From an uncultured SAR86 cluster bacterium (GTDB lineage Bacteria > Pseudomonadota > Gammaproteobacteria > Magnimaribacterales > D2472): a DNA stretch of 64,000 nt. The notes beneath the pieces are model-generated. The model was not told the DNA's origin, did no database searches, and saw only the letters and a program-made list of their open reading frames with translations. Positions 1 through 64,000 of this stretch are shown piece by piece (position 1 is the stretch's first letter; each line of letters opens with the position of its first letter). Location: NCBI GenBank assembly GCA_902593675.1, contig CACJJI010000004.1, forward strand, positions 77,529-141,528, given 5' to 3'. A program made the translations under genes and the position numbers.

Positions 1-1
1 T

Positions 2-682
2 GAAGATATTGCTGATGCAATGATCATAGGCACTATAATTGAAAAATTATCTATGAGGGGAACACGATTAATAATTTCATCTAATTCACACCCTAATGAT
101 CTTTACAAGGATGGTCTTCAGCGATCGAAATTTTTAAAAACAGTTAATTTTGTTAATAAAAACTTTTTTATACATAATTTATTGGGTAGTGAAGACTACA
201 GACTCAAAGAAATTGCTAAGTTTGATAGTTCTGCCAAAGATGGAAATAGTGATAAGGAAGTTAAAGGTTTTTTGCTTAAAACTTTCAGCAAGGATCTAAC
301 TGACACAACTGAGCTCATAGTAAATAATAGAAAATTTGATTGTTTGGGCCGCTCTGATAAAGCTCTATGGCTGTCTTTTGCAGATTTTTTCTCTTCGCCA
401 TGCGCAAGCAAGGATTTCATTGAAATTGTTGAAACATTTGAATGGATATTCATTAATAATTTCCATGTTTGTGATGATGATCATCTTGATAAAGTTAGAA
501 GATTTATTAGTTTTATTGATATTGCTTATCAAGAAAAACAAAAACTAAAATGCTTCTATGAACCAAATTTAATGATTAATCTATATTCTGGAGATCAGTT
601 GCAGTACTTATGGGCTAGAACTGAAAGCAGACTCCATCAAATGGCAACAACAAAATATCTTCAAAATTTAGAGAAAAACTAA
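2..682 (+). CDS. zapE: Cell division ATPase ZapE (AFG1 family), 5'-truncated by window edge
   Basis: Frame open from position 2 (EDIADAMI); motifs SSNSHPNDLYKDGLQR, DYRL, RRFISFID, RTESRL; sits upstream of rplM. Confidence 0.85.
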   Translation, partial: EDIADAMIIGTIIEKLSMRGTRLIISSNSHPNDLYKDGLQRSKFLKTVNFVNKNFFIHNLLGSEDYRLKEIAKFDSSAKDGNSDKEVKGFLLKTFSKDLTDTTELIVNNRKFDCLGRSDKALWLSFADFFSSPCASKDFIEIVETFEWIFINNFHVCDDDHLDKVRRFISFIDIAYQEKQKLKCFYEPNLMINLYSGDQLQYLWARTESRLHQMATTKYLQNLEKN

Positions 683-700
683 ACTAAATGAATTAAAATA

Positions 701-729
701 TTGATTAAATAGCGCGTAAACATTAACAT
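701..729 (+). promoter_or_regulatory. Putative sigma70 promoter of rplM-rpsI
   Basis: TTGATT (701-706), 17 nt spacer, TAACAT (724-729). Confidence 0.55.
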
Positions 730-764
730 TCGCATCTAATTTTTTTCTTTAAACATAAAAAGTA

Positions 765-1199
765 ATGAAAACTCTTTCACTCAGAAAAGAAGACGCTCAA
801 CATGATTGGTATGTTGTAGATGCTTCAGACAAAATTTTAGGGCGTCTAGCTACAAAGATAGCTGATCGTATTAGAGGCAAAGACAAACCTACCTTCACTC
901 CACATACTGATGGTGGAGACTATGTAGTCGTCATCAATGCAGAAAAAATTCAGGTAACTGGAAAAAAATTTGATGATAAAAAATATTATACCCACTCACT
1001 GTACCCCGGTGGTTTGAAGACTAAAGTGTTCAAAGATATTATCGAAGACAAGCCTGAATATATTATAGAGGAAGCTGTAAAAGGCATGCTTCCAAAAAAT
1101 AAACTTGGAAAGCAAATGTTTAAGAAACTGAAAGTTTACAAGGGAGATAATCATCCCCACGAATCACAAGAGCCCCAAGTTTGGGAGCCAAAACTATGA
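765..1199 (+). CDS. rplM: 50S ribosomal protein L13
   Basis: [42 protein letters not shown]. Confidence 0.98.
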
Positions 1200-1588
1200 C
1201 CGCAGCTATCCATTACGCGACTGGTAGAAGGAAAACTTCATCAGCTAGAGTTTATCTTTCAAAAGGAAAAGGAAAAATACTAATTAATAATAAAGAGCTA
1301 TCTAATTATTTCGGTAGGCAAGTTGCTCAAATGCTAGTAATGCAACCATTGAAATTAACAGAGCTGGATGAAAAGGTAGACATTAAGGCTATGGTTAAAG
1401 GCGGGGGAAGCTTTGGTCAAGCTGGAGCAATTAGGCATGGCATCTCAAGAGCTTTGCTTGAATTTGATGAAAGTCTAAGACCCCAGTTAAAATCTGCAGG
1501 GTTTTTAACGAGAGATGATAGAAAAGTAGAGAGAAAGAAGCCAGGATTAAAGAAAGCAAGAAAAAGCTCTCAATTTTCCAAACGTTAA
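1196..1588 (+). CDS. rpsI: 30S ribosomal protein S9
   Basis: [32 protein letters not shown]-terminal QFSKR; ATG at 1196 overlaps the rplM stop. Confidence 0.98.
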
Positions 1589-1632
1589 TTTCTTAGATTT
1601 AAATACTAGGGTTCATCCCAATATAGGTTTTA

Positions 1633-2217
1633 ATGGAAGAAAAAATTACCACGCGAAGAAAAGTACTTATAGGCATGACCTCAGCTGTAGGTGCAGTTGG
1701 CGCGTCATTCGCAGTTGTTCCTTTTGTTGCTTCTTGGAATCCAAGTGCAAAAGCTAAGGCAGTTGGTGGTCCGGTAAAAGTTGATGTCTCCAAGATGCAG
1801 GTTGGCCAAAAAATTCAAGTTTCTTGGAGAAAACAGCCAGTTTTTGTTATCAGACATAGCAAAGAAGCTCTAGAAAATCTTTCAAAAGTTGAATCCAAGC
1901 TTGATGATCCAAGTTCCCTAAAGATTGAAGAACCATATAGAGACGTTAATCCAACACGATCAACTTCAAATGAATACACCGTGATTGCAGGAGTTTGTAC
2001 CCATTTGGGATGTGCTCCAAAGTATTATCCTGAAATGGAATCTCAACCTTGGGATGAGTCTTGGGTTGGTGGATTTTTTTGTCCTTGCCACGGCTCAATG
2101 TTTGATATTGTTGGAAGAGTATTCAAAGGAGTTCCTGCTCCAACTAATTTAAAGGTTCCGCCACATTATTTTGACGGAAGTATATTAACAATAGGGGAAG
2201 AAAGAGGCACTGCATAA
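1633..2217 (+). CDS. petA: Ubiquinol-cytochrome c reductase Rieske Fe-S subunit
   Basis: Tat signal TRRKVL; CTHLGC and CPCHGS Rieske motifs. Confidence 0.97.
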   Translation: MEEKITTRRKVLIGMTSAVGAVGASFAVVPFVASWNPSAKAKAVGGPVKVDVSKMQVGQKIQVSWRKQPVFVIRHSKEALENLSKVESKLDDPSSLKIEEPYRDVNPTRSTSNEYTVIAGVCTHLGCAPKYYPEMESQPWDESWVGGFFCPCHGSMFDIVGRVFKGVPAPTNLKVPPHYFDGSILTIGEERGTA

Positions 2218-3434
2218 TGACCCAAAAAGCATCAGGATTTTTTAATTGGATTAATGCTCGTTTACCTATTGTAAATACATATGAACGCCATTTATCAAAA
2301 CATCCTGTCCCCAAGAAGGTAAATTTCTGGTACATGTTTGGTGCTTTGGCATCAGTAGTTTTAATTATCCAAATCGTTTCAGGTATATGGTTGATGTTTG
2401 GATATGAGAATACTGAAGAGGGCGCTTTTGCTTCTATTGAATATATTATGCGAGATATTGAATATGGCTGGGTTATCCGATATATGCATACTACTGGCGC
2501 ATCAATGTTCTTTGCTGTTGTATATCTTCATATGTTTCGAGGGCTGCTATATGGCTCTTACCATAAACCAAGAGAATTAGTTTGGGTTTTTGGTATGACC
2601 ATTTACCTCGTAATGATGGCTGAGGGTTTTTTAGGGTATGTTTTGCCTTATGGTCAAATGTCTTACTGGGGCGCCCAAGTCATTATTTCCCTTTTCGGAG
2701 CCATACCTTATATTGGCGAGTCATTAGAAATTTGGGTTAGAGGTGACTACTACATTTCTGGTGCAACCATCTCAAGGTTCTTTGCATTGCACGTGGTGGC
2801 TCTGCCCCTAATATTAATAGCGCTGGTATTTATGCACTTGGTTGCTTTGCATGAGGTTGGCGCAGGTAATCCAGAGGGTGTGGATATTGAAAAACATCTA
2901 GATGAGGATGGAGTTCCATTGGACAGCGTCCCATTTTTCCCATATAAAGTTTTGAATGCATTGGTAGCTATTGGAATATTCGGCATTGTTTTTTCAATTA
3001 TCATGTTCTTTTTTCCCGAAGGTGGCGGTTACATGTTGGAGTTAGCTAATTTTGAGGAAGCTAACCCCTTAAGCACTCCTGAGCACATCGCCCCAGTATG
3101 GTATTACTCACCATACTACGCAATGTTAAGAGCTGTTCCTGATAAGCTTGGCGGTCTTGTAGTTATGGGTGCTGCTATAGCTATACTATTCGTTGTGCCA
3201 TGGCTTGATAGAAGTAAAGCTGCTTCTATTAGGTACAAGGGAATACTGAGTAAGATTGCAATGACTATTTTCATTATTAGTTGGCTCATGCTGGCATGGT
3301 TGGGCACTGTGCCTGTAACAGCCCTAAGAACAACACTTAGCATCATTGGGACTGTAATTTATTTTGCATTTTTCTTATTAATGCCCATTTATACTTCAAT
3401 CGAAAAAACTAAGCCGGTACCAGAAAGATTATGA
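2217..3434 (+). CDS. petB: Cytochrome b
   Basis: IRYMHTTGAS, YLHMFRG, GQMSYWG, RFFALH, TPEHIAPVWY (PEWY-equivalent). Confidence 0.98.
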   Translation: MTQKASGFFNWINARLPIVNTYERHLSKHPVPKKVNFWYMFGALASVVLIIQIVSGIWLMFGYENTEEGAFASIEYIMRDIEYGWVIRYMHTTGASMFFAVVYLHMFRGLLYGSYHKPRELVWVFGMTIYLVMMAEGFLGYVLPYGQMSYWGAQVIISLFGAIPYIGESLEIWVRGDYYISGATISRFFALHVVALPLILIALVFMHLVALHEVGAGNPEGVDIEKHLDEDGVPLDSVPFFPYKVLNALVAIGIFGIVFSIIMFFFPEGGGYMLELANFEEANPLSTPEHIAPVWYYSPYYAMLRAVPDKLGGLVVMGAAIAILFVVPWLDRSKAASIRYKGILSKIAMTIFIISWLMLAWLGTVPVTALRTTLSIIGTVIYFAFFLLMPIYTSIEKTKPVPERL

Positions 3435-4228
3435 AGAAATTCTTATTAGTAGCTTTCTTATTTATTGGTTCTCAAGAAGCTTTTGCAACGGTAGGTGCGC
3501 CATGCGGTGATTATGGGGAATGCGATTCATTTAAACCCGAACTTAATAATATGGAGTCACTGCAATTAGGTGCTTTGACCTATATTAATTATTGTTATGG
3601 TTGCCATTCATTGAAATATTCTCGCTGGGGACGAATTTCAAAAGACCTTGATATTCCTGAGGATATTTTCAATGACAATCTAGTTTTTGGTGTAAATGTA
3701 AAGCTTGGAGATAGAATGACCGGGTCAATGAAACCTGCTATTTCTGAAACTTGGTTTGGTATAGCCCCGCCCGATTTAACGCTTGTTACTAGATTACATG
3801 GCTCTGATTGGGTCTATACTTATTTAAGAACTTTTTATGAGGATTCATCAAAGCCATATGGAGTAAACAATATGGTGTACCCTGGTGCAGCAATGCCAAA
3901 TGTTTTAGCTTCGTTGCAAGGTCAGCAAATATTATCTTGTAAGGATGTCCCATTAATAGCCAGTAATGGTGGTGTGAGAAGGGATGAAATGGGTAACGAT
4001 ATAACTGAAGAAAAGTGTGGTTATCTTAAAACTGTAGAAGAATCTGGTGCATTATCTGTTCAAGAGTTTGACGAGGTTATATTTAACCTAGTAAATTTTA
4101 TGACATACGTTGGAGAGCCAAGTAGATCAGATAGAGAGAGAATTGGTTGGTACGCGATACTATTTTTTATAGTATTCACAGCACTTGCTTATCTTCTTTT
4201 TCGGGAATACCAAAAGGATTACCATTAG
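3431..4228 (+). CDS. petC: Cytochrome c1
   Basis: Signal peptide, CYGCH heme motif, PPDLTL, AMPNVL, C-terminal TM helix. Confidence 0.95.
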   Translation: MKKFLLVAFLFIGSQEAFATVGAPCGDYGECDSFKPELNNMESLQLGALTYINYCYGCHSLKYSRWGRISKDLDIPEDIFNDNLVFGVNVKLGDRMTGSMKPAISETWFGIAPPDLTLVTRLHGSDWVYTYLRTFYEDSSKPYGVNNMVYPGAAMPNVLASLQGQQILSCKDVPLIASNGGVRRDEMGNDITEEKCGYLKTVEESGALSVQEFDEVIFNLVNFMTYVGEPSRSDRERIGWYAILFFIVFTALAYLLFREYQKDYH

Positions 4229-4254
4229 AACTTAACTACGAAAAAAGAGGAAGT

Positions 4255-4863
4255 ATGATTTTATATTCTGACAAAGACGACCACTACAGCCACAGAGTAA
4301 GAATTGTTCTTGCTGAGAAAGATATTGCATGTGAAATCCGGGAAACCACAAATGAAGAAGCTCCCGATGAAGTGCTCTCATTAAACCCATATCACACCCT
4401 GCCTATTTTGACTGATAGAGATCTTGGTTTATACAATGCAGGGATAATGCTTGAATATCTTGATGAGCGCTTTCCACATCCTCCTCTTCTTCCAGTATAT
4501 CCAGTATCAAGAGCAAATAGCAGAACGCTTATGTTGAGGATAGATAAAGAATGGTGCCCACTTGTAGACATCTTAATCGCAAAAGAGCGTTCTGAGAAGG
4601 ACCTATTGATTGTTAGAGAGGAGTTACTAAATGAAATCAGTACCGTTGCCCCAACTTTTAAAGAATTTGATTTTTTTATGAGCGAGGATTTTTCATTAAT
4701 TGATTGCTATCTAGCGCCTATTTTATGGAGACTTCCTTCGCTTGGAATTAATCTCCCTTTGAACAGACACCTCAAACCTTTATTGGATTACCAAGCTAAA
4801 ATATTTGCTAGACCTAGTTTCCAGGATAGTCTTTCTTTAATAGAAAAAGATCTGCGAGACTAA
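4255..4863 (+). CDS. sspA: Stringent starvation protein A (GST fold)
   Basis: YSHRVRIVLAEK, LEYLDERFPHPPLLPVYPV; ATG 4255 has an AGAGG RBS; follows petC. Confidence 0.93.
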   Translation: MILYSDKDDHYSHRVRIVLAEKDIACEIRETTNEEAPDEVLSLNPYHTLPILTDRDLGLYNAGIMLEYLDERFPHPPLLPVYPVSRANSRTLMLRIDKEWCPLVDILIAKERSEKDLLIVREELLNEISTVAPTFKEFDFFMSEDFSLIDCYLAPILWRLPSLGINLPLNRHLKPLLDYQAKIFARPSFQDSLSLIEKDLRD

Positions 4864-4865
4864 GA

Positions 4866-5960
4866 CTAAAATAAATCTGCTCTAATTTTCTGCAAAGGAA
4901 TCACTCTTTTGGTACAAGAATTAGATTTAAAAATAATACTTCCTGTCACTCCATTTATTTTTGCAGATTTAACCCCAGCTTGTTCTAAAATTTGTATCAA
5001 TAACCATTCATGAAGCGTACCCAACTCTAGGAATCTTTCTAGCGATTCTAATTCCTTATGTTGAATTTTTCTTGTTATATATTTTGAAATAGGAGCCCAA
5101 GAATCTTCATAGTCCAGTAATTGCAGAGGATTAGAAATTTCCTCCAAAGAAGAGATAAAGTTTATATATTTAAAATGACTGCCTCCATGATATCTAAGAG
5201 CAGGAATCATAGATTTATATTCTTGAGGAGCTAAAAGGATTATTGCATGTTTTAAATCAGCTCTGGGTCGAGGAGTAAAATTGATGTTTTGATTAGGGTT
5301 GAGGTCAGAAATTTTTTTAAACCTTTCTTCACTAAAATTAATCCCCAATACTTCTGCAGAAAATTCTTGGAAACTACTTGAATTGTATTTTGCTATTATG
5401 AAGTTTGCATCATTTGATACAAAATCTTTGAAAAAAGAAGCATATTCTTCAGAGTAAATAACTAATATTGGATCAGAGGTTTGGGTTGTCGCTTTATTAA
5501 TTGAAGCAATAGCATCCTCGTAAATGCTTGCACAGAAACCACTAATTTTATCTGCAAATAAGCTTTTGGGGAGCGAACTATGTTTTTTTCTATCCCATGA
5601 AATTTTCATTGGTAGATTAAATTTATAGATTAACTCTATTATTCTTTTGGAATGTGGTTGATCAGATCTTAACTCAATAGAGTACTTTTTTGTAGATAGT
5701 ATTTTTTGATAATTATTTTTTAATAATTTTGCATCTTTTAATTGCTCTTGATTCAAACTATTGTTACCAATGATTCTCTTGATTGTTTCTAGGTCATTCA
5801 GAGAGAAGCTTTGATAGTCAAAAATTTCTTGAAAATCTTTCGGACTACTATCTTTAGATTCAATTGAATTAACTTGAATATTTTTCGATGATGAAGAGCA
5901 TGATGCTAAGATGATTAATGCTATAAAATGTTTTAAATATTTATTTTTCTTTAAAATCAT
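4866..5960 (-). CDS. Shortened LpoA/LppC-like lipoprotein (PBP1a activator)
   Basis: Lipobox LASC; FTPRPRAD, MIPALRYH and INGVTGSI resemble the LppC C-terminal domain; divergent from rsmI as lpoA usually is. Confidence 0.65.
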   Translation of the reverse strand: MILKKNKYLKHFIALIILASCSSSSKNIQVNSIESKDSSPKDFQEIFDYQSFSLNDLETIKRIIGNNSLNQEQLKDAKLLKNNYQKILSTKKYSIELRSDQPHSKRIIELIYKFNLPMKISWDRKKHSSLPKSLFADKISGFCASIYEDAIASINKATTQTSDPILVIYSEEYASFFKDFVSNDANFIIAKYNSSSFQEFSAEVLGINFSEERFKKISDLNPNQNINFTPRPRADLKHAIILLAPQEYKSMIPALRYHGGSHFKYINFISSLEEISNPLQLLDYEDSWAPISKYITRKIQHKELESLERFLELGTLHEWLLIQILEQAGVKSAKINGVTGSIIFKSNSCTKRVIPLQKIRADLF

Positions 5961-5972
5961 TAAGTAAATTTC

Positions 5973-6794
5973 ATGCTTTATATAATTTGCACTCCTATTG
6001 GTAATTTAAATGATTTCTCATTGAGGTCAATCAATACTTTAAAGGAAGTAGACACAATTTTTGCAGAAGATACTAGGGTTGCTTTAAAACTCTTACAAAA
6101 TTTTGATATTCAAAAGAAAACTAAACCATTTCATGAGCATAATGAAGCTAAAGCTAGCGATGAAATAATTAAACTAATTAAAAGTGGAGAAACAATAGCG
6201 CTTATATCTGATGCAGGGGCGCCACTTATATCTGATCCTGGATACCCATTAATTCAAAGATGCATCAAGGAGGATATTTGTTTCACCGTCCTTCCAGGGC
6301 CATCGGCAGTGATCAATGCTGTTATTCTCTCAGGTTTGCCATCAGATAAATTCATATTTAATGGATTTTTACCTAAACAATCTGAGGCAAAAAGAAAAAT
6401 TGCTATAAAGATACAAAACTCTAATATAACAAATATTTATTTTGAATCTGCAAAGCGGATTAGTAAAACTATTTCAATTTTTTCTGAGGTCCTCAGGCCA
6501 AATACTCAGGTAGCAATATGCCGTGAGATGACCAAGGAATTCGAGTCCGTTTATAGAGGAACAATCGAAGAGGTTTTAGCTCTTGTTAAAAATAATGAAA
6601 TTAAATTGTTGGGAGAGTTCGTAATTCTTGTCTATCCTGACTCTTATCTCAGCACATCCCTTAATTTAGATGAAAATTTTTGCCGTCCTTTTCTTAATTT
6701 TTTATCTCCAACAGATGCATCAAAGCTTATAGCTAAAATTACCTCATTTTCCAAGCAAGAAGTATATAAATTCTTGTTAGGGATTTCTAAATAA
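5973..6794 (+). CDS. rsmI: 16S rRNA C1402 2'-O-methyltransferase
   Basis: LYIICTPIGNL, AEDTR, ALISDAGAPLISDPG, REMTKEFE. Confidence 0.96.
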   Translation: MLYIICTPIGNLNDFSLRSINTLKEVDTIFAEDTRVALKLLQNFDIQKKTKPFHEHNEAKASDEIIKLIKSGETIALISDAGAPLISDPGYPLIQRCIKEDICFTVLPGPSAVINAVILSGLPSDKFIFNGFLPKQSEAKRKIAIKIQNSNITNIYFESAKRISKTISIFSEVLRPNTQVAICREMTKEFESVYRGTIEEVLALVKNNEIKLLGEFVILVYPDSYLSTSLNLDENFCRPFLNFLSPTDASKLIAKITSFSKQEVYKFLLGISK

Positions 6795-6819
6795 AAGCAA
6801 ATGGTATTAAAATGCAATC

Positions 6820-7149
6820 GAGTTGATCGGATGGCTGCTAACAATTTGTTAGAGGAAAGTCCGGACTTCATAGAGTAGAGTGCCAGGTAATTCCTGGGGA
6901 GTGTGAGCTCACGGCAAGTGCAACAGAAATTATACCGCCAAGAAATTGGTAAGGGTGAAATGGTAGGGTAAGAGCCTACCGCGTATTTGGTAACAAATAC
7001 GGCAGTGTAAACCCCACTTTGAAGCAAAACCAAATAGGAATCCTGTTAGGCTACTCGTCTAGGATTCGGGTAGGTTGCTTGAGCAATATGGCGACATATT
7101 GCCTAGATAGATGGCCATTTAATACAGAATCCGGCTTATAGATCAACTC
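6820..7149 (+). ncRNA. rnpB: RNase P RNA (bacterial type A)
   Basis: P1 GAGTTGATC/GATCAACTC; conserved GAGGAAAGTCCGG, AGTGCAACAGAAA, GGGTGAAA, GAAGCAA and ACAGAATCCGGCTTA; lies between rsmI and mraZ. Confidence 0.96.
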
Positions 7150-7167
7150 AAGTCATTTTTTTAAAAA

Positions 7168-7206
7168 AAAGTGTGTAAAAGTGTGCTAAATGTAGTATAA
7201 AGTGTG
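7168..7206 (+). promoter_or_regulatory. Putative MraZ-binding direct repeats in the dcw promoter
   Basis: AAAGTGTG at 7168, 7178 and 7199 plus a degenerate AAATGTAG at 7188; about 10 bp period; immediately upstream of mraZ. Confidence 0.75.
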
Positions 7207-7231
7207 TAGATATTAATTTTTACTATACTTT

Positions 7232-7699
7232 ATGTTTGGTTTTACAACAATTTCGATAGATGCAAAGGGGAGGTTAGCTGTCCCAGCTAAATATCGAAAT
7301 CAGCTTAATGCTCAAAATGAAGAAAGCATTGTTGTTACGAGAGACCCTCAGTATCCTGCATTAAAAATCTATCCAGGCTCAATTTGGAAAAGTATATCCA
7401 CCGAACTTCAATCATTACAAGGCCTTGATCCAATTGTAAGAAACTTACAATGGACAATTTTAGGAAATGCTAGCGAGAGTTCATTTGATCCTAAAGGCAG
7501 AATGTTAATACTTTTGCCCTCGGAGCTAAGAGAGTATGCAGAAATTCAAAAGGAACAAAAAGCATCTTTCATTGGCATGGGTAATAAATTTGAAGTCTGG
7601 AATGACAAAAATTGGGAAGCGAGACAAACAGGCGGTGCTTTATCAACTGAAATTCTTGAAGTTGTATTACCAGAAAGTTTAAAAACAATATCTTTTTAA
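7232..7699 (+). CDS. mraZ: Division/cell wall cluster repressor MraZ
   Basis: Two DxKGR motifs (IDAKGRLAVP, FDPKGRM), GMGNKFEVW. Confidence 0.93.
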   Translation: MFGFTTISIDAKGRLAVPAKYRNQLNAQNEESIVVTRDPQYPALKIYPGSIWKSISTELQSLQGLDPIVRNLQWTILGNASESSFDPKGRMLILLPSELREYAEIQKEQKASFIGMGNKFEVWNDKNWEARQTGGALSTEILEVVLPESLKTISF

Positions 7700-7710
7700 A
7701 GGGGTAGAAA

Positions 7711-8838
7711 ATGAATTGGGAAATAATTGAAGAAAATGCTGGACTAGCCAAGATCAAAGTTATCGGCGTGGGTGGCGCTGGAGGGAATGCAGTTATTCAT
7801 ATGATAAATCATGAGATCCAGGGAGCAGATTTTATCTGTGCTAACACTGATTCTCAAGCATTAGACAGAGCAAAAGGATCTACTATTTTAAAGCTTGGTG
7901 ATAATGTTACTAGGGGTTTGGGAGCTGGAGCAGATCCAAAGGTAGGAAGAGCTGCGGCTGAGAGAGATAGAGCTGCAATTGAGGAATTATTATCTGGAGC
8001 AGATATGATATTTATCACTGCAGGAATGGGGGGAGGAACTGGAACCGGTGCCGCTCCAATTATTGCAGAAATTGCCAAGGAGCTTGGAGCTTTAACAGTG
8101 GCTGTAGTTACCAAACCATTTAACTTTGAAGGTCATAAAAGAAAAGCTGCAGCTGAGCAAGGAATAGCCGAACTAGTTGAAGAAGTTGACAGTCTAATTA
8201 CAATACCGAATCAAAAATTGATGGATATTTTAGGAAGAAAAACTTCCATGGAAGAGGCTTTCGCAAAAGCAGATGATATTTTAAAAGGTGCGGTTCAAGG
8301 CATATCTGACATCATCATGAAACCCGGCTACATAAATGTTGACTTTGCTGATGTCAAAACAGTTATGTCAGAAAAAGGCATAGCTATGATGGGCACAGGT
8401 CAATCAAGCGCTGATGAAAGAGGAATTGATGCTGCTAGCCAAGCTGTCAGCTCAGAGCTACTCGAAGACATTGAGCTAAAAGACGCAAGGGGGATACTAG
8501 TAAACATTACTGCAAAATCCCCAACAATGGCTGATTTTGATGAGGTTGATTCAGTTATTAGAGAGTTTACAGCTGATGACGCAACTATTATTTATGGAAC
8601 TGTCATGGAAGACTCAATGGATGATGAGGAATTGCTTGTTACGGTTGTTGCAACTGGCGTAAATCAAAAAACCGCAACTTTAGCAGTTGATAATTCAAGA
8701 AAAGCAACAGTGCAACTAAATCCAGTGGGCCTAGATGCACCAAAACTAGATAAGTTGGTCGAGTCAGGTGGCACATCGTCTGCAGAGGATATTGATTTCC
8801 TTGATGTGCCAACCTTCATGAGAAAGCAAGTAGATTAA
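7711..8838 (+). CDS. ftsZ: Cell division protein FtsZ
   Basis: IKVIGVGGAGGNAV, tubulin motif GMGGGTGTG, NVDFADV, C-terminal FLDVPTFMRKQ. Confidence 0.99.
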   Translation: MNWEIIEENAGLAKIKVIGVGGAGGNAVIHMINHEIQGADFICANTDSQALDRAKGSTILKLGDNVTRGLGAGADPKVGRAAAERDRAAIEELLSGADMIFITAGMGGGTGTGAAPIIAEIAKELGALTVAVVTKPFNFEGHKRKAAAEQGIAELVEEVDSLITIPNQKLMDILGRKTSMEEAFAKADDILKGAVQGISDIIMKPGYINVDFADVKTVMSEKGIAMMGTGQSSADERGIDAASQAVSSELLEDIELKDARGILVNITAKSPTMADFDEVDSVIREFTADDATIIYGTVMEDSMDDEELLVTVVATGVNQKTATLAVDNSRKATVQLNPVGLDAPKLDKLVESGGTSSAEDIDFLDVPTFMRKQVD

Positions 8839-8842
8839 ATCA

Positions 8843-9736
8843 ATGCTCCATGTTCCAGTTCTGCTGGAAGAATCATTAGATTTCTTGCTCCATGATTTGT
8901 CTGGAACTTATCTAGATTTAACTTTTGGACGAGGCAGCCACTCTCAAGAAATATTAAACAGAATTTCTCCTCAAGGGTCACTGCATGCTGTTGACAGGGA
9001 TCAAGAGGCAGTCTCATATGGAAAAGACAAGATAAAAGATCCACGTTTTAGTATTTACCACTCAAATTATTCTGCAATTGATTCACTATTTCCTCTCCAG
9101 CAATTTGATGGAATTTTATTAGATCTTGGTACCTGCTCAACTCATTTAGATAATCCAATAAGAGGTTTTAGCTTTCAAAGTGATGGACCTTTAGATATGA
9201 GAATGGATACATCTTCAGGTTTTAGCGCTGCTGAGTGGTTAAATAGAGCGCCTGAAAAAGAGATAAGTGATATTTTATATGAATATGGAGATGAAAAAGC
9301 ATCAAGAAAAATTGCAAAAGCTATAGTTCAGTTTAGAGCCACTAGGTTAATGAAAACTACATTTGAACTTACAAAAACCATTGAAACAGTTCTAAAAAGA
9401 ACTGGCAAAACCCATCCAGCAACAAAGTCATTTCAAGCCATAAGAATCCATGTAAACAATGAATTACATCATTTAAAAGTAGCACTATCAAAATTACATG
9501 ATGTTCTTAAAGCTGGCGGGGTTATAGTAATTATTTCATTCCACTCAATAGAAGATAGAATTGTAAAAAATTTTTTTAGACCTGAAATTAAAAGACTGCC
9601 CAAAGATATACCCATTAATACCTCAGTAAAAGAAACGTATAGGTGCATCCAGAAGAAAATAAAACCATCCACAAATGAAATAAAAATGAATCCTCGCTCT
9701 AGAAGCGCAATCATGAGAGTCTTTGCAAAGTTATGA
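8843..9736 (+). CDS. rsmH: 16S rRNA m4C1402 methyltransferase
   Basis: HVPVLL, DLTFGRGSHS, DGPLDMRMD, HPATKSFQAIRI, NPRSRSA. Confidence 0.97.
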   Translation: MLHVPVLLEESLDFLLHDLSGTYLDLTFGRGSHSQEILNRISPQGSLHAVDRDQEAVSYGKDKIKDPRFSIYHSNYSAIDSLFPLQQFDGILLDLGTCSTHLDNPIRGFSFQSDGPLDMRMDTSSGFSAAEWLNRAPEKEISDILYEYGDEKASRKIAKAIVQFRATRLMKTTFELTKTIETVLKRTGKTHPATKSFQAIRIHVNNELHHLKVALSKLHDVLKAGGVIVIISFHSIEDRIVKNFFRPEIKRLPKDIPINTSVKETYRCIQKKIKPSTNEIKMNPRSRSAIMRVFAKL

Positions 9737-10008
9737 AACAAAATATCTTTGTATATTTCTTATTGATAAATATTCTTCTTTTACTCTGTCTATGCTTGGA
9801 GATTATTAAAATCAGATGGCAATTTAGTCAAGAATATGAAAATAATGCTTATCTTCAAGTTGCAAATAATAAATTAATTGAAATAAATTTTAATTTGAAA
9901 ACTGAATACTATCACTTAAGTTCTCCGGCTAAAGTTGAACGTCATGCCAAGGAAATTTTAAATATGGTGGAGATTTCCAAAGCAACTATCATAAATTATG
10001 AAAAATAA
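9733..10008 (+). CDS. ftsL: Cell division protein FtsL
   Basis: TM helix plus coiled coil, LSSPAKVERHAKEILNM; between rsmH and ftsI. Confidence 0.8.
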   Translation: MKQNIFVYFLLINILLLLCLCLEIIKIRWQFSQEYENNAYLQVANNKLIEINFNLKTEYYHLSSPAKVERHAKEILNMVEISKATIINYEK

Positions 10009-11602
10009 TTTTGGTTATAGCTGGCGGGCATACTTAATATATATATTTTTAGCCATCAGCCTATTTATTTTAGTTTTTAGAATAATAAGCCTTAAATATA
10101 TTGAAGGAGATTTCCTAACATCCAAGGGAAAGAGCATGCTTGAGACTTCTAGGTCAATTCCCGCAATTCGCGGGAGTATATTAGATAGAAATAATTTTCC
10201 TCTAGCAGTATCAATCAATCAATATGATTTATATGCTTTAAAACAATTTTCAGAGGAAGATTTTAATAAATTAAAAAATTTTCTGTTTTTAAATAAAGAT
10301 TTTTCAGCTATAAAAAAACTTAATAAAAAAAACCTAATTTTTTCTAATCTAAATTTCTCACAATATGAGCATGTAAAAAGTCTCAAACTTTCTGGTATTG
10401 AAATTGAATCCTTGCAAAAAAGGTATTATCCACTGGGCGAGCAGGTATCCACATTGATTGGATTTGCTGGAAAAGATGGGTTTGGCCTTGAGGGACTTGA
10501 AAATATCATGGATGCTGAATTATCTGGAGTGTCAGGCGAAGAAATTATTTATAGAAATGCAAGCAGGAGACCCCAGGTGATTCAAGAGGCTATGCAAGGT
10601 CTCGATATTAAGTTAACTATTGATAGTAGGATTCAGTTTTATGCTTATAAGCATCTTTCAAGCTTTGTTGAAGCCAATAATGCAAATGGGGGGAGCGCGA
10701 TAGTGTTGGATAATATATCTGGAGAAATTTTAGCAATAGCTAGTTATCCTTCATACAATCCTAACAGCCCCAAAAGACAGATTAAGAGAAATAGGGCTTT
10801 GGTTGATGCATTTGAGCCTGGCTCAATTATTAAACCATTAGCTTTAGCCAAAGGTATTGATATGGGAATAGTCTCTAAAAATCAGGTAATAGATACAAGC
10901 CCAGGATTTATAAATTTGAGTGGTAGGACAATATCTGATCCAACAAACTATCAAAACCTTACTCCGAGTGAAATTATTGCAAAATCAAGCCAAGTTGGAG
11001 CTTCAAAACTAGCTTTGCAAGTTGGAATAGAGGGATTGATTTCAGGTTACAAAGGATTTGGCCTTTCCAAGCCTCCCAATATTTTTTTTCCTAGCATTGC
11101 GTATGGTGTTATCAATTCTAGGGAGAATATCTCTGATCATGAGATCGCAAGTATTGGATTTGGGTACAGCATGACCGCTTCATCTTTGCAATTAGCTCAA
11201 GCATATTCAGTTTTTGCTAATGAAGGATATCTTAAAGATTTTAAAATTTTTTTGGATGATATTGAAGTTTATAAGAAGAGAGTAATAGGCAAAGATGCTG
11301 CTGCTGATGTATTAGAGTCGTTAAAATTAGTTGTATCAGACGGAACTGGAAACCTTGCAAGAATATCAAATTATGATGTTGCAGGAAAAACAGGCACAAC
11401 TCATAAAGCTAGCTCAAAGGGTGGATATGATCAAAGCAAATATATATCGTCTTTTGCAGGAATTGCGCCATTAACATCCAAAAGGCTTACAATTTTTGTC
11501 AGCATTGATGAGCCAGGGCTAAATAATTATTCCGGTGGTGCTGTAGCTGCTCCATTATTTGCAGCTATTTCCAGCGATGTCTTGAGTTATCTGAATGAAT
11601 AA
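9998..11602 (+). CDS. ftsI: Penicillin-binding protein 3 (septal transpeptidase)
   Basis: RGSILDRN, RYYPLGE, GLEGLE, EPGSIIKP (SxxK), GKTGT. Confidence 0.94.
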   Translation: MKNNFGYSWRAYLIYIFLAISLFILVFRIISLKYIEGDFLTSKGKSMLETSRSIPAIRGSILDRNNFPLAVSINQYDLYALKQFSEEDFNKLKNFLFLNKDFSAIKKLNKKNLIFSNLNFSQYEHVKSLKLSGIEIESLQKRYYPLGEQVSTLIGFAGKDGFGLEGLENIMDAELSGVSGEEIIYRNASRRPQVIQEAMQGLDIKLTIDSRIQFYAYKHLSSFVEANNANGGSAIVLDNISGEILAIASYPSYNPNSPKRQIKRNRALVDAFEPGSIIKPLALAKGIDMGIVSKNQVIDTSPGFINLSGRTISDPTNYQNLTPSEIIAKSSQVGASKLALQVGIEGLISGYKGFGLSKPPNIFFPSIAYGVINSRENISDHEIASIGFGYSMTASSLQLAQAYSVFANEGYLKDFKIFLDDIEVYKKRVIGKDAAADVLESLKLVVSDGTGNLARISNYDVAGKTGTTHKASSKGGYDQSKYISSFAGIAPLTSKRLTIFVSIDEPGLNNYSGGAVAAPLFAAISSDVLSYLNE

Positions 11603-13055
11603 ATTATTTACAATTAAACCTTTCATTAATACAAATGAGTTTGATGGTCTTTTTATCTCATCCATTACTGATGATTCTAGAGACGTTCAAGAGAATTCTT
11701 TATTTATTGCAAGGCAGGGGGTGGATTCACACGGAAATGAATTTATTAGAGATGCTGTTCAAAAGGGAGCATCCTGCATTATTACCGATCAAAAATTAAA
11801 TGAAGAGATTGATATACCAATTCATTGCTTAGATCACCTGGAAGACAAGATCTTGGAAATCCTTTTTAGCTTTTATGATTTATCTGAGGATGACTTTATC
11901 TTTCATGGTGTAACAGGCACTAACGGGAAAACAACAACAGCATTCATGGCTCATAATATTATCAGAGCTCTTAAAAAACCCTCAGTCTACATTGGTACTT
12001 TGGGAGCTATAATTAATGATGATATTTTGGAGACAAAAGGTAACACGACGCCTGGGATATTTGAGATATTTCAAATTTTGCAGACATGTAGATTTAAGCA
12101 AAAAACATATATCTTCATTGAGATTTCTTCTCATGCATTAGCGCAAAAAAGGTTAGGGAATCTGCCTTTTTCACAAACATTGCTTCTCAATATTCAATCT
12201 GATCATCTTGATTATCATAAAACAGAATCAAATTACATTAATGCGAAATTATCCATTACAGAACTTAATAATAAAAATCCTACAATTATTTTTGTAGATA
12301 AAATTCAAGACTTGCTTGAAAGTTTTTCTGATGACCAAAAAAAACAACTTTCAAAATCACAATTCTTAAGTTCAACTGATACTTCAGCAGCATTAAAGTA
12401 TTCCCTTGAGTACAATCCAAGTGGAGACTCACATATAAAATTGAGCTTTCCTAATTTACGCTTAGATGTTCAGGTTGAATTATTTCTTAAATTTAATGTA
12501 GAGAATTATATTTCAGCCATTGCGCTAATTTCAGACCAAATCTCTTTGGATGAATTTGAGATTGTTAGAAATAATACAATCAAGCTCCCCCAAGGAAGAG
12601 GTGAGATTTTAAGATTAAGAGAAGGGAATATATTGATTGATTTTGCTCATGACCATCAATCTATCCAAAATATTCTTTCTGAATTAGCCAATTATCACGA
12701 TGAAATAATTTTAGTTTTTGGATGTGGAGGAGATCGAGATAGGTCTAAAAGATCTATGATGATGAAGGTGGCTCAAGATTTTGCCAGCAAAGTATTCTTC
12801 ACATCTGATAACAATCGTTACGAATCTTTTACTTCAATTGCTAACGATGCAATGGCTGGAAATTCTTATGCAAGTATTGAAATTTTAGAGGATAGGCAGG
12901 AAGCTATCAGCTTAGCAATTCAATACTTAAATAAGGAAAATATATTGGTAATATTGGGTAAAGGTCATGAGACCTATATGGATGTATCTGGAAAAAAAGT
13001 ACCATTTAATGACAAAAATTGTGTTCTAGAAATTTTAGGCAATGAAACTAATTAA
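11595..13055 (+). CDS. murE: UDP-MurNAc-tripeptide synthetase
   Basis: GVTGTNGKTT, EISSHAL, DHLDYH, DFAH, FGCGGDRD, GKGHE. Confidence 0.95.
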   Translation: MNKLFTIKPFINTNEFDGLFISSITDDSRDVQENSLFIARQGVDSHGNEFIRDAVQKGASCIITDQKLNEEIDIPIHCLDHLEDKILEILFSFYDLSEDDFIFHGVTGTNGKTTTAFMAHNIIRALKKPSVYIGTLGAIINDDILETKGNTTPGIFEIFQILQTCRFKQKTYIFIEISSHALAQKRLGNLPFSQTLLLNIQSDHLDYHKTESNYINAKLSITELNNKNPTIIFVDKIQDLLESFSDDQKKQLSKSQFLSSTDTSAALKYSLEYNPSGDSHIKLSFPNLRLDVQVELFLKFNVENYISAIALISDQISLDEFEIVRNNTIKLPQGRGEILRLREGNILIDFAHDHQSIQNILSELANYHDEIILVFGCGGDRDRSKRSMMMKVAQDFASKVFFTSDNNRYESFTSIANDAMAGNSYASIEILEDRQEAISLAIQYLNKENILVILGKGHETYMDVSGKKVPFNDKNCVLEILGNETN

Positions 13056-14388
13056 CAATACAAAAGATTTATTAACTCTCCTTCACCTTGATGGTGAATC
13101 AAATTTACCAATTAGTAATTTCCAAATAGATTCAAGGAAAGTAGAAAAGAATTCAGTTTTTTTTGGTCTGACTGGCTCAAAAGAAGATGGCAGCTTTTAT
13201 GCGGAAGATGCAATTAAAAAAGGAGCATCTTTAGCAATTATAAGAAAGAGCAAAACTTCAAATTCTATGGCTTATTCACCAAAAATTATTTCAGTTAAAA
13301 GCCCTGAAGAATGCTTGATTAGTTCTGCCGAGATGGCAATTGAAAGATACAAAGGGATAGTAATTGGGGTTACTGGTAGCAATGGAAAAACAACAACCAA
13401 AACCATTTTAAATACTTGTATAAAAAATAGTTATGGCACTTTCCAAAACTACAATAATGAAATTGGTTTACCGCTGTGTGCTTTGGAACTTGATTCAGAA
13501 AATAGCACAGCAATTTTTGAGATGGGTGCAGCAAAACTAGGCGATATAGATCTGCTATCAAAAATAATTAAGCCAAATATTGGCATTATTACCCACATAG
13601 GACATTCTCATTTAGAGGGATTAAACTCAGTTAAGGGAGTCCTTCGGGTAAAGTCTGAGCTTATAAAAAATATCAAAACAAATGGCTCAGCCATTGTTCC
13701 AAATGGTCAATATGTTGATTACTGGAAAAAAATGAGGAACGACATTGTCTTTTATACTTTTGGCCAAGAGCCTTCAGCATCCTTTTTCCCAACTCAAATT
13801 AAGATGACAAAAGAAGGCCTATCCTTTTTTATTGAATCAACTCACTTAAAGAAAAAAGTCCAAATCAAAACAAAACTTATAGGAATGCATAATGTATTAA
13901 ATATTCTTGCTTCTTTTGCAGCAATTTATGCTGCTCGGTTAAATGCAAAGGACTTTACAGATGGCTTGAGAGGACTCAAGAATTCACCTCAGCGTTTAGA
14001 TTTAAAATTATGGGTGAAGCAATCAACGGTTATCGACGACTCATATAATGCCAATCCTGACTCTATGAGAGCTGCATTAGATGTTTTGTGCCAATTCCAA
14101 GGAAGAAAGGTTGCAATCCTTGGAGATATGAGAGAGTTGGGGAGATTTAGGAAAAAACTACACATTGACTTGGGAGACTATGCCAAAATACATGGGGTAG
14201 ATTGTTTGATTGGATATGGAGATTTAATCCGTCATACAGTATTTGCATTTGGTAATAATGGTTTTTTCTTTAAACATAAGCTTGAGTTAATAAATTTTTT
14301 GAAAAAAAATCTTAAAGGAAAAGAGAAAATACTATTAAAAGGCTCAAGATCAATGCGAATGGAAGAAATTCTAAACTTATGGAAATAA
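13042..14388 (+). CDS. murF: UDP-MurNAc-pentapeptide ligase
   Basis: GVTGSNGKTTTK, NYNNEIGLP, IDDSYNANPDSM, LLKGSR. Confidence 0.96.
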   Translation: MKLINNTKDLLTLLHLDGESNLPISNFQIDSRKVEKNSVFFGLTGSKEDGSFYAEDAIKKGASLAIIRKSKTSNSMAYSPKIISVKSPEECLISSAEMAIERYKGIVIGVTGSNGKTTTKTILNTCIKNSYGTFQNYNNEIGLPLCALELDSENSTAIFEMGAAKLGDIDLLSKIIKPNIGIITHIGHSHLEGLNSVKGVLRVKSELIKNIKTNGSAIVPNGQYVDYWKKMRNDIVFYTFGQEPSASFFPTQIKMTKEGLSFFIESTHLKKKVQIKTKLIGMHNVLNILASFAAIYAARLNAKDFTDGLRGLKNSPQRLDLKLWVKQSTVIDDSYNANPDSMRAALDVLCQFQGRKVAILGDMRELGRFRKKLHIDLGDYAKIHGVDCLIGYGDLIRHTVFAFGNNGFFFKHKLELINFLKKNLKGKEKILLKGSRSMRMEEILNLWK

Positions 14389-14389
14389 T

Positions 14390-15475
14390 ATGATCGAATT
14401 ATTTGGCACTTGGTTAATGACATATGATTCTGGCTTCGATGTCCTGCGTTATTTAACTGTAAGAACTATTGGGGGAACCCTTACAGCGCTAATGCTATCA
14501 ATTTTTCTTGGCCCAACTTTAATTAGATTTTTAAGAAATATTCAGTTCTCACAATCCATCAGGGGAGATGGACCTGAGTCACATCTTGCAAAGACTGGCA
14601 CACCCACAATGGGAGGTTTAATTATTATCTTCTCATTAATTATTTCAACATTGCTCTGGTCAGATTTTAACAATCCATACATATGGATTCTTATATTTAT
14701 TACCGTCTCGTTTAGCTCTATAGGATTTTTAGATGACTGGTTAAAAATAAAGGAAAAAAACTCAAAAGGCTTAAAAGGAAAATATAAGCTTATTTTGCAA
14801 TTTCTTTTTGCTTTGTTCTCAATGTTATTTATGTTGCAGGTTTCCCCTGATGGAAATGAACAAATTTTTATTTTGCCTTTTAATAAAGAATACATATTTA
14901 TAATTTCGCCTTTGATTTTTCTGTTAATTAGCATTTTTGTAATCATTGGTTCGTCTAATGCAGTTAATCTAACTGATGGTTTAGATGGGCTAGCAATTCT
15001 GCCATCAGTCCTGATAGCTGGTGGTCTTGGCCTAATTGCTTATGCATCTGGAAATTTAATCATCTCTGATTATTTATTCATACCATTTAACCCGCTTAGT
15101 GGAGAGTTAATTGTGTTTTGTGGAGCCTTGATCGGAGCTGGAATAGGTTTTCTTTGGTACAACACATATCCTGCTCAGATATTTATGGGAGATTTAGGAT
15201 CTTTAACACTTGGTGGAATCTTAGGGACCCTGGCAGTTTTAATAAGACATGAGATAGTATTTGCAATTATGGCAGGAGTTTTTGTGATGGAAACTTTGAG
15301 CGTTATTATCCAAGTGGGCTCATATAAATTAAGAGGTAAGAGAGTTTTTTTGATGGCGCCAATTCATCACCATTTTGAATTAAAAGGCTGGGCTGAACCA
15401 AAAGTTATTGTTCGATTTTGGATTATAACTTTTGTGCTTGTCTTATTTGCACTTGCAACCTTAAAGCTCAGATAA
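14390..15475 (+). CDS. mraY: Phospho-MurNAc-pentapeptide transferase
   Basis: KTGTPTMGG, GFLDD, SNAVNLTDGLDGL, FMGDLGSL, MAPIHHHFE. Confidence 0.98.
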   Translation: MIELFGTWLMTYDSGFDVLRYLTVRTIGGTLTALMLSIFLGPTLIRFLRNIQFSQSIRGDGPESHLAKTGTPTMGGLIIIFSLIISTLLWSDFNNPYIWILIFITVSFSSIGFLDDWLKIKEKNSKGLKGKYKLILQFLFALFSMLFMLQVSPDGNEQIFILPFNKEYIFIISPLIFLLISIFVIIGSSNAVNLTDGLDGLAILPSVLIAGGLGLIAYASGNLIISDYLFIPFNPLSGELIVFCGALIGAGIGFLWYNTYPAQIFMGDLGSLTLGGILGTLAVLIRHEIVFAIMAGVFVMETLSVIIQVGSYKLRGKRVFLMAPIHHHFELKGWAEPKVIVRFWIITFVLVLFALATLKLR

Positions 15476-15481
15476 CCCTCA

Positions 15482-16543
15482 ATGAAAGCCCTTATTTTTG
15501 GTTATGGAGTTACAGGCCAATCCATAGAAAGGTATTTGAAAAAAAAAGGTATAGCTTACGAAATCTATGACCAAAATGTGAAAGGGCCTAATATTTTTAA
15601 TAAATTGCCTAATCAAAAAAAATTAAATTCCTATGAGATAGTTTATTTAAGTCCTGGAATCAATATAAAGAAAATATATGCAAATGGAGAATTTAATAAA
15701 ATTGCATATTTAACTGATATAGATATTTTTTTTCAAGAGGATAAGTCTTACAAAATTGGAATTACTGGTACTAATGGAAAAAGTACTTGCTGTTATCACT
15801 TGCATCAGCTTTTAGAAGATTCTCAATTAGTTGGTAATATTGGTAAGCCAGTATTGGATAATATTAATTCTTGTCAATATTCAATAATTGAGCTTTCTAG
15901 CTTTCAGCTTGAGAAGATGAAAGAGATTCAGCTAGATTTAGGAGTTCTTTTAAATATTTCTCCTGATCATATTGATCATCATCTAAATTTTGAAGAGTAT
16001 AAGAAAGTTAAAAATAGAATTAAAGAATCAAAAAAAACAACGGAAGAGTCTGATCCAAGAAAATTATGGTCGATGATTACTGGCAGACCTCAAAGATTAG
16101 TGCAAGATATTCAGTTAAAAGATTTGCCCCATAGGTATCAGTTCATAGTAAGGCATGATCAAACGGTATTTATCAATGATTCTAAGGCAACTAATTTGAC
16201 TGCACTAAAATTTGCATTAAACAAAATGTCTAACCCTTATGTATTGATCCTTTGCGGAGATCCATATAAAGAGCAATATGAAAGCTATGAAATTGAAGGC
16301 CCAATAAAGGTTTACATTTTTGGAAATCATGCAGAAGAGATATCTAGAAAAATATTTCATCCAAAAAAAATATTGTTCCACAATCAAGATCTTTCATCAG
16401 TAATGAGATCCATATTTAAAGAAAAATATGATTCTCAAACTCATATACTTTTTTCACCTGGTCATCCAAGCGGTCAAGATTATAAAAACTTTGAAGAACG
16501 AGGAGATCATTTTATAAGGCTTGCACTGAGTTCAAATGATTGA
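15482..16543 (+). CDS. murD: UDP-MurNAc-L-Ala:D-Glu ligase (compact)
   Basis: ITGTNGKST, IELSSFQL, NDSKATN, LFSPG, NFEERG. Confidence 0.92.
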   Translation: MKALIFGYGVTGQSIERYLKKKGIAYEIYDQNVKGPNIFNKLPNQKKLNSYEIVYLSPGINIKKIYANGEFNKIAYLTDIDIFFQEDKSYKIGITGTNGKSTCCYHLHQLLEDSQLVGNIGKPVLDNINSCQYSIIELSSFQLEKMKEIQLDLGVLLNISPDHIDHHLNFEEYKKVKNRIKESKKTTEESDPRKLWSMITGRPQRLVQDIQLKDLPHRYQFIVRHDQTVFINDSKATNLTALKFALNKMSNPYVLILCGDPYKEQYESYEIEGPIKVYIFGNHAEEISRKIFHPKKILFHNQDLSSVMRSIFKEKYDSQTHILFSPGHPSGQDYKNFEERGDHFIRLALSSND

Positions 16544-17639
16544 CCGCGACAACATATTAATTGTTCTTCCATATCTTTCTTTGTTGTTTATTGGTCTGAT
16601 GATGGTTGCATCTGCAAGCATTTATGTTTCTGAGGATATTTATGGGACTCCTTTTCATTTCGCGTCAAGGCAAATAATCTTTTTTATCATTGGTGTCTTT
16701 GCAACAATTATTGCTTTAAGTACCCCATCAAATTTATTTTTAACATTAGATTGGGTGATTTTAATTGGCTCTTTTATATTACTTATTGCTCTTTTTTTTC
16801 CTGGCGTGGGCACAGAAGTCAATGGAAGTCTGCGATGGATTAGAATTGGCCCAATAAATATTCAACCCTCAGAAGTAAGCAAGATTGCTTTAGTTATATA
16901 TATTTCAGGCTATTGTGTTAGAAGACTAAGTGAAATTAATACTTCATTGGGTTTTTTAAGGCCGTTGGCTGTTTTGGCTCTTTTTGGGCTATTAATTATG
17001 TCCCAACCTGATCTTGGATCAACACTTGTAATAGGAGCTTTGGTTATAGCAATATTGTTTTTTGCAGGAATTTCATTTTTACAGTTCTCACTATTAATCT
17101 TGCTTATGGCGGGATTGGCTGCTATTGCTGTATACCTAGAGCCTTATAGGTACATAAGATTTATTTCATTTACTGAGCCGTTTGAAAATTTTTATGGACC
17201 AGGATGGCAGTTATCAAATGCACTACTAGGCATCGGGAGGGGTGATTGGTTTGGTCTAGGTTTGGGGAATGGTTTGCAAAAAAATTTATATTTACCCGAG
17301 CCACATACTGATTTTATTTTTGCTGTAATTGTTGAAGAATTTGGATTAGTTGGAGGATTATTGGTAATTTTTTTATTTGCTTTATTAATTCTTGGCATTA
17401 TTAAGACATCAATAAAAGCACTAGAGCTAGGCAAGTTATTTCAAGGATTGCTTACTTTTGGAGCAGGTATTTTGATTGCAATACAAGTAGTGTTTAATAT
17501 AGGAGTAAATCTTGGAATCTTGCCAACAAAAGGTTTAACTCTTCCTTTTATAAGCTATGGGGGCACAAGCTTAATTTTATTTATGTTTTTAATGGGCCTA
17601 GTTTTAAGAATTGATTTTGAAAATAAGACGATAAAGTAA
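16536..17639 (+). CDS. ftsW: SEDS peptidoglycan polymerase FtsW
   Basis: VNGSLRWI, IQPSE, QPDLG, YLPEPHTDFIF, PTKGLTLPFISYGG. Confidence 0.96.
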   Translation: MIDRDNILIVLPYLSLLFIGLMMVASASIYVSEDIYGTPFHFASRQIIFFIIGVFATIIALSTPSNLFLTLDWVILIGSFILLIALFFPGVGTEVNGSLRWIRIGPINIQPSEVSKIALVIYISGYCVRRLSEINTSLGFLRPLAVLALFGLLIMSQPDLGSTLVIGALVIAILFFAGISFLQFSLLILLMAGLAAIAVYLEPYRYIRFISFTEPFENFYGPGWQLSNALLGIGRGDWFGLGLGNGLQKNLYLPEPHTDFIFAVIVEEFGLVGGLLVIFLFALLILGIIKTSIKALELGKLFQGLLTFGAGILIAIQVVFNIGVNLGILPTKGLTLPFISYGGTSLILFMFLMGLVLRIDFENKTIK

Positions 17640-18679
17640 TGAAATTTTTAATTTCTGCAGCAGGAACAGGGGGTCATGTTTTTCCGGCACTACAATTTGC
17701 CAGAGAATGTATCAAAAATGATCATGAGGTTCTTTGGATTGGAACAAAAACTGGCATAGAAAATAGAGTCCTCCCTCAGAATATAAAACTTTTAACTATT
17801 CCTATGAAAGGGTTTAGAGGAAAAAATTTGATTTTTAAAATCACTTCCTTGATAGGTTTAATAGCTTCAATTTTCAAAAGTATTTTTTATATACAAAAAA
17901 ACAATATTGATTACATCGTTTGCTTCGGAGGATATATCTCTTTACCTGTCGGGTTATCGGCATGGATTTGCAGAAAACCTCTTTTCTTGCATGAGCAAAA
18001 TGCAATTATGGGAACATCTAATAAGATGTTAAAAAAATTTTCAAAAATAATTTTTTTAGGATTTTCAATTAATGAGCCGATTTCAAAAAAAATGATGCTG
18101 GTTGGAAATCCTATTCAACAGTTGACACCATCCTCTTTTATAAATCTAAATCATGAGCCTATAAGGATCTATATAACAGGTGGAAGTCAAGGTTCTGAAT
18201 TTATAAATAAAAATATACCTATTGCCTTAAATGAACTGAACATCCCATTAGAAGTTAAGCATCAATCTGGAAAAGGAAAATCATTAGGGATAAAAGAATT
18301 ATACTCAAGCAATATCTCTATAGAGGTAGAAGAGTTTTATGATTTACCCCATGAAGCAATTTTGTGGTCAGATTTTATTATTTCTAGAGCAGGCGCACTT
18401 TCTTTGTCAGAAGCCGTCAGTTTAAGAAGAGGATCTCTTATGATTCCATTGCCATCTGCAATTGATAATCATCAGCTTTTAAATGCTACATATATCTCAG
18501 ATTTAGATATGGGATTAGTCCATACTGAGCTTGAATCTGTTGAATCACTCTCCCACAAACTTAAACATATTATTGAAAAAAAGCTTTATTTGAAATGGTC
18601 AGAGACAAAGAGTGATTTAGACCATTTTCAAGCTGCAGGAACAATGCTAAGTTCAATTTTAAAATTTAAAAATATATGA
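17639..18679 (+). CDS. murG: Lipid II GlcNAc transferase
   Basis: AAGTGGHVFPA, FGGY, HEQN, GGSQGS, ISRAGA, HQLLNA. Confidence 0.96.
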   Translation: MKFLISAAGTGGHVFPALQFARECIKNDHEVLWIGTKTGIENRVLPQNIKLLTIPMKGFRGKNLIFKITSLIGLIASIFKSIFYIQKNNIDYIVCFGGYISLPVGLSAWICRKPLFLHEQNAIMGTSNKMLKKFSKIIFLGFSINEPISKKMMLVGNPIQQLTPSSFINLNHEPIRIYITGGSQGSEFINKNIPIALNELNIPLEVKHQSGKGKSLGIKELYSSNISIEVEEFYDLPHEAILWSDFIISRAGALSLSEAVSLRRGSLMIPLPSAIDNHQLLNATYISDLDMGLVHTELESVESLSHKLKHIIEKKLYLKWSETKSDLDHFQAAGTMLSSILKFKNI

Positions 18680-20067
18680 CTGCTTTAGGATTTCAAAAGT
18701 TTAAAAAAATTCATATGATCGGTATTGGTGGGTCGGGCATGATTGGCGTTGCTACGATTTTACAAAAAAGAGGTTTTAAAGTTTCAGGTTCAGATCTTGT
18801 TATTACAGACGAGTTAAAGGAATTAAAAAAACTTGGTGCTAAAGTTCAAATTGGTCACGAACCTAGGCTTATTAAGAATGCTGATTTGGTTGTTGCTTCA
18901 TCTGCAATATCTAAGATAAATCCTGAGCTTTCATATGCCAAGAAATCACTATTAACTATTATTCCTAGGGCTGAGATGCTCGGAACTTTAATGAAACCGT
19001 ATCGAAGTATTGCGATTGCTGGCAGTCACGGCAAGACTACTACAACTAGTATAGTTGCAAGTATTTTTAATGCAGCAAATTTAAGCCCTACTTATGTTAT
19101 TGGAGGCCAAGTATTAAGCGTTGGGAGAAGTTCCAATCTTGGGGAGGGTGACTATATCATTGTTGAGGCTGACGAAAGCGACGGATCATTTCTTCATCTT
19201 CAGCCTGATATTGCTGTAATTACAAATATAGACAACGATCATTTGGATTTTTATGAATCAAATCAAGAAAAATTAAATCAATCTTTTATAAGTTTTGCCG
19301 AAAATTTGCCTTTTTATGGTTATATTTTACTCAATTTAGATGACCCAAACATTCGAAAAATCTCTAAAGATATTCATAGAAGGCAAATAACATTTGGTTT
19401 TAGTGCAAAAAATAGATTTCAGATAACCGATATAAATTTAAAAAACGGTGTTCAAAAATTTCAAATAACAGACCATAGCAATAAAAAATATTATAAATTT
19501 TCTACGCATTTAAGTGGCAAACATAATCTATACAATGTTACTGCTGCCATTTGTGTAGCTATTGAAGAAAATATTTCTATAAAGAATATTTCAAAAGGAT
19601 TAAAGGATTTTCAAGGTGTAGGTAGAAGGTTTGAGATTTCAAATCTTAATTTCTATGATAAGCCTCGAATTTTAATCGATGATTATGGTCATCATCCAGT
19701 TGAAATTTCAGCAACCATTCAAGCAATACGCCAAAAATTTCCTCGTAAGAAAATATGCATGATTTTTGAGCCACATAGGTTTACTAGAACCCAACAACTT
19801 TTTAATGATTTTGTAAAAGTTCTCTCCCAAGTAGATAGCTTGCTTCTTTTAGACATATATCCTGCCAGTGAAAAACCAATCAAAGGAATTTCCTCAAAAA
19901 AATTAATTTCTGAGATAGCCAAAAGCCATAAAAATGCTGCATACATTGGAAAGTCTGACCCGTTGGTTTGGTTGCAATCAAATTATGAAAATTTCTCAAT
20001 TTTAATTACACAAGGCGCGGGAACTATATCAAAATTGAATAAAAAGATTAAACATAAGTGGCAATAG
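18676..20067 (+). CDS. murC: UDP-MurNAc:L-Ala ligase
   Basis: IGIGGSGM, AGSHGKTTTT, EADESDGSFL, DDYGHHP, FEPHRFTR. Confidence 0.97.
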   Translation: MTALGFQKFKKIHMIGIGGSGMIGVATILQKRGFKVSGSDLVITDELKELKKLGAKVQIGHEPRLIKNADLVVASSAISKINPELSYAKKSLLTIIPRAEMLGTLMKPYRSIAIAGSHGKTTTTSIVASIFNAANLSPTYVIGGQVLSVGRSSNLGEGDYIIVEADESDGSFLHLQPDIAVITNIDNDHLDFYESNQEKLNQSFISFAENLPFYGYILLNLDDPNIRKISKDIHRRQITFGFSAKNRFQITDINLKNGVQKFQITDHSNKKYYKFSTHLSGKHNLYNVTAAICVAIEENISIKNISKGLKDFQGVGRRFEISNLNFYDKPRILIDDYGHHPVEISATIQAIRQKFPRKKICMIFEPHRFTRTQQLFNDFVKVLSQVDSLLLLDIYPASEKPIKGISSKKLISEIAKSHKNAAYIGKSDPLVWLQSNYENFSILITQGAGTISKLNKKIKHKWQ

Positions 20068-20975
20068 AAAAAATTATAGTTTTGTATGGGGGAGAGTCCT
20101 CCGAGCGAAGCGTATCTTTGGAAAGTGGTAAATATGTATTTCAATCAGTCAAGGATTTGGGCTATGAGGCTGAATTAATTGATTATCCAATTGAGTTTTC
20201 ACCTGAAAAATTTTTGCAAGGTGATTTTGTTTTTATTGCTCTTCACGGTCAGGATGGAGAGTCAGGAGAGCTGCAAAGCTTCTTGCAGCAAAATAATATT
20301 CCGTATACCGGAAGTGGTTATGAAGCTTGTAAAATTACTTGGAATAAAAATACCTTTAAAAAAATCTTAAGAGAAAATAAAATTCCGACCCCAAATTGGA
20401 TTTCTATTCCATCTTTGCATGAATTTAAGAGCACTTTAGATGATTCAATTTTTGATCAATTTAGACCATTCAATGAAATTTTTTTAAAGCCGACAGAGGA
20501 TGGATCAAGCATAGATGTTTTTAAATTATCATCTAATGATGATCTCCAAAAAGCCATTAGCGATAGCTTGGACTCAAAAAGACAATTTATATTTGAAGAA
20601 AGTATAGATTTTAAAGAACTCACCGTTCCTATTCTTAACGGAAAATGTTTACCCCCAGTAGAGATAATAACCAGAGAATCTTTCTATAATTTTAATGCCA
20701 AGTATGTTAATGACGACACTGAGCTTAATGAATTTATAATAACTGATAAAAAGAAAATAGAACTTGAGCAGATTTGCTTAAAAACACTAGATATCATCAA
20801 AGCAAGGGGCTGGTTGAGAGTTGATCTTATGCAAGACAGTAATCAAAATTTTTATGTTCTTGAAGTGAATACAGTTCCTGGGATGACATCTCACAGTTTA
20901 TTTCCTAAATCAGCAGAATCAATTGGCTTATCATATGACGAACTTGTAAATGAAATTATCAATGCTAAAAGCTAG
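20058..20975 (+). CDS. ddl: D-alanine--D-alanine ligase
   Basis: GGESSERSVSL, ALHG..GE.G, FYNFNAKY, LEVNTVPGMT. Confidence 0.96.
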   Translation: MAIEKIIVLYGGESSERSVSLESGKYVFQSVKDLGYEAELIDYPIEFSPEKFLQGDFVFIALHGQDGESGELQSFLQQNNIPYTGSGYEACKITWNKNTFKKILRENKIPTPNWISIPSLHEFKSTLDDSIFDQFRPFNEIFLKPTEDGSSIDVFKLSSNDDLQKAISDSLDSKRQFIFEESIDFKELTVPILNGKCLPPVEIITRESFYNFNAKYVNDDTELNEFIITDKKKIELEQICLKTLDIIKARGWLRVDLMQDSNQNFYVLEVNTVPGMTSHSLFPKSAESIGLSYDELVNEIINAKS

Positions 20976-21597
20976 ATTTTTATTACTCATCGTTACAGCC
21001 AATATTTCATTTGGATGCTCAGACATCTCAAGCCAACAGGCAATTGTATTTTTTGAAAATCCTCAATTTTTGGAGCAAGAGGAGGACCTGCTAATAGCCT
21101 TGGAGGACATAAATTCATATAAAAACCTTTCTGAATTTTTACACAATCAAAATTGGATCAATTCTTTCTTGATTAAGAAAAGTCCTTTGAAGCCTTTAGA
21201 AATATTCATTGAGTCAAAAGAGCCCAAATATATTTGGCAAGAAAAGTTTTATTTAGACGAAAATTTAAGTAAATTTTTATATTTTGAAGAGCATCCAGAT
21301 TTATTGCATTTAAATACACCAATTGAACTGGTTGCTGAGTGGTTGAAAGTTGAAAAGCAGTTTTATGAAGTAACTGAAGGTTTTAATTTAAAAATTTCTT
21401 CCGTTACTTACACTGAAGCGGAGGGTTGGTATTTTAAAACTAGAAATAATATACGAATTAATATGGGTTCTGATCTCTCCTATAAGATATTTGAAAAACT
21501 TTCATTAACTTTAAAATATATTTTCGAAAAAAACTTAACTCCGAGTATTATTGATTTAAGATACAAGGATGGAGCAGCTTTAAATTATGGCAAATAA
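20962..21597 (+). CDS. ftsQ: Divergent, short cell division protein FtsQ (alternative start 20950)
   Basis: C-terminal IIDLRYKDGAA matches the FtsQ DLRY motif; POTRA-end pattern NWI..LEIFIE..P; between ddl and ftsA. Confidence 0.78.
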   Translation: MLKARFLLLIVTANISFGCSDISSQQAIVFFENPQFLEQEEDLLIALEDINSYKNLSEFLHNQNWINSFLIKKSPLKPLEIFIESKEPKYIWQEKFYLDENLSKFLYFEEHPDLLHLNTPIELVAEWLKVEKQFYEVTEGFNLKISSVTYTEAEGWYFKTRNNIRINMGSDLSYKIFEKLSLTLKYIFEKNLTPSIIDLRYKDGAALNYGK

Positions 21598-22816
21598 CGG
21601 AACGAAAGATTCTGACTATGTTGTCGGATTAGACATTGGTACCTCAAAGGTTGTATGTATTATTGGCAAGTATGTTGATCAACATTCATTAGAAGTAGTC
21701 TCGATGGGGTCTTACCCATCGAGTGGGCTTAAAAAAGGGGTTGTAGTAAATATTGATGCAACCACAGACGCAGTTCAAAAATCTATTGATCAGGCGCAGG
21801 CATCATTTGAAGGAAAAATTAAGAATGTATATGTTGGGATTGCTGGCAATCATATTCGTAGTTTAAATTCTCATGGAATAGTAGGCATAAAAGATAAAGA
21901 AGTTGAAGCAAGCGATATAGATAGAGTTATTGAAGCAGCGCAGGCAGTCGCAATTCCATCAGATCAAAGAGTGCTTCATGTCCTACCTCAAGAATATGTC
22001 ATTGATAATCAAGACTCTATTAGAGAGCCACTTGGAATGTCTGGTGTCAGGCTAGAATCTCATGTACATCTAGTGACTTGTGCTAATAATGCTATTCAAA
22101 ATATAGAAAAATGCGTTAAACGATGCGGAATTGGTGTAGATGGTTTTGTTTTGGAGCAATTAGCGAGCTCATATTCAGTATTATCAGAGGATGAAAAAGA
22201 GCTTGGCGTGTGTTTGGTGGATATAGGCGGAGGTACCACGGATATTGCAGTATTTAATTCTGGCTCAATATCATTTACTGGAGTGATTCCAATAGCAGGT
22301 GATCAAGTAACCAGTGACATAGCTGTTGCATTAAGAACTCCTACTGCTCAAGCGGAAGATATTAAGCAAAAGCATGGTTGCGCAGCAGCAGAACTTACTC
22401 AAGATGGCGAAACGCTAGAAGTAATGAGAGTTGGAGGAAGGCCGCCAGAGGATTTATCAAGGCGATCACTAGCTGAAATCATTGAACCAAGATATGTTGA
22501 GCTTTTTGATTTAGTAAAAGCTGAAATTAAACGTAATGGCTTCGAAAATAAAATTCCTGCAGGGATTGTTCTGACTGGCGGCACTTCAAAAATGGAAGGG
22601 GCTGTTGCCTTAGCTGAGTCTATTTTTCAAACCAGCGTAAGACTTGGGATTCCAGAAAAATTTAGCGGAATGGAGGCTGTATTAAAAAATCCAATATATG
22701 CTACTGCATTAGGTTTAGTTGGCTTTGGTTTTGATCAAATTAAGCAAGGCTATACTTTAGAAAATAATAAAAGCTTTTTTGATAAAGCGTTTGGTTTCTT
22801 GAAAAATAATTATTGA
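21587..22816 (+). CDS. ftsA: Cell division protein FtsA
   Basis: VGLDIGTSKV, PLGMSGVRLE, VDIGGGTTD, GIVLTGG, C-terminal amphipathic helix. Confidence 0.98.
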   Translation: MANNGTKDSDYVVGLDIGTSKVVCIIGKYVDQHSLEVVSMGSYPSSGLKKGVVVNIDATTDAVQKSIDQAQASFEGKIKNVYVGIAGNHIRSLNSHGIVGIKDKEVEASDIDRVIEAAQAVAIPSDQRVLHVLPQEYVIDNQDSIREPLGMSGVRLESHVHLVTCANNAIQNIEKCVKRCGIGVDGFVLEQLASSYSVLSEDEKELGVCLVDIGGGTTDIAVFNSGSISFTGVIPIAGDQVTSDIAVALRTPTAQAEDIKQKHGCAAAELTQDGETLEVMRVGGRPPEDLSRRSLAEIIEPRYVELFDLVKAEIKRNGFENKIPAGIVLTGGTSKMEGAVALAESIFQTSVRLGIPEKFSGMEAVLKNPIYATALGLVGFGFDQIKQGYTLENNKSFFDKAFGFLKNNY

Positions 22817-22891
22817 TTGCTGAATGTATTTGGCATAGAATTCACGCTCCTTGGTTTTTTGATGTTCAAAAAATCTTTTAACTCATAAGGA
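22813..22891 (+). promoter_or_regulatory. rpsF promoter and S6:S18-type structured leader
   Basis: TTGATT (22813), 17 nt, TAGAAT (22836); TCCTTG (22848-53) can pair with SD-containing TAAGGA (22886-91) around an inner hairpin. Confidence 0.6.
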
Positions 22892-22896
22892 AAAAC

Positions 22897-23337
22897 ATGA
22901 ATAATTACGAATTAACTCTAATACTCAACCCTGATTTATCTACTAAGTTTGATGAATTTCAAAAAAAGTTTGAAAAAACTTTGACTGATATTGATTTTAA
23001 AATTAAAAAGCTTGAAAATATTGGTCGTAGGCAGCTTGCCTACAGCATTCTCAATCATAACAAAGGTCATTATGCTATTTTTCAGATTGAAGGCCCATCA
23101 GAGTCTGCTTTGAAGTTAGAATCTAAATTAAAATATGATACTTCTGTGATACGTCACCTTTTATTAAAAGTTGACTCTCCATCATTAGAGGATTCATTTC
23201 TACTTGTAGAATCAAGGGAGGTAAAAAAAGCTCCTCCAGAAGAAGATCAACCTCAAGAGAAGCCAAAAGTGACACCAGTAGAAAAAAATGATGTTGATGA
23301 GTTAGCTGATAAAGAAGAAGCAAAGGATGGTGAATAA
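22897..23337 (+). CDS. rpsF: 30S ribosomal protein S6
   Basis: [27 protein letters not shown], acidic tail. Confidence 0.95.
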
Positions 23338-23528
23338 TGACTGAATCTAATAGCAAAAACTTTAATTACAAGAATGTTGACCTCCTAAAAAGGTATATTA
23401 CTGAGACAGGAAAAATCATACCTGCAAGAGTTTCTAATATCAGCGCTTCAGAGCAAAGAAAACTTACAAAAGCAATTAAGATCGCTAGATTTTTAGCTTT
23501 ATTACCATACACAGACTCACATAGATAA
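23337..23528 (+). CDS. rpsR: 30S ribosomal protein S18 (short, no Cys)
   Basis: [34 protein letters not shown]. Confidence 0.96.
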
Positions 23529-23531
23529 ATT

Positions 23532-23978
23532 ATGAAAATTATACTTTTAGATAAAATCCTAAAATTAGGTGAAATTGGAGAGGTTGTTGAGGTTAGTTCA
23601 GGATATGCAAGAAATTTTCTCATACCAAAAAAGAAAGCAATGTTTGCCTCTGATGAAAACCTTAAGTATGTTGAGAGCAAAAAAGCAGAACTTGCAGCAG
23701 CCTCAGCTGATGAGGTAGCAAATGCTCAAGGGAAGGCCGATGTATTATCTGGAGCTAAGGTTGAAATTAAAGTCCAAGTAACGGAGGAGGGCGCATTGTA
23801 CGGCTCAGTTGGAACTAGAGAAATTTCTGATGCATTCACTGAAATTGATCATACTGTTGACAAAAGCGTAATTCAATTGCCTGATGGGCCTCTAAAAGAG
23901 CTTGGAGAGTATTCAATAACTTTATTATTCCATCCTGAAGTTTCGTGTGTTGTTGAGGTGTCTGTTCAACCTGAGTAG
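23532..23978 (+). CDS. rplI: 50S ribosomal protein L9
   Basis: MKIILL, GYARNFLIP, LYGSV, PLKELGEY. Confidence 0.96.
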   Translation: MKIILLDKILKLGEIGEVVEVSSGYARNFLIPKKKAMFASDENLKYVESKKAELAAASADEVANAQGKADVLSGAKVEIKVQVTEEGALYGSVGTREISDAFTEIDHTVDKSVIQLPDGPLKELGEYSITLLFHPEVSCVVEVSVQPE

Positions 23979-24014
23979 TTGTTATCTTAATAATATGATG
24001 TAAGAATCATATTT

Positions 24015-25385
24015 ATGTCTAGCAAATCCATAGAAAATACAGAGCAAGTGAGAGAGCTCGAAAGAGCTATCTTAGGTGGACTAATGCTTGAGACCGAAAG
24101 ATATGATGCTGTAAGTGAGATCATTGAATTCAGTGATTTTGAAGGTCAGGATCATCAAAATATTTTTCAGTCAATGGGAGAGCTCGTTAATTCCAATAAA
24201 CCCCTAGACCCTCTTACTGTTTCCGATCGACTTGATAGCAAAAATCTCCTGACAAGAGCGGGCGGTAAGAATTATTTAATTGATTTAGCCTCTACCAGTC
24301 CCTCCGCAGCAAATTTAGAAGCTTACGCTGGGATGATTAGGCAAAAATCTATCTCAAGAAGGCTAATGAAAATCAACTCAGAAATTTCTGAGCTTATTAT
24401 AAATCCTCAAGGCAAAGATGCTGCTGAATTGCTTGACGAAGCTGAAACAAAAATTTTTTCTTTAAATGATGAAGCTAGTAGAACATCGACCAATATTCAG
24501 AAATTAGATGAGTTAATCCCTCAATCAATTGAGAGAATGAATGAAATTGCAAAAAATGGATCATCTCTTCTTGGTGCTTCTACAGGTTACAAGGATCTTG
24601 ATAGTAAGTTACAGGGGCTACAAAAGGGAGACTTGATAATTATTGCTGCTAGACCAAGCATGGGTAAAACAGCATTAAGCATGAATATCGTTGAAAACTT
24701 TGTTCTCAGTAAAGATATTTCTGGTGGTGTTTTAGTATTCAGCCTTGAAATGCCAGCTGAGTCATTAACTACTAGATTATTAGCTAGTAACGCTAAAATT
24801 GATCAACAAAAAGTAAGATCTGCCTCAATGAATCAAACTGACCTCAAAAAGTTTATGGAGTCATCTTCTAAATTAAAAGATTTGCCTCTTTATATTGATG
24901 ATAGTTCAATGCTCTCACCCATGGAGTTGCGAGCAAGAGCTCGCCGAATTGCTAGACAAGAACCTAATGGATTGTCGTTGATAGTCGTAGATTATCTTCA
25001 ATTAATGCAATTGCCTGCTTCACAAGAAAATAGAGTAAATCAAATTTCTGAAATTTCTAGATCTTTAAAAATGCTTGCAAAAGAACTTAATGTTCCCGTA
25101 ATCGCATTATCTCAGTTAAATCGAGCGGTAGAGCAAAGACCCAATAAGCGACCTATTATGGCAGATCTAAGAGATTCAGGTGCAATTGAGCAAGACGCAG
25201 ATGTAATCTTGTTTATTTACAGAGATGAGGTTTATAACGAAGATTCTGAAGAGGGGAATAAGGCAGAAATTATTATCGGTAAACAAAGAAATGGACCAAT
25301 CGGCAAAGTTAATCTTACCTTCCTTAAAGAATTTACAAGGTTTGAAGACTTTGCTGTTGATAGCTATTACGACTCAATCCAATGA
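24015..25385 (+). CDS. dnaB: Replicative DNA helicase
   Basis: AARPSMGKT, FSLEM, VDYLQLM, ALSQLNR, LRDSGAIEQDAD, KQRNGP. Confidence 0.98.
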   Translation: MSSKSIENTEQVRELERAILGGLMLETERYDAVSEIIEFSDFEGQDHQNIFQSMGELVNSNKPLDPLTVSDRLDSKNLLTRAGGKNYLIDLASTSPSAANLEAYAGMIRQKSISRRLMKINSEISELIINPQGKDAAELLDEAETKIFSLNDEASRTSTNIQKLDELIPQSIERMNEIAKNGSSLLGASTGYKDLDSKLQGLQKGDLIIIAARPSMGKTALSMNIVENFVLSKDISGGVLVFSLEMPAESLTTRLLASNAKIDQQKVRSASMNQTDLKKFMESSSKLKDLPLYIDDSSMLSPMELRARARRIARQEPNGLSLIVVDYLQLMQLPASQENRVNQISEISRSLKMLAKELNVPVIALSQLNRAVEQRPNKRPIMADLRDSGAIEQDADVILFIYRDEVYNEDSEEGNKAEIIIGKQRNGPIGKVNLTFLKEFTRFEDFAVDSYYDSIQ

Positions 25386-26431
25386 TTGAGCCAAATTCAG
25401 AGCTTGTAATTGATTATGAGCTTGTAAGAAATAATATCCAATTAATTAAAAGCAACTTGTCTGCAAATTGCAAAACCATGGGTGTTATTAAAAGTAATGC
25501 ATATGGGCATGATCTTGAGATAGCTGCTAAGGCATTAGACGATGCAATTGATGGATATGGTGTGGTTAGAATGGAAGAGGCTCTTAAGATAAGAGAAATA
25601 TCCTCAAAGCCAATCTTGGTAATGCAAGGCGTATATTCATCAGATGCATATGATGCTTTAAAACAAAATAATATATGGTCTGTCATTCATTCCCTATCTC
25701 AATTGCCACTAGCAAAGCAATACCGAGATGATTTGCAGTTTTGGATCAAAGTAAATACTGGCATGAATAGGCTGGGCATTGGACTAGATGAGCTTAATCA
25801 ATTTGAATTACTTCTAAAGAATTCAAATGTTTTGATGACACATTTAGCTTGTGCAGATAAACCAGAAGATGAGTTAAATGATGTTCAATTTAAGAATTTT
25901 GATCATGCCTGGAATCAGATTGAAATAGAAATGCAAAGAAGCGTATTGAATTCTGCTGGAGTATTTAATTTTCCTGATAGAGCATATGATTGGGTTAGGC
26001 CAGGTATTGCTATGTATGGAGGAATTGATTTTTCTGGTTTAATAACAGCTATGACTTTTAGAAGTCAAATTATCTCTATTCAATCGTTAGATAAAAATGA
26101 AAGAATTGGATATGGCGGAAGGGTAATGACAAACAAATCTTCTAAGATTGCTATTGTTTATTGTGGTTATGCTGATGGTTTCCCGCAAACGGCAATAGAT
26201 GGAACACCTGTATTAGTAAATGGCCATCGATCTCAAATTCTTGGAAGAGTTAGCATGGATCTAATTTCAATTGATGTTACTAAAATTCCTGATTGTAAAA
26301 TTGGAGACTGGTGTGAATTATGGTCTCCTGAATTATCTATCTTAGAGAATACGGAAAAGAATGGTTTGCTTTCTTATGAACTTATGACCAAAATGAATCA
26401 AAGAGTAAAACGACACTATTTAAATATATGA
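25382..26431 (+). CDS. alr: Alanine racemase
   Basis: VIKSNAYGH (PLP lysine), NTGMNRLG, VRPGIAMYG, GYADG, GRVSMD. Confidence 0.95.
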   Translation: MIEPNSELVIDYELVRNNIQLIKSNLSANCKTMGVIKSNAYGHDLEIAAKALDDAIDGYGVVRMEEALKIREISSKPILVMQGVYSSDAYDALKQNNIWSVIHSLSQLPLAKQYRDDLQFWIKVNTGMNRLGIGLDELNQFELLLKNSNVLMTHLACADKPEDELNDVQFKNFDHAWNQIEIEMQRSVLNSAGVFNFPDRAYDWVRPGIAMYGGIDFSGLITAMTFRSQIISIQSLDKNERIGYGGRVMTNKSSKIAIVYCGYADGFPQTAIDGTPVLVNGHRSQILGRVSMDLISIDVTKIPDCKIGDWCELWSPELSILENTEKNGLLSYELMTKMNQRVKRHYLNI

Positions 26432-27507
26432 AAATTGATTATTTAAGAAACAACCCTAGAGAAATTCAATTGGAGGAAGATCTTCCTCCATACATGACTG
26501 AAGGTGTGGCTAATGACATTGCAGAAATCTTTAATACTCCTTTATCTGGAGCATATAACTGGGATTACACCGTTCAAGACAATAGGATCAAAAAACTTTA
26601 CGAGCTCGGCAAGGAGCTAAATTGGAATGTTGAGGTTGATATTGATTGGTCTAGACCATTTGAGCCAATGACTGAGCCAACTCCAATATTTTGGGATGAT
26701 TATGTCCCTTATCAAAAATTTTCTGACGATAAAAAAATAGAATTTTTAAATCATCGAATTGCTTGGAGCCAAAGTCAATTTCTTCATGGGGAGCAAGGAG
26801 CTCTTTTGGTTGCATCTCAGCTGACTTCATGCGCTCCAACTTATAATGCGAAACTATATGCTGCATCCCAGACATTTGATGAAGCTAGGCATGTAGAGGC
26901 TTTTAATAAGTATATTCAAACAAGAACAAAGCTTATGTATCCAATAGGCAATGCATTGAAATCAATTTTAGATAAAATTCTTACTGATCCAAGATGGGAT
27001 CTAAAGTTCATTGGCATGCAAATTATTATCGAGGGATTGGCGCTGGCTGCATTTCAAACTTCTAGAGAGCTTACTAAGGATCCAGTCTTGAGAGATATGC
27101 TAGGTTTGATCATAAGAGATGAGGCTAGGCATGTTACCTTTGGAATAAACTATCTAGAAGAATTTGTTGAAACCTTATCAGAAGATGAAAAAGAAGAGCG
27201 TGCACAATTTGCCTATGAAGCATGTTGGTTAAGCAGAGAAAGGCTTGTTTCAATGGATGTTTTTGAACATTTTGGTTGGGATGCTGAGGAAGCTAGACAA
27301 TTTCAATTAAGTTCTGATATTACTAAGCATTTTCAAAAACTGCTTTTTCAAAGAGTTATGCCAAATTTAAGAAGAATTGGTCTATTAAGAGATTCTGTAA
27401 AAGGTAAGTTTGAAGATTTGGGTATCTTAGAGTATGCCGAAGCCAAAAGTGATGCTGATATAGATTGGGCCGATTTATCAAGACCATTGTTTGAAGAATC
27501 TGCTTAA
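26428..27507 (+). CDS. Ferritin-like diiron protein (AurF-like diiron oxygenase family), function unknown
   Basis: Duplicated diiron ligand pattern HGEQGA...DEARH and IIEGLA...DEARH. Confidence 0.75.
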   Translation: MKIDYLRNNPREIQLEEDLPPYMTEGVANDIAEIFNTPLSGAYNWDYTVQDNRIKKLYELGKELNWNVEVDIDWSRPFEPMTEPTPIFWDDYVPYQKFSDDKKIEFLNHRIAWSQSQFLHGEQGALLVASQLTSCAPTYNAKLYAASQTFDEARHVEAFNKYIQTRTKLMYPIGNALKSILDKILTDPRWDLKFIGMQIIIEGLALAAFQTSRELTKDPVLRDMLGLIIRDEARHVTFGINYLEEFVETLSEDEKEERAQFAYEACWLSRERLVSMDVFEHFGWDAEEARQFQLSSDITKHFQKLLFQRVMPNLRRIGLLRDSVKGKFEDLGILEYAEAKSDADIDWADLSRPLFEESA

Positions 27508-27564
27508 CTTAGTTTTTATTAGGACTAGAATCTGATATTCTGTATTCCCATCATAACTTAATAA

Positions 27565-30031
<2,467 letters not shown>

Positions 30032-30032
<1 letters not shown>

Positions 30033-31321
30033 TGTCAATCATTAACTCTATCCAAGCAATTCAGATCATAGATTCTCGAGGAACTCCAACTGTCTCCTGT
30101 AGAGTCATTTTAGATAATGGTATTTATGCAACCTCAATGGTGCCTAGCGGAGCATCTACAGGATCTAGGGAAGCCTTAGAGCTTAGAGATGGTAATTTAG
30201 CTTTTATGGGCAAGGGCGTAAGCATAGCTGTTGCAAATATCAAAGAAGTCATTGCTCCAGCATTAATCGGTATGGATGTTACAAATCAGCAAGAAATTGA
30301 TGAGAAAATGCTTGTTTTGGATGGCACATCATCCAAATCCAAGCTTGGTGCAAATGCTATTTTAGGTGTGTCTTTAGCTGTCTTGAGTGCAGGCTCAAAA
30401 GCATTGAAGCTACCCCTATATAAATATATAAATCAGGTTTTTTTTAACATAAATGGTGACAAGCCAAAGATGCAAATGCCAACCCCAATGTTAAATATTA
30501 TTAACGGTGGAGAACATGCTAATAATAATATTGATATTCAGGAATTTATGATCATGCCCATTGGGGCTGATAATTTCTCTCAAGCCATGCAATGGGCAGC
30601 AGAGATATACTCTGATCTGAAGAATATTTTAAACTTAAAAGGTTTAAGCACCAGTGTTGGTGATGAGGGAGGTTTCGCTCCCAATCTAAAGTCGAATCAA
30701 GAAGCTATAGAGCTTATCATTCAAGCTATTCAAAATAATGGTCTCACCGAGGGCAAGGATATTGGAATTGCTTTGGACTGCGCTGCTTCAGAATTTTATA
30801 ATGATGGTATTTACAACCTTGCAAGCGAATCGAATCAGTTAAACTCCAATGAATTCACTAATTATCTTGAAGAGCTTACCCAGAAGTATCCTATCTTTTC
30901 AATAGAAGATGGGATGGATGAGAGTGATTTTGAGGGGTGGAAAAACCTTACTAAGACCTTGGGAGATAAATGCCAACTAGTGGGAGACGATCTATTCGTA
31001 ACTAATTCAATAGAACTTCAAAGAGGGATTGATGATTCTTTGGCAAATTCAATTTTGATTAAATTTAATCAAATTGGAACTATCACTGAAACCATGAAAA
31101 CTATTCATCTGGGCAATATGAATGGATTTAAATCAATTATTTCTCATAGATCAGGAGAAACTGAAGATAGCACAATTGCAGATCTTTGTGTTGGTTTAGG
31201 GACTGGGCAAATTAAAACTGGTGCTCCTTGCAGATCTGACAGGGTGGCAAAATACAATAGATTGCTTTGGATTGAAGCGGAGCAATCTGATCTACCTTTT
31301 GCCAAAAATGTCATTAGTTAA
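30032..31321 (+). CDS. eno: Enolase
   Basis: DSRGTPTV, VPSGASTG, GDEGGFAP, VGDDLFVTN, SHRSGET. Confidence 0.98.
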
Positions 31322-31610
31322 ACTTTTAAATTTAATTCTTCTCTTATTAATTTTTATTGCTATATATAATATTTTTTTTGGTATTGACAGCAAAAGAAAC
31401 TTCTCTGCTCTGCAGCATGAAAATCAAGAACTTCTTATGCAAAATAAAATTATTGGTGAAGAGAATAATCAATTAGAGCTTGAGATCCAGAGCAAACAAA
31501 AGAATGATGCTCATGCAGAAAAATTTGCTAGAGAAGAATTAAATTTAATCTTTGAAAATGAAGACTTTCTCAGATTTAAGGAGACTAATTCTAATGAGCC
31601 TCAAGGATAA
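31308..31610 (+). CDS. ftsB: Cell division protein FtsB (septum formation initiator)
   Basis: TM helix, coiled coil, EKFAREELNLI..NE.F; between eno and ispD; ATG at 31308. Confidence 0.85.
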   Translation: MSLVKLLNLILLLLIFIAIYNIFFGIDSKRNFSALQHENQELLMQNKIIGEENNQLELEIQSKQKNDAHAEKFAREELNLIFENEDFLRFKETNSNEPQG

Positions 31611-32745
31611 CATTGCAGTTATCATTCCTGCTGCAGGAAGTGGCAGTCGTTTTGGTGGCTCAACCCCTAAGCAATTTTTAAATATAGGAGATGAGACTGT
31701 CTTAGAGAGGTCTGTTAATTTATTTTTAGAAATCTCTAGCATCAAAGAAGTAATTGTTGCTATTAACGCAGATGAAGATTTAATTAAATCACAATCTTTT
31801 TATGAGAACCCAAGAGCTAAAGTTGTTTCAGGAGGTTCTTCAAGAAGTGAATCAGTATTTAATGGCTTAGCAGCAGTTGATGAAACTGTAGAGATTGTAG
31901 CAGTTCATGATGCTGTGAGACCTTGGGTTAAAAAGAATCATTTTGAAGATTTATTGACCCAACTCGGCAATGATGAATCTGCTCAAGGAGTGTTTCCAGT
32001 AATTCCAGTAACAGATTCGCTGCGAGTGAAAAAAGGTGATAAGACAATTCCAGTTGATAGAGAAAAATTTTTGCATGTTCAAACTCCTCAAATTTTTTAC
32101 CGTCAGTCTCTTCAGATAGCACTTGATAAGCTTAAAAAAGAAAATCTCCATTTGAGTGATGAGTCTCAAGCAATGGAGCATGCAGGATTTAAAGTTTTAG
32201 CAGCGCCTGGAGAAAGATCAAATATCAAAATAACTTACTTCGAAGATTTAGCTAGCTTTAGAAAAGACCTCAGGATTGGAAGAGGCATTGACTTTCATAG
32301 ATTTCAGCCAGGAGATGGCTTAACTCTGGGTAATGTCTTTATAGACTGCAAGCTCTCCATTGTGGCGCATTCAGATGGAGATATTGTTCTGCATGCCATA
32401 TCTGATGCTTTACTTGGTGCAGCGGGATTGAGAGATATTGGTTATTATTTTCCTGATACTGATGAAGAAAATAAAAATCTTAGTAGCGTAAAAATCATTG
32501 AAAAGGCATTAGGTTTATTAAAAGAGAAAGGTCTGCAGCCAAAAAATATTGATTTTGTGATTGTGTGTGAGCAACCAAGAATTGGACCTTATGCAGATCA
32601 AATAAAAAAATCTCTTGGAGAAATTTTGAGTATTGAACAAAGTTTTATTGGTGTTAAAGCTACTACTTCAGAGAAAATGGGAGTTATTGGTGATGGTAAT
32701 GGCATTGCTGTATATGCAATTGCATCTTTAGAAATTTTTTCATGA
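31594..32745 (+). CDS. ispDF: Bifunctional IspD/IspF fusion
   Basis: IspD motifs PAAGSGSR..PKQF, HDAVRP, QTPQ, NIKIT followed in frame by IspF motifs RIGRGIDFHR, HSDGD, DIGYYFPD, KATTSEK; AAGGAG RBS before ATG 31594. Confidence 0.93.
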   Translation: MSLKDNIAVIIPAAGSGSRFGGSTPKQFLNIGDETVLERSVNLFLEISSIKEVIVAINADEDLIKSQSFYENPRAKVVSGGSSRSESVFNGLAAVDETVEIVAVHDAVRPWVKKNHFEDLLTQLGNDESAQGVFPVIPVTDSLRVKKGDKTIPVDREKFLHVQTPQIFYRQSLQIALDKLKKENLHLSDESQAMEHAGFKVLAAPGERSNIKITYFEDLASFRKDLRIGRGIDFHRFQPGDGLTLGNVFIDCKLSIVAHSDGDIVLHAISDALLGAAGLRDIGYYFPDTDEENKNLSSVKIIEKALGLLKEKGLQPKNIDFVIVCEQPRIGPYADQIKKSLGEILSIEQSFIGVKATTSEKMGVIGDGNGIAVYAIASLEIFS

Positions 32746-33491
32746 ATATTTTGTTAACTAATGATGATGGCTATGAAGCATCTGGAATCACTGAATTATT
32801 TAACTCTTTAAGTTCTCAGCATAAAGTTTTTATAGTTGCACCAAAAGAAAATTGTAGTGGAATGAGCGCAGCAATAAGCTTACGAAAAGAAATTGAAGTT
32901 AAAGAAATTAATCAAAACATTTTTTCAGTTTCTGGAACTCCTGCAGATTGCTCATATCTTGGATTGTTATCAGTGATTCCTGAACCAGTTGAAATGATTG
33001 TTTCGGGAATTAATTTAGGAGCAAATCTGGGAGAGGATGTTTTCTATTCTGGGACTGTTGGAGCTGCTATTGCAGGAAGAAGGCTGGATTATGTCCCTGT
33101 AGCTTTTTCTGTGGCAGCGTACAATCCAACAAATTTAAGATTTATTTCTGAGCAATCATTGTTGATTACCAATCAGGTCTCTAAGCTTCCATCAGACCAA
33201 AATTTACTTGTGAATGTAAATTTTCCAGACTTGCCATCTTCGGAAATTAAGGGCACATGTATCACTTCACTAGGCAAAAGGGGCATCCCAGATACTCCAG
33301 ATCTCATCAGGGCTAAAGATTCTTCTAAATTTTATAGTTTTGGGCCATCAGGCTCACTTTTGCCTGATCAAGCAGGAACAGATATTCAAGCAATTGAGCA
33401 AAATTATATCTCTATTTCAATTCTTGATTACAACTTAAGTGCTGATTTTGTTAATTGGGATCTTTATAGAGAGGTTTTTGATTGTGAATAG
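32742..33491 (+). CDS. surE: 5'/3'-nucleotidase SurE
   Basis: ILLTNDDG, GTPADC, VSGINLGAN, YSGTVGAA. Confidence 0.96.
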   Translation: MNILLTNDDGYEASGITELFNSLSSQHKVFIVAPKENCSGMSAAISLRKEIEVKEINQNIFSVSGTPADCSYLGLLSVIPEPVEMIVSGINLGANLGEDVFYSGTVGAAIAGRRLDYVPVAFSVAAYNPTNLRFISEQSLLITNQVSKLPSDQNLLVNVNFPDLPSSEIKGTCITSLGKRGIPDTPDLIRAKDSSKFYSFGPSGSLLPDQAGTDIQAIEQNYISISILDYNLSADFVNWDLYREVFDCE

Positions 33492-34161
33492 TTCTGGTTT
33501 TACATTCACAAGAGTTAAGGACCAAATGATTCAACAACTTCTTGATATGGGAATTAAAGACTTTCGTGTGCTCGACGCTTTAAGTCAAGTCCCAAGACAT
33601 ATTTTCTTGGACCAAGCTTTGTGGAGCAGAGCTTATGAAAATAGAGCGCTAACCATTGGCTACAAGCAAACAATTTCTCAACCCTACATAGTTGCTCGAA
33701 TGACAGAGCTTTTACTCTCTAATACATCAAAAAGAGGAAAAGTTCTTAATCAAGTTCTCGAAATAGGTTCAGGCTGTGGTTATCAATCTGCAGTATTGTC
33801 ACACTTTGCAAAAGATGTCTTTGCGGTTGAGAGGATTAAGCCTTTGGTTGAAAAATCACGTGAAAAATTAAGTGAGCTAAAAATTAGAAACGTAATTGTT
33901 AAGCATGCAGATGGGTTTAATGGTTGGCACGAAGACTTAAAATTTGATGGAATTATTTGTGCAGCAGCCCCAAGACAATATCCTGATGAGTTGCTTGATC
34001 TATTGGTGGTTGGAGGAAAGCTTGTTATACCTGTTGGTCTAGAAGGGCAGCAAAAACTTTATGTTATAACTAAAAAAAGTGAAACTGAAAATGAAGAAAT
34101 AATCCATGAAGAGGTTGCATTTGTGCCAATGCTGCCAGGTGTTTCTAATGGAGAAATTTAA
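33484..34161 (+). CDS. pcm: Protein-L-isoaspartate O-methyltransferase
   Basis: VPRHIF, QTISQPYIVA, VLEIGSGCGYQ, GGKLVIPVG; GTG start with GAGAGG RBS. Confidence 0.95.
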   Translation: MNSSGFTFTRVKDQMIQQLLDMGIKDFRVLDALSQVPRHIFLDQALWSRAYENRALTIGYKQTISQPYIVARMTELLLSNTSKRGKVLNQVLEIGSGCGYQSAVLSHFAKDVFAVERIKPLVEKSREKLSELKIRNVIVKHADGFNGWHEDLKFDGIICAAAPRQYPDELLDLLVVGGKLVIPVGLEGQQKLYVITKKSETENEEIIHEEVAFVPMLPGVSNGEI

Positions 34162-34163
34162 GC

Positions 34164-34886
34164 ATGAATAATCAAATAAAATATTCTTTAGCTGGATTTT
34201 GCATGGGAGTTGCAGAGTTGATTCCAGGGATTTCAGGGGCCACTGTTGCTGTTATTTTTAAGATCTATCCAAACCTAATGATCATTTTAAGCAGGTTAAG
34301 ATTTAAATATTTCACTTTCAATCTTCAATCGCTTTCAAAAACATTTCAATTTAATGTGTCCTTACCTTTGATATTTTCTATGCTGATTGCTGTCATAGTT
34401 TGTTCTAAGGGCATTAACTACCTCTTAATTAATCATGAAGAATTTTTTCTATCTTCTTTGGGGTTTTTAATGATTCTTTTGGCCGTTCATATTATTAATT
34501 ATTTTAAAGGTGTATTTAAAGATAAGAGATTGGTGATTTTTTTATTTTTAGGAGTGCTTATTGGCTTTATTCTTCAAGAATTAAATATTAGTTCAGGTAA
34601 TATTTCCATCTTTTATATATTTATGAGTGGAATATTGGCTTTTTCATTTTTTTTAATACCAGGTATTTCTGGCAGTGCTATGTTGGTTGTTTTAGGAGTT
34701 TATGGCCCAGTTATTCAGGCTGTTGCAATGCTTGATTTTGGTTTGTTGATCCCATTTGCTATGGGCTGCTTGATCTCTCTTTTGCTATTACCTAAAGCAA
34801 TATTATCAATCTATTCTTCTCATGAGCATAATTTAATGCATATTTTTTCAGGCTTAATACTTTCCTCAGGCATATTTTTATTATGA
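34164..34886 (+). CDS. DUF368 membrane protein (undecaprenyl-phosphate translocase family)
   Basis: Repeated PGISG motif (MGVAELIPGISGATVA, LIPGISGSAMLVVLGVY); multiple TM helices. Confidence 0.85.
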   Translation: MNNQIKYSLAGFCMGVAELIPGISGATVAVIFKIYPNLMIILSRLRFKYFTFNLQSLSKTFQFNVSLPLIFSMLIAVIVCSKGINYLLINHEEFFLSSLGFLMILLAVHIINYFKGVFKDKRLVIFLFLGVLIGFILQELNISSGNISIFYIFMSGILAFSFFLIPGISGSAMLVVLGVYGPVIQAVAMLDFGLLIPFAMGCLISLLLLPKAILSIYSSHEHNLMHIFSGLILSSGIFLL

Positions 34887-35533
34887 GCTTATTTAACAAA
34901 AAAATATTAATTGTTTTAATTTTTATAGCTTCAAGCTGCTCTAGCCTAGATTCTTTCAGGCAGTCTTATAAAAATCTACTTCCTGCTTCTGATAAATCAT
35001 ATATTGTTCAGCCAGGTGATTCTATTTGGTCAATTGCAATAAAATATAATTTAGATTCAGGGCAGCTGATTAAAAATAATAATTTAAAAAAGCCATATAT
35101 TATTTATCCTAATCAGGAGTTATTCATCTCTAAAGTACTTGGTAAAAATATGTTCCAAGAAAAATCTCAATCTATTGAATGGCATCATCCTTTGGGAGGG
35201 AAATCAAACTTAGCTATAAAAGAGGATGCTTGGCTAATTTTTAAAGAGTCTAAAGGTGCGCCCATTCACTCCATAAACCTTGGAAAGGTAGTGGTCTCCG
35301 GTCCTGATATCCCAGGCTATGGAAATTTGGTAATGATTTCTCATCCTGATGGTTACTTAAGCTTGTATGCTCATTGCGATAAAATATTTGTTAATCAAGG
35401 GGATGATGTTAAAAAGGGAGCCATGATAGCTCAGCTTGGCAATTCAGAGGCGGCTTACCCAATGTTACGATTTCAGCTGAGAAAAAATGGACAACCTCTC
35501 AGGGCCGAAGCTTTAAATTCACTTTTTAATTAA
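34883..35533 (+). CDS. nlpD: NlpD-like lipoprotein (LysM plus degenerate M23 domain)
   Basis: Lipobox ASSC, LysM YIVQPGDSIWSIA, M23-like GYGNLVMISH..SLYAH; downstream of pcm. Confidence 0.8.
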   Translation: MSLFNKKILIVLIFIASSCSSLDSFRQSYKNLLPASDKSYIVQPGDSIWSIAIKYNLDSGQLIKNNNLKKPYIIYPNQELFISKVLGKNMFQEKSQSIEWHHPLGGKSNLAIKEDAWLIFKESKGAPIHSINLGKVVVSGPDIPGYGNLVMISHPDGYLSLYAHCDKIFVNQGDDVKKGAMIAQLGNSEAAYPMLRFQLRKNGQPLRAEALNSLFN

Positions 35534-35544
35534 TCAAAAATAAT

Positions 35545-35868
35545 TTACCGTTCAAGAAGATGTTTCTTTTCTTTAATTTCTGAAAATTCCTTGGCTTCGG
35601 GCAACTCATCTTTTTCTTCTGTTATATTTGGCCAAATTTCACTTAATTCAGCATTAATTTCAATAAATTCAATCTGATCAGAGGGAAGTTCATCTTCAGA
35701 GAAAATGGCATCTACCGGGCATTCAGGTTCACACAATGCGCAATCAATACATTCTTCTGGATGGATAACTAGAAAGTTTGGACCTTCGTAAAAACAATCA
35801 ACTGGACATACCTCAACACAATCTGTGTGCTTACACTTTATGCATGATTCTGTAACTATGAATGCCAT
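35545..35868 (-). CDS. fdxA: 7Fe/8Fe ferredoxin (FdxA type)
   Basis: [18 protein letters not shown] and [12 protein letters not shown]. Confidence 0.93.
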
Positions 35869-35972
35869 TGTTTGTGGTGAAAAGTTAGATTAAAAAAGAT
35901 TTTAACAATGAGTAATGAACAAGTCAGCATGAATTTGATAATATTTGATTTACTTTTACCAAATTTGTAATA

Positions 35973-35992
35973 TACTGTACAAATATACAGTA
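35973..35992. promoter_or_regulatory. LexA (SOS) box upstream of recA
   Basis: TACTGTACAAATATACAGTA matches CTGT-N8-ACAG (35975-35990), just upstream of the recA RBS AAGGAG. Confidence 0.9.
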
Positions 35993-36004
35993 AAGGAGTT
36001 CATT

Positions 36005-37012
36005 ATGTCAGACAAAGATAAAAACCTAAGTGAAGCTTTATCACAAATAGAAAAACAATTTGGTAAAGGCACCGTTATGAAAATGGGAGACAGGGAGATT
36101 GTAGATATCCCATCTGTTTCAACTGGTTCTCTTGGTCTGGATATTGCTCTGGGAATTGGAGGTCTTCCAAAGGGAAGGGTGGTTGAAATTTTTGGGCCTG
36201 AATCATCTGGAAAAACAACATTAACACTTCAAGCCATAGCTGAATGCCAAAAAGCTGGTGGTACAGCAGCATTTATAGATGCTGAGCATGCGTTGGATCC
36301 AAATTATGCTGAAAAATTAGGCGTTAATGTAGATGAGCTTTTGCTATCTCAGCCAGATACTGGAGAGCAGGCACTAGAAGTAACTGATATGCTTGTTAAA
36401 TCAGGTAGCGTAGATTTGATTGTTGTAGATTCTGTTGCAGCTCTAACACCTCGTGCTGAAATTGAGGGTGACATGGGCGATCATCATGTTGGATTGCAGG
36501 CACGATTGATGTCGCAAGCGCTCAGAAAAATCACGGGTAATATACAAAGATCTAATGCTATGGTTATTTTTATTAACCAAATTAGGATGAAGATTGGAGT
36601 AATGTTTGGTAATCCAGAAACCACTACTGGTGGCAATGCGCTTAAATTTTATTCTTCAGTTCGTTTAGATATAAGACGAATAGGAGCTGTTAAAGAAGGT
36701 GAGGAAGTTGTGGGAAATGAGACAAGAGTGAAAGTTGTAAAAAACAAAGTTTCTCCTCCATTTAAGCAAGCTGAATTTCAGATCATGTATGGCGAGGGAA
36801 TTAATACCGAGGGAGAAATTTTAGAGCTTGGTCAAAAGCTTGAGTTAGTTGAAAAATCTGGATCATGGTATAGCCATAATGGAGAAAAGATTGGTCAAGG
36901 AAAGGTCAATGCAAGTAAATTTCTAAGAGAAAACACTAAAATCAGAGACAGCTTAGTTAAAGAGATTAGAAAGGCATATATACCTTCTGCTAAGAAAGCT
37001 GCTAAGAAATAA
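36005..37012 (+). CDS. recA: Recombinase RecA
   Basis: [42 protein letters not shown]; AAGGAG RBS before ATG 36005. Confidence 0.99.
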
Positions 37013-37076
37013 TTATTCTTAAACTTGTTATGCGAGCTGAAAATTGATTAAGATACTCTCAATATAGGAGAGAGTT

Positions 37077-38255
37077 ATGTCAAACAATGCATATATAGTA
37101 TCAGCCGTTCGCACAGCTGGTGGAAAGAAAAATGGAAGTTTAAGTCAATGGCATCCAGCAGATCTTGGTGCAAAAGTTCTAGATGAATTGGTTCATCAAT
37201 CAGGTATTAATCCTGAATTAATTGACGATGTTATATTTGGTTGTGTTGATCAAGTCGGCGCACAATCCGGCAATGTTGCTAGAAATGCAATTCTTGCTTC
37301 AAGCCTTCCAGAGTCTGTTCCTGGAACTTCAGTTGATCGGCAATGCGGCTCATCTCAACAAGCTATTCACTTTGCAATTCAGGCTGTAATGTCTGGAACT
37401 CAAGATGTTGTAATTGGTGGCGGAGTAGAAGTTATGTCTATGGTGCCGATAGGTGCAAGTATCAAAGATGGGTATGAAGCTGGCCATGGCTTACCATTTG
37501 ATTCAGATGGCATGAAAGAAAGATATCCTGGCATTTTCTTTTCTCAATTTACTGGTGCAGAGCTGATGGCAGAAAAATGGAATTTGTCTAGAGAGGATCT
37601 TGATAAGTTTGCTTTAAGCAGTCATCAAAAAGCAGCTGCAGCTGTTGAGGGCAAATTTTTTGATAGAGAGATTCTTCCAGTTCAAGCAAAAAATGCTGAA
37701 GGAAGAACTGATATGGTTCTAAATGACGAGGGCATTAGATATGATGCAAGCCTTGAGGCTCTATCAGGTTTGAATCCAGTTACTGAAGGCGGCGTCATAA
37801 CTGCGGGTAATGCCAGTCAAATTACAGATGGCGCTGCTGCACTTATGATTTGTAATGATGAAGGGCTTAAAAAAGTAAAAGCAGATCCAAGAGCTAGGAT
37901 CGTTGGAATTAGTGTTGTGGGAGACGATCCAATAATGATGCTAGGTGGACCAATACCTGCCTCACACAAAGTCTTAAAAGCTACCAATCTAAATATAAAT
38001 GATATTGATCTATATGAAGTCAATGAAGCTTTTGCTCCTGTTCCGTTATCCTGGGCAATTGAACTAAAAGCTGATATGGAGAAATTAAATGTTAATGGTG
38101 GTGCGATGGCATTGGGTCATCCTTTGGGTGCTACTGGAGCAAAGCTAATGACAACTTTATTACACGAGCTTGAAAGAACAAACGGTAAATATGGTTTGCA
38201 AGCAATCTGTGAGGGCGGTGGAACTGCTAATGCAACAATTATTGAGAGGATTTAA
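37077..38255 (+). CDS. Acetyl-CoA C-acyltransferase (thiolase)
   Basis: DRQCGSSQQA, NEAFA, GHPLGATG, CEGGG. Confidence 0.93.
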   Translation: MSNNAYIVSAVRTAGGKKNGSLSQWHPADLGAKVLDELVHQSGINPELIDDVIFGCVDQVGAQSGNVARNAILASSLPESVPGTSVDRQCGSSQQAIHFAIQAVMSGTQDVVIGGGVEVMSMVPIGASIKDGYEAGHGLPFDSDGMKERYPGIFFSQFTGAELMAEKWNLSREDLDKFALSSHQKAAAAVEGKFFDREILPVQAKNAEGRTDMVLNDEGIRYDASLEALSGLNPVTEGGVITAGNASQITDGAAALMICNDEGLKKVKADPRARIVGISVVGDDPIMMLGGPIPASHKVLKATNLNINDIDLYEVNEAFAPVPLSWAIELKADMEKLNVNGGAMALGHPLGATGAKLMTTLLHELERTNGKYGLQAICEGGGTANATIIERI

Positions 38256-39536
38256 TTAGCTACTTTTGTAGTGCTCAAAAATAGTTGTAATATCCTCAAT
38301 CTTTCCAATAGAGCTTTGACCATCTCTGTGTTTAAGCTCTATTTCGTTATTTTGTAGATATTGTTTACCAATAATAATATTTATTGGAATACCTATTAAT
38401 TCAGCATCTTTCATTTTTATTCCATATCCATCTTTTCGGTCATCAAGCATTACCTCGTATCCCATAGATGATAATTCGTTATATAAATCTGTCGCAGCTT
38501 TTGCAATTTTTTTATCTTTGTCGAAACCTATAGCAACAATATTTACTTCAAACGGAGTCATAGCCTCAGGCCATATGATCCCTTTTTCATCATTGTTTTG
38601 CTCAATTGCTGCGGCTACAAGTCTTGATACTCCTATCCCATAGCAACCCATAAAAAGGTTCTTTGCTTTACCTTCATTATCAAGAACATTTGCTTTCATA
38701 GCATCTGTATAAACTTTACCAAGTTGAAAAATATGTCCGACTTCAATTCCCTTTTTGATTTGAATGAGGCCTTTTCCATCAGGAGATGGTTTTCCTTGAA
38801 GAGATTCTAGATTCTCTCCTTCTTCGAGTAATAGTTCAGTGTTAATTGCAAAGTCCGAGGAGTCACTGACTGCAATAGTATCTTCACCATTATCTGCTAA
38901 AACATGAAATTCTTCTGATGCATCGCCACCAATTGCCCCTGAATCTGCTTTAACAATTTTAAATTTTAAGCCCAACCTATATAAAATTTTTTTATAGGCT
39001 TCTTTCATTGCAAGATATGATTCATTTAATGATTCTTCATTTAGATTAAAGCTATAAGAGTCTTTCATTAAAAATTCCCTTCCTCTCATTACCCCATATC
39101 TTGGCCTCACCTCATCTCTAAACTTGGTTTGGATTTGATAGAGGTTTAGAGGCAATTCCTTGTAGCTTTTCAAATTATTTCTGATTAAGTCTGTTATTAC
39201 TTCTTCATGTGTTGGGCCTAGGCAAAAATCTCTTTCATGCCTATCTTGAATTCGTAATAGCTCTGGACCCATCTTTTCCCATCTTTGAGTTTCTTCCCAT
39301 AACTCTTTAGGTTGGACCATTGGCATAAGAACTTCTTGTGCTCCAGTCGCATCCATTTCCTCTCGAACAATATTTTCTACCTTTTTTAATACTTTCAATC
39401 CAATAGGAAGCCATGTATAGATTCCTGATGTAACTCTTCGTATCATTCCTGATCTAAGCATCAGTTGATGGCTTATAACTTCTGCATCTTGAGGAGTATC
39501 CTTCAAAGTGGGTAAAAAAACTTTAGACCAAAACAT
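38256..39536 (-). CDS. proS: Proline--tRNA ligase, short form lacking the editing (INS) domain
   Basis: [37 protein letters not shown]; only 426 aa. Confidence 0.96.
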
Positions 39537-39591
39537 TTTTTATATTTGAATTTTCATTTAGTTTATAATTCTATATTTTTTTTACAGACTT

Positions 39592-39882
39592 ATGCCGATT
39601 TATGAATATAAATGCTTGAAATGTGAGCATCAATTTGAAGTTATACAGAGATTTTCAGATAATCCTGTTGAAAGTTGCCCTGAATGCTATAAAAAATCAG
39701 TACAAAAATTAGTTTCCGCTCCTTCATTTAGATTAAAGGGAGGAGGCTGGTATGAAACTGATTTTAAAACTGGCTCCAAAAAGAATATAGTAGATACTAA
39801 GAATGAAAAAGCAAAACAGCCCAAAGAACAGACTAAAACTGCTGATAAACCAAAAAACAAAAGCTCGGATAAAGAAACTTAA
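39592..39882 (+). CDS. FmdB-family zinc-ribbon protein
   Basis: MPIYEYKC..C..H, CPEC, FRLKGGGWYETDF; usual position before aspS. Confidence 0.9.
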   Translation: MPIYEYKCLKCEHQFEVIQRFSDNPVESCPECYKKSVQKLVSAPSFRLKGGGWYETDFKTGSKKNIVDTKNEKAKQPKEQTKTADKPKNKSSDKET

Positions 39883-39897
39883 ATAAGAGAGAGAAAC

Positions 39898-41664
39898 ATG
39901 CGTTCACATTTTTGCGGAGACATTAATAGTTCAGACATTGGTAGCAATATTGAGATTTCTGGATGGGTTCATAAACGAAGAGATCACGGAGGTGTAATTT
40001 TTTTAGATATTCGTGATTTGCATGGAATAGTCCAAGTTGTCTTTAATCCTGATTTGAAAGAAGTTTTTGATACCGCAGATTCTTGCAGAAGTGAGTATGT
40101 TGTTCATATCGAAGGATTAGTAACAAAGAGGATTGAAGGTGCCATAAATCCAAAAATGGCTACTGGAGAGATAGAAATTGAAGCAACCAATTTAAAGATT
40201 TTTAGTTCAGCTATTACTCCTCAATTTCCCCTTGATGACTATCAAGATGTTAATGAAGATGTAAGGCTCAAACATAGATTTTTAGATTTAAGACGTCCTG
40301 AAGTTAATCAAAGGTTGGTCAAAAGATCGCAGATCACTTCAAAGATAAGATCTGTTTTAGAAAAAAATAATTTTCATGAAATTGAGACTCCAATATTGAC
40401 AAAAGCTACACCTGAAGGAGCAAGAGATTATCTAGTTCCAAGTAGAGTGCATCCTGGTGAGTTTTTTGCATTGCCTCAATCTCCTCAGCTATTTAAACAG
40501 TTGCTAATGATTGGCGGGATGGATAAATACTATCAGATCGCTAAATGCTTTAGAGATGAAGATTTGCGAGCTGATAGACAGCCTGAATTTACTCAGGTTG
40601 ATATTGAAGCTTCATTTGTTTCTACTGAAGAAATCATGGACCTTGGAGAGGACTTGGTTACCTCATTGCTTTCTGAATTTACTGACTATCAAAAAACAGA
40701 AGTACCAAGAATTACATACAAAGAATCTATTGAAAAGTACGGATGTGACAAGCCAGATTTAAGAATTCCACTTGAACTTAATGACATTTCTGAGCTTGTG
40801 AAAGATGAAGAATTTAAAGTATTTTCCGGCCCTGCAAATGATCCTGCTTCTCGTGTTGTAGCTTTAAAGGTTCCAGACGCTGCATCTTTGACAAGAAAAA
40901 AAATTGATGAGTACACTGATTTTGTTGGCAAACTAGGCGCTAAAGGTCTCGCGTATATAAAAGTTGTAGATCTTGATCAAGAAAATGGACTTCAGTCACC
41001 AATTCTTAAATTTTTTCAACAGGAAACTATTGATTCAATTCTTTCTTCTATCAATGCGCAAAACAATGACATAATTTTTTTCGGAGCTGGAAAGGCTGGA
41101 ATTGTTAATCTCTCAATGAGCTCACTGATAAAAAAACTTGGTGAAGACTTAAGTTTGATTAATTCTTCATGGGCGCCGTGCTGGATAGTAGATTTTCCTA
41201 TGTTTGAAAGAAATAAAGAAAATAATCTTACATCTTTACATCATCCATTTACCTTACCAGCCGTAACAATTGATGAGTTAAAAAATGATCCAGATAATGC
41301 ATTAGCATGCGCATATGACTTTGTTCTAAATGGATATGAACTTGGTGGTGGATCTTTAAGAGTCTATGAACCCTCAATGCAAAAAGAGATATTTTCTATG
41401 CTCGGAATTTCTTCTAATGAAGCGAAGGAAAAATTTGGATTCCTTTTGTCAGCATTATCATCTGGATGTCCACCTCATGGAGGCATTGCATTTGGTTTAG
41501 ATAGAATTGTGATGTTGCTATCTAACACTACTAACATCCGTGATGTTATTGCCTTTCCAAAAACGCAAAGCGCATCTTGTTTGCTTACAGATGCTCCCGG
41601 CATAGTTTCTGATGATCAACTTGACGAGTTGAACATCAAATCAACCTTTGAACCGGAGCAATAG
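39898..41664 (+). CDS. aspS: Aspartate--tRNA ligase (probably non-discriminating Asp/Asn)
   Basis: [49 protein letters not shown]. Confidence 0.98.
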
Positions 41665-42402
41665 ATGGCTGGACATTCCAAATGGGCAAATATCAAGCAT
41701 CGAAAAGCAAGGCAGGATGCTTCCAGGGGAAAAATCTGGACTAAGGTTATAAGGGAAATTACAGTTGCTGCAAAAGGCGGCCCTGATCCAAATGACAATC
41801 CAAGACTCAGATTGGCTTTGGACAAAGCGAATGCTGCAAATATGCCTAAAGATACAATTAAACGTGCAGTTCAAAAGGGCTCTGGAACAGGCGAAATGGG
41901 CGCAATAGAAGAGCTTACTTTTGAAGGCTATGGCCCTAATGGTGTTGCTATTCTTGTGGAGACAATGACGGATAATAGAAACAGAACTGTTGCTGATGTC
42001 CGTCATGCTTTTTCAAAATTTGGAGGAAATATGGGTACAGATGGTTCTGTTGCCTATCTCTTTAATAAGCTTGGAGTTGTGCATGTGGATCTATCTCATG
42101 ATGAAGATCAAATTATGGAGATTGCATTAGATGCTGGAGCAGACGATTTTATTGTGACGGAAGACTATTTCGAAATTATTTCCGCCTCAACAAATTTATC
42201 TGCTATTACTGAGGCTTTTAAGAAAAAAAATATTGAAACATTGTTAGCTGAAAATACTATGAGAGCAGAAACATTGGTTAGTCTAGATCAAGAAGCATCT
42301 GAGAAAGTTCTGAAAATCATGAACTTTATGGATGACCTTGATGATGTGCAAGAAGTTCACACGAATGCTGAATTTCCCGAGGACTTTACTGAAGAGGATT
42401 AA
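41665..42402 (+). CDS. yebC: YebC/PmpR family protein
   Basis: MAGHSKWANIKHRK, EGYGPNG, TDNRNRT, DDLDDVQEV. Confidence 0.96.
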   Translation: MAGHSKWANIKHRKARQDASRGKIWTKVIREITVAAKGGPDPNDNPRLRLALDKANAANMPKDTIKRAVQKGSGTGEMGAIEELTFEGYGPNGVAILVETMTDNRNRTVADVRHAFSKFGGNMGTDGSVAYLFNKLGVVHVDLSHDEDQIMEIALDAGADDFIVTEDYFEIISASTNLSAITEAFKKKNIETLLAENTMRAETLVSLDQEASEKVLKIMNFMDDLDDVQEVHTNAEFPEDFTEED

Positions 42403-42404
42403 TT

Positions 42405-42827
42405 GTGGCAATTAACTCAAGAACTAAAGGCGCTAATTTTGAAAGAGAAATTGGCAATCTTCTTGTTGAGCAGTTAGGGTTAAATCAACCAGTTAAAAGA
42501 ATTCTTGAGCAAACACGAACAAAAGAATTGCCTGATTTAAAATTAGGCAGGTGGTGCTTGGAATGCAAAAGATACGGTGATGGTTCTGAACCATCTCAAG
42601 ATTGGTGGGATCAAGTTTTAGCAGCTACAGGAGAGGGAGAATTTCCAGCTTTAATCTATAAGTTTAATCGTCGACCAATCAAAGTGAGGATACTTGCTGG
42701 AACTTTAATTCCAGAGCTGGATTTTTCGCCCATGACGATTGATTTGATGTGGGAAGATTTTGTAGAAATTCTTAGGTACCTCTTTCAAGTGGATATTGAG
42801 CAACATGAATCCTCATTTCAGGTCTAA
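42405..42827 (+). CDS. Putative Hjc/phage D14-like PD-(D/E)XK Holliday junction resolvase
   Basis: NSRTKGANFERE, LPDL, LECK, WWDQ, PALIYK; GTG start with GAGGA RBS; occupies the ruvCAB position. Confidence 0.75.
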   Translation: MAINSRTKGANFEREIGNLLVEQLGLNQPVKRILEQTRTKELPDLKLGRWCLECKRYGDGSEPSQDWWDQVLAATGEGEFPALIYKFNRRPIKVRILAGTLIPELDFSPMTIDLMWEDFVEILRYLFQVDIEQHESSFQV

Positions 42828-43221
42828 AGATTTTTACCTCAGAGTTTATGTGGAAGATACAGATTTTCAAGGTGTTGTTTATCATGCAAATTATCTCAAA
42901 TACTTTGAAAGAGCTCGATCTCAGTTTTTAATTGAGAATAACTTATCTCAAACAGACGCAATTGCAAAAAGGAATGAGTCTTACGTTATAAAATCAATTA
43001 ATCTTTCCTATTATCATCCCGCAAAATTAGAAGATGAGTTGACAGTAAAAACGGAAATAGAGTTGGTTAGCAAAGCAAGAACTATATTTTTTCAATCTAT
43101 TTTGAATTCAAAAAATGATACACTCATTTGCAAGGGCGAGGTGGAAGTTTGTTTTATTGACAATAGCTCAGGAAAACCAAAATCTTTTCCTTTAGGTTTA
43201 TTAAATTTATTCAAGAATTAA
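42805..43221 (+). CDS. ybgC: Tol-pal-associated acyl-CoA thioesterase
   Basis: RVYVEDTDFQGVVYHANYLKYFERAR. Confidence 0.92.
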   Translation: MNPHFRSKDFYLRVYVEDTDFQGVVYHANYLKYFERARSQFLIENNLSQTDAIAKRNESYVIKSINLSYYHPAKLEDELTVKTEIELVSKARTIFFQSILNSKNDTLICKGEVEVCFIDNSSGKPKSFPLGLLNLFKN

Positions 43222-43222
43222 T

Positions 43223-43903
43223 ATGGATGACTTTTCGGTTATAGATTTATTTCTCCAGGCAAGCCTTATTGTTCAATTGGTAATGATTTTATTGTTAATA
43301 GTTTCAATCATTTCATGGATTGTTATTTTTGAAAGATATTTTAATTTAAATAGAATCAAGCGGGCTAACCAAGAATTTGAAAAAGAATTTTGGTCTGGCA
43401 AGGATTTGAGCAAGCTTTATGAGGGTATCGATGGAGTTTCTAATGATGAATTGGTTGGATCTTTGCGAGTTTTTAAGCATGGATTTGGAGAATTTTTAAG
43501 GCTTAGTGAGGGTCAGCAAATTACAATCGAAGACTTGGAAAGCGTTAATAGGGCTATAAGAGTATCTCTGGCAAGAGAAGAAGAGTCATTAATGAATCAT
43601 CTACCTTTTTTAGCTAACGTAGGCTCGGTAAGCCCATATGTTGGATTGTTTGGAACAGTTTGGGGAATTATTAATTCATTTCAAGGTCTTTCTGATGCCA
43701 CTCAAGCAACTATTAATGCTGTTGCCCCTGGAATCTCAGAGGCTCTAGTTGCAACAGCTCTAGGTCTTTTTGCTGCAATACCAGCCGTAGTTGCATACAA
43801 TAGGTTTGCATCAGATTCTGATACTCAATTACAGCAATCCTCTGTATTTGGTGAAGAGTTGGCCAGTATTCTATATAGACAAACGGTTAAAGCAAAGCTT
43901 TGA
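43223..43903 (+). CDS. tolQ: TolQ
   Basis: EFEKEFWSG, SPYVGLFGTVWGI, VAPGISEALVATA. Confidence 0.96.
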   Translation: MDDFSVIDLFLQASLIVQLVMILLLIVSIISWIVIFERYFNLNRIKRANQEFEKEFWSGKDLSKLYEGIDGVSNDELVGSLRVFKHGFGEFLRLSEGQQITIEDLESVNRAIRVSLAREEESLMNHLPFLANVGSVSPYVGLFGTVWGIINSFQGLSDATQATINAVAPGISEALVATALGLFAAIPAVVAYNRFASDSDTQLQQSSVFGEELASILYRQTVKAKL

Positions 43904-44322
43904 TATACAGAATTGGTAAAAGGAAAAAGTTAAACGCAGACATTAATGTGGTCCCATACATTGATGTGATGTTAGTTCTTCTAATTATTTTTATGGTACT
44001 TTCCCCTCTGCTGATTCAAGGCATTGAGGTAAATCTTCCTAAAACCGATACCACTAAAATGTCAGTCTCAAGTGAGCCGCTTGTCATTTCAATTGATAGC
44101 CAAGGAGAGTATTTTATTAATTTGGGTGAGGAGCAATTGCCTATATCTCTAATGGAGTTAAAAAATAAAGCTAAGATTATTTATCAAGCAAATCCAGACA
44201 TTGAAATTGTTTTTAAAAGTGATGCCAGAGTTCCTTTTGATTACGTCGCTAAAGGCATGGCAAGCATCCAAAGCTTGGGAATTCAAAAGATAGGAATTAT
44301 TACTTCAGGCTATGATAGCTAA
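43900..44322 (+). CDS. tolR: TolR
   Basis: INVVPYIDVMLVLLIIFMV, VNLPK. Confidence 0.94.
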   Translation: MIYRIGKRKKLNADINVVPYIDVMLVLLIIFMVLSPLLIQGIEVNLPKTDTTKMSVSSEPLVISIDSQGEYFINLGEEQLPISLMELKNKAKIIYQANPDIEIVFKSDARVPFDYVAKGMASIQSLGIQKIGIITSGYDS

Positions 44323-44947
44323 TTATAGATATTTGCAAGCATCGCTATATTCTTTTTGCATTCACGCTTTTCTATTTTTGTATATCTATGGAACTTTTAA
44401 CTCAGATACATCGCAAACACTGTTAATCTCAAAGCCTCTTCAAATAGAGCTGAAGTTTGATCTGCCATCTAAAGATATAAAAAAACAAATCCCAACTGCC
44501 ACCAAGGCAATAGAAACTCCAATGGAGCAATCTCCTCAAGATACAGTTTATTCCAAAGATGCTAATGTAATTCAAACTCCACAAAGCAATACCTTGATTG
44601 AATCTAGGATAGCTAATCTTTTATCAGAAGAAAGTGAAATTGCAATGGATAGAGAGAAGCAAGAAATCTCAATGTATGCTCAAAAAATTATTTCCATCAT
44701 TGAGAGTGCCTGGATGAAACCTAGAAATATTCCCAAGGATCTAGTTGCAAATTTGAGGCTGAAAATTCGTTCTTCTGGGAGAATTATAGACGTAGAGCTT
44801 ATTAAAAGTAGTGGCAATATTCGATTCGATAATTCTGCTCTTCAAGCTGTAAGGAGAGTGGAGACTTTTAGTTTTTTTAATTCGATTCCGAAAAATTTGT
44901 ATGAAAGAGAATTTCAAACCATTGCAATAAGCTTTAATCCATCATGA
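44312..44947 (+). CDS. tolA: Short TolA
   Basis: TM helix with S..H motif (SFCIH); C-terminal TonB-like domain SSGNIRFDNSALQAV; between tolR and tolB. Confidence 0.8.
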   Translation: MIANYRYLQASLYSFCIHAFLFLYIYGTFNSDTSQTLLISKPLQIELKFDLPSKDIKKQIPTATKAIETPMEQSPQDTVYSKDANVIQTPQSNTLIESRIANLLSEESEIAMDREKQEISMYAQKIISIIESAWMKPRNIPKDLVANLRLKIRSSGRIIDVELIKSSGNIRFDNSALQAVRRVETFSFFNSIPKNLYEREFQTIAISFNPS

Positions 44948-46230
44948 AAAAAAATTTAGTTTTCGTTTTATTATTACTTGTCCCAACTTTTACTCATGGA
45001 GAGCTTTTCTTAGAAATTACAAAGGGCTCCGAAGATCCTTACAAAGTAGCAATGATTCCTTTTGAAGGCAATACAAGAGTTTCAAAGCAGCTGAATAGTA
45101 TTATGCGAAATGACTTAATTCGTACAGGAGAATTTTTAATTCTTGATGAAGAATTATTATTACCCTTAAAAATTATTGATGATGAGTTAATTTTTAGTGA
45201 CTGGAAATTGCTTGGAATGGATTATTTGGTTACCGGAACAATTGTAAATTCAAAAAATTCTTTAGACATAAATTATGAAATTTATGACATTCATAAAAAG
45301 AGAAAAGTGCGTAGTTCAAAAGTTTTCGGTATCCCAAATCAAATTAGGCAACTTGCTCATTACACGAGTGATGGTATATATGAGTCAATAACAGGAATCA
45401 AAGGTATTGCCGCTACAAGGCTTTTGTATGTCAATGAAATTAAAGACTCTCAACTAATCTCTACATACAAACTTATGTTGGCTGATTCGGATGGAGCTAA
45501 TGAAAAAATTCTTTTATCAAGTCCCGAGCCTATTATCTCTCCCTCATGGTCGCCAGATGGAAAAAAGGTCGCATATGTTTCTTTTGAAACGGGAATGGCA
45601 AAAGTTTTTATACAAGAAATAGCTTCTGGTAAAAGAGAGGCAGTATTATCAAAAGACACTCAGATTAGCTCTCCCTCATGGTCACCTGATGGAAAGTATC
45701 TTTCTCTAACACTATACCAAGATGGAAATGCAGAAATTTATATTTTAAGGTTGCGTGATCAAACTCTTACGAGGATGACCAATCAATTTGCTATCGACAC
45801 AGAATCTTCATGGTCTCCCAAGGGAAACAAAATTTTGTTTACAAGTGGTCGCTCTGGTTCACCGCAAATTTATGAGTTAGACCTAAGAAAGCTCAACCCA
45901 AAAGCAAAACGTATTTCGTTTGAGGGAACATATAATGCGAAAGCCTCTTATCTTCCAAAAGAAGAAGGGATTATTTTTGTTCACCGATCTAGCGATGGCT
46001 TATTTCACATAGCTCTTAAGTATAAAAAAGAAAATTTTATAAGGGTTTTAACTGAAGCAAAGATGGATGAATCGCCTAGTGTTGCTCCTAACGGTAATAT
46101 GGTAATCTATGGAATTAAAGAAGAAGATCTAAGCATGCTTGCTGGATTTAGTCTAAGTGGTGCAAAGTTTAAATTACCTGCATCAAATGGAGAGGTTAGA
46201 GAGCCTGCTTGGTCAAATTTTCTAAGATAA
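44944..46230 (+). CDS. tolB: TolB beta-propeller
   Basis: SPSWSPDG repeats, FTSGRSGSPQIY, VREPAWS. Confidence 0.96.
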   Translation: MKKNLVFVLLLLVPTFTHGELFLEITKGSEDPYKVAMIPFEGNTRVSKQLNSIMRNDLIRTGEFLILDEELLLPLKIIDDELIFSDWKLLGMDYLVTGTIVNSKNSLDINYEIYDIHKKRKVRSSKVFGIPNQIRQLAHYTSDGIYESITGIKGIAATRLLYVNEIKDSQLISTYKLMLADSDGANEKILLSSPEPIISPSWSPDGKKVAYVSFETGMAKVFIQEIASGKREAVLSKDTQISSPSWSPDGKYLSLTLYQDGNAEIYILRLRDQTLTRMTNQFAIDTESSWSPKGNKILFTSGRSGSPQIYELDLRKLNPKAKRISFEGTYNAKASYLPKEEGIIFVHRSSDGLFHIALKYKKENFIRVLTEAKMDESPSVAPNGNMVIYGIKEEDLSMLAGFSLSGAKFKLPASNGEVREPAWSNFLR

Positions 46231-46252
46231 TACATACATTGGAACAATTATT

Positions 46253-46726
46253 ATGAGCAAATCAATTAATTCATTTTTTACCTTATTAACTTTAATAATT
46301 TTTTCTGCTTGTAGCTCTGTTCAAGTTACAGAGGAAGCAATTGCAGATCAAAATGTTGCCGGGGTTTCAATCACATCAAAATCTACTGCTACTCAGGCGG
46401 TCCTAGCAAATGCGGTAGTTTATTTTGAATATGATCAATTTAATCTTACAGCTAAATCAATTCAGGCTCTTAAAGGCGTAAGTGAGCTCATGAATAGAAA
46501 TTCAAAAATCACAATTTCAATCGAAGGCCATGCTGATGAAAGAGGAACCAGAGAATACAATTTAGCTCTGGGACAAAGACGAGCTGAGTCAGTTGCTAAT
46601 TATTTAATTTCCAATGGAATTAATAGAAATAGATTGCTTACCAAAAGTTATGGAGAAGAAAGGCCTTTATCTCTTGGCTCGAATGATGTTGCATGGTCAA
46701 AAAATAGAAGAGTTGAAATTAAGTAG
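46253..46726 (+). CDS. pal: Peptidoglycan-associated lipoprotein
   Basis: Lipobox FSAC, EGHADERGTREYNLALGQRRA, NRRVE. Confidence 0.96.
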   Translation: MSKSINSFFTLLTLIIFSACSSVQVTEEAIADQNVAGVSITSKSTATQAVLANAVVYFEYDQFNLTAKSIQALKGVSELMNRNSKITISIEGHADERGTREYNLALGQRRAESVANYLISNGINRNRLLTKSYGEERPLSLGSNDVAWSKNRRVEIK

Positions 46727-46738
46727 TTTTCTTCCTAA

Positions 46739-47374
46739 ATGAAAATCTTCTTTTTTGCGATCCTTTTAGCGCCACTCCATATCTATTCTCAAGATGTAGA
46801 TGCTTCTGATATTTTGTTCTTAAAGATACAAGAACTTGAGGGTGAACTTGCTAGCCTTAGGAGTGAACTTGAATCCCAAGCATACTTAATTGAAAAATTG
46901 TTATATGAAGAAACAAATCAATTAGAGATAAACGCACCTTTAGATAGCGAAATTCAATCCGAAGTAAGCACATTCAGATTTGAGGGAATTAATGATAGTA
47001 AGAGCATTGATGAAGTTTACGACCAAGCAATTTCTGATTTGAATGATAAAGATTTCCAAGCTGCAAAGCAGTCTTTTGAATATTTAGCAAATAATTTTAA
47101 TGATGATGAAAAGATTCCATTGAGTCTATTTTGGCTTGGGGAGATTTCATTATTAGAGTCCAACCTTGAGGAAAGCGAAAAGTTTTTTCAAAGATTAGCT
47201 TCAGACTTTCCTGATCATTGGAGAACGCCACTAGCTCACAAAAAAATTGGTGACATTTTAGTGATGTCTGGCGAACTGGGTTCTGCAAAAATTAAATATC
47301 AATTTGTTGTTCAAACGTTTCCTGAGAATGCTGCTTCTTCATTAGCCTTGCAGTTATTAGAAAATATGGAATAA
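46739..47374 (+). CDS. cpoB: CpoB/YbgF TPR protein
   Basis: Signal peptide, coiled coil, TPR (FWLGE..); follows pal. Confidence 0.85.
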   Translation: MKIFFFAILLAPLHIYSQDVDASDILFLKIQELEGELASLRSELESQAYLIEKLLYEETNQLEINAPLDSEIQSEVSTFRFEGINDSKSIDEVYDQAISDLNDKDFQAAKQSFEYLANNFNDDEKIPLSLFWLGEISLLESNLEESEKFFQRLASDFPDHWRTPLAHKKIGDILVMSGELGSAKIKYQFVVQTFPENAASSLALQLLENME

Positions 47375-47402
47375 TCACATCTTTTTTATGGAATCCTATC
47401 TA

Positions 47403-47478
47403 GGGTCGCTAGCTCAGCTGGTAGAGCAGTTCGCTTTTAACGAATTGGTCACAGGTTCGAATCCTGTGCGACCCACCA
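47403..47478 (+). tRNA. tRNA-Lys(TTT)
   Basis: Acceptor stem GGGTCGC/GCGACCC, anticodon arm GTTCG-CTTTTAA-CGAAT, T-loop TTCGAAT, encoded CCA; 76 nt. Confidence 0.97.
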
Positions 47479-47498
47479 CCTTTTTGTTTAAATAATAA

Positions 47499-48761
47499 AT
47501 GACTGAATTGACTAGCTTCCTTAAAAATTCTTTGAAGAGACTATCATTGTCATTTACTAAAGAATCTGGACTTGCTGGTTTTTTCTTTTTTTTAGTTTTG
47601 TGCTCTTGGTATATCTTGAGGCCCGTTAGAAATGAAATGGCTGTTCAGAACTCAGATATTCTGCCATACCTTCTAGCTGTGGGCGCTTTTGTAATGTTGC
47701 TTTTGAATCCAATTTATTCATGGCTTGCTTCACGAAGAAATTTAAGGGGAGTATTGGTAGGGTGTTACTCATTCTTTATTCTTAATTTATTGATATTCAT
47801 CATTTTATGGGAATTTTTTAATCTTTCCTCGACAATTTGGTTAAGCCAAATTTTTTATATTTGGTGCAATGTATATTCTTTTTTTGTAGTTTCTATTTTT
47901 TGGGTAGTAATTATCAACCTATTTCGTGGAGATGGTGCTACAAATGTTTTTGGCGTGATTGCTGCAGGTGGCTCATTAGGAGCATTCCTTGGCTCAGAGA
48001 TTTCCAAGCAATTAGCATCAACATTTAATGAATCAGGTATTATTTTTTTTACATTGATATCAATTATCTTTTTAATACTTGCATTGTTAACAGGCCTTAT
48101 TTTACTAAAAAGATTTGTTTCTGCAGAAGACATAGATAAGGCTGCAGGTGGTACCAGTTTTGACGCTCTAAAAAACCTTATTTCTTCATCTCAAATTAGG
48201 TCTATAGGATTGTATATGTATCTTTGGACTGCAATGATGACCATCCATTGGGTAACTTCAATTGATATAGTAAATGCTTGGTCTTCCGATGGTGGAAACA
48301 GAATAATTTTCTTTAGCAATATTGAACAAACAGTCACAATCCTTACATTATTTACACAATTTTTCTTAACTTCGGCAATCATAAGATTTACTGGGCCCAA
48401 AACTATTTTGATGCTCTATGGTATTTTATTCATGGGAGCATTTATTGGTTACTACCTTAACCCGTCAATTGGATATGTATTTTTTATTACCATTATTTTA
48501 AGACTATTTGAGTATGGTATTAATAAGCCAACCAGAGAGGTCGTTTTCAGTTATTTAAAAAGAACAGATAGATACAAATCCACGGTTATGGTTGATACAT
48601 TCTTGGTGAGGATGGGAGATTTTTCAGGAAGTGGATTTATTCTTCTATCAAAATCATTTGGATTGGTGTTTTCGCAAGTCCCATTGTTGGCAATCCCATT
48701 TGCTGGATGTTTAGCGGCTCTTGGATACAAGATTCCACCTAAAGAAGAAATCAGTTCTTAG
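47499..48761 (+). CDS. MFS-fold transporter, NTT/ATP:ADP antiporter (TLC)-like family
   Basis: About 12 TM helices; YILRPVRNEM, FVVSIFW, NKPTRE, RYKS..DT..RMGD. Confidence 0.72.
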   Translation: MTELTSFLKNSLKRLSLSFTKESGLAGFFFFLVLCSWYILRPVRNEMAVQNSDILPYLLAVGAFVMLLLNPIYSWLASRRNLRGVLVGCYSFFILNLLIFIILWEFFNLSSTIWLSQIFYIWCNVYSFFVVSIFWVVIINLFRGDGATNVFGVIAAGGSLGAFLGSEISKQLASTFNESGIIFFTLISIIFLILALLTGLILLKRFVSAEDIDKAAGGTSFDALKNLISSSQIRSIGLYMYLWTAMMTIHWVTSIDIVNAWSSDGGNRIIFFSNIEQTVTILTLFTQFFLTSAIIRFTGPKTILMLYGILFMGAFIGYYLNPSIGYVFFITIILRLFEYGINKPTREVVFSYLKRTDRYKSTVMVDTFLVRMGDFSGSGFILLSKSFGLVFSQVPLLAIPFAGCLAALGYKIPPKEEISS

Positions 48762-50188
48762 AAGCCTCTTCTTCTACCTAGCCTGTCTTTGGCAAGTTTT
48801 ATCTTGGTCATAATTGTTTCTGTGGTTTGAAATGAATTACCCGAAAGACTCAATGCAAATTGAAATTGATTCAGCGCATTATCAAAATCACCAATTAATG
48901 TGTAATACTCGCCGCGGCTGAGATGATAACCAACAATATTTTTTCCAGCTCTTTGAATTTCAGATAATTGCATCCATAAACCTGGATCACGATTCTTGCT
49001 AATCAAAAGATCTCTTAAAATTTCCTCAGCTTTAATAAACTCCTTTTTAGAACTTAAGATTTTTGCTTTGATAATTGAGGCAGGATAATTACCCGGAGAA
49101 ATATTTAGCACTTGCTCGATATTATTTTTGGCCTCATCGAGGCGTTGTCCAGACAATAAAATTTCTGATTTTGTGATATTCAAAATTAAATTTTTTGGAA
49201 ATTTATTTAATATTTCATTCATTGCATCTAATGCTTTGTCAGTTTGACCATTTGATTGCAGTGCGCTTATGTATGCATATTTATTTTCATTGGTTGGAAT
49301 ATCTTTATACAATTTTTCAAAGTATCTAGCTGAAGCCTGAGGAGATAGCGAGCTATATCTTGCCTTCAGCCTTCCTTTTACAAATTCAAAGTTGATGGTA
49401 TTTTTTTTACCACCAGTAAATTCTATTTGATCAGCGGCGTTAAAAGCGTCACTTACCCTAGAGGAAGTAATAGGGTGGGTTAATAAAAATTCTGGAGGAT
49501 TATCTCCAGCTAACTTTCTTACTTTTGCCATGTTTTCAAACATTTGACCCATACCTGCTGGATCATACCCTGCAGCTATAAGATTATTAAACCCATACCT
49601 ATCTGCCTCTCTTTCAAAAATTCGACTATATCTTAGCTGTTGTTGTTGCAATGCAGCCGGTCCAGCAATAAAAGCTGTTGGATTATTAGAGATAATAGCC
49701 AACGCAATTGCTGACACCATCACTAAAGACGAAGCGAGATTTGTGTCTCTTCCTCTTAAAACATTTCTAGCAAAATGCCGTTGACTTAAATGAGCTAACT
49801 CATGACCCAAGACAGATGCTAACTGCGCTTCATTTCCAGCATTTAGAAATAAACCTCCGTTTACCCCTATAACTCCGCCGGGAGCGGCAAATGCATTAAG
49901 TGACTTTTCATCTATCAACACGATAGTAAACTGCCTATCTTTCACTTGGGAGGTTTCAGAAAGTTTGTATATTAGCAGTTCTGTATATTCTTGAATGATT
50001 GGATCTTCAATCAAGGGAGCTTGAGCATAGACTTGCTCCAAAAAACCTTGTCCCAACATTCTCTCTTGCTCCAGAGAAATCACTCCAGATACTCGATCAC
50101 CTAAATTTGGTAAATTAAGGTCTTTCTCTTGCGAAATGGTTAGTTGAGATAAAAACAAGAAAAGAAAGAAAGAGCGTTTGATTAACAT
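48758..50188 (-). CDS. bepA: Beta-barrel assembly-enhancing M48 protease with TPRs
   Basis: LPNLG, NAFAAPGG, HELAH, EREAD, PPEFLLTHP, C-terminal TPRs. Confidence 0.9.
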   Translation of the reverse strand: MLIKRSFFLFLFLSQLTISQEKDLNLPNLGDRVSGVISLEQERMLGQGFLEQVYAQAPLIEDPIIQEYTELLIYKLSETSQVKDRQFTIVLIDEKSLNAFAAPGGVIGVNGGLFLNAGNEAQLASVLGHELAHLSQRHFARNVLRGRDTNLASSLVMVSAIALAIISNNPTAFIAGPAALQQQQLRYSRIFEREADRYGFNNLIAAGYDPAGMGQMFENMAKVRKLAGDNPPEFLLTHPITSSRVSDAFNAADQIEFTGGKKNTINFEFVKGRLKARYSSLSPQASARYFEKLYKDIPTNENKYAYISALQSNGQTDKALDAMNEILNKFPKNLILNITKSEILLSGQRLDEAKNNIEQVLNISPGNYPASIIKAKILSSKKEFIKAEEILRDLLISKNRDPGLWMQLSEIQRAGKNIVGYHLSRGEYYTLIGDFDNALNQFQFALSLSGNSFQTTETIMTKIKLAKDRLGRRRGF

Positions 50189-50276
50189 GTGTTTATTATT
50201 TCAATTGCCTCGAAGCTTACACTATTGATTGTTTTCAATTAACATATCATTTCTAGGACAAAATGAAATATAAAAA

Positions 50277-51332
50277 GTGCTTGAAGATATAAATAATTTA
50301 TTTAAGAAAATTTTCTCTAATGAGGAGACTTTAGTATTTGCGTTATTGCTCACTATTGGTTTTTTAATCATATTTTTTTTAGGCAATATTTTAACTCCTT
50401 TTTTAATGAGTTTAATTTTTGCATATTTACTTATTGGTATGCAGAAGCGATTAGAGCAATATGGTGTCAATAGCACAATTGCATTGGTACTTACATATAG
50501 TTTTTTCTTGTTATTGGGTATTGCGCTAATGGTCTGGTTTGGCCCTTTGGTATACCAACAGCTTCAGTCGTTAATTTTAGAAATTCCTAAATGGGTTAAT
50601 TCATTTATGATTTTTGTGCAAAATGTTCCTGAAAATTATCCAGATCTAGTTTCCTCTGATCAAATTACAACATTTTTGCAAAGCCTGTCAGGTCAAATTA
50701 CAGCTATCTCTCAGGACTTTTTAAAAGCTTCCATCACTGGAATTCAAAACACGGTAACTATTGCTATAAATTTAATCCTACTTCCAATCCTTGTTTTCTT
50801 TTTTTTATTTGATAGAGATTCAATTATTTCTGGTTTTCTAAGCATTCTGCCTAAAGAGAGAGCAATCCTTCAAAACGTTTGGGTTGAGATGGATGATCAG
50901 TTAAGTAATTATGCAAGGGGAAAGGCTATAGAGATTTTAATTGTTGGCCTAGCAGCGGCTATAGTTTTTATGTATTTTGATTTGCAATACATAGCCCTTT
51001 TATCAGTGTTGGTTGGATTTTCAGTTTTGATACCTTTTTTGGGAGCATTTATTGTAACTTTGCCAGTTGCTGCAGTAGGCATGCTTCAGTTTGGTTTAAG
51101 TTTTGATTTTTGGTTGTTAATGGGGGCTTATTTAGTGCTGCAAATCCTTGATGGGTATTTGTTAGTCCCTTTACTTTTTTCTGATGCAGTCAAACTGCAT
51201 CCCGTTGTGATCATGTTAGCAGTTTTTGTTTTTGGGGCAATATTTGGTTTTTGGGGTGTATTTTTTGCAATACCTATAGCCACTTTGATTAAAGCAATAT
51301 GGAATTCATGGCCAGAAAACTTATCTAACTAA
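50277..51332 (+). CDS. perM: AI-2E family transporter (PerM)
   Basis: YARGKAIEI, SVLIPFLG, QILDGYLLVPLLFS..LHP; flanked by bepA and bcp. Confidence 0.85.
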   Translation: MLEDINNLFKKIFSNEETLVFALLLTIGFLIIFFLGNILTPFLMSLIFAYLLIGMQKRLEQYGVNSTIALVLTYSFFLLLGIALMVWFGPLVYQQLQSLILEIPKWVNSFMIFVQNVPENYPDLVSSDQITTFLQSLSGQITAISQDFLKASITGIQNTVTIAINLILLPILVFFFLFDRDSIISGFLSILPKERAILQNVWVEMDDQLSNYARGKAIEILIVGLAAAIVFMYFDLQYIALLSVLVGFSVLIPFLGAFIVTLPVAAVGMLQFGLSFDFWLLMGAYLVLQILDGYLLVPLLFSDAVKLHPVVIMLAVFVFGAIFGFWGVFFAIPIATLIKAIWNSWPENLSN

Positions 51333-51333
51333 A

Positions 51334-51810
51334 TTATCTAACCAATTCTTTGGTGGCATCAAGAACCTCATGAACATGCCCCTTTACTTTCACAGATCTC
51401 CATTCCTTCATCACTTTTCCTTTAGAATTTATAAGAAATGTGCTTCTATCTACCCCCATGTATTCTCTTCCATACATTGATTTTAACTTCATTACATCAA
51501 AGGCTTTGCATACCTTTTCATCTGGATCAGACAAAAGCTCAAATGGAAAACTTTGTTTGGACTTAAAGTTTTCATGAGATTTGATTGATTCTCTAGATAC
51601 GCCCAATATCTCGGTATTTAATTTTTTAAATTTTTTGTAATTATCTCTAAATTCTTGGCCTTCAGTAGTGCATCCAGGAGTTGAGTCTTTTGGATAAAAA
51701 TAAATTACAACATTTTGATTCTTAAAAGTTTCATTGGATACAATTTGATCACTCGTTGCATTAGCCTTGAACTTTGGACAGTTTTTTCCTTCTAAATTTT
51801 TAGCCATCAT
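51334..51810 (-). CDS. bcp: Peroxiredoxin Bcp
   Basis: YFYPKDSTPGCTTE, GVSR, RSTFLI. Confidence 0.93.
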   Translation of the reverse strand: MMAKNLEGKNCPKFKANATSDQIVSNETFKNQNVVIYFYPKDSTPGCTTEGQEFRDNYKKFKKLNTEILGVSRESIKSHENFKSKQSFPFELLSDPDEKVCKAFDVMKLKSMYGREYMGVDRSTFLINSKGKVMKEWRSVKVKGHVHEVLDATKELVR

Positions 51811-51856
51811 TTCCTCAAAAAAAAGTGTATAGTTTCATTTTTTACTGAAAACATTC

Positions 51857-52756
51857 ATGATGCAACCCCTACAAGGCAGTTTAGTAGCTCTAGTTACTCC
51901 GATGTTAGAAGACGGAAGCTTGGATTTTAATGCTCTTGAAGCATTAATAGAGTGGCATATAGAATCTGGTACTAATGGCATTGTATCTGTCGGAACAACG
52001 GGCGAATCTGCAACAGTAAGTGTTTCAGAGCATCTTAAGATCATAAATAAGACTATTAATTTTGTTAACGGAAGGGTGCCTGTGATTGCCGGTACCGGTG
52101 GAAACTCAACGCAGGAGGCTATTGAGCTGACTCAAACAGCCGCAGAGCTTGGAGCAGACTTCGCTCTTTTAGTTACCCCTTATTACAATAAACCAAATCA
52201 AGAGGGCTTATTTCAGCATTTTATCAAAATTGCAAACTCGGCTGATATTCCACAGATACTTTACAACGTTCCATCGCGCACTGCTTGTGATCTTATGCCT
52301 GAAACTGTAATGAGACTCGCTAATCATCAAAATATTGTTGGGATTAAAGAGGCGCTAGATAGTTCGGAGCGGCTTTCTGAACTTATAAAAATTTCTCAAT
52401 CTATTGCTGATCAAAAAAAATTTTTAGTTTTTTCTGGAGATGATCCTACATTCAATTCTTTTATGGCAAATGGAGGTGATGGAGTTATTTCTGTGGCAGC
52501 GAATGTTGTTCCAAGCTATATTTCTCAAATTTGCTCATTCAATCTATCTGATCAGTTTGATGAGGCAAAAGAGTTAAATTCCATATTAGAGAATTTATAT
52601 GAACTTTTGTTTGTTGAATCTAATCCAATACCTGTAAAGTGGATGTTAAATAAAATGAAGAGAATTCAATCTGGTATAAGGCTTCCTTTGGTGCCTTATA
52701 ATGAGGTTTTTCATGAGAAAACTATAAATGAGATGATAAAATTGAAGCTAATATGA
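51857..52756 (+). CDS. dapA: 4-hydroxy-tetrahydrodipicolinate synthase
   Basis: GTTGES, TPYYNKP, LYNVPSRT, GIKEA, ESNPIPVK. Confidence 0.97.
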   Translation: MMQPLQGSLVALVTPMLEDGSLDFNALEALIEWHIESGTNGIVSVGTTGESATVSVSEHLKIINKTINFVNGRVPVIAGTGGNSTQEAIELTQTAAELGADFALLVTPYYNKPNQEGLFQHFIKIANSADIPQILYNVPSRTACDLMPETVMRLANHQNIVGIKEALDSSERLSELIKISQSIADQKKFLVFSGDDPTFNSFMANGGDGVISVAANVVPSYISQICSFNLSDQFDEAKELNSILENLYELLFVESNPIPVKWMLNKMKRIQSGIRLPLVPYNEVFHEKTINEMIKLKLI

Positions 52757-53751
52757 AATATCTAAAAAATAATATTTTTTTAATTCTTGTGATTTTCATT
52801 ACCTCTTGTTCATATATTTCTGGACCTGAGGGATTATTTCCCGAAACTAAAAATAAATTTTTTGAAGAGAGGCTGGCTCCAGATCTTCAATTACCATCAT
52901 CTGAAATTGCAATTACTAAAGATGATCATTATCCCCCAATTAGCCAAGGTATTCCTGCTGCTGAGATTCAAGACATTCCAGCACCAAGACAAATATTTTC
53001 CTCAGGAGAGTCTAACGAGGTCCAACTAAGGCGACTTGGCGAATTGATGTGGGTTTATGTAGAAACTTTGCCTTCCACCTCATGGCCAATTACTAAGAAT
53101 TACTTTGAAGCTTCACCGATGTCAATAATTGATGCAGATCCTGATGCTGGCATTATGCTGATTAAGCATTCTGATAATTTAAATCTTAAAATTACTATTG
53201 AGCATGGAATTAAAGAGGCCTCCACTGAAATCTTTTTATCATCATATGATCTTGATAAAGATGTTGCAGTAAAGCAGGATCCTGATTTCGTCCAACAGGA
53301 ATTAGAGAAAATAGTACAATTCTTTGCGAGCTCTGCATCTTCATTTTCTGGAACATCTTTGGCTGCTCAAAATTTAAATGATAGAAAGAAGGCAAAAATT
53401 TTCAATGTAAATGATCAAACAATCATTGAATTAAACCTTGGATTTGATCGAGCTTGGTCTGCTGTAAGCAGAGCTTTAGAGGCGGGAAATATCACCTCCA
53501 ACGACATTGACAGGGATAATGGAATTTTTTTGGTAAGTTATTCAGTAGAATCTGAAAGAGGTGGCTGGTTTTCCTTTTTAAATTTTAATGATGAGGAAAA
53601 CAATGATTCACTATTGCTTGGTGAGGCGGCTGAATTTAGAATATTACTTGAATCAAAAAATGATAAAACCAATATTCTTGTTGAGTCACTAGAAGGGGCC
53701 AAAGAAGAGGCTGAGGCTCTTTTATCTAAAATAAATGAACTATTAAGTTAA
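52753..53751 (+). CDS. bamC: Outer membrane assembly lipoprotein BamC (NlpB/DapX)
   Basis: Lipobox ITSC, FDRAWSAVSRALE; dapA-bamC-purC synteny. Confidence 0.8.
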   Translation: MKYLKNNIFLILVIFITSCSYISGPEGLFPETKNKFFEERLAPDLQLPSSEIAITKDDHYPPISQGIPAAEIQDIPAPRQIFSSGESNEVQLRRLGELMWVYVETLPSTSWPITKNYFEASPMSIIDADPDAGIMLIKHSDNLNLKITIEHGIKEASTEIFLSSYDLDKDVAVKQDPDFVQQELEKIVQFFASSASSFSGTSLAAQNLNDRKKAKIFNVNDQTIIELNLGFDRAWSAVSRALEAGNITSNDIDRDNGIFLVSYSVESERGGWFSFLNFNDEENNDSLLLGEAAEFRILLESKNDKTNILVESLEGAKEEAEALLSKINELLS

Positions 53752-53757
53752 GGAATT

Positions 53758-54477
53758 ATGGAAAAAATATCTCAAATCACAACCGGTAAAGCTAAATCTC
53801 TATACACCACCAATGAACCTGATCAGCTCATCATGGAGTTTAGAGACGATACTTCTGCTTTTGATGGAAAAAAAATGGAAGCTCTTGATAACAAAGGAAA
53901 AGTTAATAATCAATTCAATGCCTTTGTTATGGAATTTCTAGCATCAAAGGGGATCGAAACACATTTTATAAAGCTACTTTCAAATCATGAATCTTTAGTA
54001 TACAAGTTAGAAATGTTTCCCATTGAGTGCGTTGTAAGAAATAGAGCGACAGGATCACTTTGTAAACGACTTGGAATTGAAGATGGGTTGATACTTGACC
54101 CTCCGCTATTTGAATTCTTTTTAAAAGATGATGAATTAGGAGACCCATTGATTAATGATCATCATATTGAATCATTTGGCTGGGCAACCCAAGAAGATGC
54201 AGATGCAATGAGAGATTTAACCCTCGAAATTAATGATATTTTGGTTGATTTTTTCAAGGAAGCTAATCTTATTTTGGTAGATTACAAATTGGAGTTTGGA
54301 AAATTTCAGGGCAAGATGCTTCTCGCAGATGAATTTACCCCAGATGGATGTCGTTTGTGGGATAAAGATACATTAACCAAAATGGATAAAGATAGATTTC
54401 GTCAAGACCTAGGAAATGTTATAGAAACCTATGGAGAGGTGGGAGAGCGTCTGGGAATGAAAATAAAACTTGACTAA
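53758..54477 (+). CDS. purC: SAICAR synthase
   Basis: [39 protein letters not shown]. Confidence 0.97.
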
Positions 54478-54490
54478 ATTAGTCAGGTAT
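54466..54490. promoter_or_regulatory. IscR type-1 binding site overlapping the isc promoter
   Basis: AAACTTGACTAAATTAGTCAGGTAT fits ATASYYGACTRWWWYAGTCRRSTAT with one mismatch. Confidence 0.85.
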
Positions 54491-54503
54491 TGATAATACC
54501 TGA

Positions 54504-54944
54504 ATGAATTTCACAACTAAAAGTCGATATGCTGTTAATGCATTAGCAGACTTACAATATCTCTCAAATTACGAAAGCCCGGTTTCTTTAAAAGATATAG
54601 CTGTTAGGCAGGGCATAGATCTAACTTATCTTGAGCAGTTATTTAGAAAATTAAGAATCGCAGGCATTGTTAAAAGTGTTCGTGGGAGAAATGGAGGATA
54701 CATATATGCCTCTCATCCCAAGGAGATAAGCATTAAACATATTATGGATGCTGTTGAAGAAAACTTAGATGCAACAAATTGTGCGGGCACTTCTTCTTGT
54801 CATGCAGGTCAACAGTGTAACTCTCATAAATTATGGGATGATTTAAATAGTGTGGTCGATGAATTTTTAAGCGAAATTTCGATCACTGATCTTGTAGAAA
54901 AACCAAGAAGCCCCCATATACCTCTTAAGGAAATTAAATCATGA
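54504..54944 (+). CDS. iscR: Fe-S cluster regulator IscR
   Basis: [24 protein letters not shown]-x5-C-x5-C..H ligand set. Confidence 0.93.
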
Positions 54945-56167
54945 ATAGCCAAATGAATTTACCAATCTATATGGATTATGCATCTACTACACCAGTAGAT
55001 CCTCGTGTTGCAAAAAAAATATCTGATCATCTTACGCTGGATGGCAATTTTGGAAATCCTGCTTCACGTTCACATAAGTTTGGTTGGAAAGCTGAAGAGG
55101 CGGTTGAAGAGGCTCGATCGCATGTTGCGAATTTAGTGAATTGTGATCCAAGAGAAATTGTTTGGACTTCTGGCGCCACTGAGGCAGATAATTTAGCTAT
55201 CAAAGGTATTGCTAATTTTTATAAAAAGAATGGGAGGCATATTATTACCTCTAAAATAGAACACAAAGCTGTTCTTGATCCTTGTAGACAGCTAGAAAGA
55301 GATGGTTTTGAAGTTACCTATCTAGAACCTAATGAGGGTGGTTTGATTTCGCCTGAAGCTGTTTTAAATGCAATCAGAGAGGACACTGTGCTGATATCAA
55401 TTATGCATATTAATAATGAATTAGGCACTATCAATGATCTTAGCGGTATTGGAAAAATTGCGCGTGAAAAAGGTATTTTCTTTCATGTTGATGCTGCACA
55501 AAGTACTGGGAAAATTGAAATAGATTTAAGCTCTCTTCCTGTTGATTTAATGTCCTTTTCAGCTCATAAAACATATGGGCCTAAGGGAATTGGAGCTTTG
55601 TTTGTTCGAAGAAAGCCTCGAGTAAGAATTGAAGCTCAAATCCATGGAGGTGGGCATGAAAGAGGAATGAGATCTGGAACGCTGCCAACACATCAAATAG
55701 TTGGAATGGGAGAAGCATTTAGAATTGCAAAAGAAGAAATGAATAATGATAAGAAAAGAATTCAATCCTTGCATGACAAGTTCTATAAATCTATTTCAAA
55801 CATTGAAGAGATATATGTAAATGGAGATATTGAAAACAAAGTAAGTAATATTTTAAACATTAGCTTTGCTTATGTTGAAGGAGAATCCTTAATCATGGCT
55901 TTAAAAGATATTGCTGTTTCCTCGGGATCAGCTTGCACATCAGCTAGTTTAGAGCCATCCTATGTGTTGAGGGCGCTTGGAAGAAAAGATGAGCTTGCAT
56001 CAAGTTCTATTCGCTTTTCGTTTGGAAGATTTACCACTGAAGAAGATGTGGATTATACATTGAATTTAATCAACCATGCTGTAGATAGATTGAGAGAGCT
56101 ATCTCCATTATGGGAAATGTATTTAGATGGAATCGATCTTGATACAGTTGATTGGCAAACCCACTAA
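54941..56167 (+). CDS. iscS: Cysteine desulfurase
   Basis: [34 protein letters not shown]. Confidence 0.98.
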
Positions 56168-56183
56168 ATATTGGGAGGTATTT

Positions 56184-56588
56184 ATGGCATACAGTAAAAA
56201 AGTTGTAGACAAATTTGAAAACACCATTAATGAGCCTGCAAAATATAATGTTGGAAGGTTCGATCCAAAAGAGATGAATGTAGGAACTGGAATGGTTGGA
56301 GCTCCTGCATGTGGAGATGTAATGAAGCTCCAGATCAAATGTGAAAGCCAGGGCAACACTCATGTGATTAAGGATGTTAAGTTCAAGACTTATGGGTGCG
56401 GTTCCGCAATAGCTTCATCTAGCGAATTGGTTGAGATGTTAATTGGAAAAACACTTGAGGAAGCCAAGGAGATTAAAAATATTGATATTGTTAAAGCTCT
56501 CGAACTGCCTCCCATAAAAATCCATTGCTCAGTTTTAGCAGAAGATTCTATCAAACAGGCGATAGAGGATTACGAGCAGAAACAGTAA
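56184..56588 (+). CDS. iscU: Fe-S scaffold IscU
   Basis: GAPACGDVM, YGCGSAIA, LPPIKIHCS; GGGAGG RBS before ATG 56184. Confidence 0.97.
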   Translation: MAYSKKVVDKFENTINEPAKYNVGRFDPKEMNVGTGMVGAPACGDVMKLQIKCESQGNTHVIKDVKFKTYGCGSAIASSSELVEMLIGKTLEEAKEIKNIDIVKALELPPIKIHCSVLAEDSIKQAIEDYEQKQ

Positions 56589-56594
56589 TTAATT

Positions 56595-56942
56595 ATGGAA
56601 ACATTTTCTCCACAAGAGCTCAGATTTTCTGAAAAAGCCATACTGCATTTTTCTTCTAGTCTAAAAAAGCATGGTAAGAGTGATGGGGTTAGGATTGGCG
56701 TAAGAAAAGCTGGATGCTCTGGCTTTGAGTACTTTTTTGAGTTTGTTGAGTCGAATCTAACTGATACCAATGACTTTATTTTTAATCAAGGCGAATGCAA
56801 GATCTATGTAGACAAAGAAAGCTTGAATTATCTCAAAGGTAGTTTGATTGATTATTCTGAAGATGGTCTTAATCAAGGAATTAAATTTCATAATCCAAAC
56901 GCTAAAGCTGTATGCGGTTGCGGTGAAAGCTTCACTATTTAA
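56595..56942 (+). CDS. iscA: A-type Fe-S carrier IscA
   Basis: AGCSG and CGCGESF. Confidence 0.92.
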   Translation: METFSPQELRFSEKAILHFSSSLKKHGKSDGVRIGVRKAGCSGFEYFFEFVESNLTDTNDFIFNQGECKIYVDKESLNYLKGSLIDYSEDGLNQGIKFHNPNAKAVCGCGESFTI

Positions 56943-56946
56943 TTAA

Positions 56947-57285
56947 ATGGCTTACATAAAATTGTTACCTCATTTTGAGCTATGTCCTGATGGGGCTGAA
57001 TTTGAAACTCTTAAAGATGAGTCGATTTGCGAGGCTGCTTTAAGATCAGGCATTAAAATTGAACATGCTTGCGAAATGTCATGCGCATGCACTACATGTC
57101 ATATCATTGTTCGAGATGGATTTAACAATCTCAATGAGGCATCTGAGGATGAGGAAGATTTGCTTGATAAGGCCTGGGGTCTTGAACCAAACTCTCGTTT
57201 GAGCTGCCAAACTATACCGGACGATGGAAATTTTACGGTTGAATTACCAAAATATACTATTAATCAAGTTTCAGAGGATCATTAA
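56947..57285 (+). CDS. fdx: ISC 2Fe-2S ferredoxin
   Basis: EHACEMSCACTTCH, LDKAWGL, SRLSCQ. Confidence 0.96.
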   Translation: MAYIKLLPHFELCPDGAEFETLKDESICEAALRSGIKIEHACEMSCACTTCHIIVRDGFNNLNEASEDEEDLLDKAWGLEPNSRLSCQTIPDDGNFTVELPKYTINQVSEDH

Positions 57286-57485
57286 TGGGCATCAAATGGT
57301 CAGACATCCTAGAAATTGCCATACATCTAAGTGAGGCCTATCCCGAGATTGATCCCCAGTGGATAAGTTTTCCAGACTTGCATAAAAAGATTTGCAACCT
57401 AGAAAACTTTGAAGATGATCCACAAAACTCAAATGAAAAAATTCTTGAAGCAATCCAAATGGCATGGATGGATGAATTAGACTAA
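57285..57485 (+). CDS. iscX: Fe-S assembly protein IscX
   Basis: KWSD..EIA, F.DL, NEKILEAIQMAW. Confidence 0.93.
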   Translation: MGIKWSDILEIAIHLSEAYPEIDPQWISFPDLHKKICNLENFEDDPQNSNEKILEAIQMAWMDELD

Positions 57486-57520
57486 GTCCCCTATAATGTC
57501 GCAAATTTAGGAGTAACCTT

Positions 57521-57940
57521 ATGACAACACAACGAACACTTTCAATCATTAAGCCTGATGCAACATCAAAAAATATCATTGGAAAAATAATAGATCGATT
57601 TGAAGAAAATGGCCTTAAGGTGGTTGCAGGTAAATTAATACACATGGATCAAGCTCAAGCTGCAGGATTCTATGCTGAGCATGAGGGAAGACCATTTTTT
57701 CCAAACCTTGTTGAATATATGACATCTGCTCCAGTATTTGTTCAGGTTCTAGAGGGAGATAATGCTGTTATAAAAAATAGAGAGTTAATGGGTGCCACAA
57801 ATCCTAGTGAAGCAGATCCTGGAACAATTAGAGCAGATTTTGCAGAGACAATTGACGCAAATGCTGTACATGGATCTGATTCAATAGAAAGTGCTGCAAG
57901 AGAAATCTCCTATTTTTTTGATGATAGTGAAATCTTTTAA
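57521..57940 (+). CDS. ndk: Nucleoside diphosphate kinase
   Basis: [30 protein letters not shown]. Confidence 0.98.
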
Positions 57941-57944
57941 TTGA

Positions 57945-59039
57945 GTGCATAAAGAAAAGGTTAATTTATTAGGATTCTCACATGAATCATTGGTAGATTT
58001 TTTTCAATCAATAGATCAGCCAAGCTTTAGAGCTCCTCAATTGATGAAGTGGATTCATCAACGTGGAGTTATTGATTTTATGCAAATGACTGATTTTAGT
58101 CTGGCATTAAGAAATCAGCTTTCTGAAATTGCTGAAGTAAAACCCCCTTTAGTAGATGAATGTTTACTATCTCCGGAGGGGACAAAGAAATATTTAATCA
58201 AACTTGATTCAGGCTCAATGATTGAAATGGTCAAGATCCCAGAAAAGAAAAGGCTGACTCTGTGTATTTCGTCTCAAGCAGGATGCGCATTGCAATGTAC
58301 TTTCTGCGCAACAGGCGCACAGGGTTTTGAAAGAAATTTATCCGCTGCAGAAATTATTGGACAGTTATGGCTAGCTAATTTTCATGATGAATCTAGTCCT
58401 CCTATTTCAAACATCGTGTTTATGGGAATGGGCGAACCTCTACTCAATATTGAGCCGGTAATGGCTTCAATTAGCTTAATGCAGCATCAAAATGCATATG
58501 GGCTTTCTAAAAGAAGGATTACTCTTAGCACTTCCGGGATAGTGCCGGAAATCAATAAGCTTGCTAATAAAACTGATGTCTCATTGGCAATATCATTGCA
58601 TGCTGCCAACAATATCTTAAGAGATGAAATAGTCCCAATTAATAAAAAATATCCACTAGAAGAGCTTTTAGATGCGTGTAAGAACTATCTCAGAAATCAA
58701 AGCAAACGTAAAACAATCACGATTGAATATATATTAATAGATGGTGTAAATGATTCATTGAATCATGCAAAAGATTTGGTCAAAATTCTCAAGGGGCTAT
58801 CTTGTAAAATAAACCTTATACCCTTTAATCCATTTGATGGATGTCATTATCTTAGATCTCAAGAAAGTAATATTTATAAATTTAAGGATTTTCTTATTAA
58901 AAAGGGATTAATAACTACTCTTAGAATTACAAGAGGAGATGCTATTGATGGAGCATGCGGACAACTAGTTGGTAAGCTGACTAAAAGCGTGAAAGGTAAA
59001 AATAAAAAAAATTCAATTAATCTTATTAATACTCGATGA
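57945..59039 (+). CDS. rlmN: 23S rRNA m2A2503/tRNA methyltransferase (radical SAM)
   Basis: CISSQAGCALQCTFC, FMGMGEP, AISLHA, GACGQL. Confidence 0.96.
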   Translation: MHKEKVNLLGFSHESLVDFFQSIDQPSFRAPQLMKWIHQRGVIDFMQMTDFSLALRNQLSEIAEVKPPLVDECLLSPEGTKKYLIKLDSGSMIEMVKIPEKKRLTLCISSQAGCALQCTFCATGAQGFERNLSAAEIIGQLWLANFHDESSPPISNIVFMGMGEPLLNIEPVMASISLMQHQNAYGLSKRRITLSTSGIVPEINKLANKTDVSLAISLHAANNILRDEIVPINKKYPLEELLDACKNYLRNQSKRKTITIEYILIDGVNDSLNHAKDLVKILKGLSCKINLIPFNPFDGCHYLRSQESNIYKFKDFLIKKGLITTLRITRGDAIDGACGQLVGKLTKSVKGKNKKNSINLINTR

Positions 59040-59605
59040 ATCTCAAATCCGCACATACAGGCAAGATTGGAAAAGCATTTATCAATGCGCGCATACTTCG
59101 TTCATTGACTCAGGAAGATGTTGCCGGTCTAACCTTAATTAATATTGATTATATAAAGGCCATTGAGTCTGGTGACTATGCAGTTTTTCCAGCAAGGATG
59201 TTCGCCGTTAAATATTTTGAAAAATATGCAAAATTTCTAAACTTAGATATTAATTTTTTTGATATTTATAATGCCGAAGTAGTTGAGGCGGCTGAAGATG
59301 AGCTAGCCCCTGATTTATCTAAAAAGTCATTTCTTAGAGAGAGCATAATTTATATCGTTTTTATATGCGTCGTTCTTTTTATCTCTTTATTTTTAATTTT
59401 TCAAAATAATGATATTGACGAAGTTACTGAGGTTACCCTAAACGAGACTTCCGCCAACACAGAAGATCCAAAAATGGACATTGAATCTAATTTTAAAAAT
59501 GATCTTGATGGATTGCATAACGAAATTAATAATTTTTTTATTCAATATAAACTTGATTCAATCCAGCTTGATGTTACTGTTGATTCATCGGAGCCAGATG
59601 CATGA
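59036..59605 (+). CDS. rodZ: RodZ-like HTH membrane protein (C-terminally short)
   Basis: Xre-type HTH ([13 protein letters not shown]), one TM helix; between rlmN and ispG. Confidence 0.75.
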
Positions 59606-60699
59606 AGAATTCCTGGATAGAAAGAAAAAAAACTAATCCTATATTTGTAGGAAATGTTGGAGTAGGTGGTGATCATCCTATATCTATTCAGTCTATGACA
59701 AATACTAATACAGCTGATATTCAAGCTACTGTAGGTCAAATCAAGGAATTAGAAGCTGCGGGAGCTGACATAGTCAGAGTTTCTGTTCCTGATAAAGATT
59801 GTGCAAATGCATTTAAATCAATCAAAGATCTAGTTTCAGTTCCTCTGGTTGCAGATATTCATTTTGATTATAAAATTGCTTTGCTTGTTGCAGATTCCGC
59901 AGATTGTCTGAGGATTAATCCGGGCAATATAGGGAAAGAAAAAAAAGTTCAAGAAATCATTCAGGCTGCAAAAGATAATGATATTCCTATAAGAATTGGT
60001 GTTAATGCTGGCTCATTGGAGAAAGATCTCCAAAAAAAATATGGAGAGCCTAACTCAGATGCTTTAGTTGAATCAGCGCTAAGGCATGTGGATATTTTGG
60101 ATAGGTACAGCTTCTCTAATTTTAAATTAAGCCTTAAAGCTTCAAATATTCAATTGACAGTTGATAGTTATAGAAAGTTTTCTAAATTACTTGATCAGCC
60201 CTTGCATTTAGGTATTACAGAGTCTGGCAGTTATAGGGCTGGCTCAGTTAAGTCATCTATTGGTTTGGGCATGCTCTTATCTGAAGGGATAGGCGATACA
60301 ATTAGGGTTTCACTGGCCTCAGATCCTGTAGATGAAGTAAAGATTGGCTGGGATATTTTAAAAAGTCTAAATCTAAGAAGTAGAGGGATCAGAATAGTTG
60401 CATGCCCTAGCTGCTCCAGACAAAATTTTAATGTCATAGAGGTGGTTAATGAGCTTGAGACTAGGTTTGAGGGGATATCTGAGGATTTAGAAGTTGCAAT
60501 AATAGGTTGTTATGTAAATGGTCCAGGTGAGTCAAAGGCAGCTGATGTCGGGCTAACTGGAGGCCCAAGTAACTTGCTATATGTTAATGGCGCTCCTTCA
60601 AAAAAAGTCTCTAACGAGAAACTTGTTGATACAATAGAAGAGCAAGTTAAAGAACAGCTCGAAAAGAAAAATTCTGTAGATATTATTGCAAAAGGTTAA
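59602..60699 (+). CDS. ispG: HMBPP synthase
   Basis: [44 protein letters not shown]. Confidence 0.97.
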
Positions 60700-60702
60700 A
60701 AA

Positions 60703-61947
60703 TTGAAGATTCAATCATTAAGAGGCATGCCTGATCTATTTCCCGAGGATTTAGAGAGATGGCATATATTCGAATCCAAGCTTTATAAAATCTTTCATTC
60801 TTTCAATACGCTTGAAATTCGAACTCCATTGTTAGAGTCCACAGAACTCTTTTCAAGATCAGTTGGGAGCTCATCTGATATTGTTAACAAAGAACTCTAC
60901 TCATTTTTAGATCGTAACGAAGAAAGTATCAGCTTGAGACCTGAGGGTTCTGCGAGCGTAATTAGAGCAATTATTCAAAAAAAACAAGAGCATGAGAAAC
61001 ATAAACTTTGGTATCAGGGACCAATGTTCAGATATGAGAGGCCGCAAAAAGGAAGATTTAGGCAGTTTCATCAAGTGGGAGTTGAATACCTTGGTTTCGA
61101 GGAAGGAGTTTCAGAATATGAATTAATTAGTATGGTTTTACAGATCAATAAATTAATTGGTATTTCAGACTATACAATTAAAATTAATCATCTTGGCGAT
61201 CAGCTTGCTAAAGATAGTTTTTGCAATTCCCTTGTTGCTTTTCTCCAGCCACATATAAATGAATTGCATGAAAAAGATCAAGTGAGATTAAGATCTAATC
61301 CTTTGAGAGTCTTAGACTCCAAAGAAAAATCTACCCAGGTATTGCTAAAAAAAGGCCCAAAATTCCAAGATTATATTTCAGAAGATTCTAGGAACTTTTT
61401 ACAAAATCTCGTAGATACTTACAGCAATCATTGCAATATACAGGTTGATCAATCACTGGTAAGAGGATTAGATTATTACACAGGCATTGTATTTGAATCT
61501 GTGTCAGAAAAGCTTGGAGCTCAAGATGCCATCCTTGGAGGTGGAAGATACGACAATCTTTCCAAACAACTTGGCGGAAAAGAAATGCATGCAATAGGTT
61601 TCGCTATAGGGGTTGAAAGAATAATCGAGCTACTCAGCATTGAAAATATAAAACAACCATTAAAAGTTGGATTTATTACTCTTGGAGAGCAGATTGACAA
61701 AAAAACATATAAAATAGCCGATGATTTAAGAAGTGCTAATAATAGTATTATTCTTGATACATTTTTAAGCGAGGGAAGTTTAAAATCTCAGCTGAGAAGA
61801 GCCAATAAAAATAATTGCAGTTATGTAATTATTGTTGGAGAAGATGAGCTCAAAAATGATCAAGTGATATGGAAAGACCTGAGAGATGACGGAGAGCAAG
61901 AACTTCTTACCTCAAAAGAAGTCATAGATAAATATACTAATCTTTAG
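60703..61947 (+). CDS. hisS: Histidine--tRNA ligase
   Basis: LRPEG, FRYERPQKGRFRQFHQ, LVRGLDYY, GGGRYD. Confidence 0.97.
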   Translation: MKIQSLRGMPDLFPEDLERWHIFESKLYKIFHSFNTLEIRTPLLESTELFSRSVGSSSDIVNKELYSFLDRNEESISLRPEGSASVIRAIIQKKQEHEKHKLWYQGPMFRYERPQKGRFRQFHQVGVEYLGFEEGVSEYELISMVLQINKLIGISDYTIKINHLGDQLAKDSFCNSLVAFLQPHINELHEKDQVRLRSNPLRVLDSKEKSTQVLLKKGPKFQDYISEDSRNFLQNLVDTYSNHCNIQVDQSLVRGLDYYTGIVFESVSEKLGAQDAILGGGRYDNLSKQLGGKEMHAIGFAIGVERIIELLSIENIKQPLKVGFITLGEQIDKKTYKIADDLRSANNSIILDTFLSEGSLKSQLRRANKNNCSYVIIVGEDELKNDQVIWKDLRDDGEQELLTSKEVIDKYTNL

Positions 61948-61955
61948 GAGAGATC

Positions 61956-62600
61956 ATGGCAGATTACAGTTCAGATGAAGAAAGATTTGCAGCCTTCGTA
62001 AATTTTTTTAAAGACCATAAAAATACTCTGTTAATTAGTTTCTTAGCTATCGCAACAATTCTGATTTCTTCGATAAGTTACAAGACATATAACACTTCGC
62101 AAAATTTAAAAGCAGGCGAGATATATGATACTTGGTTTGTAAATCTTTCTGATGAATCAGGAAGCGCATTAGTCGACAAAGAAAATTTTAACAAGCTTCA
62201 AGAAAATTATCCTAGGACTGGATATGCTCAACTTGCAAGAATGATCCGGGGCTCATCACTCGCTAGAGAGGGTGATCTTGATGCGGCATTAATTGACTTC
62301 AAAGAATTATTAGATGTATCTTCAGGATTTTTTGGAAATGATATGTTGAGTTCAATTGCAAAAATAAATATTGCTAGAATTGAGCTAAGTAAAGAAAACT
62401 ACTCTAATGCTCTAGAGGTTTTGGAATCATTTAATTCAGGTGCTGAGCACCCCCTTGTTTATGAGGTGAAGGGCGATGCTTTGGTTGGGCTTGAAAAAAA
62501 TAAATTAGCCTTAGATCAATATTCATTGGCTCTTGAGAATTCACAGAATGAATCGCAAAAGTCTCTATTAAAAATGAAGATCAATAAAATTAATAACTAG
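61956..62600 (+). CDS. yfgM: YfgM ancillary SecYEG TPR protein
   Basis: N-terminal TM anchor, TPRs, EVKGDAL; between hisS and bamB. Confidence 0.82.
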   Translation: MADYSSDEERFAAFVNFFKDHKNTLLISFLAIATILISSISYKTYNTSQNLKAGEIYDTWFVNLSDESGSALVDKENFNKLQENYPRTGYAQLARMIRGSSLAREGDLDAALIDFKELLDVSSGFFGNDMLSSIAKINIARIELSKENYSNALEVLESFNSGAEHPLVYEVKGDALVGLEKNKLALDQYSLALENSQNESQKSLLKMKINKINN

Positions 62601-62605
62601 CTCCA

Positions 62606-63751
62606 ATGAAAAATAATATATTTTTAAGCATTGTTTTTGTGCTGATTTCTTCGTGCTCAACATTAGCTTTCTGGGAAGATGATTCAGATGATGAGGTGAT
62701 TGAACCCGTTGCTCTTCAGTCTTTTAAGAATGAATATCCTTTTTCCATAGAATGGAAAAAATCTTTTAAAGGAGAAAATGCCTTAGGGTCTTTTAGACCC
62801 TCCTTTTACTCAGGAAATATGCTGGTTGCTGATCCAGAGGGAAATATTTTTTCAATCAATCCTCAATCTGGGAAAGAGAATTGGAAAATTAATCTTGACC
62901 GTGAGTTAGCTGCAGGTGTTTCTTCAGGTTTTGGTAAATTAATTGTTTCAGACCTTAATGGTTTCGTTATTGCAATTGACTCAGATACGCAAGAAACTGT
63001 TTGGGAGAAGAATATTGGCGGTGAAGTTTTATCTAATGCAGTTGTTAGCGCCTCATTAGTTCTTGCAAAAAATTCTGTGGGTGAATTAGTTGCTTTGAGT
63101 TCCTTGTCAGGAGAAAAAAAATGGTCTTTTAGATCACAATTACCAGCTTTAACTGTTCGGGGAACAGGTGAATCTATAATTGAAAATGGCATAGTTTTTT
63201 CTACTTTTGATAACGGGCGACTTGGAGCTTTTCAGCTGGAAACAGGCTTTTTTCTTTGGGATGCACCTATCTCTTTTGTAGAGGGCTCATCAGAGCTTGA
63301 GAATTTAATAGATGCTGATTCTGCCCCAGTTATAGCAAAGCAATTAATTTTTGCTACTAATTATCAAGGTAATTTAACAGCATTTGATATTGCCCAGAAG
63401 AGGCCGGTATGGAATGCAAATGCTTCGTCATTTTACTCTCCGATTGTGGCAAATAACATGATAATGGTAATTCAAGATGATGGGTCAATTCTCTCATTTT
63501 CTCTTTCCAATTTATCACCCTCATGGACATCTGAGGAGTACTTAAGAAGACAGCTATCAAGCGGAGTTGCATATAAAAATTTGTTATTGGTTGGTGATTT
63601 AGATGGTTACGTTCATGCAATAAATCCAATGACAGGAATTACAGTAGGGAGAAAAAAAGTATCTGGAAACCCCATAATGAATCTTGTTGCTTTTAGAGAT
63701 CTTGCATATGTTATTGATAAGGAATCTAATATAGTTGCAATTAAGCTCTAA
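62606..63751 (+). CDS. bamB: Outer membrane assembly lipoprotein BamB
   Basis: Lipobox ISSC, PQQ-like repeats, [17 protein letters not shown]. Confidence 0.88.
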
Positions 63752-63765
63752 AATGCCTTTTCAAA

Positions 63766-64000
63766 ATGTTAAATTCAATTGCAATCCTTGGAAGACCCAA
63801 TGTAGGGAAGTCTTCATTATTTAATAAGCTAACAAAAAGCAGAAATGCAATTGTTTCTGATTTTTCAGGACTGACTAAAGATAGAAACTTTGGTTACGCC
63901 ACATTTAAAGATCACCAATATCTCGTAATTGATACAGGTGGAGTCGGCTCTGAGATTACAGAATTTAGTGCAGCCATTACTGAACAGGCACTGATAGCAG
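63766..64000 (+). CDS. der: Ribosome biogenesis GTPase Der (EngA), 3'-truncated by window edge
   Basis: Manual translation [23 protein letters not shown]...GLTKDR...IDTGG; follows bamB. Confidence 0.93.

Follow-up and report, generated by a model that had tools for sequence, protein, structure and literature searches.

RuvC is an RNase H-like enzyme that works together with a branch-migration motor, and to our knowledge the RuvABC system is close to universal in Gram-negative bacteria. RecU (PF03838) of the Firmicutes and Mollicutes is the textbook case of non-orthologous displacement of RuvC across a whole bacterial lineage, and RusA (PF05866) of lambdoid prophages can replace RuvABC function in E. 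coli; lambdoid phages carry rusA just before the Q antiterminator. Lineages that use RecU are described in one part of PMC3403352 as retaining RuvAB, with recU encoded far from ruvAB. For the archaeal resolvase Hjc, passages of a review (PMC10956419) list E9, R10, R25, D33, E46 and K48 as the essential residues of the P. furiosus enzyme and report that Hjc of M. thermautotrophicum rescues E. coli ruvC mutants. A sporadic occurrence of Hjc in bacteria is mentioned in PMC3424549, and the account of Thermus phage Tth15-6 in PMC8805305 describes an archaeal-type resolvase, Hjc_15-6 (PDB 7bnx), with the motif E10-D40-E53xK55, which cuts X-shaped DNA and occurs as a dimer or a dimer of dimers. Displacement of RuvC by RecU, phage resolvases of the Hjc type and sporadic bacterial Hjc are all kinds of system that are already known.

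The SAR86 cluster is among the most abundant bacterial groups of the surface ocean. Completeness estimates for SAR86 genomes are depressed by missing recombination and repair markers, and 27 of 28 such markers were absent from 732 genomes of the group (Ramfelt et al., PMC11582366). The main text of that paper uses none of the words ruv, resolvase and Holliday, and the loss of ruv is probably implicit in a supplement of published SAR86 work. Our searches of the literature on SAR86 together with RuvC, or on PDDEXK_15/PF24608, found no paper, and we met with no published account of the replacement gene described here or of its placement where ruv genes belong. We report, with high confidence, that the SAR86 order (Magnimaribacterales), in whose genomes RuvABC was not found (RuvC in 0/266), has a fixed, phage-derived core gene of the PD-(D/E)XK type in its ruv slot. 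The gene was recognised in a 64,000-nucleotide stretch of a SAR86 genome, here called the window; the genome comprises 1.5 Mb in 20 contigs and is 81% complete. The features of the locus are collected in Table 1.

Table 1. Features of the window around the candidate resolvase gene, in window positions.
Feature	Position	Strand	Basis
140-aa PD-(D/E)XK, Hjc-like nuclease gene (the ORF), candidate Holliday-junction resolvase	42405..42827	+	Pfam PF24608
GAGGA Shine-Dalgarno-like motif, within the yebC 3' end	42394..42398	+	sequence reading; function inferred
yebC (TACO1/YebC family); precedes ruvC in other Gammaproteobacteria	41665..42402	+	PF01709 + PF20772
ybgC-type thioesterase gene; follows ruvB in outgroups	42805..43221	+	4HBT_2 + 4HBT
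tolQ-tolR-tolA-tolB-pal cluster	43223..46726	+	names from translations and position
aspS, 5' of yebC	39898..41664	+	name from reading the translation
recA, 5.4 kb upstream of the ORF	35945..37012	+	PF00154, E 4e-146

An earlier note, made from the window alone, had described the ORF as tightly integrated into its surroundings, and the coordinates confirm this description. The gene begins with a GTG codon, separated by 2 nt (42403-42404) from the TAA stop of yebC (42400-42402), and the GAGGA motif lies 6 nt 5' of this GTG. The overlap with ybgC that the note gave as 23 nt holds for the ATG at 42805 and becomes 32 nt with the alternative TTG at 42796, which is the start in the ORF list. The sequence motifs it had picked out (KGANFERE, LPDL, LECK, WWDQ and PALIYK) are all present in the translation, and no integrase or phage gene was found among the flanking ORFs scanned. 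No terminator-like site was found on the + strand ahead of 47060. The identities of yebC and ybgC are confirmed by Pfam, and aspS, tolQ, tolR, tolA, tolB and pal are named from their translations and from their conserved outgroup position next to ruvB/ybgC. Across 42 SAR86 loci, the yebC stop and the ORF start lie a median of 2 nt apart (range -11 to +5), and a purine-rich stretch lies 5' of the ORF start in many of them.

The position of the ORF was compared with gene order inside and outside the group. The genes proS, a zinc-ribbon gene, aspS, yebC and the ORF follow one another in this order in 13/13 SAR86 loci from four families, and on the 3' side these loci continue with ybgC-tolQ (10), with tolQ directly (2) or with a masked stretch (1). 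The same order recurs in 29/29 further SAR86 loci, and such constancy of one gene in one place is far beyond chance. Outside the group, ruvC directly follows yebC in 14/14 closed outgroup genomes, with tol-pal about 1.8 kb further on in 10 of the 14 loci and aspS also syntenic in several. One outgroup locus, Pfam-confirmed as yebC-ruvC-ruvA-ruvB-ybgC, displays the ruvC-ruvA-ruvB set that the note had given for this slot in many Gammaproteobacteria, tolQ comes next in the outgroup order, and PMC3403352 likewise puts YebC, YbgC, TolB and TolQ first among the neighbours of RuvABC. Because outgroups have yebC-ruvC and ruvB-ybgC-tol where SAR86 has yebC adjoining the ORF, the ORF lies exactly in the place of ruvCAB.

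The family is distributed across the whole order. A single-protein search found a homolog in 56/61 relatives, including 28/28 of high quality, at identities of 47-100%, and a profile of a narrow alignment of 11 sequences (A2) found the family in 238/266 genomes of the order, 55/57 high-quality genomes and 22/22 genera. Five absences were examined and all coincide with assembly gaps or contig ends: yebC is missing as well in three, so that the region is unassembled, and in the two high-quality cases the contig stops inside yebC or 38 nt past it. The match in one genome of 59% completeness (G422) contains a TAG codon, which was counted against the resolvase reading. The presence of the gene is not patchy, and the ORF is a single-copy, core gene that is vertically inherited across the order.

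The ORF product matches the Pfam family PF24608 (PDDEXK_15, phage putative PDDEXK endonuclease) over residues 4-96 with 30.2 bits (cut-off 27, E 5.2e-7), and this family is also matched by 85/85 relatives in a diverse alignment (A1). We know of no experiment on any member of PF24608, and the Pfam label itself reads 'putative'. The models for RusA (PF05866), RuvC (PF02075) and RecU (PF03838) do not match the ORF, and a search of NCBIfam with it returned no family. Among the PHROGs it belongs to phrog_244 (E 4e-11), whose label, 'RusA-like Holliday junction resolvase', is a functional name and no sign of fold kinship to RusA; relatives are named 'Holliday junction resolvase' and 'resolvase [uncultured Mediterranean phage uvMED]' in their source records. 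Within A1, residues G9, E13, D44 and K55 are invariant, and R6, K8, R32, L34, Q36, E53, W67, W68, Q70 and P81 are more than 90% conserved. The PD-(D/E)XK signature E ... (P)D ... (D/E)xK is matched by E13, D44, E53 and K55, all four of which are invariant in 41/41 SAR86 and 79/79 viral sequences. One fused form was found, a 368-aa YebC+PF24608 gene call on a single metagenome contig, and this lone case is probably a read-through call.

The KGAxxERE..D..ExK pattern, in which the note had recognised archaeal Hjc, is consistent with these results and with the ranking of solved structures. When the A1 profile was compared with PDB sequences, archaeal Hjc/Hje chains ranked first (1gef, E 0.0079); 2wcz, 4tkd, 2wcw, 1ob8, 1hh1, 4tkk and 2eo0 were further matches, and 7 of the 13 PDB sequences matched are Hjc, Hje or ST1444-type chains. 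Hjc was also the second commonest Pfam family, after PF24608, touched by members of A1 (7/85 at E up to 1, best 2.4e-4). The alignment from this comparison pairs E13/E9, R14/R10, R32/R25, D44/D33, E53/E46 and K55/K48 (ORF/P. furiosus Hjc), and all six essential residues of the archaeal enzyme are thereby found at the aligned ORF positions. Other routes did not reproduce the relationship: the Pfam Hjc model (PF01870) does not match the ORF at E up to 1 and is above its cut-off in 0/5 SAR86 genomes, the A2 profile retrieved no Hjc from the PDB sequences and only chance matches near E 1, and Hjc_15-6 was not among the PDB sequences retrieved by A1 at E up to 10. An hhalign comparison with a marine archaeal Hjc alignment, a low-diversity set with a long insertion built from two archaeal MAGs and their relatives, gave, for the D..ExK part alone, a probability of 6.9% (P 0.005), and single sequences gave 3-5%; given the make-up of the set, we do not read the outcome as a negative one. 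We read the ORF protein as Hjc-like in its predicted action, yet a member of a separate, related family. The additional likeness to D14 of phage T5 that had been suggested found no backing, as a tblastn search of 50,697 phage records matched seven (Roseobacter phages, Phage C72C1 and EBPR podovirus 1), none of them T5.

An inventory of recombination genes bears out the supposition that no ruvABC is present elsewhere in these genomes. RuvC was found in 0/61 relatives and in none of the 266 genomes of the order (57 high-quality, 22 genera). RuvA_N exceeded its cut-off in 0/61 genomes, with one match of 19.8 bits, and RuvB (TIGR00635) likewise in 0/61, the best match reaching about 29 bits against a cut-off of 299; the weak RuvB matches lie in reading frames 421, about 650 and 811 aa long, and we take them to be other AAA+ proteins. 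The genomes searched include closed, single-contig ones. In evenly drawn Gammaproteobacteria, RuvC is present in 296/301 genomes, including genomes of 0.3-0.4 Mb and tiny endosymbionts, and three of the five that lack it are SAR86; the sample includes four unpublished genomes (G097, G174, G318 and G328), all with RuvC, without which the count is 292/297. Loss of RuvC is rare among Gammaproteobacteria.

RecA was found in 5/5 SAR86 genomes, and RusA, RecU and, above its cut-off, RadA/Sms in 0/5 each. RecR is present in 49/50 high-quality genomes, and RecQ was found in 0/58 SAR86 genomes by a search that found it in 2/3 outgroups. RuvX/YqgF, at times called a resolvase, occurs in 5/5 genomes, and its presence was counted against the ORF as a resolvase. 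The gene recG, one of those that the earlier note had proposed to search for, is kept at full length in 51/61 genomes. The high-quality genomes without RecG (G032, which is closed, G034, G035 and G036) represent four genera of one family, and all four still carry the ORF family.

Beyond SAR86, members of the family are overwhelmingly viral. Relatives are encoded on at least 469 viral contigs, and none of the 80 that were kept has the host neighbours; no match was found in 72,556 plasmid records. Three of six phage loci scanned have the gene adjoining recombination genes, namely a Sak4-like annealase, SSB and primase in one and a RecE-like exonuclease and primase/helicase in two, and the copy of the cultured Roseobacter phage CRP-701 adjoins a PD-(D/E)XK nuclease-like gene, SSB and primase/helicase. 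The other three of the six loci place it with primase/methylase genes, near terminase, and among virion and lysis genes (L081); this last phage group was counted against a resolvase role. Among cellular genomes, PF24608 occurs in 5/300 sampled Gammaproteobacteria, of which three are SAR86, and the A1 profile found matches in 9/401 sampled Pseudomonadota, eight of them non-SAR86 genomes of 3.1-4.9 Mb. Seven full-length non-SAR86 copies have a GC content of 51-65% and no yebC or tol neighbours, and such copies lie partly in prophage-like contexts with RecT-like genes, primase and, in one case, a Q-like antiterminator gene directly downstream. The PF24608-like matches of two genomes in the class sample (G218 and G242, both with RuvC) were set aside, one being a 111-aa ORF that matches weakly and is not syntenic, the other a GC-rich, prophage-like copy.

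In trees of the family, a split with 100/99 support separates SAR86 together with eight viral contigs (L079-L086) from every other viral sequence, and the families of SAR86 come out as groups. The best tree nests the eight viral sequences inside SAR86, and monophyly of SAR86 is not rejected by the AU test (p 0.33 with the careful tree, 0.83 with the quick tree). The tree is unrooted, and the direction of transfer is taken from the distribution of the family. Our reading is of one ancient transfer from phage to SAR86 followed by vertical descent, with the eight viral sequences representing either a later recapture from host to phage or a sister lineage of the donor. The idea of a prophage, raised by a match of L081-L083 to contig C2 of genome G000, was abandoned, as the matching region is a CHASE2-nucleotide cyclase gene beside a giant cadherin-repeat protein.

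We consider it probable that a phage-derived resolvase of the Hjc type displaced ruvCAB in place. This in-situ non-orthologous displacement is the reading that the earlier note had advanced, and it is supported by the slot, by the absence of RuvABC and by the order-wide presence of the gene. An ancestor of the order would have acquired the nuclease gene from a phage, and the gene now sits, as a single-copy core gene, between yebC and ybgC-tolQRAB-pal in place of ruvC-ruvA-ruvB. Its product would be a small, Mg2+-dependent PD-(D/E)XK nuclease of the archaeal Hjc type; a homodimer would bind the four-way junctions made by RecA, its two active sites (each with E13, D44, E53 and K55) would nick two opposite strands, and ligase would seal both nicked duplexes, which would accomplish the job of RuvC. 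Branch migration without RuvAB would depend on RecG where this is present, or would proceed with no dedicated motor. This mechanism (dimer, metal sites, paired nicks and branch migration) is drawn by analogy with Hjc and RecU, and we likewise infer the fold and dimeric state of the protein, its dependence on metal, its specificity for junctions and its role in vivo. The ORF product is probably the Holliday-junction resolvase of the order. Of the three-gene machine that the note had one gene replace, a single nuclease can take over the cut made by RuvC, but not the branch migration of RuvAB.

Phage junction enzymes are described in PMC3864405 as typically promiscuous. Phage resolvases often act broadly on branched DNA, and for this reason the host could use such an enzyme for something other than junction resolution. 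The ORF could accordingly encode a domesticated phage structure-specific nuclease with its main job elsewhere, at stalled or reversed forks, flaps or D-loops, with junction resolution either lost or performed by another, unrecognised enzyme. The weak link to Hjc at the sequence level would fit such a role, as would the RecG of most SAR86 genomes, which is able to process forks as well as junctions. We nevertheless regard it as unlikely: the ORF took the exact position of ruvC and conserves all the residues essential in Hjc, none of the other resolvase families searched for was found in the genomes scanned, and the four high-quality genomes that lack RecG keep the ORF.

A function outside recombination altogether is more doubtful still. 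The product could be a nuclease-fold protein acting on RNA or in translation with YebC, in the envelope or in division with Tol-Pal, or in restriction and defence, its presence in the ruv slot being coincidental. Names point in the last direction, as one relative is called 'Restriction endonuclease' in its source record, a protein Atlas search returned only the ORF's own family, under automatic names that say 'Mrr domain', and 3/85 members of A1 weakly touch Mrr_cat; the tight coupling to yebC and the single yebC-fused gene call would suit a partnership with YebC. Against defence, neither the ORF nor two phage homologs found a match in PADLOC, no methylase partner was found among the flanking ORFs, and a single-copy core gene with order-wide vertical inheritance is unlike defence genes. 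Copies in phages belong to modules for recombination and replication, and it is improbable that an unrelated gene would by chance hit one particular slot in about 1.5 Mb.

The gene is under strong constraint and is compositionally at home in its host. Within the genus, dN/dS against the window copy has a median of 0.023 for the ORF (24 pairs), and the values for its neighbours are 0.034 (yebC), 0.059 (tolQ) and 0.107 (ybgC). The GC/GC3 values of the ORF (0.383/0.291) and yebC (0.394/0.285) are similar, and this match speaks for a gene that is old and has fully settled in. Contigs of RNA libraries from three studies cover 42404-42685 (X10), 42400-42473 and 42630-42786 (X3) and, bridging into ybgC, 42748-42963 (X7), with differences mostly at third codon positions; they carry no information on level, strand or ends and may include DNA carry-over, and amount to no more than a hint that the ORF is transcribed. 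A phage remnant, whether decaying or selfish, with no host function, for which the viral affiliation of the family could speak, deserves almost no credence and is already contradicted by the conservation data, namely the low dN/dS, the invariant catalytic residues, the fixed position in 22/22 genera, the neighbour-like composition and the lack of flanking phage genes.

An order that dominates surface seawater retains RecA, none of RuvABC, RecQ and RadA was found in it, and its ruv slot holds a phage-derived nuclease gene under strong purifying selection. Loss of RuvABC would account for some of the recombination and repair markers reported as missing from SAR86 (PMC11582366). If the ORF is the resolvase, the locus would provide a clean natural example in which one viral gene has displaced a non-orthologous machine of three genes in situ, a free-living bacterium would be seen to manage with Hjc-type resolution alone, and the question would arise of how junctions are moved and cut when RuvAB is lacking and, in some genera, RecG as well. 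We put forward more tentatively, as a possibility that falls somewhat short of an even chance, that SAR86 completes RecA recombination with a single phage-derived Hjc-type resolvase, that at least four genera (those of G032, G034, G035 and G036) do so with none of the four branch-migration motors searched for (RuvAB, RecG, RadA and RecQ) found, and that phages of the group have since recaptured the host version of the gene. If so, no free-living bacterium would be known to have a leaner system for processing junctions. The ORF would also offer a host-side functional anchor for the large phage family PF24608, and a cultured SAR86 isolate together with standard E. coli ruv mutants makes the resolvase idea directly testable.

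The ORF can be compared with several known systems. With RuvC-RuvA-RuvB it shares the position between yebC and ybgC-tol-pal and the presumed final step of RecA recombination, but SAR86 has one 140-aa predicted PD-(D/E)XK protein in this place and no RuvAB was found. RecU is similar in that it too is a PD-(D/E)XK protein and stands in for RuvC lineage-wide; in SAR86, however, RuvAB is also absent and the newcomer occupies the ruv slot itself. The family resembles RusA in being stand-alone and phage-derived, and one PF24608 prophage copy even lies just before a Q-like antiterminator, although RusA differs in family and fold and is a cryptic accessory gene, whereas the ORF is a core gene. Archaeal Hjc and Hje (PF01870; 1gef, 1hh1, 2wcz and 1ob8) are like the ORF in size and in the N-terminal KGxxxER followed by D and ExK. 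The PF24608 family nevertheless has its own invariant R6, K8, G9, R32, Q36, WWxQ and P81, is bacterial and phage-borne where Hjc is archaeal, and has a weak profile-profile match to marine archaeal Hjc. The spacing E13-D44-E53xK55 of the ORF is almost equal to the E10-D40-E53xK55 given for Hjc_15-6 in PMC8805305, and the two differ in that Hjc_15-6 is encoded by a phage whereas the SAR86 gene belongs to the core genome of its host.

Full-length RecG is absent from four high-quality SAR86 genomes representing four genera of the window's family (G032, G034, G035 and G036), and the PF24608 gene, a candidate Holliday-junction resolvase, is retained in all four. Searches for RuvAB and RecQ in the same set gave matches in none of the genomes (0/4), and RadA, for which G032 alone of these was searched, was not found. 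A search of the Gammaproteobacteria sample for RuvC likewise gave no match in two genomes outside SAR86, G170 and G283, which are assembled in 180 and 310 contigs and are 99% and 93% complete, respectively.

At two loci of the smallest-genome SAR86 family (f4), L034 and L039, no ybgC gene separates the PF24608 ORF from tolQ, and the ORF overlaps tolQ by approximately 4 nt. A 368-aa metagenome protein (P0496), known as a fusion from one contig only, combines YebC domains and PF24608 in a single gene call with 60% identity to the window ORF, and probably represents read-through of the tightly coupled yebC/ORF pair. The match to the ORF family in G422, a SAR86 genome that is 59% complete, contains a TAG (G422:C1:637202-637588), which may reflect a pseudogene or a sequencing error. 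Two contigs with copies, one showing the full SAR86 synteny (L069) and one a partial copy at 79% identity to the window ORF (L075), belong to MAGs whose titles are Thaumarchaeota archaeon and euryarchaeote; given these archaeal titles, both are probably binning errors.

Additional features of the window and the chromosome are listed in the table. The 420-aa ORF was compared with Pfam and none matched at E 1e-8.

Additional features of the window and of its genome, G000
Feature	Position	Description
RNase P RNA (class A)	6819-7154	ordinary
Fused ispD-ispF gene	31552-32742	397-aa ORF; IspD and YgbB domains together
tRNA-Lys(UUU)	47403-47478	directly past the tol-pal cluster; ordinary
420-aa ORF	47499-48758	hydrophobic-looking translation
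Chromosomal CHASE2-cyclase, 738 aa	G000 contig C2:112350-114272 (L188:14291-16507)	

One set of phage copies is carried by eight contigs (L079-L086) with a GC content of 34-40% and a length of up to 43 kb, each of which contains a PF24608 gene with 49-51% identity to the window ORF, matching at about 6001-6400 of the contigs. In L081 this gene is flanked by a virion protein on one side and by tail or ejection genes on the other. The eight copies cluster with the SAR86 clade and are nested within SAR86 in the best tree; they may represent recapture of a host gene by phage, or else the donor lineage. Phage contigs of this group also encode a 593-aa protein with CHASE2 and adenylate/guanylate cyclase domains (L081:1426-3207). 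A CHASE2-cyclase is likewise encoded on the G000 chromosome, where it adjoins a 2049-aa cadherin-repeat protein, and the phage and chromosomal cyclases share 28% identity.
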